A stretch of DNA of 64,000 nt from Octopus vulgaris. Taxonomy: Eukaryota. The stretch's first letter is position 1, and every line of letters begins with the position of its first letter. The stretch lies in assembly GCA_951406725.2 (NCBI GenBank), contig OX597830.1, forward strand, positions 55,056,001 to 55,120,000, written 5' to 3'. Positions 1 to 64,000 of the stretch are shown here, piece after piece. The position numbers and the translations under genes are program-made. The notes below the pieces were generated by a model, which was not told the origin of the DNA, did no database searches, and worked only from the letters and a program-made list of their open reading frames with translations.

Positions 1-112
1 AAATCAAGCCCAGTACTCATTCTTTGTAAGCCTAGTACTTATTCTATCACTATCTGTTGCTGAACCGGGATGTAAACACACCAACATTGGTATGTATATA
101 TATATATATATC

Positions 113-790
113 ACCGAGGCAATGACTAGTGACCGAGACCTTTGGAAATATGCTGTGCATGAGAAGACCCGGCAGGACAAGTGAGTCCATCCCATGTCCA
201 TTGCCAGGGATGTAGCCAGCCCACTTATATATGCCTTTCCTTCCTTGGACACACAAAGACCTGTTGAGGCAAGCGAAGTCAAAATCGAATTCGAAATTGA
301 ACCAATCCTATGACTGGCACCCGGCAGCTGCCAGGGCCACTGGACTGACTCCTGTGCAGGTGGCAAGTAAAGAAACACCGTTTTGACCCTGTGCTTGAGG
401 AGATCCATTGAGTCAAGGACACCAACATCAAAGATCAATGGAAACTGCAGCTGTGAAACCTGTGCCGGTAGCACGTGAAAAGCACCATCCGAACGTGGCC
501 AATGCCAGCGCTGCCTTGACTGGCTTCCATGCTGGTGGCACATAAAAAGCACCAATCCGATCATGGCCATTGCCAGCCTCGCCTGGCACCTGTGCCGGTG
601 GCATGTAAAAAGCACCCACTACACTCACAGAGTGGTTGGCGTTAGGAAGGGCATCCTGCTGTAGAAACACTGCCAGATCAGACTGGAGCCTGGTGCAGCC
701 TTCTGGCTTCCCAGATCCCCAGTCGAACCATCCAACCCATGCTAGCATGGAGAACGGACATTAAACGATGATGATAATGATGATGATGAT
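113..790 (+). mobile_element. RTE-tail-related SINE/LINE 3' end with internal repeats and (TGA)n tail
   Basis: aaaagcacccactacactc...ggaagggcatcc...catgctagcatgg...(tga)n. The same module occurs at 3676-3925, 21715-21862 and, inverted, at 1272-1450 and 44316-45028. Confidence 0.75.
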
Positions 791-810
791 ACACACACAT
801 ATATATACAA

Positions 811-959
811 CAGGCTTCTTTAAGCTTCCATCTACCAAATCCACTCACAAGGCTTTGTTCAGTCCAAAGCTGTAGTAAAAGACACTTGCCCAAGGTAACA
901 CACAGTGGGACTGAACCCGGAACCATGTAGTTGGGAAGCAAGCTTCTTACCACACAGCC
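811..959 (-). mobile_element. tRNA-derived (CORE-like) octopus SINE
   Basis: Minus strand reads gtgtggtaagaagcttgcttccc...gggttcagtcccactg...ccttgggcaagtgtctt. Many copies in the window. Confidence 0.75.
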
Positions 960-2137
960 ATCCATATAACAAGCTTCTTATTACACAGCCACACATATAA
1001 CATCATTATTTTTCTTGTTTTCCTGTTTAGTTTGATTAGTTCATTTAGTGTCCAATTAAGAATATTCTAAGTGTAGTTTACGACCGAGACAGCTAGAGTA
1101 TCAATACCTATTTTATAATTTTTCACATTGAACTCTGTTCTAAGTCCCAACCTTATTTGTTCTATATTGTCTCTTCCTTATTATCTCTTTAATTGATTCT
1201 TAAGTATCTGTATGTTTGGGTTTAGTCTAGTTCTCTTATTTCACTTTCTGTATCTAGTGTGATACTTATCCTCATCATCATCATCATCATTTAATGTCTG
1301 CTTTCCATTCTGGCATGGATTGGATGGTTCGACTGAAAACTGGTGAGCTACACTAGGTTCCAATCTGGTTTCTACAGCTGGATGCCCTTCCTAACACCAA
1401 CCACTCCAAGAGTGCGGTGGGTGCTTTTTATGTGCCACCAGCACAGGTGTCATTGACATAACAACGGCATTGGCTATGCACTCGAATGATACACATTGTG
1501 TTTGGAGCTATAGCCCCAAACACAATATAGTTTGGGGCTATAGCAGAAGCTAAAGCCCCAAACTGACCAAAACATTGTGAATGTATTTGGTTGACAGAAA
1601 ATAAAGAAACCCAGTGAGTGTGTGTGTGTGTTTGTACCCCCTTCCCAACCACTGCTTTATAAACCAGTGTTGGTTTATTATGTTTCTGTAACTTAGCAGT
1701 TTGGCAAAAAGAAACCATAGAATAAGTACTAGGCTTTAAAAAATATGTACTGGAGTCAATTTAGCCAGCAAAACCTTTCAAGATGGTGCTCCAGCATGGC
1801 TGCGATACAATGCCTGAAATAAGTTAAAGAAAAGATAAAAGATACATAAAGCAGTAAATCAGTTTGGAGATTTGGTTGCTATTGCTTGCAGGTCAAGTTA
1901 TAAAAAAAGAAGTCAACCTCACCAGTGTGATGGAAAGTAGAGATTTAGCTGCTGTTTCCTGCTGGTTGAACACCAACATAGAGGCGTCTGTTGGCTTGGA
2001 CAAGTTGTTTTGTCCTAGACCATGTCAACTCTGATCAAACTGAAGTATTCCGCATATGACCATCCCATCAATTTCCAGAATACTTTCATTTGTATATATC
2101 TTGTATTTTTGAAGGGAACCTACTTTTCATCGACAAC

Positions 2138-2198
2138 TGTGATTGTCACACGCTGATGATGGGTCAATATCCAGAAACTCGAGTCCGTGTGTATCATA
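2138..2198 (+). ncRNA. Type I hammerhead ribozyme (minimal, palindromic stem III)
   Basis: CACACG-CTGATGA-TGGGT(caat)ATCCA-GAAA-CTCGAG-TC-CGTGTG. Both core boxes are intact. Stem I is CACACG/CGTGTG, extended by TGTGAT/ATCATA across a bulge. Stem II is 5 bp. Stem III is the palindrome ACTCGAGT. GUC cleavage triplet with the cut predicted after 2185. Confidence 0.85.
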
Positions 2199-2407
2199 AG
2201 TTGAAGACGGGAAGGATGGCTTCCTTTTGCAAATACTGATAGGGCACAGAAAGTGTGTCTATAGCCAGCTCGAGAAGGTGTCCTCCTGGGGCTACAAACT
2301 ACAGTAGCATCCACCCTTAGGAGTTAGCCATATTTAAATGGCAAATACACGTCACGATGTCTTGTATTTTTTCTTTTCTTAAAACTGTTTTTGCATATAT
2401 TAACTTC

Positions 2408-2750
2408 TTTTACTTGTTTCTGTCATTGAACTGGGGCCATGCTACAGCACTGCCTTGAAGGATTTCAGTTGAACGAATTCACCTCAGTATTTATTATTTT
2501 TACAGCCTGGTACTTATTGTATTGGTCTGTTATGTTGAACCGCTAAGTTACAGGGATGTAAACAAAACAACACCAGTTATCAAATAGTGATGGGAGACAA
2601 ACACAAACACACATACACAGATATTTCCATCTACCAAATCCACTCACAAAGGTTTAGCTGGCTCGAGGCTATAGTTGCCCAAGGTGCCACCCAGTGGAAC
2701 TGAACCAGATTCCATGTGGTTGGGAAGCAAACTTCTCACCATACAGCCAT
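2408..2750 (-). mobile_element. tRNA-derived SINE, composite full-length copy
   Basis: Reverse complement of the plus-strand copy at 50230-50583. Confidence 0.7.
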
Positions 2751-2789
2751 GCCTGTATTTGCTATCAAAAATACATGTTTTATAGGTGC

Positions 2790-2945
2790 AGGCATGGCTA
2801 TGTGGTTAAGAAGGTTATATTGCAACTGCATGGTTTTAGGTTCAGTTCCACTGTGTGGAATCTTGGGCAAGTGTCTTTTCTACAGCCCTGAGCTGACCAA
2901 TGCTTTTGGAAGTGAATTTGTATAGAAACTGTATGGAAGCCTGAT
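2790..2945 (+). mobile_element. tRNA-derived SINE
   Basis: Same family as 811-959. Confidence 0.7.
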
Positions 2946-2997
2946 ATATACATATAAATCTCTCTCTCTCTTTATATATATATATATATATATATGT

Positions 2998-3292
2998 GGA
3001 GGCACATGGCCTAGTGGTTAGAGCAGCGGACTCACGGTCAATGGATCATGGGTTCGAATCGCAGACTGGGCGATGTGTGTGTTTGAGTGAAACACCTAAG
3101 CTCCACACGGCTCCGGCAGAAGGTAATGGCGAACTTTTGCTGACTCTCACGCCACAACTTTCTCTCATTCTTTCCTCCTGCATCTTGCAGCTCACCTGCG
3201 ACAGACTGGCGTCCCTTCCAGGTGGGGAACCTGTACATCAAGGAAACCGACCCTAACGAGCCAGGTGTGGCTTGAGAAGGAACAAACAACAA
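2998..3292 (+). mobile_element. tRNA-derived SINE (V-domain-like core) inserted in (TA)n
   Basis: A box TGGCCTAGTGG, B box GGTTCGAATC, core cctgcgacagactggcgtcc and an (AAC)n tail. The core assignment is from memory. Confidence 0.7.
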
Positions 3293-3315
3293 TATATATA
3301 TGCATGCATCTGAAG

Positions 3316-3655
3316 ATGTGTGACTCAGTGGTTTGAGTGTCAGGCTCACAATCATAAGGTAGTGAGTTTGATCCCGGACCTGTCGTGTGTTGTGTTCTTG
3401 AGCAAGGCACTTTATTCCACGTTGCTCCAGTTCACTCAGCTGTAGAAATGAGTTACGACATTACTGATGCCAAACTGTATCGGCCTTTGCCTTTCCCTTG
3501 GATAACATAAGTGGCGTGGAGAGACAAGGTTGGAATGCATGGACGACTGCTGGTCTTCCATTAGCAACCATACCCAGACTTGTACATCAGAAGGTAATTT
3601 TCTAGGTGCAATCCCATGGTCATGCATGACCAAAAGGAGTCTTTACACCTTTACC
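3316..3655 (+). mobile_element. tRNA-derived SINE (third family)
   Basis: A box tgactcagtgg, B box gagtttgatccc, then ttgagcaaggcacttt...cactcagctgtagaaatgag. Confidence 0.65.
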
Positions 3656-4442
3656 TTTTATGTATGTATGTGTGCAGGTGGCATGTAAAAAACACCATTT
3701 CAAGCGTGGCTGTTGCCAGTACCGCAAGACTGGCCCTCGTGCCAGTGGCATGTAAAAGCACCCACTACACTCTCGGAGTGGTTGGCATTAGGAAGGGCAT
3801 CCAGCTGTAGAAACTCTGCCAGATCAGATTGGAGCCTGGTGCAGCCATCTGGTTCGCCAGTCCTCAGTCAAATCGTCCAACCCATGCTAGCATGGAAAGC
3901 AGACGTTAAATGATGATGATGATGATGTGTTTGGCCCTGCAACTTAACAACTGGAGTTTGGTTTGTTTACATTGTCGTAACTGATAGGAGAAATACCAGG
4001 CTCTTAACAAAAAAATTAATAGTGGAGTTGTTTATTCAATTAAAACCCTTCTAGGCAGTGTCTCACCATGGCTGTAATCCAGTGATTGAAATAAGTCAAA
4101 AAGATAAAAGATATGGTAGTCTATGAAAGGTAGGCCACTAAATAAATTTTGTCCATAAAATAACATGACCTTCCACATTTATGCAGTCTATAATGGCTTT
4201 CTGTAGATAATAATATAATATATGGACCTACTCCAGCCTCTAGATTTAGCAGATCTGTTAAATCTGCTAAATCTAGAGGCTATAAAAATAATAATCAAAA
4301 GGTCTTCCAACCACAACCATCAAGCGTTGATTTTTTTTTTTTTTTCCTCAGATGTGAAGTACCTAGGACCATGGTGTGTTTTTCTAATTTTAAAGGAAAT
4401 AGTTATGTAGACGATTTGAAGAAGTCTTGGTTGCTATTTCTA

Positions 4443-4660
4443 TTTTCTTTACTACCCACAAAGGGCTAAACACAGAGAGGACAAACAGATTAAGTCGATT
4501 ATATCAAACCTAGTGCATAACTGGTACTTATTTAATCGACCCCGAAAGGACAAAAGGCAAAGTCGACCTCGGCGGAATTTGAACTCAGAACGTAAAGACA
4601 GACAAAATACCGCTAAGCATTTTGCCCGGTGCACTAACGATTCTGCCAGCTCACCGCCTT
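4443..4660 (-). mobile_element. tRNA-derived SINE monomer (Meta-domain-like core) with 16-bp TSD
   Basis: B box gagttcaaatt and core gcctttyrtcctttcggggtcgat. Flanked by ttggttgctatttcta (4427-4442) and ttggtagctatttcta (4661-4676). Confidence 0.85.
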
Positions 4661-5266
4661 TTGGTAGCTATTTCTAGCAGGCCGAATGAAGTGGGAGAGA
4701 AAAGGTAGGATATAGAAAGAGGAAAGAGGGAGGGAAAGAAACAAATAGATAGGGAGTGAGTGTAGAGAAATAGAAAAGGAGAGCGAGAGAAGTAAAGGGT
4801 AAGAAAGAGGTGTTTAGAATTTATTTGGCAGTTTCAATACAAGCGCCACCCACCCTGTTACTTTATTATTCTTTGCTTTTATTATTTGAAATTTTTTTCT
4901 TTCAGATTTTCAAATTTTAAGCGATTGTGATTCTGCAAAAACAATTTTTCAAAATTTCATTGTTTTAGCTTACGTAACCCTTATCCATTTCGTAATAAGA
5001 AACCGACTCAAACTTTCTAATTTTTGGCATTTTTCCAATTTTTTTTTTTTTATTTTGCCGATTCGTCGTAATTTTCCTATGTTTAAAATATTCAGAAAAA
5101 AATCAAAAAATTGTCCAGGGCATAGCTGTCTATGAAGAAGCTTGCTTCCCAACTATGTCCCCGGACCGACCAAAGCCATGTGATTATATCTGGTAGATGG
5201 AAAGTGAAATTCCATTGTATACACTCACACGTGTGTGTATTTTTATACGTATGTATGTGTGTGTTT

Positions 5267-5305
<39 letters not shown>

Positions 5306-5347
5306 CGTATATATATAATTGTGGAGCTTGTGTTTGTCCCATACCCA

Positions 5348-6092
5348 TTTCTTTACTGCCCACAAGGGGCTAAACACAGAGAGGACAAACGGAATAAGTC
5401 AATTATATCGACCCTAGTACGTAACTGGTACTTATTTCATCGACCCCGAAAGGATGAAAGGCTAAGTCGACCTCGGCGGAATTTGAACTCAGAACATAGC
5501 GGCAGACGAAATACCTATTTCTTTACTACCCACAAGGGGCTAAACACAGAGAGGACAAACAGACAAATTAAGTCGATTATATCGACCCTAGTACGAAACT
5601 GGTACTTATTTAATCGCCCTCGAAAGGATGAAAGGCAAAGTTGACCTCGGCGGAATTTGAACTCAGAACGTAGCGGCAGACGAAATACCTATTTCTTTAC
5701 TACCCACAAGGGGCTATACACAGAGGGGACAAACAAGGACAGACATAGGTATTAAGTCGATAACATCGACCCCAGTGCGTAACTGGTACTTAATTTATCG
5801 ACCCCGAAAGGATGAAAGGCAAAGTCGACCTCGGCGGAATTTGAACTCAGAACGTAGCGGCAGAAGAAATACCTATTTCTTTACTACCCACAAGGGGCTA
5901 TACACAGAGGGGACAAACAAGGACAGACATAGGTATTAAGTCGATAACATCGACCCCAGTGCGTAACTGGTACTTAATTTATCGACCCCGAAAGGATGAA
6001 AGGCAAAGTCGACCTCGGCGGAATTTGAACTCAGAACGTAGCGGCAGACGAAATACCGCTAAGCATTTCGCCCGGCGTGCTGATTCTGCCAT
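5348..6092 (-). mobile_element. Head-to-tail tetramer of the same SINE
   Basis: Four units of ~170-185 nt with junctions gaaatacc|tatttctttac at 5515, 5689 and 5873. Only the last unit keeps the 5' head. Confidence 0.9.
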
Positions 6093-7284
6093 ACCACCTC
6101 TTAACACAACCGGGGTTGGCTTTGGGTCATCTCAACTTAGCGGTTCAGCAAAAAAACCGGTAGAATAAGTATCAGGATTAAAAATAAGTACTAGAGTTGA
6201 TTTGTACGACTAAAATCTTTCAAGGTAGAGACAGCACTCCAGCATGGTCGCAGTCTAAACACTGAAATAAGAAATAGATAAAAAAAATAAATTCAATTAT
6301 CTTTACAGCGTATGTAGAGTTCTTAATCCGAAACAGCAAAATCTTAAAAAAAAATTTTTTTTTAAAACAGAAAGAAAAAGAAATCTAGATATTTCCTCCG
6401 CTCCAATAAAATAAAGTAAAGTGATGCATAGAAAGAATTGCATGAATTTAGTTGATTCCTTTCCGTAGTCGCCAACATCAGTCGTTCTCTGCAAACGCCA
6501 GAGTTTGTGAAATAGGGTTAAACAAATAAAGGTTCGCTTTTGAACTTCGATTATCAAAGCAGTTTTTGTCGTTATAAAGATATATTATAAACCAGGATAT
6601 TTAAACAACTTAACCTACAAGCTTTAATGACATTGTTAACTAAGATATATGCGTATATATATATATATTTTAATAATTTTGATATATATTTGAAATAATA
6701 TAAATTAATTAATCTTATGTATTGGCTTAAGTTTTTCATTGTATGATTTGCCTAATAGTGGTTTTATCTCTAATTAAATATAACATATATATATATATAT
6801 TAGTTCAAAACTTTTAAACTATCAAATTTATTTTATACATTATATTTATATTTATTTATTTATATATATTTTTAATACAATAAGTTCTTTCACACGGGTA
6901 TATCTTTATGAGTTTGGATATTAATTTCCTTATATTAATAATAATAAATTATTAATATATATATATATATATATCAGTGGATACGAAAAAGAAGCACACT
7001 CAAAAAGTTAGCGCAGTAATTAATTATATGCCCGATTATAGAGTGATCAATGGCTTCGCATGCATTATATATACACACAAACATATGTGCATTTCAACCA
7101 TGCGGTCATGCTGGAGCACCGTATCTATCAATGTATTTATCTATATAAAGTGTATATTCATGCTGGAGTGCTGTCTCTGCCTTGAAAGATTTTAGTCGAA
7201 CAGATCAACTTTGATTCACTTATGTAACTTTACTGTTGCAGGAGTGACGTATAAGGAAATGTTTTGTTTATTTTTTCTTACTCT

Positions 7285-7459
7285 AAGCACAAAACCCCGA
7301 CATTTTTGGGGAAGGGGACGACCAAGTCGATTAGATCGACCCCGAAAGGATGAAAGGCAAAGTCGACCTCGGCGGAATTCGAACTCAGAACGTAGCGGCA
7401 GAAGAAATACCGCTGTGCATTTCGTCCGCAGTGTTAACGTTTCTGCCAGCTCGCCGCCA
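7285..7459 (-). mobile_element. SINE copy of the same family with an alternative tail
   Basis: cgaccccgaaaggatgaaaggcaaagtcgacctcggcgg...ctgccagctcgccgcc. Confidence 0.8.
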
Positions 7460-7640
7460 TGACAGGAAATGTTATTTTGCAATCACTTGCTCCAGGGTTC
7501 GATTGCAGAGCTGTGGACAAATGTTTCGTAATAATAGTCTCGTGTGTCGACCAACATCCGACTTCGCTTTTCCTCAATCAAAATTATATGTCGTTGCTAT
7601 TATGCAAAAGTGTCGTAAATCCAAAACGTTGCCTTTTTTT

Positions 7641-8034
7641 GGTGATCTTTCGTCTCTAGTAGACCTTTCCGTCGATTTCCGTAAAAATTTTTTTTTCTTT
7701 TACATATGGGCTTGCGGGAACTTTTGAAGTAATATACATACATATACACATACACCGAGTAAAAAATTTCAGTTATCTCTTTCTTTCACACACTAACAGA
7801 AGCACTTCACTTACACAACATACTGTCTGTCTCCCACACCCCATCAAACACACACACATGTCCATCAATGCTCCCATGCACGGTAACTTCAAAAGAACTT
7901 CCCTCGTCATACAATCGCTTTCTCTTAGTCTCTTTCGCTCTCATTACTTCAAAAGTTCCCGCAAGCCCATATGTAAAAAAAAAAAATTTTTTACGGAAAT
8001 CGACGGAAAGGTCTACTAGAGACGAAAGATTGCC
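7641..8034. mobile_element. MITE with ~93-bp TIRs, GG...CC ends and 8-bp TSD (Merlin- or Mutator-like)
   Basis: 7641-7733 is the near-perfect reverse complement of 7943-8034. CTTTTTTT flanks both sides (7633-7640 and 8035-8042). Confidence 0.75.
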
Positions 8035-8653
8035 CTTTTTTTTTTTTCAGAAGACGGAAAATTAGTTTCACCATTCCAATTTCTTTTTAAATTAGCAACA
8101 GTATAATACTTTATTGGGTGTATAAAATCCTAACTCCATGCATGTATGATATTTTCAGCCAGAAATATTTTCACAAAACTGTCGTATGCGTGACTTACTA
8201 CACTTTTGCAAAATGCTAAACCGTTGTACTACACTTTTGACAATTTTCATATCTTGGCATCCGAAGCAGCTGGAAATACGATAGTTTTACCCAAAAGAAC
8301 CGGTTACTGCAAGCAAAATAAAAAATAAAAAAACCGCATTTGGTCAAATTTGGACATACGACAGTTGAACATAATAGCAACGATGTATGTATATATATAT
8401 ATAAAATATATACATACAATATTAGATATGTACATATATACACAAGGATGCTATAGAAGTCAAAAAATACTTCTGTACCACCTAATAGTCACAGAAGTAT
8501 TTTTTGACTGCTATCTTTAGCGATATAGGTACTCATATAGTACCCTTGTGTATATATGTACATATCTAATATTGTATGTATATATTTTATTAATTTGCCT
8601 GTACGGTTGACAATTCGCTTACCACCTGTGATGGTATTTTAATAATACCATCC

Positions 8654-8684
<31 letters not shown>

Positions 8685-8863
8685 ATAACAAAGGGTAAAA
8701 TTAATTAATTAACTAGTAATCAATAATTTCACCAAGTAGAATTCGGCATGAAAAAGGACCATATCACGGTAAACTAAAGTAATACCTTATAATAAGGTTC
8801 TTTGGCTGCTATTTCTAAACTTCGGTATGTGGTAAAGCAAATCTTTGCTGGACCCTATTATAA

Positions 8864-9145
8864 AGTATATATATATATATGTATGTATATATATATATGT
8901 GTATGTATATATATATGTATATATATATATATGTATGTATATATATATGTATATATATATATATATGTATGTATATATATATGTATATATATATATATGT
9001 ATGTATATATATATGTATGTATATATATATGTATGTATGTATATATATATATATGTATATATATATGTATGTATATATATATGTATGTATATATGTATGT
9101 ATATATATATATATATGCATGTATGTATATATATATGTATATATA
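8864..9145. repeat. (TA)n/(TATG)n compound microsatellite
   Basis: Visible directly; source of the YI-rich spurious ORFs. Confidence 0.95.
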
Positions 9146-9577
9146 ATGCACACTCACACAAAGGTAAAAAAAAAAAATGGTGCTTCACGTAATGCATCGA
9201 TATGTTTGTTTTTACGGAGTTATAAGATACTCTTGTGTCGTTCTTACACTGAAATGCAATAAACTATTGATTTCTTTTTATCTTGTAATATATATATATA
9301 TATATCTGCAACGGCGCTATTGTTCACCAATGGTCCACACGAAGTAAATAAGTCTGCTGTGCGCAAGAAGAGGAGACGAGAATCGTCGCGTTTCGCTATT
9401 TTCACAAAATTTTGATCGACAAAAAGAAAAGAACAAAACAAAACAATAAAAACAACAATAATTAATTTACGGTTTGATTTTTTTTTTTTTTTTATAAAAA
9501 AACCCATATAAATTACAAAAGTCTTTAAAGCATTTCAGGGTGCTATAAAATTTATAAATAAACAACGGAATTGTAGC

Positions 9578-10207
9578 TTATTTCTCGATCGTAGCAGCAT
9601 CAACATGTTCGGGTAAAGCTTCTATCCGATGTTTTGTGACTTTCATGGCCATCCCTTCGGGTAAATTCCGCTGTACATACTCCAGAATGGTATCTGCCGT
9701 CGATCCTGTTAAATGAATGAATTCTATGACGCGAAAGTGAGTCCGATTTTCGTATTGGACACGATGTTTCTTATAAATGTGAACAGATTTCAGTAGGGTA
9801 TACCGAGTGATGACCTTGGGCGGCGTAAACACGCTGCCGATCTGGACCCCGAGGCCCTCGGCGGCCATCCGAACGAATTTCTCGTAGCTGTTGATAACAG
9901 CAGGGTCATGTCCTTTCACTTCCACATCTATTTTACGATATAAACAGTCCAGTTCTGCATCAGAATCGGTCAGTTGACCATTAATATTATGATTTACAAC
10001 AACGTGATCTTCTTTTATGTTGGGGGAGGTCGGTCCATGGCTGAAACAAGAGACAGGGCTATAGTTGGAGATGGAGCCGGGTGTACGCGGTAAATGGCTG
10101 CTGCATTTTAAAGGATTTAGCCTAACGGGGAACAGCAGAGTAGACGTGCATCGAGAATTTCTAGAGACATGTTGACATAATTTAGAAATATTTGTCAAAA
10201 GTTTCAT
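9578..10207 (-). CDS. MRPS10: Mitochondrial 28S ribosomal protein S10 (uS10m), single coding exon, 209 aa
   Basis: ORF from the ATG at 10207 (MKLLTNISK..., basic/Ser-rich presequence-like N-terminus). It contains the S10 domain motifs [29 protein letters not shown] and [27 protein letters not shown]. Confidence 0.95.
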
Positions 10208-10239
10208 TATTATTAGACGTTGCACAAATTAAAGGAGAA

Positions 10240-10440
10240 ATGGTCGATAGCTGTCGTCACTTCCGATACTAGTACGTCACTTCCTCTTTTTTTTTTCCAT
10301 TTCATTCCCTCTCCTTCTTTTCGCCGTCGCCGCCACCACCTTACTTCACGCCGCTGCTGCCACCACCTCACTTCTCGCCGCCCCCACCATCTCACTTCTC
10401 GCCGCCGACGCCACCACCTCACTTCTCCTCCTCCTTGTAA
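10240..10440. promoter_or_regulatory. CpG-rich bidirectional promoter (MRPS10 / divergent gene)
   Basis: Two GTCACTTCC(G/T) ETS-like motifs (about 10256-10264 and 10277-10285), the second overlapping a CRE-like ACGTCAC. High CpG content. Lies between the MRPS10 ATG and a plus-strand donor at 10695. Confidence 0.65.
10321..10432. repeat. GC-rich degenerate tandem repeat (~21-27 nt unit, CGCCGYYGCCGCCACCACCTCACTTCT), ~4 copies
   Basis: Repeated ccaccacctcacttc units are visible directly. Confidence 0.8.
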
Positions 10441-10444
10441 AGTA

Positions 10445-10694
10445 AAAGTCAAGACAAAATAGAAGTCGTAGAACCGAAAACTGTCGGAAATTGACGAAGT
10501 GATAAATCGTTCTATTCCGATCGAGTCGACGGAAACTACCGAACAAATTTGATAGAGGCAAAGGAAAAGAAAGGAAAGCAATAATAAAAAAAAAGCGAAA
10601 AGTCTTGACAAGATGACTCCACTTTGTTGCCTGCTATGGCTTTGATATGTTTTAGATTATTACACTGACCATTTCCAACGAAAATATTTGACTG
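10445..10694 (+). other. Probable non-coding first exon of a divergent, unidentified gene (start approximate)
   Basis: Consensus donor CTG|GTAAGT at 10694/10695, just downstream of the promoter. Only short uORFs (ATG at 10613 gives MTPLCCLLWL*). Confidence 0.6.
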
Positions 10695-11139
10695 GTAAGT
10701 AAAGATTTGAAGCTAAACTAAACTACTGCTATCTTATAAAAGAATATATAGCACGCCTTTATAAAATAAACTTGATTTCAAATCTTCGTAGACATTGTAT
10801 AAGGTTAAAATTTTTCTGCCTTGTCGAAAATGTGAGCAGAAGATAGGAAAAAAAATATAGGCTTGCATCACACACGCACGTAACAGAATTATATTTGTCT
10901 GAAGATTGTTGTTAATTGTATATTGTTGATTATTTAGTGAAAAATAAAAACGATCTGTTAAGTGGTGTGTGTGTATTTATATATATAATATATATGTATG
11001 TATGTATGTATAGCCGTAGCAGGACTTAGCCATAACCATATTTTTACTCTTCACTCTACTTGGTAGTAACGACTGCTGCTATGGCGAAACAAGACTAGCA
11101 GTCTGCACACACGTAGACACACTCATACATACATACGCA

Positions 11140-11147
11140 TATATAAG

Positions 11148-11180
<33 letters not shown>

Positions 11181-11710
11181 GTATGTATATATATGTGTGT
11201 GTGTGTTTTATATATATGTATATATATGTGTTATATATATATATGTGTGTTATATATATATATGTGTGTGTTATATATATATATATGTGTGTGTTATATA
11301 TATATATATGTGTGTGTTATATATGTGTGTGTTATATATATATGTGTTATATATATATATGTGTGTTATATATATATGTGTTATATATATATATATATAT
11401 GTGTGTGTTATATATATATGTGTGTGTTATATATATATATATGTGTGTGTTTATATATATGTGTGTGTGTGTTATATATATATATATATGTGTGTGTTAT
11501 ATATATATATATATGTGTGTGTTATATATATATATATATATATGTGTGTGTTATATATATATATATGTGTGTGTTATATATATATATGTGTGTGTGTTAT
11601 ATATATATATATGTGTGTGTGTTATATATATATATGTGTGTGTGTTATATATATATATGTGTGTGTGTTATATATATATGTGTTATATATATATATATAT
11701 TGTGTGTGTA
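11140..11710. repeat. Compound microsatellite, (GT)nT(TA)m higher-order repeat
   Basis: Visible directly. Confidence 0.95.
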
Positions 11711-11977
11711 TTATGCGTTATAGTAGTTTTATGTATATTGACTATGTAATAAAAATTTTGTGTAAAATAAATTTGTACAATCTATATATTATGTATAATT
11801 TAGAAATTTTAGGTAAATTAGTTTGTATATATTATATATTACGTATAATATGAGTATGTATATATATAAATATATGTGTATAAAATATTGTAATTATATA
11901 TGTATGTAATGGATATATAGAGTAAATGTGCATTTTGTATATAATATGCATTTATTGTCGTATATATTAAATATCGC

Positions 11978-12200
11978 CTATATAATAGTATGCATATATT
12001 GCGTGTGTGTGTGTCTATATAATGTGTGTATATATATATATAATGTGTATGTATGTATGTATATATATATAATAATGTATGCTCTATGACTATATAATAG
12101 TATGCATATATTGCGTGTGTGTCTATATAATGTGTGTATATATATGTGTGTATGTATGTATATATATATATATATATAATGTATGCTCTATGACTATATA
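11978..12200. repeat. Tandem duplication of a ~110-nt low-complexity unit
   Basis: ctatataatagtatgcatatattgcgtgtgt...aatgtatgctctatga occurs twice. Confidence 0.8.
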
Positions 12201-13179
12201 CATAGTACTTTAACTAGTGCGGCCATGCTGGGGCACCGCCGTAGTGTCTATATATAGACATATAGTGTTTATATAGTTTTATGTTTGACAAAATATCTGT
12301 ATATCGTTATATAGTGTCGATATAATTCCATATAGTAAAATATAGTGTTCTGTAGAGCATCTACATCTAAATATAGTGTGTGTGTGTATATATATATATA
12401 ATTTATGTTTTGTGTGTTATATTTACACACTTAATTTGTGTGTGTGTGTGATACATATTGGGGGTTGTCCGTTTCTACGTATGTATATGCGCGTATATAT
12501 AGTGAGGACGAAAAAGAGAGACTATGTCGTATTTGTATGTGTGTGTGCCTGTGTGTAATGTATGTATATGTAATGTATGCGTGTGTGTACAATGTCTGTG
12601 GTGCGTTTTCATGTTGGTGTTACTTATATACGTTATGTATATGTGCAATTCTTGTATGTTTGTGTGTGTTTCATGTATATGTGTGATGTTGTGTGTGTAT
12701 ATTGTGTGGATCTAGGTGTATATATATATATCGTGTGTGTATGCCTCTCTCGCAATATACATATATATATACGTATATATGTCTGGTGCATATTATATGC
12801 AGTATATATATATACATATATTATTTCTGTATGTGTGTATATTCACGTACGCAAATCTCCTACTCAACCCATTCTACCGTCTAATACTCTCTGACTCGTC
12901 TCCCCACTTTCCTTTTCTCTCCCTTATATTATTCCCTTCCCCAACACACACACACACAGTCTCTCTGCTATTGCTACCACCACCCTCCTTCCATCATACA
13001 TTAACTTCTCACCTTCATTCCTCTTCTTGCTCGCAGTCGTGGCGGCTCTTTATAATCCTTTTAGTTACAAGGTGACCTCATGGATGTTGGGACCACGATA
13101 AGTATGCCCTATACACTCTAAAAAAGTGGTTGGTGTTAGGCAGGACATCCATCCATAGAAGCCATGCTAAATCTGAAAT

Positions 13180-13645
13180 ATCCAAGACGTCTGGGAAAAG
13201 TTCAGAGGATTATTACCTTTGTTGTTTAAAAAAAAAAGAAGTATTTTCTCTTAGAGTGAAAGGTAGATTGTATGATGCTTATGTATGAACTGCATAACTA
13301 CATGGTAATGAGACATGGCCCCTGGATGCAGAGGGGTTGCGAAGACAAGAAAAATAATTAATTTGGTATGCTCTGCTGAAAGTGCAACATGAGTGTGTAT
13401 GAACAATGAACTAAAAAATATATGGTGAAAGGAAAACGGAGCTTAAGAGGAATCAGATATAGTGTGCGGGGGAGATGACAGCACTGGTATGGAAGTGTGT
13501 ATAGATAGACAGCTGTATAATTGTTTTAATGTGGATGGAGCTTGTGAAAGAGGGAAACTTTGGAAGATATGGGTGAAATATTGATGGCTTCAGAGGAGAG
13601 ATGACAAAGGACCATGATGATTGGCAATAGGCCCTGCTTGAGAAC
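13180..13645 (+). mobile_element. Decayed RTE-clade LINE 3' fragment
   Basis: WEKFRGLLPLL...SLRVKGRLYDAYV...LHGNETW, homologous to 21096-21250. Confidence 0.7.
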
Positions 13646-15139
13646 ATCCACCCGTCATGGTGAGACTAAGGTTCTGAAAGCGTAATGTGTATGCACACAA
13701 CCAGACCTTTTACCCAGTTTGATTCTATCATGCTGTCCCCACCACTCTCTCAATTCCCTGTCATCACTGATCCCTCCATCACTCTTCTAACTACTACAGT
13801 ATCCTGCAGTTGGAAGTGGAATTACTTATTTCATCATCTTTTTTTTTTTTTCACCAGTTATCTCTCCACTCTTTGCTATCACTTCCTTTGGCATACATTC
13901 TTTATTCCTAACGGCATCTGTTTCAACTGGACCCCAAACCATGTGGCATGTGATTACAATGCACACTTCTTAACCGTGTGTGTGTGTGTGAGTGTGAGAG
14001 AGAGAGAGAAAGATCATCTTTTTATAGCTGCTTTCCTTCCTGTCATGGATAGGATGGTTCAATAGGATTCAAAAAGTTGGAGGACCTTACCTTCCTCTAA
14101 TATCACCTTCCTATCACCAGCCACTTTACATAGTGTTCTGGATGCACTTTTTGTAGCACCAGCACTCTAGAGGGTGCCTTGCTATCAGCAAGACTAAAGA
14201 ACCTTGTGAAACCCTCCTTTCTTGCTGTTCAGATCAGTTATTAAACATTCAATGTACTAGGTGCTTTTTATGATACCAGCACTGTTAGTATTTGCCTTGT
14301 AGCTTGCAAAGCAAAAGAGATTATCATATGAAGGAAAGGAACAGGTTTATTGTGAGAGGATGGTAACAGAGAGAGGGGAAAAGTAAAGTCAAGAGTTATA
14401 TGGAAGAAGGGTAAGAGGACAGTATGATAATGATGCTGGAGTTGGTTGAGCAGGTGGACCCAGTGATGGGATGGGATGGGTCAGTCTGTCTGCCATGCCA
14501 GCATGTATTGGACAGTTGGTTAGGATTCAAGACAGTTCTTATTAGAGTTACGCAAGTTTATTGTTGGGAATAGATAGGGCTGCTACTAGGGAATGTGTTA
14601 ATAGTAAAAGGTAGCATGAAGAGGTTGAGTAGAAGCAAGTGTAGCGCTACCTATTGTTAGATATAGGTGGGTAATGAGAGAGAGAGGTAGTGTCAAGGAA
14701 TTTGTGAGAGAGAATTTGAGTGATAAGGGCAAAAGATAAGGTGGAGTAGGAGATGCAGTGCTACTTCACATTATTTATGATGGAAGAAATGGTGTAGAAG
14801 ATAAATGATGATGAGACCAGAGTATATTGTCATGGTAACATGTCTAAAAGAAGAGCTGGTAAAGGCTGCTAGCCTGTAATTACTCCTGATTTATGTGTCA
14901 TGACTTGGGATTTGGGTGGAAGGAGGAGTAGTAGAAAAAACGGAATATTCAATATGCACAAATCAAACACTTTCCTCTCAGTTATGGGTGTCATGGTACA
15001 AGAGATGAGAGGATATAGAATATGTACAGTAGTTAGAATAGATAGTTGTGTGACAAGAGGGTTTGAAATGTATATGTGCAATGATGTGTGCAGAGAGGGT
15101 ACTCAATAGGCAAAGGAAAGGGTAGGTGCACTAAGCTTG

Positions 15140-17365
15140 CACTGGAAATTCTTTTCTGCAGTACCACATATCACATATCGTCTTGAATAATCTCCGTCAT
15201 CAGATATAACATCTTGAGATCATTTTTCACCACTGCATCCCATACGGTTCTTGTTCTCCCTCTCCCTCTGGTACCATTCACTTTGAACACTTGGCATTTG
15301 CTTATGCAGCTGTCATCTTCCATCCACATTACATGCCCATACCAATGCAGTCTCCTCTCTCATACGTTTACATCTGCTTTCCTATGAGTTGGACAGGTTC
15401 TTTCCAGCACAACATCTTGCTTCTCTTGTGTTTCTTTGTCATCTCCTCAAATCAGCTTGTAACCACTTTTGTCTATGTCCTCTTTGGTCTTCCATAATTA
15501 CCTTTATGGATATCCTGGCACTTCTTTACTCATTTTTTTATCCTCTATATGCATCACATCTGAAGCAATGCTATCTTCATTTTTGCACATTAAAACTGAT
15601 TCCTTTATACTTAGTTTATCTGTTAGCTCATTTACACCAAGTCATTCATGCATATTAACATTGTATATGCAGCAGATCCTGCATGTTTTGTTTCTTTCCC
15701 GTCTTTACACATCCTCTATGTTCAGTACCCATGTCTTGCTACCATGCAACATTGCACTATGTACACACATAACATACAATCTAACCTTCACTTGAAAAAG
15801 AATGTATTTGTTACTTACCGAAGCAATAGCTCTCTGAACTTATTTTGTCCTATCTTTATTATGTTTACTGTGCTTTATTATGGTAACTGTGCTTCCTCTG
15901 TTGTTGATTATGTTGCCCAGGTAATAAACAATTTCGTTACTCCTACAGAGCCTTTTAAGCACTGAAAGATATTTATTTTACTGCTGCTCTGACTGCTAAC
16001 TATTTTGTATATCTGCATCTTACAAAGTTTTTATTCATCATCTGCCTGTTTATAATCTCACTACTCTGTACATAGTTCATATTGTGTACAGTACATGGAG
16101 TTCCTACTATCATGCTTGACCATTTCCCAAATGATAGAAGAATCATTTCTAAATGGTCTTCACCAAGTTTACTATGAGGCCTTTGAATGCCAGATTTTGC
16201 TTCCATGTCTAGAATTCTCTAAGTCTTTCACAAGCTCTGCTGTAAGGACTAGGTATGAAAGAGTACCCATTTCATCTGTTATAGCTTGGAGAAGTATGAA
16301 TAGGAAGGGATTGAGAGCCTTAATGAACACCTACTCTTTGGCTTGCATATTTGCCTGGTTGGAAAATAATCAAGTGTTTAGTTAATTTCTTGAAATCCTT
16401 GTTTGCTAATGGACAGTTCATTTGCATCACAAAACTAGAAGCCTTGATCCTTCCTCATACAACCATGTCTATAGCCACTATGTACTCAGACAGCCATTCA
16501 GTGTACCCAATATGTTCAGTAAAGACACCAGCCAAAATAATGATGTAGCTGTTATTTGTTATCAAAGTGGCTCACAAAAGTACATCATAACAGGAGTCCT
16601 TTTACCATGTCAACCAGTCTTGGTTGTGATATATAAGCAGAGATAACAGTTGCTATTAATTTGCCTACTAGTCTAAGCTTAATTACATATTCTAATTTCT
16701 TCAGTTGCATTATCCGTTTTCAGCCACCAGTATGCCTACTACACCTAAACTATCATTGTTACCTACCCAGAAGAATTTGAACCAATGTTCTTTGTCTGTG
16801 GAAAGTCTGGCTGAGGTTCACCTCCATCCCACCTCTTGCATGTAACATATCTACTCATCCTTACTCAAAACATCTCTATAATCTCATCATATTTACCTCA
16901 GTGTGCCAACATTGATAGTTGCAGCCTTGAAGATTTTTTTTTTACCTGATTAAAGGATAACTTGTGATGTAAGAGATGATGCCTGAGAGCTGTTTTGTGC
17001 ACCTGAAAGGAAATGTGTGATTGTTTGATAACAGTTAATGGGGTTCTCACACATGACCAGGTGTTTGCATCTAACCACTCCATTACCATCTGCAGCTCAA
17101 GCATCTTGAGTGTTAGTCCTATATCATCCATACATATCACCTAGCCATAGTAATGTGGTCTTCCTTCTTGCATACTGTGACTAATCTCTGCTGTTTATCT
17201 CTCAGCTCCTCTATTACCACATTTATTCATACTTAGCACTACAATCCAGCAAAGCATACTTGCTTTATTTCTCTCCGATACTTGCACATCCTATCTTCAG
17301 TGCCCATGTCTCACTACCATGTAGTACTACACTTCGTAAACAGGCAACATACAATCTATCCTCTG
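15140..17365 (-). mobile_element. Decayed RTE-clade LINE fragments (RT and C-terminus, at least two pieces)
   Basis: Minus strand gives GHVMWMEDDSCISKCQ...GRGRTRTVWDAVVKNDL, VKVRLYVMCVHSAMLHGSKTW, and a degenerate GVxQG/LxPFLF RT motif near 16300. Confidence 0.7.
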
Positions 17366-20300
17366 TTGCATCCTGTCTTCATATTTAAACTTAAATTCAC
17401 TTTTCTTACCCCCCCCATGCCAATATCAATTTCACTCATGACAATATTACAGTAATTTTAATTTTGAAAAGAAAAACAAAAACATGAAATGTTATAGTTA
17501 AGAACAAATCAAATTACTTTTTGGACTTTGCTTTTCTAAGAAATGATTAAAAGTTATTACATGTTTGTTTGAAAGTGGTTGGCATTCGGGAGAGCATTTT
17601 TTCAAATGATATAATTTTTGGTTTTTCTTTAAAAGTTAAAAAGAACAACCTATATGGTTAAAATGTTTGCTTCCCAGCCATATTGCTTTGGGTTTAGTCT
17701 TACTGCATGATACTTTAGGCTAGTGTCTTCTTCTCTAGCTCTGGGTCAACGGAAACCTTGTAAGTGGATTTGGTAAAGGGAAACTGAAAGAAACTCGTGT
17801 GTTGTGGATGTGCCTCCTTGTCTTTATATTGTATGACAGCTGTAAATGAGTGACACTGTTGTACAAGCAGTGTCATTTGTTTCCAGCCTTATGTGGAAAC
17901 ATATCTTGTCATGGGGAATTATCATCTTACTTGGAAACAGTTTGTTGTCCATCAAAAAATACACTCCAGCAAATTCCATCTAGTCCATGCAATCATGGAG
18001 ATGCAGACATTAAAACAATGATGATGATACAGGAAACATGGCAATGTATTAAATATGAAGAAACTACCCAGATGTTATATCTCCTGGTACTTATAATGTT
18101 TATACAGAATGACAAAAGTGCTGTAGCTAACACTATTGCTGTAAAGAAAGGCTTGAAAATTATTTTGAGTTGTTAAATGTTTTTAACATCTTCCACACTG
18201 AGTTTGATAGTTAGACAGGTTAGAGAACTACATTGTTTTCCAACATCTCTTTTGGCATTGTTACATTGGTGGGATGCTCTCCCGAATGCCAACCACTTTA
18301 GAGAGTGTACTGGGTGCATTTTCTTGTGGTCCCAGCACTAGTGAGGTAACTCACAAGACTAAGATCCCAACTGAGTGAAGCTACAGTAGAGAGGGAAGTG
18401 ACTTTATGCGAGGAGATTGGAGGTTAAAATATGAAAGAATGAGCAGGAACAGATTTCTTGATGTAGAGAAGGTACATGATTACTTTGCATTGTATATTTT
18501 GAAGATGTGGGAGATCATACTGGTCAAAATTAATGGCCGGAGCTGATAGATGAGCATTATTTATGCGAATAGTCATGCTTTCACTGGTGTTCAGTAGGGA
18601 GGAGATTTATACAATTCATTCCAGTTAAGGGCAAAGCTGTAAGAATGATGATAAAAGTAGCTAAAAATATTCACTCAGTTGAAACTGGTTCACTTCGGCT
18701 TCACTAAGAAATTTACTATGTTCAACAAGCTATTAGATTTTTTTCTGCATAAATGAGGTTTCACAGATAAAAGTCACAAAGAGGGAGACAGTGAAAATTT
18801 TCAGCCAATAAGTTGATATTCTTAATGCAACATATTACAGTGATGCATTGGCTAATGTAAATAAGAGAAATACTCAAAACGGTAAAACAAAACAGAACAT
18901 CATTTGGTATAGTCCCCTTTCAACAATGCACTTAGAACTACAGTAGAACATATGTTTCAAATTGATATATGTTTCCACCCTTTCCATAGATACAATAAAT
19001 TATTTAATGAAAATAATGTTAAACTTGCCCACTGAATTACTTCCAACTTCACTTCTCCCAACCTCCACAAAAGAAACCAATGTTGGGCAACATCAACCAA
19101 AACTGGAATTGCACTAGCCAGACGAAACTTCCCACCAAAGTCAAAACTGTAGTGAAATAGATAATATATAAACAAGAAATTCAAACAACACATTCAAAAT
19201 AGGACTAACATCAAACTCTTTTAAAGTTCTCTCTAACGAATACAGACCTTTCTAACCATTAGACAATTCTCAGTCTTCATTCATATGGGAATTGAAAAAC
19301 AAGCTTACTCATACACCATGAACGCAGCATCATCAGTCAAAATCTATGAGATTCTATTTGCAAGTAATATTTATCAATAAACAATCTCAACATGTTACCT
19401 CAGAATCTATAAAACATACAGATAGTTCACTTCTTCAGTATACACACATTGATAAATTTTTATTAACTTTATCTCATTTGACAAATACATTACATTAAAG
19501 AAAAGAAAAAAAAAACGAATCTTCATGTATACATATTGAACATCATCAAAAGATTCATACACATGAAATTAAAATGTAAAGTTTAATATGGAATGATTTT
19601 AGCATAAAGCATGAATAAACTTCAATAATGAATAGCTTGGATAGAAATGATAGTGTAGGTGCTGCTGCTTATGATGGGTATGTGAAATCAGATTCCATCT
19701 TGTAGATCATCCATATCATTTCTGTTAAGTTTTAATTATGTTGAAACATTAAGTAGAATAGGTGGCCAATTGGTTGGGGCTTTGGATGAATTGCTTTGTG
19801 ATAATCATTCATTCCATTTCTCTGTACTCCATATTCAAATTTCACTGAGGTCACCCCTTTCGAAGTACTGGTCAAATACTAAAGTTGATTCTTCTCTTTC
19901 TCCTGTTTTTTCTTTCTGGGAGAAATCAGCTATGGTCAGACCTAGAGAGATGGGTTCACCATGTATATTGATGGAATTCCTACTATTTTATCAACCTTTT
20001 AGCATTTAAACTGGCCATGTCCACACCAAATATTCTACTAGTTTTATATATTCAAACTGATCAGATCTAGCCCTTCATACTTACCCCACAATGCTGTTTT
20101 AAAAATAAACAATCATTGAAATCTTATAAAAATGACATTACAATCCTTTGCCAAACTTTAAGATTTTTATCTTACACTTTATAGTTTTGTTACAAACATA
20201 TGATTGTCTATTATATATACTGTTCCTCACACTTAAGGACCCTCCTCCTCCTCAAGATCATGATCTGACAGTTTCCCTTTAGTTTTGGATTCAGTTAGCT

Positions 20301-20989
20301 ATGTATGAGAACAGTTGTACCTGTTTAATGATCGAGAGTCTTTACTGGTGGTGAGTGAAACATCTGTCCAAGTGTAGCAATTAATCTTCAATACATTTGT
20401 TAAATTATCCACTCTGTTTATCAGTGTCGAGTTCTTTCCATGGTTTGTCAGATGCTTTATCTTTAAAGCCGCGTAAACAAAACATCACCCACATATTACA
20501 CACACTCGTATACACATAAGTGAAGATTTGTTTCTGCTTTGTTCCTTTCTAACTCAATTAAATAGACCAATGATGCAAGGAGATCAGCTGTGTGCATATG
20601 GTCTCTTTTCTATTTGATTGACAAAGTGGTATTTGTCTGTAAAGAATACGCATACATATATACATGCATATAGACATGCATGCACACGTATTCCATATAT
20701 ATGCATACATATATACAATCATACATCCACACACACACATATATATATACGTGTTTGTGTGTGCGTAGGTACATATTTACAGTGTATAAAAAAATAAATT
20801 GTAGCATGTTTCACTTAAATACATATTGTTATATATTCATTTACACTAAAATGACATGTTGTTTAGTTGCAGGTCAGCCCTTGAATGAGTAGACCTGTCA
20901 TCAAATGGTTTATTTTTCTATATATAATCTTTGTGTGTGACAAATGTGCAGGTGCAATAAGCACTAAAAATGCATAGGCAATAGACTCC

Positions 20990-21862
20990 CTCAAATGCTT
21001 GAGGGAATCGTTAGAAGTGGTAGATAGCTTGTTACCTAGGCGACCAAGTTAGCAATGGAGGAGGAAGTTGTGAAAGTGTAGTTGCTAGAATAAGAATGGG
21101 CTGGGTAAAGTTCAGAAAGATTCTACCTTTGTTGGTAATTAAGGGCCTCTCCCTCAGAGTGAAAGGTAGATTGTATGATGCCTGTGTATGTACAGCTATG
21201 TTACATAGTAGTGAAATATGGACTTTAATTACAGAGGACTTGCAAAGGCTCAAAAAAATGAAGCTAGCATTGCCCTGCTTAATTAGTAATGTCACTGTAC
21301 ATGCACTACAGAGTGTAAATGATTTAAGAGGAAAATTGGATATAAGGGGTATCAGGTGTTCTAGAGAGAAAACTTCGCTGGTCTGCTCATGTGATGCGTA
21401 TGGATGAGGACAGCTCTATAAAGAAGTGCCGATCTCTAATTGTGGAAGAAGTAGACCCAGGAAGATGTGGGACAAAGTGGTGAGAAAGGATCTTCAGATG
21501 CTGAGCCTCACTGAGGAAATGACAAGAGATTGGGAGATGTGGTGGTTTTCTGTACTTGATAAGTCATGTCAAGCTAAGTAAAATCGCTGTCTTCCACACA
21601 CTCAGACTGGTCCTTTCAGATGCTGGTACCTCTTAGAAAGCAGCTGTGTCAGTGCTGTATTAACACACCTGTGTCAGTGCTGCATAAGCACACCCTTGAT
21701 GTTATCATGTAAAAGGCACCCAGCACATTCTGTAAAGTAGTTGGCATCAGGAGGGGCATCCAGCTGTAGAAATATCATGACAGATAATTGGAGTCGGTTC
21801 AGCTGACCAGCTCCTGTTAAGCTGTCCAACCCACGCCAGCATGGAAAATAGACATTAAATGA
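20990..21862 (+). mobile_element. RTE-clade LINE 3' fragment with 3' UTR
   Basis: ESLEVVDS..YLGDQVS...RIRMGWVKFRKILPLL..GLSLRVKGRLYDACVCTAMLHSSEIW, followed by the shared tail module. Confidence 0.85.
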
Positions 21863-21879
21863 TGAGGGTGGTTACAGAT

Positions 21880-22300
21880 GATCTATCTGATGTTTGTTTA
21901 GCTGGTTGCGCCTGTCTGACGTCTGTTTAGCTGACTGCATGTGTCTGACGTCTGTTTAGCTGACTGCATCTGTCTGACGTCTGTTTAGCTGGCTGCATCT
22001 GTCTGACGTCTATTTAGCTAGCTGCATCTGTCTGACGTCTGTTTAGCTGGCTGCATCTGTCTGACGTCTGTTTAGCTGGCAGCATCTGTCTGACATCTGT
22101 TTAGCTGGCTGCATCTGTCTGACGTCTGTTTAGCTGGCTGCATCTGTCTGACGTCTGTTTAGCTTGCTGCATCTGTCTGACGTCTGTTTAGCTGGCTGCA
22201 TCTGTCTGACATCTGTTTAGCTGGCTGCATCTGTCTGACGTCTGTTTAGCTGGTTGTATCTGTCTGACATTTGTTTAATTGGCTGCATCTATTTGATATC
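21880..22300. repeat. 29-bp minisatellite (TCTGTCTGACGTCTGTTTAGCTGGCTGCA), ~14 copies
   Basis: Contiguous tandem units with no spacers. Confidence 0.95.
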
Positions 22301-23912
22301 AGTTGTCTTCCTCCCCTCTATCTCTATTTATGTGGTAATCATCCATCTGTTCCCTCTTTCCTAATCTACTGGCAGTTGACAACATACCTCATGTTCATGT
22401 GATATTTCAAACTGCTGTTTAGCAATGCTGAATAACATACACCTCCAGAGACTTTTAAATATTGTGCTTGAAATAAACTGTAAATGCTCAGAAAATGGTG
22501 AACATCTCTATCATACCTTGTACAGCAGTGTAACAGACATTATTCTAAATGTCCATAATATATATTGTATGTCAGTAGAGTAGACACAATTCACATCTTT
22601 AAGTAGATCTGTGATTTTCTGTTCCTCTTCTTCCCTAGGTTGGCAAAGGTACTTCAACCATGACCACCCTACATTTTTGTGTATCAGAGACTTTGTTCAA
22701 CAACATATTGTTTTTCTTTTTAATACTGTATAGTATGATTTTTGAGAATGATTAACTACTGTCTCTAGCAGCTTAAACTACCACATAGTGGTTGACCGTC
22801 TTTGTTACATATGCTGAATTGAGTTCCTGCAAAATGTATTTGTTTGAATTGTCGTTGCTTACCATACTATAATGTGGGATCATTTGGCCTTCTATAAATG
22901 TCATCCAGATCTTTCTGAAATTCCACTGGACTTTTAAAAAGAATGGATACATTGAATAATGTAGTTCTAGATACTGTAGGTCTGAAATAAAACTAGAATG
23001 GTCACTGCTGAAACATTTGTGGTCATAGGTCAGCTGGAGTTAGGCCAGCTTTAGATTGAGCAACAGTAACAACATTGGCATCTTATTTGCTGGTCCTGGT
23101 AGAAATAGCAGCAGTCAAACATTTATGACATCACATGTCTTAAAAAGACAAAAGGATGCTTTAGATAATGTAGTCAAACTCTCTATATGTGTGTTGTAGT
23201 TATGTGCATAAATACATAAACGTTTGACTGTTCAATTCTTACTATAGCAAAGAATATGGAGTCTGTTATGTGTAGCTATGTAATTAAATCTACACAATAC
23301 TTTCACACAGGTATCTTAATGAAGCACTGTTAATTGGAAAGATGCATTAAACTATAGTATGAATTTAATTACGTACCTTCTGTCTCTGTCTGTCTCTCTT
23401 TCCCCTCTCCCTCTCTCTTCCTTACTGTCCCTTGACTGTCTACTTTGCAGCATCCATCTTCATTTCTTCATGTCTATCTCCATATCAAATGTCTCTTTGT
23501 GATTTACAAATTTGACTGATGATGATGGTTATACATTTATACACACATACACTCACACATTCTTATCTAGAATTATTTTGTTTTCATTTGCAAAGGTAAT
23601 TGGAGAAACTTGTTAGAAATTAATTTGTTAGCTCAGTGGTAAAAGTATTTTGGATCTTTTAAAAATTTGGCTTTATTGCTTAATTGACCTCAATACATTA
23701 ATGAAATAAAATGTATTTTCTAATGCATTTTATTGAAGAAAGCAAGCCAAGCTGATCCTAATGCTATCTGAAATCAGAACATAATGATTTTGAGGAGAGT
23801 GAGAACGGTCGATACCATTGACTCCACAACCCCTGAAAGCTAGAAGCAACATTGACCTCTTGACAGAATTTGAACTCCAAACATAAAGAACTGAACAATG
23901 TGCTAATGAAAG

Positions 23913-24315
23913 TGGCGAGCTGGCAGAATTGTTAGAATGCCAGGTGAAATGCTTAGCGGTATTTTGTCTGCCGCTACATTTTGAGTTCAAATTCCGCCGA
24001 GGTCAGCTTTGCCTTCCATCCTTTCGGGGTCGATTAAATAAGTACCAGTTACGGACTGGGGTCGATATAATCAACTTAATCCATTTATCTGTCCTTGTTT
24101 GTCCCCTCTGTGTGTAGCCTCTTGTGGGCAGTAAAGAAATAGGTATTTCGTCTGCTACTACATTCTAAGTTCAAATTCTGCCATGCCTTTCATCCTTTTG
24201 GGGTCAGTTAAATAAGTACCAGTTATGCACTGGGGTCGATGTAATTGACTTAGTCCCTTTCTCTGTCCTTGTTTGTCCCTTCTATGTTTAGCCCCTTGTG
24301 GGCAATACAGAATTA
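23913..24315 (+). mobile_element. Head-to-tail SINE dimer (same family as 5348-6092)
   Basis: ggcgagctggcagaa...ttgtgggcagtaaagaaatag|gtatttcgtctgc... with the junction near 24142. Confidence 0.85.
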
Positions 24316-27300
24316 AAAACATGCTAATGATTCTGCCATTTCTCTAATAATATTAATAATTCCTTCTTATTTTGGTGCAGGGTTAGCATAGGGTTAAGTG
24401 GATTACATTGACCCCAATACTTGATTGGTACTTGTATTTTTTTTACCCTGGAGGGATGAGAGGAAAAGATTACTCCAGCGAAATATGAACTCAGAATGTA
24501 ATGAGCCAGAAAAAATGTCGCCTTAATGATAATAGTAATAGTAATTTCTAACACAGGTACAAAACCACAATTTTATGTAAGGATACACTTATTTTATTTA
24601 CCTGAGAGGATAACTAGCAAAGTTGACCATAAGGAAAATTTGAACCCAGAACGTAGATACCATAAAAAAATAAAACTTCAACAAAATACTTTAAAGAAGG
24701 GCAGTTGGGAAATCCTCAAACTACTTCAATGAAAATGGGGAATAATTGTTCTCTTTCGGTAACAAGCAGGAAACCTAAGACTAATTGAATTATGTCAAGT
24801 TAAATATTTGGTAATAGTAGTTGTAGTAGCAGTAAAAGATGGAAATGTGAGCTTGTCTCTATAGTACTACCCTCAACCTCTTTCTCTGACATTATCATCA
24901 ATCCAACATTAGCAGCTCTTGACCTTCTTTATCAGATATCATCTGATCAACATTTGTTGAGTTTTTTCTTCTCAGGGCATTCTTAAGAGGCCTCCATCCA
25001 CCACTGTTATTGGATTAAATGTTTTCAGAAGTGCAAGGTCATAGAGACTATGCTAGTTGGTTTACACTGGAGCTTCTGTATTGGAACGATCTGCTAGAAA
25101 TAGTAGCTAGCATTTTATTGGCAGTATACAACAGACAACGTGGTCTTAGAAAAAGTGTGTGAAAATGAGTGGATAGCCAAAACTAGGTTAGAATGCTTCA
25201 ATCATATTCTACTTGATTAAGGTTGACCAGGATAGGGGATAAAAATGGAAAGGAATTTCATTTACTGCTCTTTCCACTCTCAAAATCTAATCCTTTATAT
25301 TGCTGTTAGAAAAGAAAATAATTGAATTCCTCCCTCTCATTCCCTCCCATCTCCCACTCCCTCCAGTTATTGCATTTGTTATTGCATACCACACCAAACT
25401 GAATGGCATGTTGCATAATTATCATTTGTTCAATTATACATGTGCTTTACTGCAGCATTTTTTTTTCTATATAAATGTTTCCAACTTCCTATATTTTCTT
25501 CTCTTACAATCCCCACCTTCCAAAAAAAAAAAAAAAAAATCTGAGGCTTCTCTTGGCCACATAAGTAATAATTATCTATCAGGGTGTTTCATTGCAGCAC
25601 ATCAAGTGTTTATTTATAAACTTGATATTTTACATTTACAATGACTCTTCTCTCTTAAGTGGAAAGTTTATCTAATTTTCTAATAGCTGTGTGTGTGATT
25701 TTGCTCTTTATGTGCAGAATATATGTTACATATCTAGTAATTGTCTTATACATTTATTTCAATTTTATTCACTTTATCATTTGTTCTATTGGAATTTCCA
25801 TTTCTTTTTGTAATGTAGTTCATCATAGAGAATATTGACTTCATAAATGTTTGCTATTGTGAATTCTAGTGAAATAGGGGAAATCTGCACGTGAGTGCAT
25901 GTGCTGAATTGATTTTTTTTCTTAATAATGAGTAAAAATGAAAAGAGAAAACATGTATATGAAGCTTGAAATCTGAAATATTTGAAATGAAATTAATTCC
26001 ATTAACATCCATTCCTTGTAAATTGTCAGTGTATGAGAAATTGTGACATGTTACATGCATTGTATATAAAAGACATGAGGAAATGCTGCTACAATCACTT
26101 CTTAGTTTAGTGCATTTATTGAAGTAATTACAGCAGTTAGACTGGGAATATAGGAAATGTATAGCTTCTGAAAGGCTGCTTTTATGTGTGTGGCAGTACC
26201 TGTCTCTAGATTGAAACTGGGTCTCTGCATTGAGTAAAATAATGCTGTATAAGACAGCTCTGTTTCAATCACCAAATAACAACTGTGAATGATCTTCTAA
26301 GAGGATGCATAATTTTAACTGTGCTAGCATTTCAAGAGTGGTATGAACTAATGATCTGAGAATTATAGGCTGTGTGTAGCTGGCTGATTAAATTGTTTAT
26401 TACATTCAGTTAGGAATCTTATTTCTGTAATTGAGCCAATGTTCTGCTGTTAAAGGTATTGATTAGCACATTTTACATTACTAAGACAATTTGATAAATA
26501 TATGTGTTCTTGTTTGATGTTAGGTTGTATATTCTTCTACAAATGTACTATTGTAAATATTCTTTTCAATAAATAGTTACTTAGAGAATAATGAATGTTT
26601 TTGTCTATAATTATTTAGATTTATATCCTTAGCAAACATCTTGTAGAATAATAATCTGCTGATTTTTTTTTTGTAAGTCTTCAAACATTTTGGTTACAAT
26701 ATTCATATAAAAAAATATTTCATCAAAATATTTTCCATTTTAAATTGACATTTATTTAGTAACTAACAATGTAGTGTACTTTAAAAGCATAGTAGCCTGA
26801 GTATGGCAGTGGGAAAAGTTCATAGACCCTATTACTTTTGCTGCTAAACACACACACACACACACTCTCTCTCTCTCTCCCTTCTACAAGTGAATATTTG
26901 TGTATGTTGCTTGTGTATGAATGAAATGTTTAGTGTTATGGTAGCAAAACTTGGGATTGTGAATGCAGATAATGAGAAAAGGTTGGAAAGTAAGATTTAA
27001 GCATTCTTCACAGGGTTCATAATGTCACTGCATGAACAACCAAGCACAAAAAGAATAACTGGCTATGAGAGAAAGAAGAGGAAGCTGGTAGAAACATGTA
27101 GTGCGTATGGAAAATGACAGTTGAATAAAGAAATGCCAAGTTATCTAAATTGTCAAAACCTGTAATAAAGGAAGACATGAGAAGAATTAGTGAAGCATAT
27201 TAAGATGATCAAGGTTCTGCAAGTGATAAAATGCAAAACTCTGAAATAGACTTGTTCAACCCATGCAAGAATGGAAAAACATGCAAAATGATGATGATGA

Positions 27301-27326
27301 ATTTTCAGTCATATGTGCACTTTGTA

Positions 27327-28593
27327 CAGGGGTTGGACAAAATAATGGAAACACCTTAAAATTTCAAACAAATTTATTTTAATATGAGGTAGGACTGCCT
27401 TTGGCAGTAATTGCAGCTTGAATTCTATGAGGTGTGGACTCCTACAAAGTTTGAATTGCTTCCAAAGGAATTTTTGTCCATACTTCAGCTAAAACAGTCT
27501 CCAGTTCTTGTAGTGATGGTGGTGGAGGATATTGACTCCTTACTTGTTTTTCTAAAATGCACCATAGATGTTCAATAATATTGAGATCTTGGAACTGTGG
27601 TGGCCAGATAAGATGTTCAACTTCACTAGAATGTTCCTTGTATCATTCAGTAACAACTTTAGCCATGTGAATTGGTGCATTATCATCCTGAAAGATTGTG
27701 TATCCCTTCAGAAACAGTTCTGCAACCATAGGATGAATTTGATCTGATAAAATGCTTAAATAGTCTTGACTATTAATTCTCCCATGAAGGGAAACCATTG
27801 GGCCAGCGGATTTCCAAGATTTATCCCCCCCCATCCAGATCATCACGGATCCTCCTCCACGTTTAACAGTTGGAAGAAGGTAGTCTGGGTCAAATGCTTC
27901 TTTTGGCTGTCTCCACATGTATACTCAATTTGTGGTTGGAAATAGGGTAAAAGATGACTCGTTTGAGAAAATAACATTCTTCCACAGCTCTGGGGACCAA
28001 TTCTGTAGGTTTTACTCCACTGTAAATGCTTTGCAACATTCGTTTTTGAAAGTAGTGGTTTTCTGATTGCAGCCCTCCCATGAAATCCGTCTTTGTGCAG
28101 CTCCTGGCACACAGTTTTTGTGGAAATTGGGTTCTCGAGTTGGTCATTAAGCTCTGCAGTAATTTTGGGAGCTGTACTTTTGTGATCCTTTATAACAATT
28201 CACGTAAGAGTCCGACAGTCCCTATCTGAAAGTTTTGATTTTCTTCTGGAGTTTTGTTTTGATGAGGAGGTTTTTACCTCTTTCTCAAAGACTCATTTCT
28301 TTCGGGACAGTACTTCTTGGTACACCAAGCATTTTGGCTGTTCTCATTACGCTAGCTCCTGCCATACAAACACCAACAATTTGACCTCTTTGAAAGTTCG
28401 ATAGTTCTTTCATTTTAATGAATTTTAACTACTTTTTTCTGATGATATCTGAAAAGAAACAGAAACTTTAGCAAAACATATTAAGCAACACTAATGATAA
28501 ATCAAAAAGCATAAAAATAAACAAGCTTTAACGGTTTTATAGATATTTCAAAATTATGATGCTAGATGGTTCCATTATTTTGCCCAACACCTG
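27327..28593 (-). mobile_element. Tc1-family transposon with a frameshifted transposase (~27379-28413)
   Basis: TIRs cagggGttggacaaaataatggaa / ttccattattttgcccaacacctg with TA on both sides. Motifs MKELSNFQRGQIVG, TVKRGGGSVMIW, FQDDNAPIH and WPPQFQDLNIIE. Confidence 0.92.
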
Positions 28594-29107
28594 TACATCT
28601 GTTTTTCCATGCTATCATGGATTTGATGAATATATTATTGAGGCGTTGTTTTATAGCCAGATACCCTTCTTGTCACTAACCCTTACCTATTTTTCAGGTA
28701 AGAGATTCACAGGGGAAGTGACAACAACAACAATGCTCATTGTTCATAACTTTCATAGAACACAAGTATAAACACACACATAATGGGCTTTTTTTCATTT
28801 TCCACTACCAAGTTCACTTAAGCAGTGGGTGTAAACCTGAAACTACATAGTTGAGAAGTGAAATTAACTTCACTTGCCCAGTGGGACTGAATATATATGA
28901 TGTAGCAGTATTATGCCCTCTATCTTAACTTCAGTCATTCAGTTTTTAGAATTAAATCCTGTGAGAGGCAATTTTACTGCTTTTACATGAATTTGTTATT
29001 GATAAATAAGTACTAGTATGTTACTGGTACTCTACCAACTATATCCCCTTCTTTAAGAAAAGGAAAAAGCCATGTACTTAAAAGAAATCCTTGTACTATC
29101 TCTGAGC

Positions 29108-29397
29108 CCGTGCTACTCAAAGTGGTGTTCTGCGGACTGTCACTGGTCCGTGAGCCAATAGCTGCCGGCACATGGCGAGTTTCCAGAAAAGAAAGAAACA
29201 TAAAACGCTTATGTAATAATGTTGTATTTGTTTAGAAAATAAATATAAGCTACAAAAAATTGTCAACTTTTATTATATTCATTATATATATTGTTTCCTG
29301 TATAAATTAATATTAGAAAGAAATATTACCAGTCCCTGGCACATTGGAAAAAAAAGAAACTACTGGTACGGCACATCAGATAGTTTGAGAAGCACTG
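29108..29397. mobile_element. hAT (Charlie-like) MITE
   Basis: Ends c(c)gtgctactcaaa / tttgagaagcactg. 8-bp TSD ctctgagc / ctctaagc. Confidence 0.85.
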
Positions 29398-32300
29398 CTC
29401 TAAGCTACATAAGCATATGCATTAATGTTAAACTAATACTGATAATCTATCTATATAGATTATACATATTTGTATAAACACTTCCTTATCTATTTTACTG
29501 TAAATGTAACTGTTTGTTAAACTACAAATTACACTTAAATATAGATAGCTTTATAAATCACAATTGGTTTTGTATACATTTTTATATCAAGAAGTAATGT
29601 GTGTCAGAGAAATTAAAAATGTAATTTCCTATTATCATGTCCTCCAGTGAATATGCTAAATATCAAAGGTGTAGCTGTTTTCTTTTAATATACTTGTTTG
29701 TTTGTTTTTTTGTACTGTTAGCTAAATTAGCTTTTGTTTAAATGTTAAAACTTGATGATTAAAAGGTGTTATGCAAAAGACAGTGTAATTTTAGTCCTTG
29801 TGACTATTTTTATTGATAGAATGATTAAGATGTTTGTTTAGAAATTTTGTCTGCCATGTAATTTAGTGTGTAAGGCTATCTAGGTCAGCTTGTAACCAAA
29901 ATCGCTGTCAATTGATAAACATCAAAATCATTGTAGACATATTAATAATAATAATTATGTGTCTCTATATTAAAAACATGTACTGTGTAATGTTCAGCAT
30001 TATTGAAAACTTAGATGAAGAAAAATACCTTTACTTGCAAAATAAATGATAAATACAGTAGAGAATATTGTTTATTACATACAAGTGACTTTGGAATGAC
30101 ATTGTAACATCTTGAAATTTGTAGAATCTCCTGATAAAATTTCTGTTCAGAGCAGATATAGAAATATCATATAATATTGATTTCTTTTGATAAACGACAA
30201 GGCCAGCATTTTGTAAGGGAGAGTTAGGCAATCAATCCAGTTGATCTCAGTACATAGACTTCATTGTGTGTGTGTGTGTAAGATTTATTTAATATTAAAA
30301 TCATTTAAGGTTTGAATAATTCTTATAGAGAAGTTGAATCGGGTTACTTTTTGCACATCTTTGGAATTTATCAACTTAGTTTATATGTTATCACAGGACT
30401 CTGATAAAAAATAATAATTATCGTTTGACATTCATACTCTATGCTGACATTGGTTAAATGATTTGACAGTAAATGATGGGTCCGAAGACTGCATCATGCT
30501 CTGATATCTGCTTTGGATGCCCTTAATGCCAACCACCTTACAGCATGTACTAAGTGCTTTTTGTTCATGGGACTAGCAAGGTTGCTATACGGCCTACAAG
30601 ACCAAGATCCTTTTCATCTGAGTAGAACCACAGTAAAGGGAGTGGCGACTTTATGCTGGAGATGAGGGGTTAAAGTGTGAGAAAAAATGACTTAATAAAA
30701 TATGAGAAGTTTGCTAGAAAAATAAAAGATACCTGATACAAGATTCCTTATGCAAATTATTTGTTTGTATCAACTAAAAGAATAATTAGTTTTGCAACAT
30801 AGAATAACATTGAAATTAAGAGGAAATGAAAATATCAGCAAGAATTGTGCTACTAAATTTCCATCAATTTAAAGAGTGTCAAAATGGTTGGGTTGTATAC
30901 TTCTTTGACCTAAATTCTCTTATGTGGTGGTGTGGTGACAATATAATGATGTTATTGGGGATGAGTGAAAAGCAACAAGGATTGAGGAGTCTACTCATTT
31001 AAATGTATTAATAGGATAATTAACTTAACAGAAGAATAATTAGTAAAATGGTTGAATAGGAAAACCTGAGGGGGGTCTTCAGAGTTCATTGCTAATCTAA
31101 TTGAAGGCATCAATCAATTTAGGAATCAGTAGTTATTAATTTTAACTAATCAGATTATTAATAAGTTACATGATTAGCTTCAATTTTCTAAGTACCGATC
31201 ACTTGATGTCTTTAAAAACTGTAAGTGCAAAATAAATCTCAGGAGCTAAAGCTGATGCATTGGAGGAGGGAAATAGAAGTAATTAATAATAATTGGTTAA
31301 TGAAGGTATTTGAGAACAAGTCACTGATGATGTTTTAAGTTTTGGTTTTCTTTCATCTGTCATTTCTGTTAGCATCCATGCTTATTTAAAAATCATAATG
31401 TTTTGGTTAATGTAAAGTTTCTGTATTTCTAGCAATATTGTTTGTTTGAAGAATATTAGAAAACAAGTAACTTTATAGCCTTATAGTCTGGTTGGCAGTG
31501 AGACAGGGAGAGTAAACAATGGTGGTGAAGGCCACATATTCAAGGTTAGAATTAGTATGAACAGTTTACATTTTGTGAGAAATTTAAAGATGAATTTGTT
31601 TGTCCTTTTCTTTGATAGCAGCCATGAGAATATTTTAGAATCTTATACGACTTGATAAACTATGTACTCACTTGTGTCTAACATGTCTGTAAACATAGAA
31701 CCCAATCAAAGGTTGCTCTGAACTCCAAATTTTAGATATTTCAGCTGCATGGTTATTGTGAACAAACAACTTATGGTACAAAGTTACTGTATTTACTCAT
31801 GTATAAGTTTTACTATTTTCTAATTGCTTTTATCTAAAAAAAAAAAAAGCTGGGGTGCAAATTAATCCCAGGACAAAATTAAAACTATAAAGGGAAAAAA
31901 TTTAGTACCAAAGTTTCACACTACATTTAAGGTGTGATTTACACATGAATAAATTGCTCAAACAATTAAGTGCAGTGTGCATATGTTATTGTCTCAACTT
32001 TCATTGTTCAACTGGTATACAACTTGTTTAATTTGTTTTGGTGTTCTGTCATTATAGAAAAACTAAACTTTATTTGCAACTGTTTTACACTGATGTTTTG
32101 TGATATAACCTCCCTGAATTTCTTCCACAGAGTACCCTTAAATCATTGCTGTAATTGATGATTGTATGGAGAGACTTTTTAAAATTACTACCTGCTCAAA
32201 TTCCCTAGTTAATAGTATGATCTATCAATCTGTTAGTTGAGTACTTCTAAGTAAAGCTTTAAATGTCTCTCCTTATCACATATTTATTGTCTGCTCTGAA

Positions 32301-34710
32301 CAGACTTTCCTTAGTCTCCTATGCCTCGCTATCACTGAATAGCAAACACTGATATCTTTTATAGAATATAGCCATTCTGAAGATTTATTTTTTCCTCAAG
32401 TCTTCCTTATATTGATTATTTACTTCCCACATCTTTTTACTCATGTCAAATTCATTTTACAGACAACTGGTATATACTGAACTTACACTTAGCCATAATA
32501 AAATCTGGTACTTTAAAATGTAATTTTCCAAATTGTATAAATCAGCAGAAGTAAATATGTGAAGAATATCTACTAAAATATCTCCTATATGTATATAACT
32601 ACAAAATAATAGCATTGTATAACAAAGGCATTGGCTGCAGTATGCATGAGAGATGATTGTACTGGTAATTCATACATATTGAATAAGAAAGTGCAGTGAG
32701 ATGTACCAGTAGAACGAGTATACAACAAATTATAATAATGATGTCTATCAAATAGAATAAAATAAACAACAATTTACTAGCATTTCTCTTTTCTGAAAAC
32801 TGCTTCAACTTTATGTTCAGTGAAGTATAAGCATCACTGTTCTCTTCCTCTAGAATTAAATGAATCTTTCTTACTGTTATTGAAAATGTCAGCAATTCTG
32901 TGGATATAATTTGACTTTCTCATTAAAGTGCTACAAAACAGTCACTCTGCTGAAAATATAAAACTGTAAACTAATGATGTATAAAATATATAGTGTGTGT
33001 ATGTATGTGTACATAAATGTGTGTGTTTATGTATATTTGTGCATCTGTATTAGTATGTGTATGTATATTTGTGCATCCATATTATTATGTCATGTATATT
33101 AGTGTGTGTGTGTACATGTATTCATATTTCAGTGTATGTGTGTATTTATGTGTATTACTACATGTATCTTTCTGTATTCTTTGTGTATATGTTTCAGCGA
33201 TGACTTGTAATTTATTAATTTGATTTTTTTCTTCAGTCAAATGAATATTTATAGGTTAATGTTTCAATTGAGTAAAAGCAGCTGTAAAGATGACTGGTAT
33301 TTATCTAGATAGAGCAATATAATCTGCTATTGAAAGATTATGATGGTATCTTGATAATGGTCAAGAAAGAGATAGTGGTTTTCAAATATATTGTTTAAAG
33401 CCATTGTTCGTTATGGGACTGAATTACACCATTATTCATGAATTGGGCAATCTGAAGTAACAGTCTTTGGTTTCTTGGTAATTAGTTATTAGTTTCACTC
33501 TAGATTAAATTGTCTACTATCAAATTTTTGCTCTATGTATGAAATGTGTCCCTGCAAATAGAGAAATGTCTTAAATGTGGTTGTTGAATTTATATATATA
33601 CATATCTGACAATTCTTCCAAAACTCTGTTTTTATACAAGAAAAAGAAATAGTAGACAGCATAATTTGGAATGTTGTAATATTAAGAGAAGCAATGGTTG
33701 CCAGAAGAAATTCTTTTGCTTTCTGCAACATGGAAGTGATAAGGTGAATTAATTTTGTAGATTGCCAGTTTGGCAAACCAAAATCAAAAAAAAAAAAAAT
33801 CATATATCTCCTTGAGATTTGCAATATATTATTATTGACCTTGTATTTCTATTTCTCAAGAATATATCTGGAAATTGGGTAAGTTGGAGAATTTACTGAT
33901 GGAGTAAGGAAAGTAGACATTATGAAAGATATAGTTAGCTATTTGGAAATTTAAAACATAGCTCATTTAAAGATAATTTAATCTTCTCAACCACTGTGGC
34001 TTTTTTTTAAGTGGGAATTTGTTTATTGGCTAATTTAGGTGAATTGCTCATCTAATAAGAAGGAACAGCCTATTACTTATAAATTTCTTGGACAGTGAAT
34101 AAGCTTAAGTTCAGAGATGTAACACTGGAAGAATTTTCTATACTATTTAGATTGGTCATGTTAAAAATTTGGTAGGAATCTTAATACTGTGTATAGTTAC
34201 AGTGATAACATTGGAAGAATGGCTTGCACTATTTCAAACTGTCATAGTCAAAATCCTGCTGTGTTTAATTTTGCTTTCTGTTCCTTTAGATCTTATAAAA
34301 TAAGCAACAGTAATTTAGAAAAGTTGAATTAAATGATGTCCATTGTCATGAACACTGGATTTGAAAACAGATCAGCCAAATGTAAACTTTTGGAGTATAC
34401 TTTGGAAACATGTAGAAGCTTAGACATTTTGAAGAAGCTTTGTGGATTAGAGCTATGAATCTAGCTTATTTTAACAAGTATTAGAAGTTGTCAATAGGGA
34501 ACTGGAGAATGTCTACATATTGTGTAGTATATATAGTCAATGAATATAAACATTTTGCTGATCTGGGAGTCAAAAAGTCAACCAAAATAGGTTTAAAACT
34601 TAAACCAGTGATTGCAGACCTATGGAACAGCAGCAGTGATACATGATGGACTTAACAATATCATGTTATAAAAAACTTGTCTATAAACATTTAGCCAAAA
34701 CTAAATTATA

Positions 34711-35590
34711 CAAGGGGTTACCCAAAAGAAACTAGAATTTTGCAATATTATTTTCTTTGCTTAGTTTTACATGTTTACACTTTTATTGCCTTCAAAGTAT
34801 TCTCCATCTGAAACAATGCATCGGTCCAGACACATTTTTCACTGTTCAAAGTAGTCTTGGAACTCTTGCAATTTGATTCCTTTTAATGTCGCCGTTGTCT
34901 TTTTTCTTCACCTCTTCCACAAAGCAAAGCATTTTCCTGTAAGGACTGTTTTCATTTGAGGGAACAAAAAAAAAGTCACAGGGAGCAAGATCAACTTCTA
35001 ACTGTTCTTTCAGTTCATGACACACATTCAATCGTGACTGGTTTTGATCTTCCGTGAGCAAGTGAGGCACAAATTTTGCTGAAACTCCTTTCATTTGAAA
35101 TTCCTGACACACCAGTCATGTCAAGTTCGTCAATTGTTCGGCGATGGTCCTCCAAGATTAGTTCATGAATTTTAATGATGTTTTCATTTGTTATGGAAAT
35201 CAATAGCCACCCTGAACAAGGTTGGTCTTCAAGCAACAACTGACCATTCTTAAAGCAGGGAAACCACTTGTAAACTTGTGTATTGCTCATGACAACATCC
35301 ATGTAAGTTGTTTGAAGCATGATAACTGTTTTGGCTACCATTTTCCCCAGCAGAAAACAAAATTTTACAGAAATGCACTGTTCCTTCATTTCAGCTATCA
35401 CTAAAATTGACGAACAGTGGAGAAGAACTGCAAAACAAAAACACACCGTGTAACAGTATGACTTCACTCCGTGATGCCAGTTAGCAGACTGATGCCTGAG
35501 GGTTGCATCAAGTGACTTCTAGCAATGGAAGCCTCAACTACCACAGGCTTGTCCCACAGATATTTCCGGTTACTTTTGGGTACCTCCTCA
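34711..35590 (-). mobile_element. Internally deleted mariner transposon
   Basis: TIRs caaggggttacccaaaag / cttttgggtacctcctca with TA flanks. Motifs EQCISVKFCFLLGK, VYKWF, VSAKFVPHLLTEDQ and DLAPCDFF. Confidence 0.9.
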
Positions 35591-36097
35591 TATGTTAAGT
35601 GACCCTCCTATAATAGGCATTAACATTTTGATATTCCAGACTGAAAAAGATTTTCCATCACTAACTTCTGATTGAAACTAAAATAGAAAAAATAAATTTG
35701 AAGTGAGATTTTTGTTTGTGTTGTTAGGGAATCTTTTGTTAGAACATTTTACGAGGTCTGAAGTTTTATATTTTGTCTGTGTGGTAAGTAGCTTGCTTAC
35801 CAGCCACATGGTTCTGGGTTACATCCTCGTAACTTAGCGGTTTGGCAAAAAAGACTGATAGAATAAGTACTAGGCTTACAAAGAATAAGCTCTGGGGTCA
35901 ATTTGTTTGACTAAAGGCGGTGCTCCAGTATGACCACAGTCAATTGACTGAAACAAATAAGAGAGTAAAAATAAAACCTATTAAAAATGGCTAATTTTCT
36001 TTTTAATGACAAAATGAAAATTATTTGAAGCTATGAGAACATGAATGTAAGAATGACTACTTCCCTCTACTAAACTCAAATTTCTTTTATTTTGCAG

Positions 36098-36152
36098 GTA
36101 AATTATGACAGTAAAATGTAGAAGACAAGCTGTCATCTAAAGTGACTTGAAG
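36098..36152 (+). other. Candidate 55-nt 5'UTR exon / recursive-splicing exon
   Basis: Acceptor ctactaaactcaaatttcttttattttgcAG and donor AAG|GTGAGT. The exon itself begins with GTAAAT. Confidence 0.55.
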
Positions 36153-38077
36153 GTGAGTATTTTAGTTAAGTAAAAAATTTTATAATTTGTTACAAATTTT
36201 TTTAACAAGAAAACCGCAGAAGGGATGACTGATATAAAATTATAGAATGAAATTAAAAGCTCATTAAAGAAATAGTGCGTGTGTGTGTTGGAGGATGGTG
36301 TTTCCATAGAACATCTGCTTAGTTGTTTCTTCCCTTTCATTCCACAAGATGAGATGAGATGGGATGTGTTCAGTTGATAATCTGAATCATTGAGTAGGAT
36401 TACATGAACTGGAAAAGGAATTCTAAGGGGAATTAGTTTTCATAATGGAAGGTACATGTTTACTGAAGACTTTATGGGTAGAGATAATTTGGCTTGGCTA
36501 GGTGTTGTATACTTTATTGGAATAGAATCAAATGATTTATAAAAATAGAAACTAACACAATAGCTTTTCAGTAGGTCAGAAACAAAAAAACTTATCATAG
36601 TGAGAGAATTTGTCACTGAAGCAGGTGGCTTTTCAGTGAATATGATTGCACACAAGCATGTTGTGTGTATTTCTCTGTTTCAGCCACAAGTTTTTAGATC
36701 TATTTTTCAGGATTCACATGAGTGAGTATAGGGTAAAATTACGGGGGACAGTTATTTTTTTCTTCATCTAGATTGCTCTTTAAAAAAAAAAATGTTTTGC
36801 CATTCATTTGTGCAATAGGAGTGGCATATACTTTCAGCTTAGTAAACTTATGAAGCAAGCATGTGTGCGAGTTTATGAATAATATTTTCTTTTAATGCTA
36901 AGTATGTCACTTTTCAAAACGTTACAATGAGTCATACCCTCCACCTTTTAAATGTTTATCTCAAAAGGCTCTGTTACAAAAAAGCAGGTACAATTAACTA
37001 TCTTAACATACTACCTCTATTCAGGGATTTACATTCCTGTTTTAGCTATTTTTCATTGCACTTTACATGATGACGCCTAATCTGTTACATTCCTTCTCTA
37101 ATCAATAGTCATTATCAATCCATTTTTCTATACTGGCATGCATTGGATAGATATGTTCCATTACACTTTCTAGCAGTCTTTCATCACCCGATACAAACAA
37201 TGGGGAAAATCATAACCATTGCAGCTTAAATTAGATGTATTATGATTGTGCCTCTAGCACTAGAGAAGTTCTGTGTGGAAGGACTAAAGTCTCCAGGCAA
37301 CCCATTGCTATATTTATAAATATAGTGTTAATTTATTTATCTTATCATTTGTCTTCAGTTTTCTGATTGTATAAAATTTTAACTATGGTGGCAATGACGA
37401 TGACAAAGTATACTACATTATAGCTGCTGAAAACTGATTGGCATTCTACATAACATTCACCCATTTCTTTGTTTTTTTTTTTACTGGGCCAAAGTTAAAA
37501 TGGCACAAGATATCTGAACTTCAACATTCAAAGTACAATTTATATATCACTATAATGAAGCAATAGACAAATTTTGTCAGTAAAATTAAACATTTTTTTT
37601 TTTGTAATATCTCAACTGGTGGATGTTTGTATGGTGGAAAGAAACTGATCAACAACTGCTACATTTGCAGAACATTGTTCCTTTTCCTTATCAGATAAAA
37701 AGCAATCTCATTGTATCAGTCCTATTCTCTCTTTGCATAACTGTAAAAGTTCCCACTGCTATGAACTAATATTTACTACCCCTATCTAATCATTCTCTAT
37801 TGTGGTTTACTAAAAAGCACTTTCCCTACACTCCAGAAATGCATTTGTCTGGATCTCTCTCTTGTGTTGCTCCTGCATTCCCTATTTGTCATTAACTTTC
37901 AACAGCTAAAAGTTGAACATAAGCATTTAAGAGGTTTGACCATCCTCATTAGACAGAGAAAAAAAATTGAAACTGGTAAATGTGTTTTGTGAGAGGTGAT
38001 GTAATTAGTGAATTAGGAAGAATGAATATTTTACTCAGTTTAAAATATTTTCCCTGTATAATAGCCAGCTTCATATA

Positions 38078-39205
38078 CACTGAGTGGGGCATTAAGATCT
38101 CCCACATTTTGAATAGATTTAAAAAAGGAACACAACTATCTAGGTAAAAACTGATTATATTTCTAAAAAGTACATAAAAAATGCTTTTGTTTTAATGAGT
38201 TTTAAAAGTTAGAAGACAAATGGTGGCTGTTGTTGTCAATATATTGAAGTTGTTTCATAGGACTGTTAGAACTTCAGAAAATATGGCAGCAATAAGAGCA
38301 TCCATTCAGCAATTGCCAAAGTGTTCTGCTTTAAGTATAGCATAGCACTAAGAATATCAAGTTGGAGCTTGAGGAGGGTTCTGCATGCTGATTTGAAACT
38401 GCATCCTTACAAGATGGAGTTGGCTCAAGAATTAACTGAGACAAATCATAACTGCAGAGCTATATGTGCAAATATTCTTGCACAAGTTCCCACAGTAGTT
38501 GTTCTGAGTACTAATGAGGCTCACTTCCATATCAATGGAGCCACAAACAAGCAGACTTTTTTGCTACTGGGCTGAACATAATCCTCATCAACTCTACCAA
38601 CAACCATTTCACTCTCATGTAACTGTTTGGTGTACAATTGCTGACTTTGATATGATTGGCCCATGCTTATTTGAATAAAGGTGGTGCAACAATAACTATT
38701 ACATCTAGTTAGTAGATTGAAATGTTGGAGGCCTTTCTGCGCACCAAACAGGATGATTTGGATACAGAATGTGTGGTTTCAACAGGATGGGGCCACAGCT
38801 CACACAGCATGACATTTGCTCAGTGTTGAGGGAAATGTTTCTCTTTTAGGAGGAGACGTGGGGTGGCTGGCAATATCACCAGATTTAAACCCTTGTGACT
38901 TTTTCCTTTGGGGATACTTAAAGAAAAAGGTTTTCCAATACTGTCCTCGAACTCTTGAGGATTTGAAGGAAAGGATCAAAAAGGAAATCGACGCAAATCC
39001 ACCTTGGATGACACTGAGTCATGGAGAACTTTCAGAAATGACTCCATCAATGTATTGCCAACAATGGCTGCCATTTGGCTGATATGATTTTTAAAATCCA
39101 TAAAAACAATTGTTTTTGATGTACTTTTTAGAAATATAATCAGTTTTTTCCTAGATAGTTTTTTTTTTTTTTTAATATCCATTCAATATGTGAATGATCT
39201 TTGTG
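38078..39205 (+). mobile_element. Decayed Tc1/mariner (rosa/DD41D-like) transposon
   Basis: Motifs DLKLHPYK, STNEAHFHINGATNKQ, WFQQDGATAHTA and SPDLNPCDFFLWGYLK. Partial TIR agatctcccacattttgaat / attcaatatgtgaatgatct. Confidence 0.85.
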
Positions 39206-40349
39206 TATGTGTGTTTATAATGCTTATAAGCAGAAAACAGGCATGTTATTCAATGCTTGATAGGACATACATGCATTTCTGCATGTAATTTTTTTCAGCG
39301 TTTTACTGAAACACATGTATGTCCTATAAAGCAATGAATAACATGTATTTTCTCCCTGTTATTATCATTTGTATTGGTCCATATCTTGCACACCAGCCTA
39401 TCCAGAGGTTGATGTCCCATGTTGTACTGCACTGGACACTGGATGGAGTGTGGAACCCACTACTAAACCCAATTTTTGGTTGTTGCACTTTACTGTGCCC
39501 TCATTTTCGGTGTGTTTGTGTGATGCATGAAGGGCTTAGTTGTTACAGTGGTGGACTGCTGACTCAAAGTTCATTGGTTACACCTAGTTGTAATGAATTT
39601 GTGTTGTGTTTTAAAATAAGCATATTACATTCTTTCATCTATTTAACTGACTGCCATTACTTCACAACTTTGGGAAAAATTCTCCAGAAACCACATATGT
39701 TAATAATTTACTTAATACTATGTTATCACAATTGTATACCAACACCTATCTTTACCCTGTGTTCAAGTCTGTAACTCAGTTTTATTTCATTTCCACTTAG
39801 TAACTTTTAATGAAAGCATGAATCTCACAGCATATTCTATCTACAAGTCAAGTCACTAGGTGCCAATGTAATAAAATCAATGCTATTGAGATCTGGGCTT
39901 TGCCAAATAGGAAGGTCTTGTTTAGTAGATATCTTTAACAAGACATTATACTTGTGGCCTCAAGAGCCAGTAATATTGTTACCCACCTCCCTTGTAAGTT
40001 GTTTGGAGTTGAAGTATTTTCTGTCCCTAAAGGGCAGGTTCATTGCTTAGGATGTCTATTATACTGTACCCAACTTTGTGTTGTAATACTTGCTCAACAC
40101 TCCTGCTATCTCCTTCATACACACCTATTTATTATACATTGAATCTTGCTTGCAATGTTACCCAGCCAAACTGGCACATACTGGGAAAATACTATGAATT
40201 AAAGAGTAGTTGTATACTGTCAACATGACAGTCCCATAAAGGGAATCACACCACCGCTATTTAGCCCTAGGAATCATCCACGCTTCCTGTCGGTCTTGAC
40301 ACATTTCCTGTGTCCTTATGTTTACAAAGGGGAGACAAGCACCCCCCTC

Positions 40350-40425
40350 CAGCTAAGCCTGCATCCAAAGATATGTTTCTGAGTCTTGCTCATCATCAGT
40401 CTGGAGTAGCATGGCCTGCTAGCTG
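40350..40425 (-). ncRNA. Type I hammerhead ribozyme (minimal stem III, one probable decay mutation)
   Basis: Minus strand reads TCCAGA-CTGATGA-TGAG(caaga)CTCA-GAAA-CATA-TC-TTTGGA. Stem I is TCCAGA/TTTGGA with outer pairs TGC/GCA, GCC/GGC and CAGCTA/TAGCTG. Stem III ACATAT is one change from the palindrome ACATGT. Cut predicted after 40370. Confidence 0.75.
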
Positions 40426-42189
40426 AAGATACTTGTCTAGACTTTGTAAACATATATAATTTCAGTGGAGTAAATTCACTGATCACAAAATATAGAAATA
40501 TTAAATTTCTAAATATCTCAGAGAGATATAAGCAGTGGTGGAACGATAGAGCTCTATCGTTCCACCACTGCTTATATCTTTTTTTGTTGCCTGAGAATAC
40601 CACTGTGGTGGTATATGAAATTGTAAGTGAGAGGTATAAAAGTAAGCACTATAATGTATTCGGTTTCTACCATTTACAATGTCCTATGTGTAGATCTATA
40701 TATATTCTGTTTTTTCTTTTATTTTTTAATGAGTGTGTGATGAACATACTGGACTGTTGACATCATGACTATGACTTCAGACATTTCTGTAGCTATTCTG
40801 TCTGTCTTTATTGTCTTGTGCAATGTATATAACTACTTGCTTCACTCTCTCTTCTTTGCTGAGGATAGCCTGCTATGAAAGCAGTTGTTCTGTTCAAATT
40901 TGCAATAACAAAAATTGCTTGTGCTTGTGTAAGAGAGGGAGCAAGTGAGAAAAAGAAAGATGTAAACTCATTGGATTGTAGGAGCAGTACTGTCTTTGTA
41001 CTCTGTCTTTGTACACTGTCTTTGTACTCTGCATGCACAAACACTTTCTGGGGAAATTATAGAAAATCTAATCAATAAATGTTCCTCAACTGAAACTAAT
41101 TTGGTAAATATTACTGCTTTTCTCCTTTTATCTCAGTGTTTCTAATTGAAGTAGTTTCTAACAAGATGTTTTCCGTTTCTTCCACTCAATAGTGGTAATC
41201 CTTAGCACAGGGATAAGCTATGTTTCTACTGTATTAGTTGAATCAACAGTGTGTATAGGCATAGCTGTGTGGTTAAGTTTGCTTCCAAACCACATGGTTT
41301 CAGATTCAGTCCCACTGCAAAACTTGTCTTTGTAGTATAGCCCCAGGCTAACCAAAGCTTTGTGAGTGGATTAGTTGAACAGAAACTGTAAGAAACCCAT
41401 TGCATGTACTGCGTATGTGAGAAATAATAGGTGTATATTTGCACTGCCTTGTCTTAATATTGTATGGTAGTTGTAATTAGTGTCACTCTCATCTCATATT
41501 CTGCGGGGTTTAAGAAATTATCTACCCTTGCAAACTGGATGACTTTTACCTACCACAGCATGATTTGAAAACCATCACTCAAACCATGCATCACATAATC
41601 CACAAGTTCTCTCGCCCCCAAAATTGCAGCCAAGCCTTTTAGTCTTTTACCAGAAGATCTTGATGTCATATATTGGATGTAAATAAGCATCACTTGTCAT
41701 ACTAGAGTTGTTTGTTTCCAGGTTTTTATTTTTGTTTTTCGAGAAACATTCCTGGCCATGGGAAATATTATCTTGGAAACAGATGAGGGTTGGCACTAGG
41801 AAAAGTGTATCTGGCTGTAGAAAATCTGCATTCACTAATTCCATCTGATCCATGCTGTCATGGAAAAGTAGACAGTAAAGGATAATGATACCTCCTCCTT
41901 CATACACACACATGCCACAGGCTTCTTCCAGTTTTCATTCACTTATTTCATTCACAAGGTATTAGTCAACCTACAACTATGGGACACTAGCCAACAGTGG
42001 CCAAACTATTTTGTTACATGAACCCTGGTTGAGAACCACTGGTGTAGGGTCTTTAGTTGAGCAGCCAACTGAATATTGATCATTGAAACTGATATCATAT
42101 CCACTTATTTGCATTGTATATGGAAGCCACTTTGACACTACTGTTCTGTCTCCCAAAAGATGAAGCTCCACATCTACAATGTGTTGGTC

Positions 42190-42660
42190 TTCTCTGTTCT
42201 CTATGAATCAGAAATGTAGCCCTTCATGAAAACCCTGGCAAAGAGCATCAATAGCCTTAGTAGCAGTACCCTGAAGACCATCTAGAATATCAGCTTATAC
42301 CACCCCATTTCCAGTGAAGAGCTGCATGTGTGCACACATCAGCCTTTTGCCTCCTGCTTCTTAGCCATCTGCTGCATGCACTGGTATGGACATATCCTCT
42401 GCCTTCTGCTAGATCATCCTTCCAGGGCCTTATTCTCATTTGATGTAGCAGAAGGCTGGGAGAGACTCCATGGCAGACCCAGCACTAGATGGGTGGACAT
42501 GATTAAGGAAGATCTCCAGAGGCTCAACATCACCTTGGAGGATGCAAAGTGGCTGGCACAGACTACCAATTATGTGGGGCACTGGTGAATGTGGTCAGCC
42601 CTATGCACATTGACATCTCTGGAACCGCTAACCTGGGATGGCTCCAGCCTCATCAAGCAA
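42190..42660 (+). mobile_element. Decayed non-LTR (RTE-like) 3' fragment
   Basis: HWYGHILCL...GRPSTRWVDMIKEDLQRLNITLEDAKWLAQ. Confidence 0.7.
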
Positions 42661-43221
42661 GAGCTTAGAGATGAAAAGAGAACAGAAGGGAGATATATTT
42701 GTAATGTATTTATGTATGTGTGTGCATGCATGTGTTTATATAGATATAAATTATACATAGGTATATATGCATATTAGTATTTACATGCCTCAGTGTCAGT
42801 GTGTCCATATAAATGTGCACACAAGCAGAAAGGAGGAGGAATCTCATCTGGTACATTTACAGATTAGATAAATGAAATACATGAAGGTGGGGTATGTACC
42901 GGGTGAAGTATTGACCTGAAGATAAGGATAAAGCAATAAACTGCTATTTCTGTTCTAACATTTTAACTTAATGGAAAGGTTATTTTTCAAATTACCCTGT
43001 GTATTGTTCCTATGACAACACATAGAATTTCTATATCATCTTCATTTGGCTAACAGCTCCAAAGTCTGATAGAAGCAGCTCTGTTTTCTTCAGTAAAAGT
43101 AGCAGTGTCCTTTTCTCTTTCTTTCTTTCTTTTTATATTTTTGTTATCTATTGCACTGTTAGTTACCAATTGTTTACTACCATTTCTTTTAGTTGTTTTC
43201 TTTTTTTTTTCTACTTTGCAG

Positions 43222-43285
43222 TGTCAAGTTGTATAGCAGTGCTGGTTTAAGTGGTGCCGAATCATGTCGCAGAAAGTGACACAAG
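43222..43285 (+). other. Candidate 64-nt exon, possibly containing a start codon (ATG 43264, MSQKVTQ-phase 1)
   Basis: Long T-tract acceptor ...ctactttgcAG and donor AAG|GTACTT. Locally GC/CpG-richer than its flanks. Product not identifiable. Confidence 0.55.
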
Positions 43286-44267
43286 GTACTTACTCTCTAG
43301 CTTTCATCCACTCTTAGTTTGAATTTCAATTTGTGTGAACTTGTATGTGTGTTGTTGTATTTTAAATTGAGTTCTCTTTTTGTTTTTACAGCATTTCATC
43401 TTAATTGTTTTCCCTTTATACAGAAAAAAGGTTTGCTTGTTTAGTTTGCATTTACTGCTCTGTGTCAAAGCTATTGTTCAACAAAGTCAATCATCTTTCT
43501 GGTTTCTTTCAAACAATTTAAAATCATATACCTATATATATTTCATCTTCAAATTGATTTATTTAGTTTAATTCAATTAGGATAGAACTTCATAATTCTG
43601 TAACAATTCTAGTTTATTAATCATCTCAGTTATATTAGTTTTTATTTTTCAATATTACATAATGTTCACATTTTTTTCTCTAAAGTGTATTTTCCTAATT
43701 AAATTTGAATTTTATTTCATATTTGTATTTATTATTCAAACTAAAAGATTATTATTAATATTATTATTTTTATTATTATTATTATTATTATTAGCAGCAG
43801 GAGCAAATGATTATTAGGAATTTGTGAAATAATCTTCAACATAATGTAATTAAAACCGTTAAGGTTGAGAATACTTTCTGATGTTACATAAAATATGTAT
43901 TTCCTACAGACAGCATTAGCTCTTATATATAATTGCTCAGAATTTGCGACAATGGCTGTTTTAGTTGTTCCATCAACTAAACTACTAGGTTCACAGAGTT
44001 AGCATGTAAGTGGCCAAGTATTCCACAAACATATGTAACTCTTAATGTAATTCTCAGGTAGGATCATCTGGACTTTTGAATTATAGGTACCATAGATCCA
44101 GTGGGCTTCTACTCAGTTTCCATCCGCTTGATTTCACTAAAAAGGTATTGCTCACTTAAACCTATTGGAAATACACTTGCTCAAGATGCCCTATAGTGGA
44201 ATTGAAACTGAGGCCTTATGATTGTGAGGTGAACTTCTAAACATGTTTAGTGATACTGTGCCGACAT

Positions 44268-44315
<48 letters not shown>

Positions 44316-45028
44316 CATCATTTAATATCCATTCTCCATGTTGGCATGGGGTTGATGGTTTGACTGGGCTGGCACGCTGAAAGGCTGTACCAAACTCCAG
44401 TGTGATTTGGCATGGTTTTCTATGGCTGGATGGCCTTCCTAACACCAACTGCTCCAAGAGTGTAATGGGTGATCTTACGTGCCACCGGCACGGGTGCCAT
44501 TTGCATGACACTGGGGTGTGTTTACGTATTACCAGCATGGGTGCCAATTTGCATGACACCAGTATGTGCCATGACTGCGATTTTGCTTGGCTTGATGGGT
44601 CTTCTTCTCAAGCACAACATAATGCCAGAGGTCTCAGTTATTGCCTCTGTGAGGTCCATCACTCAAAAGGAACTCAGCCACCATATATCATCATCGTTTA
44701 ATGTCCATTTTCCATGCTGGCATGGGTTGGACAGTTTGATTGAGGTCTGGAGAGCCAGTGGCTACACCAGGCTCCAATCTGCTCTGGCAATGTTTCTACA
44801 GCTGGATGCCCTTCCTAACACAAACCACTCTGAGAATGTAGTGGGTGCTTTTTATGTGCCACCAGCACAGGAGCCAGTCAGAGGGTAGTGGTATCAGCCA
44901 CATCTGGATGGTGCTTTTTACATACCACCGGCACGGGGGCCAGTCAGGCAGTCCTGGCATCGATCACGTTTGGATAGTGCTTTTTACATGCCACCTGCAC
45001 AGGAGCCAGTCAGTGGGTACTGGCATCA
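44316..45028 (-). mobile_element. Two adjacent RTE-tail SINE copies
   Basis: Reverse complement of the 113-790 module, present twice. Confidence 0.75.
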
Positions 45029-46525
45029 TGTTATGTGTGTGTATATATGTATATATGTTTTGATATTTTGGATTTGACACCTGAATTTTTTCAAAGGTAG
45101 TAAATTTGTGTATAAAATAATTAACCAATTAAGATGGTTGGTCCATCTGTATGAAAATATATAACAATTCCTTTCTAGTGTTATATTTTCTGTGATCCTG
45201 TTTATTTATTTATTGAAGAATAAAATCATTCCTGGCAGTTTTGCACTGCTTTCTTTAATTTGTAATTAAAAATGGATTACAAAATCTTTGTTTTTTTTTT
45301 TTCCTACAAATTTTGGAATCATGTAATTAACATTTAGCTAAAGTGCTGAAACAGTTTCTTTTTTATTTAATATTTTCTTTAATTAAATCAATCCTCTAAT
45401 TCCATGCTATCAATGTTATTTTAATAGAATTTCAGTAAAAAGAGGACATTTTCTTATTTTAAAAGTAATTACTCAGAAAAGAATGTTAATAGTGTAGATA
45501 ATATAATTACAAACTAAAACACACAAAATGAAAGCATAATTATATGCATGTTTGTACGTATGTGCAGACATGCATATATATATATATATATACAAATGCA
45601 TATTATATATAGCATTTCTTTGCACACTTTAGTAAAACTACTATTTTTGTTTTCTTGTTTCTAACCTAAATGGCCAGTAGCTTTGGCACTAAGCAGAGAA
45701 CAGTGCATGATAATGCCTCTCCATAAGCTCATTAAACTTTTGTCAACTCTTCAGTTCTGTTATTTTCAACAGTTCACAATACTATTTTCATATCGTATTT
45801 TTTTTCATTCTCAAACTTTTTTAGTGTCATTTATGGCATATCTTTTCAAGGAGTTGTGTTATATATATAATTTACACACACACACACACACACCTCTACT
45901 TACAAGTAATATTCTTATTGATATTTATTGCTTATGTGTAAAAAAAAAAATACAAAAAAATTCATCCCGTTTAAAGTAGCTAAATTTATTTACAATACAG
46001 TTATATGCATTTTTAGCTTCTACTTATTTTTTTATTGTCTATCACTCTGTTAACATTTTATACATTAAAAAAAAAAACAACAAATAAGCCTGATCCCATT
46101 TCTGCATTTTAGAAAAATATATCGAGTCGGTAGTTTGAAATCTTATACATTTGATAACATTCTAAATGTAGTCACTATCAATAATGGTAATTTTAGTAGT
46201 TTACTTCTGGATTGTGTCAGTGAATTGATAAAGCATTTGTTTGGGGATTTTTTTTTTTTATTTAATGGATATTTCCATTTATACTTTCTACATAATTGAA
46301 AAAGTATATATGTATTTATTTATTTATTTATGTATGTATATATATATGTGTGTGTGCGCGTGCATGTGTCTATAGATATATATTGATGGATAGATATGTA
46401 CTATTCCTGGGTTGACCTGTTCACAGGAACATGGTCAGATCACTCAGAATAAAGAGCTTAAATTAAGAAGTTTGAGTATAGTATGTTGTAATGTAAATCC
46501 ACTCTCATGGCTATGGACAAAGAAT

Positions 46526-46558
<33 letters not shown>

Positions 46559-47928
46559 GTATGTATATATATATGCACACATACGCACACACAAAGCTAT
46601 TATTAGCCTTGCAGTTACTGGAGTTTTAATCTTACATAACCATTTTATTGGTGACAAACAGTATTTAATTAAGATGAGTATTATTATGCAAAGTATAGTG
46701 AAAATAATTTCAGTAGCTTAGAAACAGTCTTGTAATGACACTTAACTTTTATAGAAAATAACGTATAAGGAAATAATTTTGAGGAATATTATTTAGAATA
46801 GGAAATATGTTCTGGTAAGAATCAGTAGTATTGAATAAATTGTCTGCAAGTATTTACATTTCTATCCTGTCTGTGTTTAAATCTCACTGGCAGAATTGAC
46901 TTTTACTATTAATTGTTGATGGATCAATATTGGAAGTACTTGTTAAGTATTAGGATTGATGATATCAATTTTGCCATAATCTTTGTGGCCTTGTTTTTGT
47001 ACCTATGTTAGAAATCAGAGTAGCAGAAATGGTTCTAGATCATGTCTTCTTCTAGTGAGTTACCTCAATTCAAATCTTGTGGGTGATAAAGTACCCATAA
47101 TATACTAGATGCTCATTATGTTGATTATACACAGTCACGACATTGCGTTAGAAATTAAGAAAACACATTGGAAAATATTTTATCTTACTAGGAATTATTA
47201 TTTTGTTACTGGTGGATGACAGAATTTGTAAAGCACCTGATAACAATACCTTTCTCGGTATTTAATTCAAATGCCACTGAATCTAACTTTGCTTTTGTTC
47301 TGTCTGGATTAATCAAATAAGTACTTGGGTTAATTTGCCAGATTTGTGGCTTTGTACTTATGTTAAAGATAATCATTATTAACAACTTTATTGTATTTTT
47401 TCATCATTATCTGTATATATGTCTCCTTAAAACTTTGTACTACAGACAGTAGTATCATTTAGTTTCTTATTCTTATTAGCAGCTGAAAATGTGATATTTT
47501 ATTCTATTTCTCATTTGGGTTGGAAAAATATAGTTGTAGATCAGGACAAAGTTACAGGAATTTCAATGTTTGTATAAGTTTATGTATGTTCCTCCAGTTG
47601 TGAACATAAATGATGTCACTCCTGATATAGCCATAGCTATGATGTCCAACACCAAGTCTCTGATTATGTGGAATTTAGTGTTTTCTGCTGATAGTTTTAT
47701 TTATTTATATCTTTCAGTGGTACTTGCTATATCATGGGAGAGGCAGTCTGGAGAGTTAGTTGTATGATCACAGGTGTGGTTATAAAGTTTGCATGTTCAA
47801 TCTCATCACATGACACCACGGGCAGGTGTCACCTACAATAGCTTTGAGTTGACTAATGCTTTGTAAGTGGAATTTCAAAGATGAATACTCTGCAGAAGCC
47901 TCTGTGTGTGTGTGAGTGTGTGTGTGTT

Positions 47929-48392
47929 ACCTCAACATTGAGGCTAAAAATGGGACTGATCTTGAAAGTATACATGCGGGTGGTTCTGTTAGACTCTCTG
48001 TTCCCTGGGAGGACCTTATTGAGAAGGTAAATACAGCAATAGAATGAAATATACTGAGCCAGTTGTGCAGAAACAATGGATGGCAAGCAAGGTTTGACCC
48101 ATTGAGGTGGGGTCAGAGGCTTAGGTGAGTCTCTCTGCATATCTTATGGTATACTGGGCATAACAAGGGCATACAATATACTGGACAGAACACAATCAAG
48201 TTGTTTATGGAGGCAGCAGAGGTTGACTTAAAATAACTGTGGATCAAGGGACATGGGCTCTGGAAAGTAGTGCTAACTGTACACAAGCTGATACTTGATT
48301 AACCCTGGTTGGGTGACCCAGATGGGGGTGTTTGATTGTTGAAAGATCCAAAACACCAGTGACTCCAGGAAACATCATTGCAGGATGATGTA
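47929..48392 (+). mobile_element. Hero/R2-superfamily non-LTR retrotransposon 3' end (REL endonuclease plus 3' UTR), decayed
   Basis: Across frameshifts: TSTLR...VVLL-LSVPWED...KYTE...CRNNGWQAR-PIEVG-RG...EAAE...LWIK. This matches the ELTVPWE/KY/EVGxRG REL signature. Confidence 0.8.
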
Positions 48393-48693
48393 TGGATAAA
48401 CCACATGTATACACACACACACACACACACACGTTTGTATATCTTTTGTTGATATATATTGGCAAGCGATGTGAAATCATCAGCAAGAAAAAAGGAAAAC
48501 TTGTGCTTTTTTTTTTTTTTAAGCTGAGTTCCTTATTGATATTTTTCTGCATTGGGTTACAGAAACTCCTTCATCGCACTCACTGTTGGTAATGCAATGA
48601 GCCTGTTAACCAAATGTAATATCAAATAGAATAAATAAATATTTTAACTTAACAACTAATCCTATTGGTGCCACTATTTAACATGGGCTACGT

Positions 48694-49105
48694 CAGTGCT
48701 TCTCAAACTTTCTTTTTAGCTGACTTCCCTTTTATTTTTACTAACAGTATTTTAAATCTCTTCCCACTCCTTTTACTCATGTATCAGCAAGCCAGAATAA
48801 TTTCGTTCCAGTCTCTAGTTTGATACTATAAGCATAGGTTTTGTTTATTTATTTAGTCATATTTCAAAGTCTATTATTGCTGTTGATGTTGTTATCATTA
48901 GCTAATAAACAGTTTAACATATTTCGTTTAAAATTATTTTAAAAGTTAATATTTAAATTGGAGACAAAACAAAAATGTGCAAATACTTCTGTTACCCATT
49001 ACCACCCGGCTCTCTTCAATATCTACATAACATTTTCCACTGCCCCACCTAACCTAATGTTGGTGGTGGATAGGGGAAAGCAGTACTTCTCATTGAGAAG
49101 CACTG
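48694..49105. mobile_element. hAT MITE
   Basis: Ends cagtgcttctcaa / ttgagaagcactg. Degenerate 8-bp TSD ggctacgt / ggttacat. Confidence 0.75.
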
Positions 49106-50229
49106 GGTTACATTTTCATCTAACGCCATTATACATCTGTTCCTATAGGATACATGTGTAGTTTAAAATATTGTAATGATATCTTCGAAAGAAAGGTTCT
49201 AATTATAAGAAAATATATATATCTATATATATACAGGGGTGGGGGGAGAATAAGGTATTTAATATTAGTCAGGGATTAATTTCTAACATCCCATTGAAAA
49301 TTTTTAAGTAAAAAGCTCAGTCATGTAATAATTGAGCAGAAAATACCTAAATAGGGAATATGTTTAGATTACTGCAGAAAAGATTTTTTTTTTTAAATAT
49401 AATTACTCATATGTGCTAAAAATAAGATCATGCATGTGTGGTTGTTAATTACTTAATTGAAAAACAGATACACTCAGAAAAAAGATGTTGGAAAAATGAT
49501 GTTAGTAATAACTTTAATTGAATTAGTAATAGACATACAAATATCAAGAAAGAAAAGAATAGATTTTCCCGGCTTTTTGCAACAACTTATTCATTATAAA
49601 ATTTACAGGTAAGCCATTATTCCCACTCCCAGGTATGCACAAATTTCATCAATGCATTTAGGTACTTCCCTTTTGTTTTGCATACAAATTAGTTTAGGTG
49701 AGTGTACTAATCAAAATTCAATGGAAAACTTGCAAAAAAATATATATATGTGTCCTGTCATCTCCAAACTTCATCAGCCATTAATTCACAGCTTAAATCA
49801 TCAAATAAGTTGTTCAAAAGAGATTAATAGCCATTTTTCAAAGAAAGTTTCTACAAATAATAATAATAATAATAATAATTTGCAAAGATTCAGCAATACA
49901 TGGGCTTGCTGTAAATGAGTATTGCAGAGTGTAAACGAATTATAGAGTTTATACTTTTCTGTACAAGGAATATAAACAAGGTTGGATTGATTCATGTGAT
50001 TCTAGGTGGTGTGGGACTAACAGACAGAAATACTGATGTATGAATGTGTATCGTACAGGATGTTAAGAGCCACTTGAAGCAAAGTGTTAAACAGAAACTA
50101 TAAAAGATTAGATTGTCTAGAAAATTTTAAATAATGTAATTTAAAATTTGTATGGGGGATGGATTTATGGAAATCTATTGTTTACTGTATTTCTGAGCTG
50201 TTTGAGCTTTTGTTTCCGAATTTATTTCT

Positions 50230-50583
50230 AGCATGACTGTGTGATTAAGATGCCTGCTTTGCATATGTGGTTTTAAGTCCTGTCCCCCTGGGCAGTACCT
50301 TGAGCAAGTGTCTTCTAGGACTACAGGTTGATCAATGCCTTGTGAGTGAATTTGGTAGATGGAAACTGAAGCCCATCATGTGCATGTGTGCTATCCTACC
50401 AAGTGACAAGAGGGGTTGATTTTGTCCCATAACTTAGCAGTTTGGCAAAAGAGAATGATAGAATAAGTACCAGACTTCTTTAAAAAAGAAAGTACTGGGG
50501 TCAAATTGTTTGACTAAATCTTTCAAGGTGGTGCCCCAGCATGGTTGTAGTCCAATGACTAAAACAAGTAGAAGATAAAAGAT
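50230..50583 (+). mobile_element. tRNA-derived composite SINE
   Basis: Same head as 811-959, plus the aacttagcagtttggcaaaagag...gccccagcatgg...aagataaaagat tail also seen at 1640-1843, 35778-35970 and 51750-51900. Confidence 0.75.
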
Positions 50584-53500
50584 ATCCTGATGTGAAAACT
50601 GAAAGCCCCACTTCTTTTCAAGTGCAAATTGTTTTGATCTATTATCTACACAGGCCTGCCAGGACTTTATTGACGTTTTATATTACTTTCTCCTGCTTCT
50701 ACCACTGGCAAATCATCTCTCTGGTTTAAAGTATTTTGTGTTGCTACTTGCTTTGTCATGTACTGTTGTATATGTTTCATTTGAATACTGTAATGACAAT
50801 ATATCACACTCCGGGACTATGAAGATAGTACTACTGGCACTGTATCGCCACTAAATATTATTGAAGGGTCTGTATATGGTTGCTAACTGGTTTTTCAACT
50901 TATGGTGTACAGATATGAATTAATGACGGGGGTGAATTCATGGTTCTTCAAACTGCCAGATGTAACAGCAAAATTTATATTAAATGACTCCTTGCCATCT
51001 TAATGAAGGAAAGGCACATTAGACTATATTGTGAGATACACAATGGCAGACTAGTCATTGCTTGAATTCCTTTGATCATAGGTCTGTTTGATCAAGGTAA
51101 ACTACAAGAACAATCAGATAAATAGCGCAATAATATCATTGATGTTAAATTAAATTTGTGTCATCGTTAATATTTGTAATTATTAAATAATTATTTCTCA
51201 GGTTTTTAATAAATACAGTTAACTCACCACCACCCCCTTTTTTTTAAATTTAAATGATGCATAAAAACTTTTTAAATTATTCTTAAGAGAAGAAAAAGAA
51301 AATCATTTAATGTATTGCATGTGTTAAAAGGTTTTTTTTGCAAGTTAGCTTTGTTGAAAAGAAATTATATTAATGAAACATTTGGGTAAATGCCAATCTT
51401 TATAGGACAGTAAATACTTGTTCTAAATTATTCTAGGCTATCTTGCGGCAAACGTGTTTTTTATTGATTTTTTCCTTTTTAATTCTAATATTGTCTATTT
51501 AATATTAGATCTTGCAATAGGTTTTTAAGTCTTCTTCTTCATAAGTAATATCCTATAAACAAATCATTCTATTTTATAGCATGACAACAATGTAAATGGC
51601 TACTTACTGCTAATCTTCAGCTGGTTCATAATTGCTCTTTAAAATTAAAATGTTTACATATTGGATTCATACCTTTGGAGAAAAATACAAAAAAACAATT
51701 AGAATTATGTATGTGTGTATTTATGCCCCCCTCAACTCTGTTTATGACCCCTTAACATTGAGGTAGTGGTTTGCCAAAAGAAACTAATGGAATAAGTACC
51801 TGACTTCAAAACAATATACTGGGGTCAATTTGCTCAACTAAACCTTTCAAGGTGTGCTGCAGAATGGTCACCGGCCAGTGACTGAAACAAGTAAAAGCTA
51901 TCAAAAATTTTGAGGGGGTAATTTAAGAAGAAAAACTTTTGCAGGTATTATACACAGGGGTTCAGTTTGAAAATGACACATGGTTTCATACGTTGAGATA
52001 AATGAAGAGGTCTTCAATAGATTATTGGCAGGAATTAGCAAAAGAAGCAGAAAGGTTGAAAATTCTTTAAAGAATGTTCTGTGATACCTCTCTTTCTCTC
52101 CCTCACACATACAATCTCATATTTATGAATACTTAAGGTAAAACATATTAGATGTTAGTTTGAAGGATTGGTTTACCTCCCACTGTTATATGTGAATGGG
52201 TCTGCTTGCAAAGCTAGATAGATAACGCAATTTCTTAAGGGCATTTTGTGTTTTGAATTTGGCAACTAAAGAAGCTGGAATGTCGAGTAAATTATGTGTT
52301 TGTTATGTGTGCGATGTTAGGAGCGGAGTTTATTAGAAAATCTGGTAGCAAAGATAGCAGCTTTTTAGAGCTAGCCTGCAGTTGACTGAGCTGTCTGTGT
52401 TGTATAATGGGATGTGTGTGTGTTTATAGTTACATATGTAGTTGTAAGTAACTGGTAAAATGGTGGGGAGAGAGATCATTGGCTTGCTTTTCTTTCACCG
52501 AATGTCTCTTTTTGTAATGGTTGCTTCACAACCATTGCAGCTGGAGTCAGTCAGCATTTAGTCAGTGGGTTTTCAATGGCACAGCTTCATTACTTTGAAG
52601 GTTTTTTCATTGTTTGTTTTTGTGTATATTTGTTAGTCTGGGAAAGGAAGGGCTTGTTGTGTGGTGAGGTTAGTATAATTATTATGTTGTCAATATTGTC
52701 TGATATTTAGTGGAAAGATAGAGCTGGGGAGTGGGAGGGAGAAGGGCCTGTGAAATATTAGGAAGAAAGGTGGGTATGGTGAGTTAGTTTGGAAATGGTG
52801 TTGGATCTGTAAATTCAAAAGCAGATTGGTGACATGGTGTTCATCAGGAATATCACATCCTATTCACTCTTAGCTCTATCAGAAAGAAAATAAAGACTGA
52901 AGTGTGTATATAACATTTTGTAGGTAGATGTGTTGAAAATAGGGCTAAAATACGTTTTTTTTTTTTTTGTGATTACAAACTTTTCAATTGAACAAAAAAA
53001 AATTGTAACTTTCTCCTGTCAATAAGCTCTTAAAGGAAACTTTGTCATTCTGAAATCTGATCTAATTAAAGGTATTTACAGATAATCGTCAGCAAAGAAA
53101 GTCTTGATTTTATGGTGTTATTTATTCTTTGTTTTAACATATTATCACCACTTTTGTTGTGTGAAAACTTTCAATTTTCTTTTGCTAAGTAGATTAGCTG
53201 AGGCATTAAAAAATGTTTTGTCTAAGGCATGTGCATTACTGCTTCATCGTACAGGCACCAAGGTAATCCAAACTCTTCATAATTAACAGACAATTGTAAT
53301 ACAATTGTCTGACTGCAGAGGTAAAAGAACATTTGGGAACACTGATGCATTACTAGTCATCATATGAACAGTGTAGTGTATATGACTCATGCATGGAAAA
53401 AAATAGTTGCTTTAGGGAAAACATAAGCCAATATGTACTGTTAGATGGGTGGTTTGGGTTGAAAGAGTTTTTATGAAGATGTAGTTATTAAACAACAGGA

Positions 53501-54813
53501 TGAAAATGATTTTGAATAAAACTGTGGGTGTGTTACATTATACCATCTCTTCCTGAGGAAAATTGTTTATCTTGATTAAACCAACAATGGATGGTGACAA
53601 GTAAAAAAAAAACGTTTTTTGTATTTCTTACAGATGTTAACTATAGTTCCAATCTTAAACAAGTGTGTAGATTTACTACCTATGTGTGTATGAGAAAGTG
53701 AAGATTCTTTACTAGAACATTATATCAGTAAAATACGACTTACATATGTGTGTGTGTGTGACTTCACAGATTTTCTTTCCATATCACTCTGTACCTTAGG
53801 TATATAGTTGTAGTATTGGAGGAAGGTGGTGTCTGCTATACTGAAATAAGTATGTTAAGACATTTTACAAGTTCTACGATATGCATAAACATGCTATTCA
53901 AAATGTAATATGAAACTAAGGCTAATTTAGTAAACCTATTCAAAATAGACATATGGTTTTAAGTTACTATTTCAGAATTAAATAAAATTCAAATTAGTTA
54001 ATAATTATTTCCCTCCCCAACTCTTGAAAGCACCAAAATTATTTCAGTTGTAGCCACTGACTACAGATGTATAGCCTTGTAGCCTCTCAAAACCACTGAA
54101 TCGAGCAAATTAACTATAATATGATTATCTTAGTAATAATACTTTATACTCACAATTAACATTTTACATTGTCAAATTTAGCATCATTAAATAGAAATTT
54201 ATCTTCATTGAAGATTGCTTTCAAAGACTTTTTTTTTTTACTTTTAGCATATTTTTCCTATAAGTACAAATAGTCTTGCAATTTAATATCTAATTGCTTT
54301 TATTATTCCAGTCTGTCATCTTCAATTTAATTTTGGAGATATTCAAATTTAAATCAATTTAAAAGAATATTGATAAAGTTTTAATCTACAACTTCCCCTA
54401 CCTCTGCAGAAACTATAATGAACCTATTATGATTTGTTTCTTGTTTTCTTTTTATACAAACGTCTGAATATGCAAGATAAAATTACTTTTATGTCACTTT
54501 TCACTCACTCACTTAATTGCTAATTACATTTAATTATTTTGTTAGGAATGCATCTGTATGTTAAGTGACAGTTGTAGCTTCACTGATTTTTGCAATTAAG
54601 GCTTACTTCATCTGTAGATTGTGGTTGGAGTGTCAGATGTAATCAAACAGATTTATCAGATTCTTACCAGCGTGGATAACCAAGCAAGTTGCTAAGGCAG
54701 TCTGTATGTGATCACTTGGCCTGCTAAAAGTAGCAGCGAAGTCTCCATCTTTTACTTGTAACATCCTATTATCTTAAAATACCTGGACATTTTGATAATG
54801 TAGTTTTGTGTGT

Positions 54814-55412
54814 GTGAGGTGGGTTCAAAAAGTATCCATGCCACCCTTTCTGTGCATGTGTGAAAGTTTTTGCACCAGTGGGTCATGCCAGTTCCTGGCT
54901 GTTGCACACGGAATGCAGATATTCAGTGTGTGCTAATCAGATTTTCATTTTCATCAAACACATCGAGAAGAAACATTGCATCAAGTTTTACCAAAAGCTG
55001 GATACTCAAGTTCAAACCATCAAGAACATTCAGTCGGCCTTTGACAATGATGCTATGCACAAAACTCAGATCAAGGAGTGGTATAACTGCTTCAAACATT
55101 ACTGTAAGGTATGCTCAGGTAGGCCACCCACAAGCTGAAACAAGGAGCCGTTAAAGGTTTGGTGAATAATCATGCAAGACCATCTTGTAACAATCCAGGA
55201 AGCTGCTTACTAACTGGGAAGAATAACAGGATCAGTGCATTCCATTTTAATGGCAGATTTGTGCATGCGGAAGAGTGTCAGTAAAATTTATCCCATGCTG
55301 GTAGCACAGCAGAAGCAACTCCGCATGGAAATCACTCAGGGCATTCTGGACTGTGCAAACCATGACCCAGACTTCATGAAGACCATTATCACTGGTGATG
55401 GGACATGGGTTT
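54814..55412 (+). mobile_element. 5' part of a mariner transposon
   Basis: TIR-like tgaggtgggttcaaaaagt. Motifs HCIKFYQKL, QIKEWYNCFK, SGRP and DFMKTIITGDGTWV. Confidence 0.85.
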
Positions 55413-58400
55413 GTGGTCTTTGCTCATTGCTTTTGGTCATCTTACATAAAAATGAAAATTGGACAAACATGCACTGGATGTCAGCACTCTGGACATGGCA
55501 GCCGGGACCTGGCACAGCCTGCCAGTGCAGATGTTTTTATCTATGTGCAGGAAGGGTGGTGTCACCTCCCACCCAAAGGATTTTGCCCACAAGGCAGCAG
55601 TTGGATATATTTTGAATGAAAATTTCTGAAAAGATAAGGTGGTGATAGCTGAAGTGCCATTGGTCATAAGTCTAATATATCAAGGTTGATTGGGGCCTAA
55701 ATAATAACTACCATGTCATGGTATTGATGGTAATTTTAGTTTAAGTGCATCAATAGCTTTGTTAATTTTTGTAGATAGCATAATGAATGTTGGATATTAT
55801 TCTGGTGTCTCCTCTGTTGGCTTTGCAGTGAAAGGTTTCTTAATGTAAAAGGCAGACTGTATGAGGCATACTTTATACAGACATGCTTATAGTATTGCAT
55901 GGTACTGGGACAAGCATTGCATGCGCAGAATTTGTGTAGGCTGAAAAGTAAAATGAGGTGTGCATGATTTGTTGGACATTATATGATGTTATAACCTGCA
56001 TGAATGAATGAGAGAATGATTGAGAATTTAAAGTCATGAGCCGAAATAAGGAGGAGATGACTTAATATTTGATGCATTCAGTTGTCATTACAGTGGTGTG
56101 TGTTAATGAAAAGAACCTATGAAGGGAAATCGAAGGAAAAAGTTATGCCAGTACTTAGAGGTACAACAATGATGCGTTGTTGTGCAGGAGACAAGTCCAG
56201 TCCCTGCTGGCATGGCATGTTGGCAAGACATTTTTGAACTGAATAATGATGATTGTCTTCATCAGCTGCAGTATTAACACTTACACTTTAAACATTTTCT
56301 TGTTTGTGTTTGATGTTAGTGACAGTTTAACTGATTTTTAAATTCAGCCCTACATTCAAAAATCAGTTCAGAAAGCGACTCATATATATATTTTTCTACC
56401 TCTATGACTCCTGCATAAAACTGGGAAGAAGTATTTTAAATAGATTACATAGATTTCATTTCAGCTTGTGTTTTTAGTTACTAATTGTATTGGTATCTTC
56501 AGTACAACTCTAGGGCTCCACGTCTCCTTTGATCTTCAAGTTGTGCTCCATGCTGAGAAAATAACAAGCCCCCATTACAAACACAGTTTCCTAGTAATAT
56601 TCTTACATTAAGGATGTGGCTAATATAATTTTGGAATCTATAGGAAAATATGTTCCTGTTAAACATGTTAGCAGGAATTAATACATTAAAAATAATTTTT
56701 TTAAGTCATCTTTTTGAAGATTCCTTTTTCTTTGATACAAATGACTAACAAATTGTTCTCAACTGATGAAAACCATCATTAGAGACTAGTTACATGTATG
56801 GGTTCTCCAAGGGATTTACTGTCTTCATGTAAGACGATTTAGTGAACTTTAGTGAGTAGTGGTATTAACTCCTTATATTTAGTACCTGAGTAAACATATT
56901 ACTATTTTTTAGGATTCTGATAATGAACTCTGAATGAGTTAACTCCTATTTATTGCAAAACTTTTCTTTAGTATTTACAATAATATACAATACATTGTTT
57001 ATGCATTACATATACATAGTATTGTCTGTTAATAGTAACAGCTTATTAAATGTGTTTATTTTCTCTGCTGTTTTAAAATTTCATGGCATGGAAACCTTGT
57101 ATAGTTTATATTTGAGCAGTTGTTTTTACAGATGGATAGCATGTTTGTCGTTTAATAACACTACAGCCTTTAATCAGTCAAATAAACTGAAGCTGACAAA
57201 TGTTTTTTCCTCGAGAAGCTAAATGGCTGTAATAAAGTTTGATCACAAGACCACATGTTTAGCAGTGTAGCATTTTAACTGTATAGGAACTGTCTTGTAA
57301 AGGAGATATTTTAGTTACACAGGCTTTCCAAGCAGTCCCCCGACTTCAATGTACTACTTAATTGTTTAAGATGTTATTTCTACTTTGAGAATTTGATTGA
57401 CATCTATTCATCTTCTCATTTCTCTCTTCACAAATTCTCTTTCTTGAGATTTAGACTGAAAATGCTATTTCTCTTCACATTACACATTGGTAATATTACA
57501 CACAGGCACATACATAACAACACACATATATAACAAAGTACATTGAAATATGAGAATGAAAGCAAATAATTGAAAATGTAAGCAGATTGCGGATTTGTTT
57601 TTAGTTTTAGAAGTAAAGTTTAGAGTATGAAATATTGGGTATGAATATTTATTGAAAGTAGAGAGTAAAAATTAGGTTATGTCTTCCAACTTCTTCATGG
57701 CTTGCAATGAACATATTTGAAAACAGTTATGGTCAACGGAAGGGAAGTTTCAAAGGCAATAGCAGAATGTTTCTGAAGGGTAGTGAATACCTAATCCTGT
57801 ATAACTTCCTCCTATAAACTTAGCTTTCTGTGAAGAATATTCTGTTTTAGAAGTAATGCTCAGGCATTTAACTAGACTTTATTTTAGATTAGATAGTTTC
57901 ACTGGGAATAGTAAATAAATGGCTGGGGAATTTATGAAATTTTCAACTTTCTGTCCAGAATGTTTACACAAAACTTTTGTTTTTTTTTAACCAAGGCAAT
58001 GGTACTAATTTAAAGAGTAAATTTTTTTATTGCCTATGCTGTTATCCAAAAAAGGCTTTTATTTTATCATTTCTCCAGACTAAATGGTGTGTGAGTATGT
58101 TTTCTCTTTAAGTGTATGTATGTCTATGTGCACACCTTTTTAATGCATATGATAACATTTAGTTGGACTGAGAAACAGGCTTTTGCAAACTGTAACGTTT
58201 AGTAAAACTACACACTACAAAAAAATTAGGGATGGTGGTGGAGTGTGGAAATAAATTGTTGTAATGTTTCTCTGTGAGAAATACTTTTCTATACATATTT
58301 TATTTGTGAATTTTACTAATTAATCAAGGGTTAATTATTTGAAAGCTTCACAGCAAATGTCTAGCACTTGTAAATACACAATAGAAATAGAATTCAACCT

Positions 58401-60184
58401 TAAATTGCAACAGACTTAGATTTTTTGTTGTTTTGTTCATTGATTTGAAAATTTCTAATTAATTTAGCATTTAGTAAAATACAATCAATACAAAATGAAT
58501 TATCTCAAAGTAAATATGTTGACTTTTTTCTTATCTGTTCTGATAATCATAAAAACTCAGTAGTTCATTTTTTTTTTTTTTACATACATCATGCACACAC
58601 ATACACACATATATTGTTACTTAGTTTTGAGATTTACATACAGAAAGTTCTTATTTTTATCTCTTTTTTTTTTAAAACATTTTATTTTGTTAATTATGTG
58701 GGATATCAGTAGCATATTATTACTAATGCCCTTGGGAAATGCATGAATGTCATTACTTAACAATATTCCTTCCCCCAAAAATAAGCTTTCATCATGCCTC
58801 TCTAGCAGATATTTGGAAAGGCACCTAGCATGGGTTATAATTGTTGTATCTCTCTAGTTTTAGTATTAACAAGGTTCTAAAGCTAATCAAAAGAATTGCC
58901 TGACAAATAGTTTTATTCGTCAGACTCATTAAGTTGCTGGACTACTTACTGACTATAAGGTAATGAATTTATGGTAAACATCTATAAAAGTAATTCTATG
59001 CTAATTAAAAAAAAAATGAAATATGAGAAAAAAGATTTTTCACTTTTTATAGTTACAAGTTTAAAACAGGATATTCTCTATTCAGATCAGTACTTGATAA
59101 AATGTGCTTTTAAACTAATCAGTGTTATGTTTTTGCAAGGTGATTTGTTCTTATCCCTTCTATAAAATTACCAAGACTGCTTTTTCAATTATTCCAATTT
59201 GAAGAAAATATATTTCAAGTTTTAAGTCATTTTTGTTAATTTCTAAATAGTATTATTTTTTATGTTTCATATGAATTTGAAGTGATCTTGGTAATTTTTT
59301 TTCATTTTTATGGAGCTTGCTTGAATTTAGTCAAATTCCATGTGCTAATATTCATTGTTTTGTTGTCATAAAAAAAAACCTTGCATGGTTGTAAATCTAT
59401 TATTATAGTTAAAATACTGTTATTTGGTCTGGCTATAAATTTGTTAGATTTACTTGAATTGCATGACACAATACTAATGTTATAATGTTAAAAGCTTATA
59501 CTATCACTTGCACAGTTATCAAAGAGAATATATTTAGCTCCAAAGGTAGTCATTTTGGATTTTTTTATATCAAGATAATTACATATGATAGTTAGGAGAT
59601 CTTACATTTTTTTTCTTAAACTCCTAAATATTTAAAAAATCATAGTTTCAGTATGTTGTAAACTGTTGTCTCTCTTTACACTTAAAAATACTTGAGTATA
59701 TGTGTCCCTAAAGGATTGCGTTACAATATATATATGAATGATTTCTAATTTTTTAGAATCCTCATTAAAATAGCTTTTGGATGTTCTTTAAAAATAAATG
59801 GCAATTATTGTTTGATCAGAAAAGTTGATATTAAATATTTTTTTCCCTCAACTGTAAATAATATTTAAGAAGTAGTAAATTGATTAGTATTTTAAACATA
59901 AATGGAAAATAACTTTAAAATATTGTGTTGAAATTTGAAGGTGTAGGTTTTATATTAAACCAGTAACACATACTTCCACATAATATTTATGTACACATTT
60001 TATTTCCTGTAAATCTTTCCAATCATCAAAACTTTCTATAGTTAAAACTTTTATTCTTCTAATGGTGTTCTTGTACCCACCTCTTGGATTTATTGCTTTC
60101 GACTCTAAAATTAGGCTATACATTATTTTTCATCTATTGTAAGAAAATTGCACATGTCTCTAGCGAATGTTACCCCTTTTTCAG

Positions 60185-60210
60185 CAAATGTTAAGAGTTG
60201 ACTAAAAATG
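60185..60210 (+). other. Candidate 26-nt exon ending in AAAATG
   Basis: Acceptor ccccttttcAG and donor ATG|GTAAGT. All three frames have stops before the terminal ATG. Confidence 0.4.
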
Positions 60211-62257
60211 GTAAGTATATATTTGACAGACACTGCAGTGGGTTACACATTATGTAATTGACATTGAACGAAATTCAATACTGCTCTTATGGTGTTGAAT
60301 GAGTTGGTAAAAATAATCATTTATGAAAAATCTTATAGGTTTTCATAAATGGTTTTTAAAAAAAATCATTGATATGTAAGCATTCAACACCATTTGCAGG
60401 CAGTTTTATGTAGACATAATTTTATCTGCAATTAGCATGGGTAATGCTGGCTTGATATTGTGTGTGTAATCTTTTAAATGCTTTGGATACTCCCTAACTA
60501 AGCATTCTTAGAATCAAACAAATGTTAACTGATATTTTCTGTTTTGACTATGCTATCATGTCTTTGAAATTTACTTACAAGAAATTAAGAAATATTCATT
60601 TGTCATTATCAGAATAATTATGTAATTGATTGCTGTGTCTGAGTAATGGTTAGAATAATATTTTTCACTACAATATTTGTTCATTATCCCTGCTTCACTT
60701 GCCAGCTGCTAGGATGTTAGCTTTCATTCTAACAATCAAACTATTGTATTGACACATTTTTCTCTTGGTTTTACAAAGTGAAGTCTCTCTCTCTCTCTTT
60801 TTCTCTTTCCCTCTCTCTCTCTCTCCTTTAAATCTTTGGTAATGCTTGAACAAATAATGTTAAAGTATTACTATAGAAAATAATGTATGAATGAACCAAT
60901 AATTGCAATTCTGTTCATTTTTATTGACTAAAAAAGGTAGTTGGTAGAACATTTTTGGGAGAGGTACTTTGTTTAAATATTAAATACATGTAAACTAACT
61001 GATAAGTAAATAAAGTATATAATTAGAACTATCGGATAACTTCCTGTTCTCTCTCTCATATATATACACACACACACACACATATTTATATCCATCCATC
61101 CTCACATGCACACATACAGTGAATACAAGTGTGTTTGAATTAAAAGGAAGATAAAAGTAATCAATGTCAAGTAGAGTTAATACATTTTTATTTTCTAAGT
61201 TGATAACTTGACAGAAAGTTACTCAAGTCTTCTGTTTCCAGTTGTCAAAATGAGTTTGATTCCTGGTAACAAGGAAAATAGACTGCCTGTACAGTTATCA
61301 GTATCAAAATCGCGCGCGCGCGCACACACATGCACACACACACACACACGCACACACCTATTTGTCTATCAAAAAACTAAATTTTGTCTCTTCGATGTCA
61401 CAACAGTGTATTAACACATTCAAGAATATTTTGATAGGAAAAGTGTTCCAAGTTGTAGCTTAGTAACAATAGTGTTTGTACTCTTTATCCTGTCAGTTGC
61501 TTTCATTATTGCGTTAAATAGAAAAGTAGTGATAGCTTACTGTTATTTTTATTAGTTCACCTTGTAATAATTTATTTAAAATGTCTGTAACTTTGCTGAA
61601 GTTGAATTGGAATTCTATAGAAAGTATTTATTCTACTTACCGAAAAAAAGTAACTTCATTTTCTCTTTCAATTACTTGTAGGATGCAATAAAATTGATAT
61701 ACTGAGTGTTATAATTATTTCATAATCATATTCCCTACCTTAACTGAAATATAATACAATTTTTATTTCGCTTAATTTATATTTTGCTCACTAATTTTAA
61801 CTCTAAAACCTTCAACTAACCTCTTTATATTATCACTATGATAAATGTTTCAACTATTTTGTTCTTAGTTTTAAAATTTCTCAAGTATTAATGTAAGTAA
61901 TTTTAACTATTTATAAATTGATCATACAAACATTTTTCTCACATAATTTATGCCTCAGATTCTTAACCTTGGATATTGTTTAGTTCTTTGGAAAAGAAAA
62001 TATCAAGGGTTTTCAACGTTTTACTTTCTGGATGCTTTTTCTGGGAAATTTCCTTAGCATTTATTTACATATTTATATCTAAGGGCATGAAGCCAAATTA
62101 GTGATGAAAGGTGTGAAAAATCTAAAACTCTCCTTCTTTTGCTGGTCTGCATTTGAAAAACTTATAGCATAAGTTTTTCAATAGCATTCAGATGTTCCAA
62201 ACAAACCATTTTACAGTTTACTTATACAGATTTGTTTTACATTTTAAGTGTCAGTGC

Positions 62258-62259
<2 letters not shown>

Positions 62260-62299
<40 letters not shown>

Positions 62300-62347
62300 C
62301 ATGTTTTATATGCATATATGTTATATATATATTTATATATAAGCATA

Positions 62348-62390
<43 letters not shown>

Positions 62391-62592
62391 CATATATTTT
62401 ATATGCATATATGTTATATACATATATAAGCATATGTTTTATATGCATATATGTTATATATTTATATATAAGCATATGTTTTATATATATATATGTATAT
62501 ATATTATCTATTTATATATATATACACCCACGCACACAAATATTTCAAAAATATATATTTGTGTTTGTGAGTTTCTGTGCATATAGCCATAC

Positions 62593-62641
<49 letters not shown>

Positions 62642-62690
62642 TTTATGTATATATGTGTGTATATGTATGAATATATTTATATAAATATTT
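62260..62690. repeat. (TA)n compound microsatellite/minisatellite
   Basis: Visible directly. Confidence 0.9.
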
Positions 62691-62693
62691 GTG

Positions 62694-63916
62694 TAGGGTG
62701 TTCTGGCTAAATTTGACAGTTTGCATAAAAAGAAAAGAAAATACAATATCCCATCCGAAAACAAAAGTATTTAAAAAAATCAAAAAATATCAACTGGATG
62801 ACTTGGAGATAGCAGTTTACTCAAAGTAGCCACCCTCAGCAGCCACCCTGGCCTCAAGATGGCTCTGGAATCGGGCATGTGCATTCTTCACTTTATCCTT
62901 GTGAAGATCTTCAATAAACTTCTTGATATTGCCATCAGCTTGGCCTTGGTGTAGAGTTTTTGGTGTCTTTTTCAACTGTCTCACACATAGTAATCCATGG
63001 GATTACAATCAGGGGAATTAGGAGGCCAGACATTGAGGCTGGTGAAGTTGTAGAAATTCCCCAACAACTACTATTTCTGGAGGTATAGCAAGGAGCCAAA
63101 TCCTGCAGTCATACATATGCCTTCCAGCACCAACCCTCCTCAACAGCTTCACATTGCTGTCTGAACTGAACCTAAAGCCCTGTTCTAGAAATAGTGTGCA
63201 TGACATCACCCTCTCTCGGGACACATCCGAACACCCAAAGACCATCATGGTTTAGGGAAACTTGGTTTTCATGATGCATAGAACATAGCATGGATTGTAG
63301 GCAAACCACCTGTTGTTTTGGGTGTTGTGCAACTTGTCTTGACTGAAGTTTTTTGTTTTTCGTTTGAGAAGATCCATTTTTAGGAGCTTCTTTTCCTTTG
63401 TCAAGCAGTTCTCCTTGGCTGTCAGAATTTGTCCCTTGCACCTTTTGTACAAGTGATAATGAAGGTCCTTATTCAGGGCCAGTTTCATGGTGGGGATGCC
63501 AACATCCATCTTCCATTACCAAAGCCTAGGTTCCCTTGCTTGGATCTTCCATCACCTTGTCCTGCAGTTGTTGGATGAACTCCAGTGTGTGGATGCAGTC
63601 AGAATGCCTGCTGTATCCTTCCTGTTGGTCATAACTTAGTAGTCTCTGTTGCAGCTGTCCACATCATGTCTGACAGCCTTTAGTGTTCATGGAACATTGA
63701 ACAGCAGCCATATGCCATAATGTCAGCACTTTGATATCTGGCATAAATCATCTTTATACAGTTAATTCTTTTCCACTACCTAGATGGTTTCCAGTTCACC
63801 ATCTCAGCTAATTTTCTTTTTCTAACTAAACTTTAATTGTTATGCCCTTCAACACTGTTGACTGTTCACCAAAAAAGGAGATATAAAAAGTCATCAAATT
63901 TAGCCAGAACACCCTG
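62694..63916 (-). mobile_element. Decayed Tc1/mariner (maT/DD37D-like) transposon
   Basis: TIRs agggtgttctggctaaatttga / tcaaatttagccagaacaccct. Motifs HNTQNNRW, MMVFGC and WPPNSPDCNPMDYYV. Confidence 0.88.
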
Positions 63917-64000
63917 TATGTATGCATATATGTGTATATTTGCATTTATGTATGTGTGTGTGTGTATGTATGATATGTATATGTGTATATATACGAAATG

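Follow-up and report, generated by a model that had tools for sequence, protein, structure and literature searches.

A conserved RNA fold shared by octopus hammerhead retrozymes, a likely guide to the copying start of a Penelope-type reverse transcriptase

The closest described counterparts of the octopus repeats analysed here are the metazoan non-LTR retrozymes of Cervera and de la Pena (2020, PMC7229834), especially the mussel units of 350–390 bp. As described there, these elements are like the octopus repeats in their type I hammerhead, non-coding unit of about 350 nt, GC content (41–43%), occurrence as tandem copies, highly self-paired predicted circle and coexistence with Penelope-like elements (PLEs). 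The octopus insertions, by contrast, are mostly about one unit long with inverted arms, and they are known here from sequence alone. A PLE helper for retrozymes has already been proposed (PMC7229834; 10.64898/2026.07.22.740005). According to a 2020 review (PMC7761336), in the part cited here, retrozyme repeats lack any conserved motif that would point to a helper, whereas the octopus subfamilies share a covarying fold together with PLE footprints. Vertebrate retrozymes (Li, Clavereau and Pollet 2026, 10.64898/2026.07.22.740005) have the same proposed helper and the same spectrum of monomers, dimers and multimers; in Xenopus the reported link to PLEs is sequence homology to their pseudo-LTRs (pLTRs), whereas in octopus it consists of insertion footprints, with no pLTR homology found. 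No mollusc is named among the four invertebrates in the cited part of that report, and the words 'octopus' and 'cephalopod' are absent from the main text of PMC7229834. We found no description of a cephalopod retrozyme in the literature searched, with Dfam, Repbase, repeat libraries and several supplements lying outside that search; the main texts of the cephalopod repeat papers PMC13282606 and PMC8967140, and one supplement of PMC13282606, contain none of the words 'ribozyme', 'hammerhead' or 'retrozyme'.

The second system for comparison is that of the EN+ PLEs (Craig et al. 2021, PMC8557442; Arkhipova et al. 2013, PMC3846280; Frangieh et al. 2024, PMC11167929), which, as the octopus insertions do, show partial tandems, an inverted 5′ copy, a one-sided tail, two internal starts, short target duplications and AT-rich or (TA)n targets. 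Unlike these PLEs, the octopus unit has no ORF, and its tail measures 45–60 nt as opposed to the 30–40 published. In vitro, the tail of a PLE is reported to correspond to the stretch that separates two internal start sites, with uncut RNA as the main template (PMC11167929).

The window analysed here is a stretch of 64,000 nt of the Octopus vulgaris genome (contig OX597830.1, positions 55,056,001 to 55,120,000), and all coordinates below are window positions. A sequence-only reading had described two hammerhead loci in it, in opposite orientations, each followed by a homologous module of about 130 nt. The motifs that it quoted are found in the same order at 2199–2335 (+) and at about 40215–40365 (−). 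It had named the significance of the alignment between the two downstream segments as a check, and the local alignment scores 89, against 48.3 ± 5.8 for 2,000 dinucleotide shuffles, none of which reached 89 (maximum 74), so that the segments are indeed homologous. Among 1,276 window segments compared, the best non-self match of the copy 1 segment is copy 2 (runner-up 72). The GRCACA/TGTGTC hairpin is kept, as had been read, with both states of its variable pair present among 17 aligned copies, A-U in 11 and G-U in 6. Identity between the two subfamilies to which the copies belong is about 42–61% per 50-nt bin along the whole unit of ~350 nt. Because the homology spans the entire unit, the 130 nt are not uniquely conserved: the proposed homology is real, but there is no stand-alone module, only a part of a 349–362-nt unit.

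We consider it very probable that the two loci represent two subfamilies of a non-coding hammerhead repeat with a 349–362-nt unit, a non-LTR retrozyme, likely copied in trans by the reverse transcriptase (RT) and GIY-YIG endonuclease of a PLE, and that the shared 130 nt form the middle of a conserved fold likely to position the start of copying. Searches of the 2.8-Gb genome gave 2,301 first-look candidates for relatives of copy 1 and 2,823 for copy 2; among the 40 scored in each case, full-length matches are 95–97% and 89–93% identical, respectively. In the scored relatives, the stretch preceding the ribozyme is the same as the one that follows the module, and the element is therefore a circularly permuted unit. 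This unit is 349 nt long in a tandem at locus L011 (subfamily 1) and 354 nt in a trimer at locus L043 (subfamily 2). Natural tandems, comprising dimers and one trimer, have periods of 349–362 nt, most copies are near one unit in length, and the direct repeats observed are partial tandems of the unit. Tandem copies are what the sequence-only reading had proposed to look for in a retrozyme. The longest ATG ORF in three natural tandems is 30–60 aa, and the GC content of natural units is 0.41 and 0.43. Among the origins that had been suggested, the non-LTR retrozyme thus fits, with a type I hammerhead, a short tandem non-coding unit and GC below 45%. On the features that can be tested from sequence, the repeat is a metazoan non-LTR retrozyme, a known kind of element; what is new here is a cross-family fold that frames the likely starts of reverse transcription.

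Each of the two window copies falls into a high-copy subfamily of its own, and two further subfamilies lie beside other loci, one an older relative of subfamily 1 and the other a young subfamily of 360–362 nt with a U3-A8 core. A module profile was run on 100 unselected 10-kb stretches (1 Mb) and gave 17 clusters at E ≤ 0.001, one of them merging two insertions; the profile was partly built from matches in the same sample, and a first profile built without them matched the same loci. The reversed 1-Mb sample gave no matches to the module profile. Extrapolation from the 1-Mb sample suggests about 48,000 related insertions genome-wide (Poisson range 28,000–76,000). The family had been described as old and dispersed; it is dispersed, and old at the level of the superfamily, but each window copy has many relatives that are 89–97% identical. 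The unit is also covered by assembled contigs of runs not on record as RNA, in which contig depth is no measure of expression or of circles.

Insertion 1 extends over 2102–2359 (+) and is a 5′-truncated, permuted copy of subfamily 1, running through unit positions 266–349 and then 1 to about 170 (BLAST against the natural L011 unit). The left copy of its target-site duplication, 12 nt at 2099–2110 (+), is identical to the right copy at 2360–2371 (+), and the insertion stops just ahead of the latter at site 1, one of two end sites described below. The type I hammerhead motif, with a short palindromic stem III, is read at 2147–2191 (+), with a predicted cut at 2185|2186. The upstream arm of a rod extending stem I lies at 2102–2152 (+) and is predicted to form a duplex of −41.1 kcal/mol with 2186–2240, compared with −21 to −24 kcal/mol with the arms of unrelated subfamilies. 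Downstream follow helix A, the GRCACA/TGTGTC hairpin, at 2243–2259 (+; 91% of cells paired and two-sided changes in 2/6 pairs across 17 copies, recovered by RNAalifold); helix B, a long hairpin with an internal loop, at 2262–2294 (+; 85% paired, 7/12 pairs two-sided); the 5′ strand of helix D at 2301–2308 (+; 7/8 pairs two-sided, on the 6–8 copies including the tail); and hairpins E (weak, 73% paired) and F (89% paired, 3/5 pairs two-sided) at 2314–2342 (+). Hairpin F is the last hairpin ahead of end site 1, and the partner of helix D sits in the tail, which is absent from the 3′ end of copy 1.

A contig of sequencing run X15 joins 1869–2105 directly to 2368–2562 and corresponds to the empty site of insertion 1; it may derive from another haplotype or from a related population, since its left piece is only about 95% identical. 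The 5′ junction of copy 1 is present in a contig of run X17, which carries another organism label. Insertion 1, missing from the one contig and with its junction in the other, may therefore be polymorphic. No ORF of at least 150 codons adjoins copy 1 or copy 2. Copy 1 is followed directly by SINE-like repeats of very high copy number, at 2400–2900 and 3000–3300. Elsewhere, the window contains four tandem copies of a 184-bp unit (92% match, 5341–6057) that resembles a common interspersed repeat, and a minisatellite of 14 copies of 29 bp (91% match, 21881–22290) unrelated to the retrozymes.

Insertion 2 has a total extent of about 40203–40579. Its sense arm, at 40203–40552 (−), makes one full turn of subfamily 2, through unit positions 168–354 and then 1–172 (BLAST against the natural L043-trimer unit), and joins a short inverted 5′ arm of 29 nt at 40551–40579 (+; unit 168–196) with a palindrome at the junction. 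The type I hammerhead motif is at 40364–40405 (−), with a predicted cut at 40370|40369 and a broken pair in stem III, where copy 2 has A in place of the G of its relatives; its predicted ribozyme is therefore probably impaired. Helices A, B, E and F occupy 40217–40314 (−), with the 5′ strand of helix D among them at 40249–40257. The 3′ strand of helix D, at 40532–40540 (−) in the tail part, is complementary to 40249–40257 and is placed by the circular fold of a natural unit. The two strands of helix D in copy 2 could pair only in a circle or a multimer.

The hammerhead cores noted at both loci are present, at 2153–2177 (+) and 40399–40376 (−). The bare core pattern occurs five times in the window against 3.55 expected, not above chance. 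Rfam gave no match in the window at gathering scores, and in three tandem loci at E ≤ 1 it gave only sub-threshold matches, mostly to microsatellite-driven miRNA models and none to a hammerhead model. The ribozyme call hence rests on the stems and on conservation across copies: the core, stems I–III and the cut triplet are legible in subfamilies 1–4. Single-strand folding of the two ribozyme stretches is not significant (z −1.49 and −1.20). Stem III consists of one or two pairs with a palindromic loop, a feature that the octopus motifs share with the minimal and variant hammerheads described in PLEs (Cervera and de la Pena 2014, PMC4209133), whose short palindromic helix III implies dimeric cleavage, an architecture expected to cleave as a dimer. 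The U3-A8 core variant described in that paper also occurs in subfamily 4 and in the pLTR motifs of resident PLEs. Unlike the hammerheads of PMC4209133, subfamilies 1 and 2 usually have C-A at the base of stem II and a long stem I, and subfamily 1 mostly carries U4C. The core is CCGAUGA (U4C) in 22/30 top subfamily-1 copies and CUGAUGA in 5, mostly CUGAUGA in the older relative of subfamily 1, and UUGAUAA in 14/14 subfamily-4 copies. In the cited literature, U4C lowers activity in vitro and still permits viroid infection (PMC3088659). The high-copy subfamily 1 (L001–L030) expanded with the U4C core, whereas its older relative has the canonical core, and the C-A mismatch at the base of stem II is kept in most copies of subfamilies 1 and 2. 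The canonical core of copy 1 probably arose from CpG decay.

The way in which the copies end was read from 72 top copies of three subfamilies (29, 30 and 13), including both window copies and leaving aside L023 and L125 as duplicates. In 69 of these 72, which are the best full-length matches and for which the end-site windows were fixed after the data had been seen, the sense 3′ end falls at one of two sites, unit position about 163–176 or 211–238; the tail from site 1 to site 2 is about 45–60 nt. More than half (39/72) carry an inverted 5′ arm. Both ends could be classified in 29 of the two-armed insertions, and in 27 of these one arm stops at each site. The unselected sample is consistent with this pattern: all 17 clusters reach profile position 162–173, with 5′ starts that range from 2 to 135, and both strands are present in 7 of them. 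A (TA)4 run lies within 40 nt of the 3′ end in 28/72 top copies (background 6.4%) and within 100 nt in 10/17 unselected clusters (background 11.9%). Non-simple direct repeats of at least 8 nt flank 24/72 insertions, compared with a mean of 3.6 and a maximum of 8 in 200 permutations; many of these duplications are 9–13 nt and some of the 24 are microsatellite-like, and target duplications of 8–10 bp are reported for PLEs (PMC3846280). The combination of partial tandems with a 5′ copy in inverted orientation and a tail at just one end is described as the PLE signature (PMC8557442; PMC3846280).

The insertions do not stop at the cleavage site but extend upstream of it into what is the 3′ part of their own unit. 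What is fixed is their 3′ end, located past the module and followed by unique sequence or (TA)n. The proposed 'ribozyme-capped' element, with an RNA end made by self-cleavage, is not borne out by copies that run through the cut. Doubled segments diverge by 2.9–6.2% within an insertion, compared with 2.7–6.7% between loci; as they differ as much as copies at separate loci do, a circular template is not demonstrated. Rare shared variants are commoner within insertions, and recurrent differences are nearly all transitions.

A mechanism that would accommodate these footprints starts with transcripts cut by the hammerhead, probably as a dimer given the short, palindromic stem III. By keeping the two ends of the monomer close to each other, the long stem I rod would favour their ligation and thus a circular RNA. 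On the DNA side, a PLE protein would make nicks staggered by about 12 nt in AT-rich targets, and its RT would start internally, either at site 1, about 12–17 nt past hairpin F and inside helix D, or at site 2, 45–60 nt further. From there it would run on past the cleavage site over a variable distance, along a template that may be a circle or an uncut multimer; the inverted arm would arise when copying also began at the other site.

The first 55 nt after the cut are predicted to pair with the 60 nt before the core, extending stem I into a rod, of which the CCTTTTGCAAATA motif quoted in the sequence-only reading is a part. In eight copies, the rod duplexes have predicted energies of −29 to −61 kcal/mol within the same copy and −16 to −34 kcal/mol between unrelated subfamilies; 6/8 are clearly beyond the cross-family range and 2/8 overlap with it. 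Hairpins A, B, E and F and the long-range helix D, which pairs with the tail, are kept in 17 diverged copies with a mean column identity of 55%. For 34 hand-drawn pairs in these copies, 86.3% of cells are paired, as opposed to 79.0 ± 0.9 in shuffles and 36–44% with slid partners, and two-sided changes occur in 20/34 pairs as opposed to 12.4 ± 2.0 in shuffles, in a structure drawn by hand from the same sequences, with a shuffle test that kinship can inflate, helix D on 6–8 copies and helix E weak. RNAalifold, run without the hand-drawn structure, recovers helices A, B and F, with 10/17 pairs two-sided. Natural units folded as circles give z scores of −5.2 and −9.4; for the two window modules taken by themselves, folding is not better than in shuffled sequence (z −1.86 and −0.64). 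The distance from hairpin F to end site 1 is about 12–17 nt, which places this site within the loop closed by helix D, and site 2 follows the tail. Our model is that the shared 130 nt are part of a conserved fold likely marking where a PLE-type RT starts copying.

A different function for the module is compatible with the retrozyme identity and differs from our model on this point only. Conservation could reflect selection on the circular RNA, for ligation, stability, evasion of degradation or binding of host proteins, rather than recognition by the RT, with the starts set by nearby single-stranded sequence. Conservation of length and pairing extends over the whole unit, beyond the module; the first 55 nt past the cut have partners upstream of the core that are particular to each subfamily; and the examined PLE families initiate on RNAs without such a fold, all of which this explanation would account for. 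Against it stands the constancy of end site 1, which is fixed in all 17 unselected clusters while the 5′ starts vary and which thus ties the start to a position in the fold. Selection on the circle is a serious possibility, if somewhat short of an even one.

As candidate helpers, the genome contains young PLEs of at least four families with many intact RT and GIY-YIG ORFs, of 781, 784 (two families) and 775 aa. We class these provisionally as Neptune-like from their CxxC linker rather than from a tree, this linker being described as a feature of the Neptune clade (PMC8557442). The ORFs were located at L091 (2245–4590), L241 (2278–4632), L245 (2365–4719) and L286/L287, and three show a second upstream ORF. 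A fifth family examined is more degraded. Resident PLEs end in (TA)n, and several have inverted arms and tails. Their terminal repeats hold minimal hammerhead-like motifs, with U3-A8 cores in three families and a CCGAAGA core in the 775-aa family. In a heterogeneous PLE-like family (L276–L285), the 3′ regions are long, C-rich and microsatellite-like, and there are apparent frameshifts close to the endonuclease domain.

The retrozyme units could instead be solo or truncated pseudo-LTRs of an autonomous PLE outside our sample, or deletion derivatives of an extinct one, with the fold as its cis signal; this is close to the Penelope pLTR that had been suggested earlier. All insertion features are of the PLE type, as this would predict, and 24/57 Xenopus retrozyme families are reported to be homologous at their termini to known elements, nearly all of them PLEs (10.64898/2026.07.22.740005). 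The octopus unit, however, has no sequence match to the pLTRs of the five resident families. Across 99 loci of these families, BLAST and the module profile found no module in a pLTR; the profile matched 8/99 loci, and all eight are separate neighbouring insertions (seven read base by base, L283 by strand and position). The sequence upstream of the ribozyme in the top copies is the unit's own tail and never the end of an ORF, and the window copies have no ORF beside them. Retrozyme insertions in (TA)n tracts beside PLE copies mimic a pLTR–ORF layout at L231 (3290–3640), L285 (1517–2272) and L261 (3150–3405). GIY-YIG or RT remnants near L010, L016, L035 and L110 were considered as partners and turned out to be unrelated neighbours. 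The partner search comprised a GIY-YIG family search and three protein searches of the genome, each scoring 131–150 of 6,136–23,432 candidates; with at most 150 of several thousand candidates scored, and Naiad, Hydra and other clades outside the search, an unsampled PLE parent is possible. As no autonomous element bearing the module was found, we infer the PLE helper from footprints only. Taking both sides together, we regard a pseudo-LTR origin as unlikely.

A LINE 5′ UTR, or a SINE with a 5′ end made by self-cleavage, is very improbable: a ribozyme followed by a conserved structured segment does have the look of ribozyme-capped LINEs, but there is no clustering of 5′ ends at the cut, the end that is fixed lies on the 3′ side of the module, the flanks past the module are unique or (TA)n with neither shared sequence nor an ORF, and neither window copy has an adjacent ORF of 150 codons or more.

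The preferred reading therefore remains that of non-LTR retrozymes copied in trans by a PLE. A bolder proposal, which we put forward tentatively and think rather doubtful, is that they form an ancient cephalopod superfamily of ribozyme circles with a dedicated fold that recruits PLE RTs in trans and sets both start sites, and that is not derived from the terminal repeat of a resident PLE. If true, this would be a naturally occurring element by which a telomerase-related enzyme recognises its template, and tens of thousands of insertions would map it. So far, proposals for the helper of animal retrozymes have drawn on co-occurrence and, in frogs, on pLTR homology. In octopus, the same helices recur in many diverged subfamilies, with PLE-type end sites at a set distance from them, and the genome also holds young intact PLE genes. 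The combination of fold, end sites and resident genes makes the questions of which protein, which helices, and circle or multimer directly testable in vitro.
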